This document shows, one piece after another, positions 1 through 11,290 of a stretch of 11,290 bases of DNA. Position 1 is the stretch's first letter; each line of letters opens with the position of its first letter. A program made the translations under genes and the position numbers. The notes below the pieces were generated by a model. That model had not been told where the DNA came from, made no database searches, and saw only the letters and a program-made list of their open reading frames with translations. Origin of the DNA: Nitrospirota bacterium (GTDB lineage: Bacteria; Nitrospirota; UBA9217); assembly GCA_029858565.1 (NCBI GenBank), contig JAOUEV010000087.1:1-11290 (forward strand), in the 5' to 3' direction.

Positions 1-705
1 ATTAAGAAACCAATTAATTTGATAGAGGTCTGGATTTTTGGCAAACAGCTGTAATATCTCATCCCTATGCGCCAGATTGCCGAGCATCCTGCATATTGAA
101 GCAAGAAGCCAATAGTCTTCATCATAATCAAGGGTTAGACGTAATTTCAATTGGTGGGTTTGCGTTTCGGGAAGTACTACGCTGCGAAGACCCTTGATTT
201 TTTCCACGTAATACCACATCATCTCGGTATCCGCCTCGTCAGACAGGCCTGTGCAGGCCTGCTTTACAACATCAGCGGTAAGGGAGTAACCAACGCTTGC
301 ACCGCCGGCCGACGACGACGGTGTCGGGCAGATCATGTCATATTTGCCGTCGGCAAGAAGCTGCATGCTTCGCTTCATTTCGTCGCCATCGAAAAAAGGA
401 TCGTCCGCATCAACGGTATGAAAGGCCGAAATCCGAAAGTACGAGGCGCAATCAGACCAGCGCTTGAGTTTGTTGACCATCGATCCTCGAAAGCATCTGA
501 CTTTTTCTGACTCTGCTATCTTTTCAAGAATATCGTCCGACGGGTCAGTGCTGGTACAGACGATGGGATCAATGCCGTAATGACGTGCGCGGCGGATCAC
601 ATGCTCAATCACATTGCAATCGCCAAAAGGAAGAAGACACTTCTTCGGCAGTCGCGACGACGATGTTCTTACCGTGATAAATCCGACCGGCAAATCAGCG
701 GCCAT
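1..705 (-). CDS. SpsF/KdsB/NeuA-like (CTP_transf_3) ulosonate cytidylyltransferase, partial (3' end beyond left window edge)
   Basis: Not in the ORF track because there is no stop in the window. Manual translation from ATG 705 (alternative ATG 714; in-frame TAA just upstream) is open to base 1: MAADLPVGFITVRTSSSRLPKKCLLPFGDCNVIEHVIRRA...VCTSTDPSDDIL...FRGS...VDADDPF...RLTLDYDEDY.... The RxxSSRLPxK, TS-xxx-SDD, FRGS and RLTLDYxED motifs are typical of SpsF-like cytidylyltransferases. SD-like AAAGGATGGTG precedes 705. Confidence 0.85.
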   Translation of the reverse strand, partial: MAADLPVGFITVRTSSSRLPKKCLLPFGDCNVIEHVIRRARHYGIDPIVCTSTDPSDDILEKIAESEKVRCFRGSMVNKLKRWSDCASYFRISAFHTVDADDPFFDGDEMKRSMQLLADGKYDMICPTPSSSAGGASVGYSLTADVVKQACTGLSDEADTEMMWYYVEKIKGLRSVVLPETQTHQLKLRLTLDYDEDYWLLASICRMLGNLAHRDEILQLFAKNPDLYQINWFLN

Positions 706-777
706 AATCACCATCCTTTACAACACAGTATCTTTATCTTTTCTTTGCCTTTATCGGTGTTGTGGCATGCTTCTTTG

Positions 778-1386
778 TCATACAGCCTTCCGAAAATATT
801 CAGCTTCGACCAGCCCGCACAAAATATGGCCCAACATGATATGGCTTTCCTGAATACGGGCGGTCTCCGCGGAGGGTATGCAGATGCACTCGCATAAATC
901 GCGCAGGCGGCCACCGCTCCGGCCGGTCCAGCCCACGGTCGTAATTCCCATCTCCCGCGCGATTTCCACCGCCGCAAGGATATTTGGGCTGTTGCCGCTG
1001 GTGGTGATAGGGATGAAGACGTCCCCGGGTCTTGCGATCGACCGCAGCTCCCGTGCGAATACCTTCTCGTACCCGTAGTCATTCCCTATCGCGCTGATTG
1101 CCGAGTTGTTTGTACCTAGCGCAAGCGACGGCAGCGGATCACGGTCGAACATAAACCGAGACGTGAATTCCGCGGAAAGATGCTGGGCATCGGCGAAACT
1201 GCCGCCATTGCCGCAGAAAATAATCTTTCCGCCCGATCGCAAGGTCTTCAAGCAGGCTTGGGCCGAGCGTTCGAGCTGCTCAAGAATACTGCCGTCGTTC
1301 AATATGCTCTGTTTGACCGCAATCGAAGCTTCAATCTGCTGACGTATCGTATCGATCAGCAGCGTCCCCTGCGTGCCCATGTTCAT
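778..1386 (-). CDS. gmhA: D-sedoheptulose 7-phosphate isomerase (SIS domain)
   Basis: Motifs CGNGGSFADAQH, AIGNDYGY, TSGNSPN, TGRSGG, IQESHIMLGHILC. ATGA overlap with the upstream synthase stop (1383-1386); alternative ATG at 1380. Confidence 0.93.
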   Translation of the reverse strand: MNMGTQGTLLIDTIRQQIEASIAVKQSILNDGSILEQLERSAQACLKTLRSGGKIIFCGNGGSFADAQHLSAEFTSRFMFDRDPLPSLALGTNNSAISAIGNDYGYEKVFARELRSIARPGDVFIPITTSGNSPNILAAVEIAREMGITTVGWTGRSGGRLRDLCECICIPSAETARIQESHIMLGHILCGLVEAEYFRKAV

Positions 1387-3275
1387 AGCGTTCCCTCGAG
1401 TCTTTCCATCGCGATCCAGAACCCTTCCCCGCCGTTCTTATGCCCCTGCCATATCTCGGGAATGAAGGACGCGTCAGGACACTTGTCCTTGAAGATCTTT
1501 CCAAGACGAACAAAGTCGATTTCCCCTTCTCCCACCTGCAACCCCTCTCCATTCAAGCCTTTTGCATCGCCCATATGAATGTGCGCCGTATAGGGGGCTA
1601 TTTGCTCGGAGAACTCGTAGAAATCGACTCCGTAGTAATTGCATGTAAGCCGGCTGTGCGAAATGTCGTAGCACATGCGGATTCCCAGCTTTTTGCACCA
1701 TGGAACGATTTCGTCGATCTTTACGAACATATTCTGGTACCGCTGTCCCCCAAAATGCCACGGGAACGGAGCCATGGTTTGCGGGATGAACTCAACGCCG
1801 TCCCTGTCGAGTTCGTCGAGACTGCGGGCAAAACGTTCATAATACCCCGGGACCGCGGCGGCAGGCAGCGGTGCATCCATGGTGAAACCGCCGACATTCG
1901 CAACGATCGGGGGTCTCTTGGTTTTTGGAAAAAACCGCTTTAGGCCTCGCGTGATGTCTATGACCCGCTGGGTTTCCCGGAGCGATTGTTCGCGATAGGC
2001 TTTGTCAGGGGTCGCCAAGTCCATAAGATGGCTGCCGGCAAACAACTCCGGCGCGTGAACAACGAAGTCAAAGGGATATTCTCCCTGAAGAAACTTCGAC
2101 GGATCGATGTCCATATCGGAGTAGGAAAGATGAAATTCAAAAAGGTCGGGCCGGATCTTATTCCGGTATTCGTCGAAATCGTGATAGCGGACCGGCACGC
2201 CCCAGGGGCGTTTGAAGGCGTATGCTCGCGGTTCGATGCGCTTGTCGCTCAGGTCCGAGGGATAGAAGAAATCCTCGGCCGTCATATCCCTTTGCAGCGT
2301 GCGGCCCAGGAGCTTTTCATAGTTCTGGGGCGAGAGCCCCTGTCCCGGACTGCGCACGATGACATGTTCTGCCGTAAGGACCGTTCCCTTTCGAAGATCA
2401 CCTGCCGCGACCAGGCTTTTGCCCAGGTTTTCCCGGTTGATCATCTCGCCCTGCGACAGCCGGCGTTCTGTCCCGTCCCCCATGGCCTGTTCGATCTCGC
2501 GGATACCTTCCACGAGCCGCCTGAACTCAATAGGTTCAAGACTTGCCGCATGATCAGGGCCTTCCATGGTCCGGTCGAGCGTAAAGTGCCGTTCGATCAT
2601 ACAGGCCCCAAGCGCTACCGCGGCAAGCGATACCGCTGTCCCCCGCTCATGTCCGGAATAACCGACGAACGGATGAACCTTCTTTAGCTGGTCAAGCCAG
2701 CGCAGTTGGATGTCATGCAACGGGGCCGGGTACGTGCTGTTGCAGTGGAGCAGGATGAATTTTGATTTACGTCGATTCAAGAAGTCGACAGAAATACGGA
2801 CTTCCTCGGTTCTGCTCATGCCCGTCGACAGGATTAGAGGTTTTCCGGTTGCGCTCAGCCGATCGAGCAGCGGAAGATTGGTGAGGTCTGCAGAGGCAAC
2901 CTTGTACGCGGGAACCGGAAAGGTTTCCAGCACCTCGATACTGCGTTCGTCCCATGGCGTACAGAGGTACAGGATCCCTTTGCGACCGCAGTATTCCGCC
3001 AGTTCGCGGTGTTCATCGACCGAGAGCTCGAATCGCCTCAGCAGGTCGAGCACATATTCCGTGCTCAGGTCTTCGCCGCGCTTATGCAGTGAGCGCTGAC
3101 GATACACCTGGTCCAGATGTCGCATCTGGAATTTTGCGCAATCCGCTCCCGCGGCAGACGCCTGATCGATTAGCTCCCTGGCGCGATCGATGCTGCCATT
3201 ATGATTGTTCCCTATCTCGGCGATGATAAACACCCTGCCGGACCCTACCTGGTGATTGCCTATGGTAATATTCAT
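1383..3275 (-). CDS. NeuB-family PEP-dependent ulosonic acid synthase (NeuB + SAF/AFP-like domain) fused to a C-terminal xylose-isomerase-like TIM-barrel domain
   Basis: N-terminal ~340 aa carry NeuB motifs IIAEIGNNHNG, KFQ, YKVASAD, ILSTGMS, LLHCNSTYP, GYSGHE, IERHFTLD, GPDHAASL, followed by an SAF-like segment (KSLVAAGDLRKGTVLT...RSPGQGL). The remaining ~280 aa (about 1383-2230) have DISH, HIHMGD and PEIW, a metal-ligand pattern of the sugar-phosphate isomerase/epimerase (AP_endonuc_2) fold. Product sugar unknown, so no gene symbol. Confidence 0.88.
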   Translation of the reverse strand: MNITIGNHQVGSGRVFIIAEIGNNHNGSIDRARELIDQASAAGADCAKFQMRHLDQVYRQRSLHKRGEDLSTEYVLDLLRRFELSVDEHRELAEYCGRKGILYLCTPWDERSIEVLETFPVPAYKVASADLTNLPLLDRLSATGKPLILSTGMSRTEEVRISVDFLNRRKSKFILLHCNSTYPAPLHDIQLRWLDQLKKVHPFVGYSGHERGTAVSLAAVALGACMIERHFTLDRTMEGPDHAASLEPIEFRRLVEGIREIEQAMGDGTERRLSQGEMINRENLGKSLVAAGDLRKGTVLTAEHVIVRSPGQGLSPQNYEKLLGRTLQRDMTAEDFFYPSDLSDKRIEPRAYAFKRPWGVPVRYHDFDEYRNKIRPDLFEFHLSYSDMDIDPSKFLQGEYPFDFVVHAPELFAGSHLMDLATPDKAYREQSLRETQRVIDITRGLKRFFPKTKRPPIVANVGGFTMDAPLPAAAVPGYYERFARSLDELDRDGVEFIPQTMAPFPWHFGGQRYQNMFVKIDEIVPWCKKLGIRMCYDISHSRLTCNYYGVDFYEFSEQIAPYTAHIHMGDAKGLNGEGLQVGEGEIDFVRLGKIFKDKCPDASFIPEIWQGHKNGGEGFWIAMERLEGTL

Positions 3276-4660
3276 GTTTGATCCGCTTCAACATGGTGTT
3301 TTCGTTCACGAGCCGACCATGCACGCAGTCCTTCCTGTTCAAAACGGAATGGTCGGACCTTCAGCCCCGCATGGTCCAAGTGGTCGCAGAATTCGTTCTT
3401 TCGGAAGGGAGGAACATAGAATATAAAGAAACCGCCGCCGCCCGCGCCGAGCAATTTTCCGCCGACAGCTCCGTTTCGCAGAGCATCTTCGTAGATCTGG
3501 TCCAGCCTGCCATTTGAGATCTGGGAGCTGAACTTGCGTTTGAACTGCCACGCTTCATGCAGGGATTGCCCGAACTGCAGGAGCCTGCCCCGAAGCAGAT
3601 GATTGCGCATGCGATAGGTCAGCTCCACGTTCATCTGAACCTGTTTGCGAATATCCGATTGTTGCATATGCCGCCGCTGATCCTGATGGATATTTCCCGA
3701 GTTGTGTGTTGTGCCGGTATCGCAGAGAACAAGGCTCTCCTCGAGTTCAAGCAGTGTATCAGGATGGACCCGGAGCGGGTGCACGATGTTCTGGTCCATC
3801 CGGAATTCCATGAAGTTGAATCCGCCGAAGACCGTGGCGTACTGGTCCTGCCAGCCCCCGGCAATGCCGAGATAGAGCCGTTCCGCCTGGAAGGCGAGTT
3901 CGGAGAGCTCATGTAAGTCCCATTGATCCCTGCGAAACTGATTGAAACAGCCAAGCACAACGGCAGCCACGACAGCAGAGCCGCCAAGGCCGGAGTTCAT
4001 GGGGAAATCCGACTGGAGATAAAGCTCAAACCCGAAATCCGGATGCACCGCCTTGAGCAATGCTTGGATGAGCCCATACTGCCCTTTTTGCGTCAACGCG
4101 CTGTGCAGGTCGGGAGCCTGCAGGGTTTCCCCGAGGTCACGCGAATGAATAAACACCTGGTTATCGGACCGCATCCGCAGGGTTGCATGGCTGTAGAGCG
4201 AAATGGTCGTATTGATGACCGCGCCATCCTCTCCAGCGAAGAAGTGCGTCAGGTCTGATCCCCCGCCGCCGAAACTGATCCGCACCGGCGACCGGGCCCG
4301 GGCGTAGATCCGTTCTTCCGCCTGCACCGGAAGTCGATCCCGGCTGACAATGCCGGTCAAGCGCCTCTCGGCATCGAGCAACGGGATCACGCGAATGCTG
4401 TGATCGAGTTGTTTGAGGAGGATCTCCCGGGGCGTTGCTTCATCGGCCCAAATAAAGTCAGGATTTGCACAGGTCCCGATCCGATCATCAAGCGATACGC
4501 CTTCTACGAGGCGTTGCCGGATATCGCCGTCAGTTGCAAGACCGACCACCGCCCCGGTTTGATCGGTTACGAGGATGATGCCATGCTGGTTTGCACTGAT
4601 CTGCTTGAGCGCATTCCGTAACGGGGCCTCCTCCGATATGACGAAAAGACTGAGGTTCAC
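3272..4660 (-). CDS. hddA: CBS-domain / GHMP kinase fusion, D-glycero-alpha-D-manno-heptose 7-phosphate kinase-like
   Basis: GHMP motifs RSPVRISFGGGGSD, PMNSGLGGS, GGWQDQY, GGKLLGAGGGG. N-terminal ~110 aa are a CBS pair (GLATDGDIR; VIPLLDAERRLTGIVS). Start moved from the track's 4696 to GTG 4660, which overlaps the hddC stop (GTGA) and follows AAAGGAAA. Confidence 0.87.
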   Translation of the reverse strand: MNLSLFVISEEAPLRNALKQISANQHGIILVTDQTGAVVGLATDGDIRQRLVEGVSLDDRIGTCANPDFIWADEATPREILLKQLDHSIRVIPLLDAERRLTGIVSRDRLPVQAEERIYARARSPVRISFGGGGSDLTHFFAGEDGAVINTTISLYSHATLRMRSDNQVFIHSRDLGETLQAPDLHSALTQKGQYGLIQALLKAVHPDFGFELYLQSDFPMNSGLGGSAVVAAVVLGCFNQFRRDQWDLHELSELAFQAERLYLGIAGGWQDQYATVFGGFNFMEFRMDQNIVHPLRVHPDTLLELEESLVLCDTGTTHNSGNIHQDQRRHMQQSDIRKQVQMNVELTYRMRNHLLRGRLLQFGQSLHEAWQFKRKFSSQISNGRLDQIYEDALRNGAVGGKLLGAGGGGFFIFYVPPFRKNEFCDHLDHAGLKVRPFRFEQEGLRAWSARERKHHVEADQT

Positions 4661-5370
4661 AGAGTTTCCTTTTTTTCGGACCGGATCCAATGACAAAAGC
4701 GGAAATAGTCTTCCGGTATCCCGATATCAATGAAGGGCGTGTCCAATGAAACGGCATGTAGGCGGCCGCTTGCTGCAAGATGAACGAAGAGGTCTTTTTC
4801 CAGTGAGAACGGCCTTCCGTCCCATTGCAGGAAAACATCTGCAGTTAAATGGTATAAACCCGCGTTGATCAAACCGGCCCCTGCGTTTTCATGCTTCTCA
4901 CGGAATGCGAGCACTGTATCCTGCTCTATGTGAACAGCGCCATAACGGCCGGCATCGTTCATACGAACAGCCGCTAGAGCCGGCGGCTGGGTCATGGAGA
5001 TCTGTCGAATTCCAGACCCCAGCCAGGTATCAGCATTGACAACCAGGAATGAACCGGCGAGCCCGAGCTTCCTGACGGCAAAGGCGACCGCGCCGCCAGT
5101 TCCCATCGGTTCAGGTTCGATCACGGTGTCGATCTTGCAGCCTTTTAACAGACCGGTAACTTGTTCCTCAGCCAGGTACTGTTCGATCTGCTCAGCTTGA
5201 TGATGCAGCAGGAAACAAAAGTGGCTGATCCCCTGAACTATCCATTGCTCAATCAAATAGTGTAGAAATGGCCGCCCTTCCACCGGTGCGAGAGGTTTGG
5301 GTACCTCAGAAACAGCAGAGCGAAGTCTTGTTCCAAATCCTCCTGCGAGCACCAATAGTTCAGGCGTCAT
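4657..5370 (-). CDS. hddC: Sugar-1-phosphate nucleotidyltransferase, heptose 1-phosphate guanylyltransferase-like
   Basis: LVLAGGFGTRL...PKPLAPV, EPEPMGTGGA, NADT, INAGLY, FIDIGIPEDY; 237-aa single domain next to hddA/gmhA/gmhB. Confidence 0.85.
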   Translation of the reverse strand: MTPELLVLAGGFGTRLRSAVSEVPKPLAPVEGRPFLHYLIEQWIVQGISHFCFLLHHQAEQIEQYLAEEQVTGLLKGCKIDTVIEPEPMGTGGAVAFAVRKLGLAGSFLVVNADTWLGSGIRQISMTQPPALAAVRMNDAGRYGAVHIEQDTVLAFREKHENAGAGLINAGLYHLTADVFLQWDGRPFSLEKDLFVHLAASGRLHAVSLDTPFIDIGIPEDYFRFCHWIRSEKKETL

Positions 5371-6217
5371 GTGGAATTCGCTCTAAAAAGGCGATAAGGG
5401 TATCGCATTTCCCAATTGAAGCAAGGGACGCCGAATAAGCGGCATGCAGCGCCTCACTGTCGAGAAACTGCCAGTGCTTGTGACCGCCGGGCTGGTGGCG
5501 ACTGAGCCAGTAGAGATGATTGGACAGCGGATATCTCTGATGTTGCTGGATCGAGACTATCCGCAGGCCGGCCTGGTCCGCCAGCTGCCGCAGGTTATCC
5601 GCGTTAAACAAGAAAAGATGCTTGCTCCAGTAGGTAAAACGCTGGAACGCCTCGTTTTCGTAGAGCGTCAGCAGCGAATCTTCGGCATTGGGCACTTCAA
5701 GAATAAGCTTTCCATGATTCTTAAGTCGAGATGCCAGCTCTTTCAGCATGGTGCGGGGATCAGGCAGGTGTTCTATCACATGGAAAGCAGTGATCAAGTC
5801 ATACCCATCGCCAGCATCTGTGATATTCTCATGCAGAGCGATTGTATTTCCCCAATATGCCCTTACGCGTCGTTCCGGCTCAACTCCGGATACTTCAGCA
5901 GCTAACGTCTGAGCCTTGCGCAGGAAGCCTGCCGCACCGCAGCCGAAATCCAGCACTTTGCTATTGACCAGAAATCCCTTGAACATTTCAAAACGGCGGT
6001 CATCATCTGCTTCGGCGCCGCGCAGCCATGATTCCATAGACGGGACAGCGTCGCCGTGCATCCCCGATTCTTCATAGTGCCCGTCTGAAATGTGGTTAAG
6101 AGAGCTTAGCATCACAAGTCCGCAGTGCTCACACTCAAGGATTTCCAAAGAAGGATCATCACGGACAGCACCGGTGCGGACTTTGAACTCATTATGATTG
6201 CAGATATAGCATTTCAT
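5360..6217 (-). CDS. Class I SAM-dependent methyltransferase with N-terminal CxxC...CxxC zinc ribbon
   Basis: CYIC...CEHC at the N-terminus, SAM motif I VLDFGCGAAG, FHVIEHLPDP, LEVPN; overlaps the hddC start by 11 nt. Confidence 0.85.
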   Translation of the reverse strand: MKCYICNHNEFKVRTGAVRDDPSLEILECEHCGLVMLSSLNHISDGHYEESGMHGDAVPSMESWLRGAEADDDRRFEMFKGFLVNSKVLDFGCGAAGFLRKAQTLAAEVSGVEPERRVRAYWGNTIALHENITDAGDGYDLITAFHVIEHLPDPRTMLKELASRLKNHGKLILEVPNAEDSLLTLYENEAFQRFTYWSKHLFLFNADNLRQLADQAGLRIVSIQQHQRYPLSNHLYWLSRHQPGGHKHWQFLDSEALHAAYSASLASIGKCDTLIAFLERIPHDA

Positions 6218-6319
6218 GGTGTCATACCCGGGCGATCGAATAGGTAGCGGATCGCAAAGCTCTTATTCCATTTCCATCGCGTGGCTCCCGCGGAGTGCGT
6301 GATCATCATAGACCGTGCG

Positions 6320-6862
6320 TTACCGCCGGATGGCATAGGTTGCCGCTTCAAGGAACGAATCAACAACTGGATAAGTGCCTGACAAATCGTTTTCTGCAAG
6401 CATCTTACGGAGGTCATGCAGGGCAGTATCGACACCTATACCGCCGCATCCAAGTTTCTTTGCCGTCAATAGATCGGTAACGTTGTCACCGATGTAGCAC
6501 AGGTCATTTGCTGCAGCCCCATACTCTGCCATGATCTCCCGTCCGAACTTGGAGGAAGGCTTTCTGTAATCAGCGGGCTGTTCCGGCGATTCTGGTGCCA
6601 TGCATACTCTTTCAAAGAGATCGCTGCCAAGTCCAATCTGCCTCAGCATCTCCTGATTGCAGCGCTCGGCATCGTGATAGGAAAAATATCCTCTTCCTAC
6701 TCCCGACTGATTCGTATGCAGGAATAATCTGCATCCCGATTGTTTCAGGATCTGAAGCCCCTCTTTCACGGTCGGTAGTATGCGCACTTTCTCTGGGTCG
6801 CAGAGATAGGGAATATGCTCGATCAGTGTGCCGTCCCTGTCAATAATTATATGTTTTGCCAT
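6320..6862 (-). CDS. gmhB: HAD-IIIA phosphatase, D-glycero-D-manno-heptose 1,7-bisphosphate phosphatase-like
   Basis: DRDGTL (motif I), TNQSGVGRG (motif II), RKP (motif III), IGDNVTD (motif IV); heptose-pathway neighbourhood. Confidence 0.87.
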   Translation of the reverse strand: MAKHIIIDRDGTLIEHIPYLCDPEKVRILPTVKEGLQILKQSGCRLFLHTNQSGVGRGYFSYHDAERCNQEMLRQIGLGSDLFERVCMAPESPEQPADYRKPSSKFGREIMAEYGAAANDLCYIGDNVTDLLTAKKLGCGGIGVDTALHDLRKMLAENDLSGTYPVVDSFLEAATYAIRR

Positions 6863-6935
6863 GCTCGATGAATAAATAAATCTTCATTAGTTGACGCGAT
6901 GAAATATTGCGTCCACCGCGGGATACCAGCGCCGG

Positions 6936-7931
6936 TCAGTGCAGTAATCCCCGAAGTTTCTTTTCCCACTGAAAGGCATCCCTGACGATCTGGTCAAGAG
7001 AATCGAACTGCGGCTGCCACTGGAGCAGGTTCTTGATCTTGTCGGAGCGCGCGATGAGGCTGGGAGGATCTCCCGGACGCCTTTCTGAACTTTCGACGGT
7101 AAAGTCCGTTCCTGAAATCCGCCTTACTGATTCAATGACCTGACGGACGCTGCTTCCATGGCCATATCCGACGTTGCAAGTTAAAGAGGCGTTCCTATCT
7201 TCGAGATACTTCATTGCAAGAAGATGCGCGCGCGACAGGTCTTCGACATGAATATAGTCCCGGACACCGGTTCCATCCGGCGTCGAATAGTCAGTTCCGT
7301 AAATCTGCACTTTGCTCCTCAGCCCCAGCGCGGCTTCGCAGCAAACCTTCAGCAAATGCGTTGCATTGGGGCTGCGCTGTCCGATCCTGGTTTTGGGGTC
7401 AGCTCCGGCAACGTTGAAATACCGGAGAATGGCATATTTCAAGCCGTTCGATCTCGCCACATCCATGATGATCTGCTCTGAAAAAAGCTTGGACGATCCA
7501 TAAGGATTCAGCGGCGCGGTTTCCGAATCTTCAGACACAACTCCCTCCGGCGGGGACGCATATACCGCGGCTGTACTGGAAAAAATTAAATTTTTAACGT
7601 TATGGTCTGCGCAGGCCTTGAGGAGATTGATGGTTCCGCAGGTATTGTTCGTGTAATAATTGAGCGGCAGTTTGACGGATTCCGGCGCGATTATCGACGC
7701 GGCAAAATGCAGTACTGTTCGTATGGCGTTCTTTTCAAAGACCCTGTTCAATGCGCTGCTGTCATGAATATCTCCCTGAACAAGTTGTTCTCCGTGAAGG
7801 AGAGACTCTCGAAAGCCTGTCGATAAGTTGTCGAATACGATGACCGAATGTCCAGATTCAGAAAGCATTCTTGTCACATGACTGCCTATATAACCAGCCC
7901 CACCCACGACAAGTACGGGCATATTTATCAT
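6936..7931 (-). CDS. galE: UDP-glucose 4-epimerase
   Basis: GGAGYIGSH, HFAA, FSSTAAVY, YGSSK (YxxxK), LRYFNVAGA, RDYIHVEDL, RRPGD. Confidence 0.93.
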   Translation of the reverse strand: MINMPVLVVGGAGYIGSHVTRMLSESGHSVIVFDNLSTGFRESLLHGEQLVQGDIHDSSALNRVFEKNAIRTVLHFAASIIAPESVKLPLNYYTNNTCGTINLLKACADHNVKNLIFSSTAAVYASPPEGVVSEDSETAPLNPYGSSKLFSEQIIMDVARSNGLKYAILRYFNVAGADPKTRIGQRSPNATHLLKVCCEAALGLRSKVQIYGTDYSTPDGTGVRDYIHVEDLSRAHLLAMKYLEDRNASLTCNVGYGHGSSVRQVIESVRRISGTDFTVESSERRPGDPPSLIARSDKIKNLLQWQPQFDSLDQIVRDAFQWEKKLRGLLH

Positions 7932-8028
7932 TCTTCAGGATCCCTCTTCTTCAATAATGATCGGTATATCCTTGATTTTTCCTCTATCGCAGCAAGATCG
8001 AGCTTTGCCGTAATCAAAAATATTTTTA

Positions 8029-8082
8029 CATAGCTCCGCCCTCTCAGTCACATCAGCCTCGGGCTGACATGAATGACAGGGC
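8029..8082 (-). promoter_or_regulatory. Long RNA hairpin (8038-8082) followed by an ops-like sequence GGCGGAGCTATG (8040-8029); candidate pause/antiterminator loading site
   Basis: Minus strand GCCCTGTCATTCATGTCAGCC-CGA-GGCTGATGTGACTGAGAGGGC: 21 opposed positions with 17 Watson-Crick pairs, 2 G-U pairs and 2 mismatches. It lies between the NusG paralogue and galE. The hairpin is directly visible; the function is inferred. Confidence 0.5.
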
Positions 8083-8191
8083 TGCACGATCTAGAATCCC
8101 GATACCCGCGTGAAGAACATGCCGGTATTGGTCAGTTTCGTCGCTAACGATCCACTTCCGGGAGCATGCAATTGCTACAGCCCCACGAATA

Positions 8192-8737
8192 TCATGCTTC
8201 TTCCACTTCAGATGCGTCGATCGTGACAGACGTGCTTTGCCGAATTATATCGATGGACAGCACAAATAGGCTCTGGTCTGTCTTCTTGATCAGGATCCCT
8301 TCTACTCCCGAGAGCGGACCACGCTTGATCCTGACGCGCTGTCCTTCGTGAAGATAGGGATATGGATCGAGGGGAAGCTCTGACTCAATAATCCGCTTAA
8401 GAGCATCGATCTGTTCATCCGGTACCGTCTCCGGTTCCCCGGGCACGGTGCCGAGCAGACGCACGACTCCTTTTGTTTTGAGTACTGCAAGCCGGGAGGT
8501 ATGATCTTGTTCCAGGTGAACGAATAGGTAGCCGGGAAAGAGCGGAAAGCGTACGCGCTTATTTCTATCCTTCCATTTACGGGTCACGACGACAGAAGGG
8601 AGAAGGAATTCGATCCCCGCTCCTGTGAGATGATCGGCAACTAAGAATTCGTGTCTTGCCTTAGTATGTACGGCATACCAGCTTGCTGTTGTCTTCAACC
8701 TTGGCTTTACCAGTTCTTTATAACGTTTTTCTCCCAT
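8192..8737 (-). CDS. Specialised NusG paralogue (UpxY/RfaH/LoaP-type transcription antiterminator)
   Basis: NGN domain WYAVHTKARHE...PLFPGYLFV...GVVRLLG and KOW domain GQRVRIKRGPLSGVEGIL; placed at the head of a glycan operon rather than in secE-rplK context. Start uncertain (ATG 8737 or TTG 8698). Confidence 0.9.
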   Translation of the reverse strand: MGEKRYKELVKPRLKTTASWYAVHTKARHEFLVADHLTGAGIEFLLPSVVVTRKWKDRNKRVRFPLFPGYLFVHLEQDHTSRLAVLKTKGVVRLLGTVPGEPETVPDEQIDALKRIIESELPLDPYPYLHEGQRVRIKRGPLSGVEGILIKKTDQSLFVLSIDIIRQSTSVTIDASEVEEA

Positions 8738-8750
8738 CTATCGAAGGGAT

Positions 8751-8779
8751 ATCCTACTCAAAAATTGTTGACAGGTCAA
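8751..8779 (-). promoter_or_regulatory. Putative sigma70 promoter for the nusG-paralogue/glycan operon
   Basis: Minus strand TTGACC (8779-8774), 17-nt spacer, TAGGAT (8756-8751), with AT-rich upstream sequence. Confidence 0.6.
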
Positions 8780-8810
8780 GTAAATATTCACCTTAACCCA
8801 TTGTAAGTTC

Positions 8811-8826
8811 GGCATTTTTATTGCCA
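8811..8826 (-). promoter_or_regulatory. Possible sigma54 -24/-12 element
   Basis: Minus strand TGGCAATAAAAATGCC has exact GG-N10-GC spacing with TGGCA. It is quasi-palindromic, so the plus strand (CGGCATTTTTATTGC) fits too; it could instead be a dimeric regulator site. Confidence 0.35.
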
Positions 8827-8920
8827 TTAACTGGATGTATATAACTATTCGATTTCTTAGAATTTTATGCATTTAGTCTCTTCTTGCCAATTTCGTGTAT
8901 GCTCACTGTTCATGTGTTCA

Positions 8921-9595
8921 TTACCGCAGAACAGATCTCGCAAGTCTATCCCATACCTTTTGACCAAATCCAATATTTTCCAGAACAGACACACCGGACA
9001 TTCTCGCTATGACCGACGGGCTTGTGTGCTCTGCTAGGCCGTGTTGGTTTCCAGAGCTATCATTGATGGATATACCCAGGATAGGAACAGATCTTTGGCG
9101 AAGTGCTTCCACAGTCAGCAGTGTGTGATTGATGGTACCAAGGTTCGGTCTTGCAACTATGAGGACTGGCAGGCCGATAGTAACGGCCAGGTCCAGGAAT
9201 GTCAGGCGACGGGTAAGCGGGACCATGATGCCGCCGGCGCCTTCCACGAGCATGAAGTCATGGTTGGTCGCCAGGGTCTGGAAGGATCGTAAAATAACAT
9301 TCAGATCAATACGTTTTCTTTCAAGGCGCGCTGCTACCGCTGGCGCCAGTGGCTCCCTGAAACGATAAGGATTTATGAGGTCCAGGTGATCCGCAGCGTC
9401 GGCAGCCTTTGCCAGTGAAATTGCGTCAGCAGGAATCAGGGAACCTCTCCTGCTCCGGCACCCGCTCTCAGCAGGTTTCATGACGCCTACATCAACACCA
9501 ATCCTCCGCAGTTCCGATGCAACACCGCAGGCCACATAGGTCTTGCCTACTCCGGTATCTGTGCCGGTTATGAATATGCCTTTATGTTTTATCAT
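8921..9595 (-). CDS. bioD: Dethiobiotin synthetase
   Basis: FITGTDTGVGKT P-loop, MKPAESG, EPLAPAVAA, VEGAGG, LGTINHTLL. Start placed at ATG 9595 (MIKHKGIF), 10 nt after the fabG stop, rather than the track's 9649. Confidence 0.95.
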   Translation of the reverse strand: MIKHKGIFITGTDTGVGKTYVACGVASELRRIGVDVGVMKPAESGCRSRRGSLIPADAISLAKAADAADHLDLINPYRFREPLAPAVAARLERKRIDLNVILRSFQTLATNHDFMLVEGAGGIMVPLTRRLTFLDLAVTIGLPVLIVARPNLGTINHTLLTVEALRQRSVPILGISINDSSGNQHGLAEHTSPSVIARMSGVSVLENIGFGQKVWDRLARSVLR

Positions 9596-9605
9596 GAACT
9601 GAAAC

Positions 9606-10343
9606 CTAGATAATCCTGCTGTCCAGATTGAACACCTGTCCGGAGACATTCTTCATGGTTGTGAGATGATGAACGAATTCCGCGATCTCCTGCGGGTCGT
9701 TCGGTCTTCCCAGTGAATTGTCAGCAAGAATCTTTTCGTGCCTTTCGCCGGACAGGTCCCTTGCCATCTCGGTTGGAACATATCCCGGCAGCACCGTGTT
9801 CACCTTGATATTGAACCTGCCCAGTTCCTTTGCCGCTGTTTTTGTGAGGCCAACAAGACCCGCTTTGGAGGCAGCATAGTTGGCTTGACCTTCCCTGCCC
9901 CGAATGCCGGATATTGATGCCAGGGAAATGATGTGTCCTGAACGCTGTTTCATCATGACCCGCGACACGGACCTGATGCAGTGAAAAGGTCCTGACAGGT
10001 TCGCACGAATCACGTCATCCCAGTCCTGCTCCGTCATGCGAAGCGTAAGTCCATCGCGAGTGATGCCCGCATTGTTCACGAGTACATCAATAGCGCCCCA
10101 TCGACTCATCGTCTCATCGACCATGGATCCGACCTCAGTCCCGTTACCGACGTCAGCGCGGAACGCAAACGCATCGCCACCCTGCTCCTGGATATCCTTC
10201 ACAACGGCAAGGGATTCCGCTTCCCGGGTGCGGTAATTTACCACTACCCTGCTCTTTCGGGAACCGAATGCGAGGGCAATAGCGCGCCCGATCCCGCGAG
10301 ATGCTCCTGTTACGATGACTACGGCTGATCTATGGCTGGTCAT
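9606..10343 (-). CDS. fabG: 3-oxoacyl-ACP reductase-like classical SDR
   Basis: TGASRGIG, NNAGITRD, GQANYAASKAG (YxxxK), PGYVPTEM. ATG 10343 overlaps the bioF 3' end by 14 nt. Probably a paralogue rather than the housekeeping fabG. Confidence 0.8.
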   Translation of the reverse strand: MTSHRSAVVIVTGASRGIGRAIALAFGSRKSRVVVNYRTREAESLAVVKDIQEQGGDAFAFRADVGNGTEVGSMVDETMSRWGAIDVLVNNAGITRDGLTLRMTEQDWDDVIRANLSGPFHCIRSVSRVMMKQRSGHIISLASISGIRGREGQANYAASKAGLVGLTKTAAKELGRFNIKVNTVLPGYVPTEMARDLSGERHEKILADNSLGRPNDPQEIAEFVHHLTTMKNVSGQVFNLDSRII

Positions 10344-11290
10344 GATCAAACAGCCCTTCGGATCTTAGTTTGCCGAACGCAGAAATAGCCTGATCGATGT
10401 CATCATCGCTATGGTCGGCCATTACCGTGGCACGGATACGTGATGCACCAACAGGTACTGTTGGCGGTCTGATGGCAGTCGCAAACACTCCCTCTTCCTG
10501 GAGCCGGGAAGCCGCTATTACGGTCTTATCCGCTTGTCCAACAGCGATCGGCAGGATGGGAGTTTCGGAACTTCCCGTGCTGATACCTATCGCAGCCAGT
10601 CCCAAAACAAGGCGCTCACGGTTCTTCCAGAGACGGTCCTTTCTCCACCTTTCCAGATCAAGGATGTCTAACGCGGTAATGGCCGCTGCGCATGCTGACG
10701 GCGGAAGCGCCGTGCTGAACATAAAGCTTCTTGCCGTGCTTGTCAGATATCTCACGAGAGAGCGGTTACCTGTCACATAAGCTCCCATGGAACCAAGAGC
10801 TTTTCCCAAGGTGCCCATCATCACCGGGACCCTGTTCTGGAGACCGAAATGCTCAGCAGTTCCTCGTCCCTGTTCTCCTAATACGCCGGTACCATGGGCA
10901 TCGTCCACCATAAGGATCGCACTGTATTTATCAGAAAGCGCGACAAGATCAGGAAGTGGCGCAAGATCACCGTCCATGCTAAAGACCCCGTCAGTGACGA
11001 TAAGTTTACGACGGAAGGCGTGCGCATCACGAAGGAGAGTCTCGAGATGGTCCATGTCCCGATGGCGGTAAATGTATGTATTGGCCTTGCTGAGGCGGCA
11101 TCCATCGATGATGCTGCCATGGTTCAGGCTGTCGCTGAATATGGCATCGCCATCACCTGCAAGGACCGGGATCACGCCGGTATTGGCCGCATAACCGCTG
11201 TTGAACAGGATCGCTGATTCTGTGCCTTTGAAACGTGCGATCTTGTGTTCCAACTCCTCGTGCAGGGCGGTATTGCCTGAAACAAGCCTT
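10330..11290 (-). CDS. bioF: 8-amino-7-oxononanoate synthase, partial (5' end beyond right window edge)
   Basis: Frame stays open past the track start to the edge (RLVSGNTALHEELEHKIA...). Motifs FNSGYAAN, NHGSIIDG, TDGVFSMDGD, DDAHG, GTLGKALG (PLP lysine), IRPPTVP; in an operon with bioD. Confidence 0.93.
   Translation of the reverse strand, partial: RLVSGNTALHEELEHKIARFKGTESAILFNSGYAANTGVIPVLAGDGDAIFSDSLNHGSIIDGCRLSKANTYIYRHRDMDHLETLLRDAHAFRRKLIVTDGVFSMDGDLAPLPDLVALSDKYSAILMVDDAHGTGVLGEQGRGTAEHFGLQNRVPVMMGTLGKALGSMGAYVTGNRSLVRYLTSTARSFMFSTALPPSACAAAITALDILDLERWRKDRLWKNRERLVLGLAAIGISTGSSETPILPIAVGQADKTVIAASRLQEEGVFATAIRPPTVPVGASRIRATVMADHSDDDIDQAISAFGKLRSEGLFDHDQP

Follow-up and report, generated by a model that had tools for sequence, protein, structure and literature searches.

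A widespread gene cassette links heptose-type enzymes to a NeuB-TIM fusion synthase and probably builds an uncharacterised acidic surface sugar

Results

The stretch of DNA analysed here (the window; 11,290 nucleotides from a Nitrospirota bacterium, at the start of a contig labelled C70) carries a polysaccharide operon on its minus strand. Gene identities were assigned by Pfam and NCBIfam profile searches. At the head of the operon lies a UpxY-family transcription antiterminator (8192..8737; NF033644, 120.4 bits against a cut-off of 100; Pfam NusG), and the first gene encodes the UDP-glucose 4-epimerase GalE (6936..7931; TIGR01179, 447.2 bits, cut-off 262.3). GalE is outside the conserved cassette that follows; GalE-like matches, all of them weak, occur in 17 of 60 related loci. 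GalE is followed by a GmhB-like HAD-IIIA phosphatase (6320..6862; TIGR01662, 79 bits, cut-off 44.6), a SAM-dependent methyltransferase annotated as a tailoring enzyme (5360..6217; Methyltransf_23, 93 bits) and an HddC-like sugar-1-phosphate nucleotidyltransferase of the NTP_transferase family (4657..5370). The next gene (3272..4696) fuses a CBS pair (approximately 4331-4648) to an HddA-like GHMP kinase (3314-4300; Pfam CBS, GHMP_kinases_N and GHMP_kinases_C). It is followed by a 630-residue synthase (1383..3275) composed of NeuB (2469-3173), SAF (2250-2417) and an AP_endonuc_2 TIM barrel (1440-2141), all Pfam assignments, then by a GmhA-like sedoheptulose-7-phosphate isomerase with a SIS_2 domain (778..1386) and an SpsF/PseF-like cytidylyltransferase (1..714; CTP_transf_3, PF02348, 39.5 bits, cut-off 22.6), of which 238 residues fall in the window. 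Adjacent genes overlap by 11 nt (methyltransferase and nucleotidyltransferase) and by 4 nt on either side of the synthase, and, provided that the kinase starts at the TTG at 4696, it overlaps the nucleotidyltransferase by 40 nt. A first-pass annotation of this DNA had described the same open reading frames, order and stop/start overlaps, all of which are present, and had correctly noted that NeuC, 4,6-dehydratase, aminotransferase and acetyltransferase genes are all missing from the window.

That annotation also held that the operon runs past base 1. It does, and it resumes on a second contig, C111, whose end matches the first 147 bases of the window with one mismatch. The cytidylyltransferase reading frame stops there, 13 codons beyond base 1 (read at positions 7624-7809 of locus L003). 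C111 further encodes a DegT aminotransferase and two oxidoreductases, along with another TIM barrel and an aminoacyl-transfer set that includes an adenylation enzyme and a GNAT-carrier acyltransferase. No contig overlapping the start of C111 was found.

At least 680 relatives of the synthase are present in genome_contigs, and the cassette occurs in hundreds of species. Synteny was counted in the best 60 of these relatives (67-78% identity), whose loci span Pseudomonadota, Bacteroidota, Leptospira, Cyanobium, Nitrospinales and others. Within these 60 closest loci the gene order is fixed. The CBS-kinase lies directly upstream of the synthase in 56; in three of the four loci that lack it the contig ends no more than 404 nt ahead of the synthase gene, leaving 56 of 57 informative cases. 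Downstream of the synthase or the isomerase, 56 of the 60 carry a CTP_transf_3 gene, and the nucleotidyltransferase and the gene labelled SDRb (51 each), TIM2 (50) and the isomerase (48) are nearly as regular. The GmhB-like phosphatase (22) and methyltransferase homologues (25, mostly just upstream of the phosphatase or nucleotidyltransferase genes) are less so. The nucleotidyltransferase is missing from six loci that have space for it upstream, and 11 loci lack the isomerase on the cassette strand. At one locus (L037) kinase and nucleotidyltransferase are both replaced, by Gmd and a 3,5-epimerase-like gene. No conserved glycosyltransferase was found in the cassette. Because this order recurs in the 60 closest loci and across many phyla, the arrangement is far beyond chance, and the window holds one copy of a widely, horizontally transferred cassette. 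Whether close homologues of the synthase mostly occur without heptose genes, a question raised with the first-pass annotation, is answered by the 56 of 57 informative loci, in which heptose genes do accompany them.

A second, unbiased sample of 401 genomes within one phylum/order gave a similar picture. The CBS-kinase is present in four genomes and in all four is adjacent to a NeuB-TIM gene. Unlike the cassette kinase with its N-terminal CBS pair, the 20 plain HddA-like genes of this sample (31-37% identity) have no CBS domain, and none lies beside NeuB-TIM. The pairing of CBS-kinase and synthase is thus exclusive on the kinase side; three of the seven NeuB-TIM genes in these genomes have no kinase. 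GmhA-like genes occur in 355 of the 401 genomes, and adjacency to an unfused NeuB was not seen among the rows compared by eye.

The pair is also retained in a deep second clade, represented by P. chlororaphis PCL1601, Ca. Accumulibacter and the genome G620, in which a kinase 42-44% identical to that of the window lies directly upstream of NeuB-TIM; the CBS-kinase itself was found beside NeuB-TIM in both P. chlororaphis and Ca. Accumulibacter. An HddC-like nucleotidyltransferase directly precedes the kinase in two of these three loci, and G620 has a weaker match (32%) approximately 6 kb downstream. Here a TPP enzyme takes the place of the CMP-transferase downstream, and no CMP-transferase lies within approximately 9 kb. 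Seven further loci (L184-L187, L189, L193 and L194) encode NeuB-TIM with a CTP_transf_3 gene but no kinase, nucleotidyltransferase or isomerase gene. More distant NeuB-TIM proteins accompanied by a cytidylyltransferase alone share 51-55% identity with the window protein, and the kinase-free loci examined overall 49-55%. Since ManC lies upstream of the cytidylyltransferase-NeuB-TIM pair in three clade-i loci and Gmd occurs at L037, NeuB-TIM keeps company with GDP-sugar enzymes. In a synthase tree built by quick search and including 24 of 58 clade-ii rows, the clade of the window synthase retains kinase, nucleotidyltransferase, isomerase and phosphatase neighbors. These distributions support inheritance of the heptose-type genes and the synthase as one unit.

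Adjacent genes are transferred jointly whatever their function, which counts against reading such co-inheritance as a single pathway.

All four enzyme types of the GmhA/HddA/HddC/GmhB GDP-heptose pathway occur in the cassette, where, unlike in the known pathway, a PEP-condensing synthase and a CMP-transferase are encoded among them. The isomerase aligns with B. pseudomallei GmhA (2xbl) at 201.9 bits, with 91 of 182 aligned residues identical (approximately 50%, counted from the alignment). It keeps the His and Glu of AQH..E and the Gln and His of IQE..GH, which we take to be the catalytic and metal-binding residues of GmhA. This gene is an extra, cassette-specific copy; the housekeeping GmhA is encoded at C49. 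The closest solved relatives of the kinase are the heptose-7-phosphate kinases 4n3o, 3k85 and 4usk (173-183 bits; HddA/WcbL for 4n3o and 4usk), and it is the only HddA-like gene in the genome, which is 100% complete by markers. The best solved relative of the nucleotidyltransferase is HddC (5xhw/6jq8, 122.8 bits), followed by mannose-1-phosphate guanylyltransferases, suggesting that it is a heptose-1-phosphate guanylyltransferase. The phosphatase matches HisB-N (55 bits) and GmhB (4pnh, 45.7 bits) and is a candidate heptose 1,7-bisphosphate 7-phosphatase. All four proteins score below the cut-offs of the corresponding NCBIfam equivalogs: 187 bits against 276 for GmhA (NF010546), 228 against 600 for HddA (NF049969), 140.9 against 300 for HddC (NF049965) and 81.5 against 178 for GmhB (NF006506).

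The synthase contains clear NeuB (PF03102, 285 bits, cut-off 22.1), SAF (PF08666, 43.1 bits, cut-off 21) and AP_endonuc_2 (68.7 bits, cut-off 31.1) domains, and with 344.9 bits remains below the cut-off of the N-acetylneuraminate synthase equivalog TIGR03569 (399.65). Glu20, Lys48, Gln50, Thr106, Lys125, Ser128 and Ser150 align with Glu25, Lys53, Gln55, Thr110, Lys129, Ser132 and Ser154 of N. meningitidis NeuB, and Tyr182, Ser207, His209, Glu228, His230 and Asp241 with its Tyr186, Ser213, His215, Glu234, His236 and Asp247. The N. meningitidis positions are presumably the metal- and PEP-binding residues, so by alignment the NeuB catalytic residues are intact. Arg314 in the SAF domain of the N. 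meningitidis enzyme, which we take to be the arginine that contacts the N-acetyl group, aligns with Ser309 in the cassette synthase. The neighboring cytidylyltransferase falls far below the cut-offs of KdsB equivalogs.

The predicted model of the TIM domain (pLDDT 87.9) gave 326 PDB matches at E<=0.001 in Foldseek. These are generic, with Endo IV at the top and ketose 3-epimerases and UlaE among them, at TM scores of 0.56-0.67, and an hhalign comparison with E. coli Endo IV is weak (52% probability). In this weak alignment Asp193/His196, His223 and Glu263 fit the metal ligands of Endo IV and of ketose 3-epimerases alike. The first Glu ligand is replaced by Gln155 in the cassette clade, and Asp229/His231 of Endo IV have no counterpart. 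Foldseek and hhalign matches are unspecific across the superfamily, and the function of the domain cannot be read from them. No enzyme known to free a sugar from GDP was found in the cassette. When specificity positions were compared (with the read-through row L189 trimmed to 632 residues), nine were common to both kinase-linked clades and absent from the seven kinase-free rows, against 11 in a control comparison, and thus showed no excess.

Precursor genes for a nine-carbon acid were sought beyond the window, as the genes downstream of base 1 bear directly on the first-pass interpretation. Epimerase_2/NeuC (PF02350) and PseG (TIGR03590) have no match in the whole, marker-complete genome; no NDP-HexNAc 4,6-dehydratase is encoded in the window or on C111, and one PglF-like gene maps to C23, away from the cassette. 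Neither downstream nor in the rest of the genome was a complete C9 precursor pathway found.

Discussion

Bacterial surfaces are capped by sialic-acid-like sugars, which control how phages, grazers and immune systems recognise the cell. To our knowledge, all characterised members have eight or nine carbons. The product of the cassette described here is probably an acidic, uncharacterised surface sugar that may have ten carbons. From the gene content and sequence relationships, we consider the chances about even that its enzymes form one pathway that starts from sedoheptulose-7-phosphate, passes through GDP-heptose and ends in an aminated C10 ulosonic acid activated with CMP.

In such a pathway, the GmhA-like isomerase would convert sedoheptulose-7-phosphate to D-glycero-D-manno-heptose-7-phosphate. 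The CBS pair of the kinase may provide feedback control at the committed step. The NeuB-SAF-TIM protein would accept GDP-heptose, from which the TIM domain, or another cassette enzyme, would free manno-heptose, and the NeuB domain would join this sugar to PEP to give a 3-deoxy-dec-2-ulosonic acid, the ten-carbon homologue of Kdn. The oxidoreductases, second TIM barrel and DegT aminotransferase encoded on C111 could then put in an amino group, which the adenylation enzyme and carrier-GNAT protein would acylate with an amino acid; the methyltransferase would add a methyl group, and the SpsF-like enzyme would form the CMP-sugar for a surface glycan. The first-pass annotation had proposed the GmhA product or a modified heptose derived from GDP-heptose as a possible substrate of the synthase. 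The co-inheritance, the restriction of the CBS-kinase to NeuB-TIM loci, the similarity of the isomerase to GmhA, the kinship of the nucleotidyltransferase with HddC and the lack of a complete C9 precursor pathway lend that proposal partial support; the kinase-free pairs of NeuB-TIM and cytidylyltransferase, and Kdn in Serratia, leave room for its alternative of two independent sugars. More tentatively, and with somewhat less confidence than in the pathway as a whole, we suggest that NeuB-TIM is a new two-step enzyme whose TIM domain frees a manno sugar from a GDP-sugar before NeuB adds PEP; it might convert GDP-mannose to Kdn in the kinase-free clades and, in the cassette, GDP-heptose to a 'decu-losonic' acid of ten carbons, to be modified by amination and aminoacylation and activated with CMP.

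The cassette might instead supply two independent sugars to one glycan. NeuB-TIM and the cytidylyltransferase would then make a CMP-Kdn-type C9 acid from mannose or a derivative, to be aminated and acylated, and the heptose genes would make GDP-heptose for a heptosyltransferase. In Serratia marcescens KL1/KL2, NeuB carries an extra COG1082 sugar-phosphate isomerase/epimerase domain and adjoins the cytidylyltransferase gene neuA, and neuB is required for the nine-carbon ulosonic acid Kdn and for the capsule (Anderson et al. 2022, PMC9000132). The fusion of NeuB to an AP_endonuc_2-type domain beside a cytidylyltransferase is thus common to both systems, likened here by description, the loci compared directly being the seven kinase-free ones. 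Since the pair stands alone in those seven loci and goes with Kdn in Serratia, the synthase may need no dedicated precursor genes, and a two-sugar reading keeps some force; mannose metabolites are on hand in any cell, and the specificity positions of the kinase-linked clades show no excess. Yet for Serratia only neuA and neuB are described, whereas the cassette synthase is flanked by kinase, nucleotidyltransferase, isomerase and phosphatase genes, with an amination and acylation set beyond, and so departs from a module of fusion and cytidylyltransferase without dedicated precursor genes. Moreover, no CBS-kinase was encountered apart from NeuB-TIM (four of four, 56 of 57 informative and two of two cases), the pair persists in the deep clade with different downstream chemistry, the genes are interleaved with 4-nt overlaps, and the cassette has no conserved glycosyltransferase. 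On balance, two separate sugars appear rather unlikely.

A phosphorylated route to a C10 acid seems distinctly improbable. Man-6-P is converted to Kdn-9-P in B. thetaiotaomicron and animal pathways. By analogy, heptose-7-phosphate could condense directly with PEP, with the TIM domain (or the HAD enzyme) stripping the terminal phosphate and the kinase and nucleotidyltransferase making GDP-heptose for another use. The phosphoesterase Endo IV belongs to the AP_endonuc_2 superfamily and is the top Foldseek match; Asp193/His196 and His223 align weakly with its metal ligands, but Endo IV Asp229/His231 lack counterparts. This route would also give no pathway function to the kinase, with which the synthase is most tightly associated; the isomerase is absent from 11 and the phosphatase from 38 of the 60 closest loci, and the SAF-bearing NeuB resembles bacterial enzymes that act on unphosphorylated sugars.

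It is equally hard to credit a GDP-linked C9 route akin to the Campylobacter legionaminic acid pathway, in which the heptose-like enzymes would use a different sugar phosphate, for example that of a hexose: all four miss their equivalog cut-offs, and a PtmA-like SDR (NF006619, 149.7 bits), a CBS domain and a GDP-type transferase are common to the cassette and the ptm set, but the isomerase retains the GmhA motifs and shares about 50% identity with a bona fide member of that family, the best solved relatives of kinase and transferase are heptose enzymes, and the cassette lacks a 4,6-dehydratase and a hydrolysing epimerase.

The single-pathway reading nevertheless shares its logic with that Campylobacter jejuni route to CMP-legionaminic acid, reportedly described by Schoenhofen and colleagues in 2009 and said to pass through a GDP-sugar, a free manno-type aldose, PEP condensation and CMP activation. 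The proposed pathway starts from a heptose and not from GlcNAc, and LegB dehydratase, LegG hydrolysing epimerase and LegH are missing from the cassette. Both gene sets include a CBS domain, a PtmA-like SDR, a GFO-type oxidoreductase and a methyltransferase (PMC4481668), with the CBS domain on the kinase in the cassette and on the transferase in C. jejuni. PtmF, considered as a possible SIS protein, is an oxidoreductase in the published gene table, which rules that assignment out (PMC4481668).

Literature searches for the cassette or for ten-carbon ulosonic acids gave no description of the cassette and turned up only two mass-spectrometry papers and the Serratia paper; the SugarBase supplements may hold gene assignments. 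The first-pass annotation was aware of no characterised pathway to a CMP-linked C10 ulosonate, and this calls for amendment. In the accessible part of the mass-spectrometric account, ten-carbon ulosonic acids appear as signals to which no genes are attached, among them a CMP-linked alpha-keto acid from Magnetospirillum with a marker equal to the C9 marker plus CH2. Like the proposed cassette product, this compound is a CMP-linked alpha-keto acid with a backbone of more than nine carbons; it is of the diamino Leg/Pse type. A degenerate DNA pattern search for the cassette (at least 120 stretches) did not return Magnetospirillum among the 80 matches listed, which is no evidence of absence.

The cassette offers a concrete, testable genetic route to a ten-carbon ulosonic acid. 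If the two-step reading of NeuB-TIM is correct, the cassette would represent the first genetic route known for any higher-carbon relative of sialic acid, spread by gene transfer across many phyla. Testing the route would also explain what the extra domain of the Serratia capsule synthase does, and glycoengineering could make use of a new CMP-sugar and its transferases.

Operon content and its continuation past the window

The window, bases 1-11,290 of contig C70, contains 12 ORFs, all on the minus strand. Pfam and NCBIfam matches identify a biotin-gene trio (BioF, a FabG-like short-chain dehydrogenase/reductase (SDR), and BioD; 11289-8921) directly upstream of the polysaccharide operon, in which the SDR gene splits bioF from bioD and overlaps them by 20 nt and 44 nt. 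An UpxY-family antiterminator (8737-8192) and GalE (7931-6936) come next, followed by a HAD-IIIA GmhB-like phosphatase (6862-6320), a Methyltransf_23 methyltransferase (6217-5360), an HddC-like nucleotidyltransferase (5370-4657), a CBS-pair::HddA-like GHMP kinase (CBS-kinase, 4696-3272), a 630-residue NeuB+SAF+AP_endonuc_2 fusion (NeuB-TIM, 3275-1383), a GmhA-like SIS protein (1386-778), and a CTP_transf_3 cytidylyltransferase (714-1). This is the gene order read in the first-pass annotation, from the phosphatase to the cytidylyltransferase, and the stop/start overlaps it described from the methyltransferase through the SIS gene are present, measuring 11 nt, up to 40 nt, 4 nt, and 4 nt.

The operon was also expected to continue past base 1, and it does. 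Window bases 1-147 match, with one mismatch, the last 147 bases of contig C111 (7663-7809 of its locus, L003), indicating that the assembly split the cytidylyltransferase gene between two contigs; the stop of this gene lies on C111, 13 codons beyond base 1. There, on the same strand, follow a PseC/LegC-like DegT-family aminotransferase (~213 bits, under cut-offs), a second AP_endonuc_2 TIM barrel (TIM2), a GFO/IDH/MocA oxidoreductase, and a classical SDR whose top NCBIfam model, NF006619 (149.7 bits), is of the PtmA “flagellin modification” type. These precede a GNAT acyltransferase with a weak C-terminal match to the phosphopantetheine-carrier family PP-binding (20.3 bits; cut-off 20.8), a DltA-like amino-acid adenylation enzyme (TIGR01733, 340 bits; cut-off 317), and an LA_1612-family protein truncated by the contig end. 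A Sediminibacterium locus (L015) has its cytidylyltransferase, DegT, TIM2, GFO, and SDR genes in this same order, which speaks for the join. At the start of C111, no overlapping contig was found. The adenylation enzyme and the GNAT protein with its weak carrier-domain match suggest that the sugar carries an N-aminoacyl group.

Markers put genome completeness at 100%, and searches of the whole genome returned no match to Epimerase_2 (NeuC/LegG) or PseG and no second HddA-like gene. The genome holds two weak NeuB-family matches (G000:C122:3132-3716, 46.6 bits, in an open frame of 385 aa; G000:C16:9705-10256, 32.4 bits, in one of 340 aa) and a single PglF-like dehydratase at another locus. A second GmhA-like gene on contig C49 matches the copy carried by 355 of 401 genomes sampled from the phylum, and the window SIS gene is thus an extra, cassette-specific copy.

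A conserved cassette surrounds NeuB-TIM

Scanning a single genome for each species confirmed at least 680 relatives of the fusion. The 60 best distinct loci among them, 67-78% identical to the window fusion, occur in alpha-, beta-, and gamma-Pseudomonadota, Bacteroidota, Leptospira, Cyanobium, Nitrospinales, Bacteriovoracaceae, and others. Harmless cultured carriers include Daejeonella sp. H1SJ63 and Cyanobium sp. Cruz CV13-4-11. Gene content was counted by tblastn with window and representative proteins (coverage >0.5, same strand). The co-occurrence with heptose genes proposed earlier holds across these 60 loci: the kinase is found in 56, the nucleotidyltransferase in 51, and the SIS gene in 48. 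CTP_transf_3 accompanies the synthase in 56, a conserved SDR (SDRb) in 51, TIM2 in 50, a FabG-like SDR (SDRa) in 46, the methyltransferase in 25, and the HAD phosphatase in 22. Gene order is fixed, with the methyltransferase, HAD, and SIS genes optional: methyltransferase, HAD, nucleotidyltransferase, kinase, NeuB-TIM, SIS, CTP_transf_3, a variable amination block, TIM2, SDRa, and SDRb. In three of the four kinase-less loci no more than 404 nt separate the synthase from a contig end; at L037, the remaining one, genes for a GDP-mannose 4,6-dehydratase and a 3,5-epimerase-like protein occupy the kinase position. Several Bacteroidota-type loci place an ABC exporter gene before the kinase, and the nucleotidyltransferase gene was not found in them. 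In the Sediminibacterium locus L015, where the SIS gene is absent, a PglD-like hexapeptide acetyltransferase gene (11980-12612) sits between NeuB-TIM and the cytidylyltransferase.

The amination block, between CTP_transf_3 and TIM2, is occupied by a class IV aminotransferase in 21 of these loci, by one of class III in 16, or by DegT in 15, and a VOC protein was seen in 19; elsewhere an extra SDR occurs with no aminotransferase. The pattern at the amination step is one of non-orthologous displacement.

A quick tree of NeuB-TIM recovers two kinase-linked and two kinase-free groups, without resolving the branching order of the four. The window synthase groups with Pseudomonadota sequences (97% SH-aLRT), apart from the Bacteroidota members of its own clade, which indicates transfer. 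The downstream tailoring genes, on the other hand, are most similar to those of L015 and L024, both from Sediminibacterium, and together with the placement of the synthase this gives the locus a mosaic, horizontally acquired appearance.

In the genomes sampled, the CBS-kinase is found only beside NeuB-TIM

We examined the pairing reciprocally in 401 genomes drawn evenly from the order of one cassette locus (L017). HddA-like matches occur in 24 of them. Just four matches cover the CBS region, each immediately adjacent to a NeuB-TIM gene. The remaining 21 matches, from 20 genomes, begin near residue 106-134, and none of them neighbors NeuB-TIM. The TIM domain of the fusion is present in seven of the 401 genomes, three of which have no CBS-kinase. 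In this sample, therefore, NeuB-TIM can occur without the kinase, and the CBS-kinase is never seen without NeuB-TIM.

Among the 401 genomes of the phylum sample, full-length fusions besides that of the window are 51-55% identical to it in six genomes and 32% identical in one. At the six such loci examined (five at 51-55%, one at 32%) the synthase adjoins a cytidylyltransferase, with no kinase, nucleotidyltransferase, or SIS gene. Three of the kinase-free loci (L184, L186, and L187) carry ManC (GDP-mannose pyrophosphorylase) and an extended SDR just upstream of this pair. ManC is a weak hint here, because the three loci are mutual kin and 5 of the 60 cassette loci also have ManC no more than 10 kb away. 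At locus L188 the synthase is flanked by two Gmd-like genes. At L189 (1804-4647) the NeuB-TIM frame runs on through the extended-SDR gene that follows, an open frame of 969 aa with no intervening stop; its sister L187 has a normal NeuB-TIM stop. Either a genuine fusion or misassembly of this incomplete MAG could explain the read-through.

A third clade is represented by Pseudomonas chlororaphis PCL1601 (L190), Ca. Accumulibacter sp. 66-26 (L191), and genome G620 (L192), with kinases 42-44% and synthases 49-52% identical to those of the window. P. chlororaphis PCL1601 is a harmless cultured strain. In each of the three loci the kinase adjoins NeuB-TIM on its upstream side; an HddC-like nucleotidyltransferase gene directly precedes the kinase in L190 and L191, and L192 has a weaker match ~6 kb downstream. 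RfbF/RfbG/RfbH-like CDP-dideoxyhexose genes precede the synthase, a TPP-dependent enzyme follows it, and CTP_transf_3 was not found within ~9 kb. By analogy with yersiniose and caryophyllose chemistry, the keto acid of this clade might supply the acyl anion in making a branched higher-carbon sugar.

Catalytic residues of the synthase and its partners

The SIS protein aligns with Burkholderia pseudomallei GmhA (2xbl) at 201.9 bits, with 91 of 182 aligned residues identical (counted from the alignment), and retains its His/Glu and Gln/His motif residues, which are catalytic or zinc-binding. The closest solved relatives of the kinase domain are heptose-7-phosphate kinases (4n3o, 3k85, and WcbL 4usk; 173-183 bits), and those of the nucleotidyltransferase are HddC (5xhw/6jq8, 122.8 bits) and then mannose-1-phosphate guanylyltransferases. 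The HAD protein is only loosely GmhB-like. Because all four score under the NCBIfam equivalog cut-offs, they are relatives rather than certified orthologs. In alignment with Neisseria meningitidis NeuB, the NeuB domain retains the residues that bind metal, PEP, and sugar, and has Ser at the position of Arg314.

A confident AlphaFold model of the TIM domain built from 28 sequences (pLDDT 87.9) has generic PDB neighbors, namely Endo IV, ketose 3-epimerases, UlaE, and rhamnose isomerase (TM 0.56-0.67). Polar residues invariant across the family include H38, H63, D193, H196, H223, D226, E263, and H268. A weak profile alignment with Escherichia coli Endo IV places D193/H196 at D179/H182, H223 at H216, and Gln155, which is Glu in one kinase-free clade, at E145, leaving D229/H231 unmatched; these Endo IV positions are metal ligands.

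A candidate pathway to a ten-carbon acid

Our best reading, which we hold at about even odds, is a single pathway whose every substrate-to-product step is inferred. GmhA, HddA, GmhB, and HddC would make GDP-heptose, which NeuB-TIM would convert to a ten-carbon 3-deoxy-2-ulosonic acid; tailoring enzymes would aminate, aminoacylate, and methylate this acid, and the SpsF-like enzyme would activate it with CMP. The weakest link is release of the heptose from GDP, which we tentatively assign to the fused TIM domain because it alone accompanies NeuB in every clade. Co-inheritance, the exclusive pairing of CBS-kinase and synthase, and retention of the nucleotidyltransferase–kinase–synthase triad despite different downstream chemistry favor a single pathway over two separate sugars, a CMP-Kdn-type acid and GDP-heptose, an alternative we consider about half as probable. 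The cytidylyltransferase–NeuB-TIM pair of the kinase-free loci has the layout of Serratia neuA-neuB; in Serratia, Kdn is reported to depend on neuB (PMC9000132). A phospho-route starting from heptose-7-phosphate and a substrate other than heptose are each improbable.

Full-text searches found no description of the cassette in the papers they covered. Mass spectrometry has given evidence of a ten-carbon acid in Magnetospirillum; from the published marker masses, we infer that it is diamino and doubly deoxygenated, unlike the product expected of the cassette. Within the cassette itself, the swapped amination enzymes may yield epimeric or hydroxy variants of one sugar.
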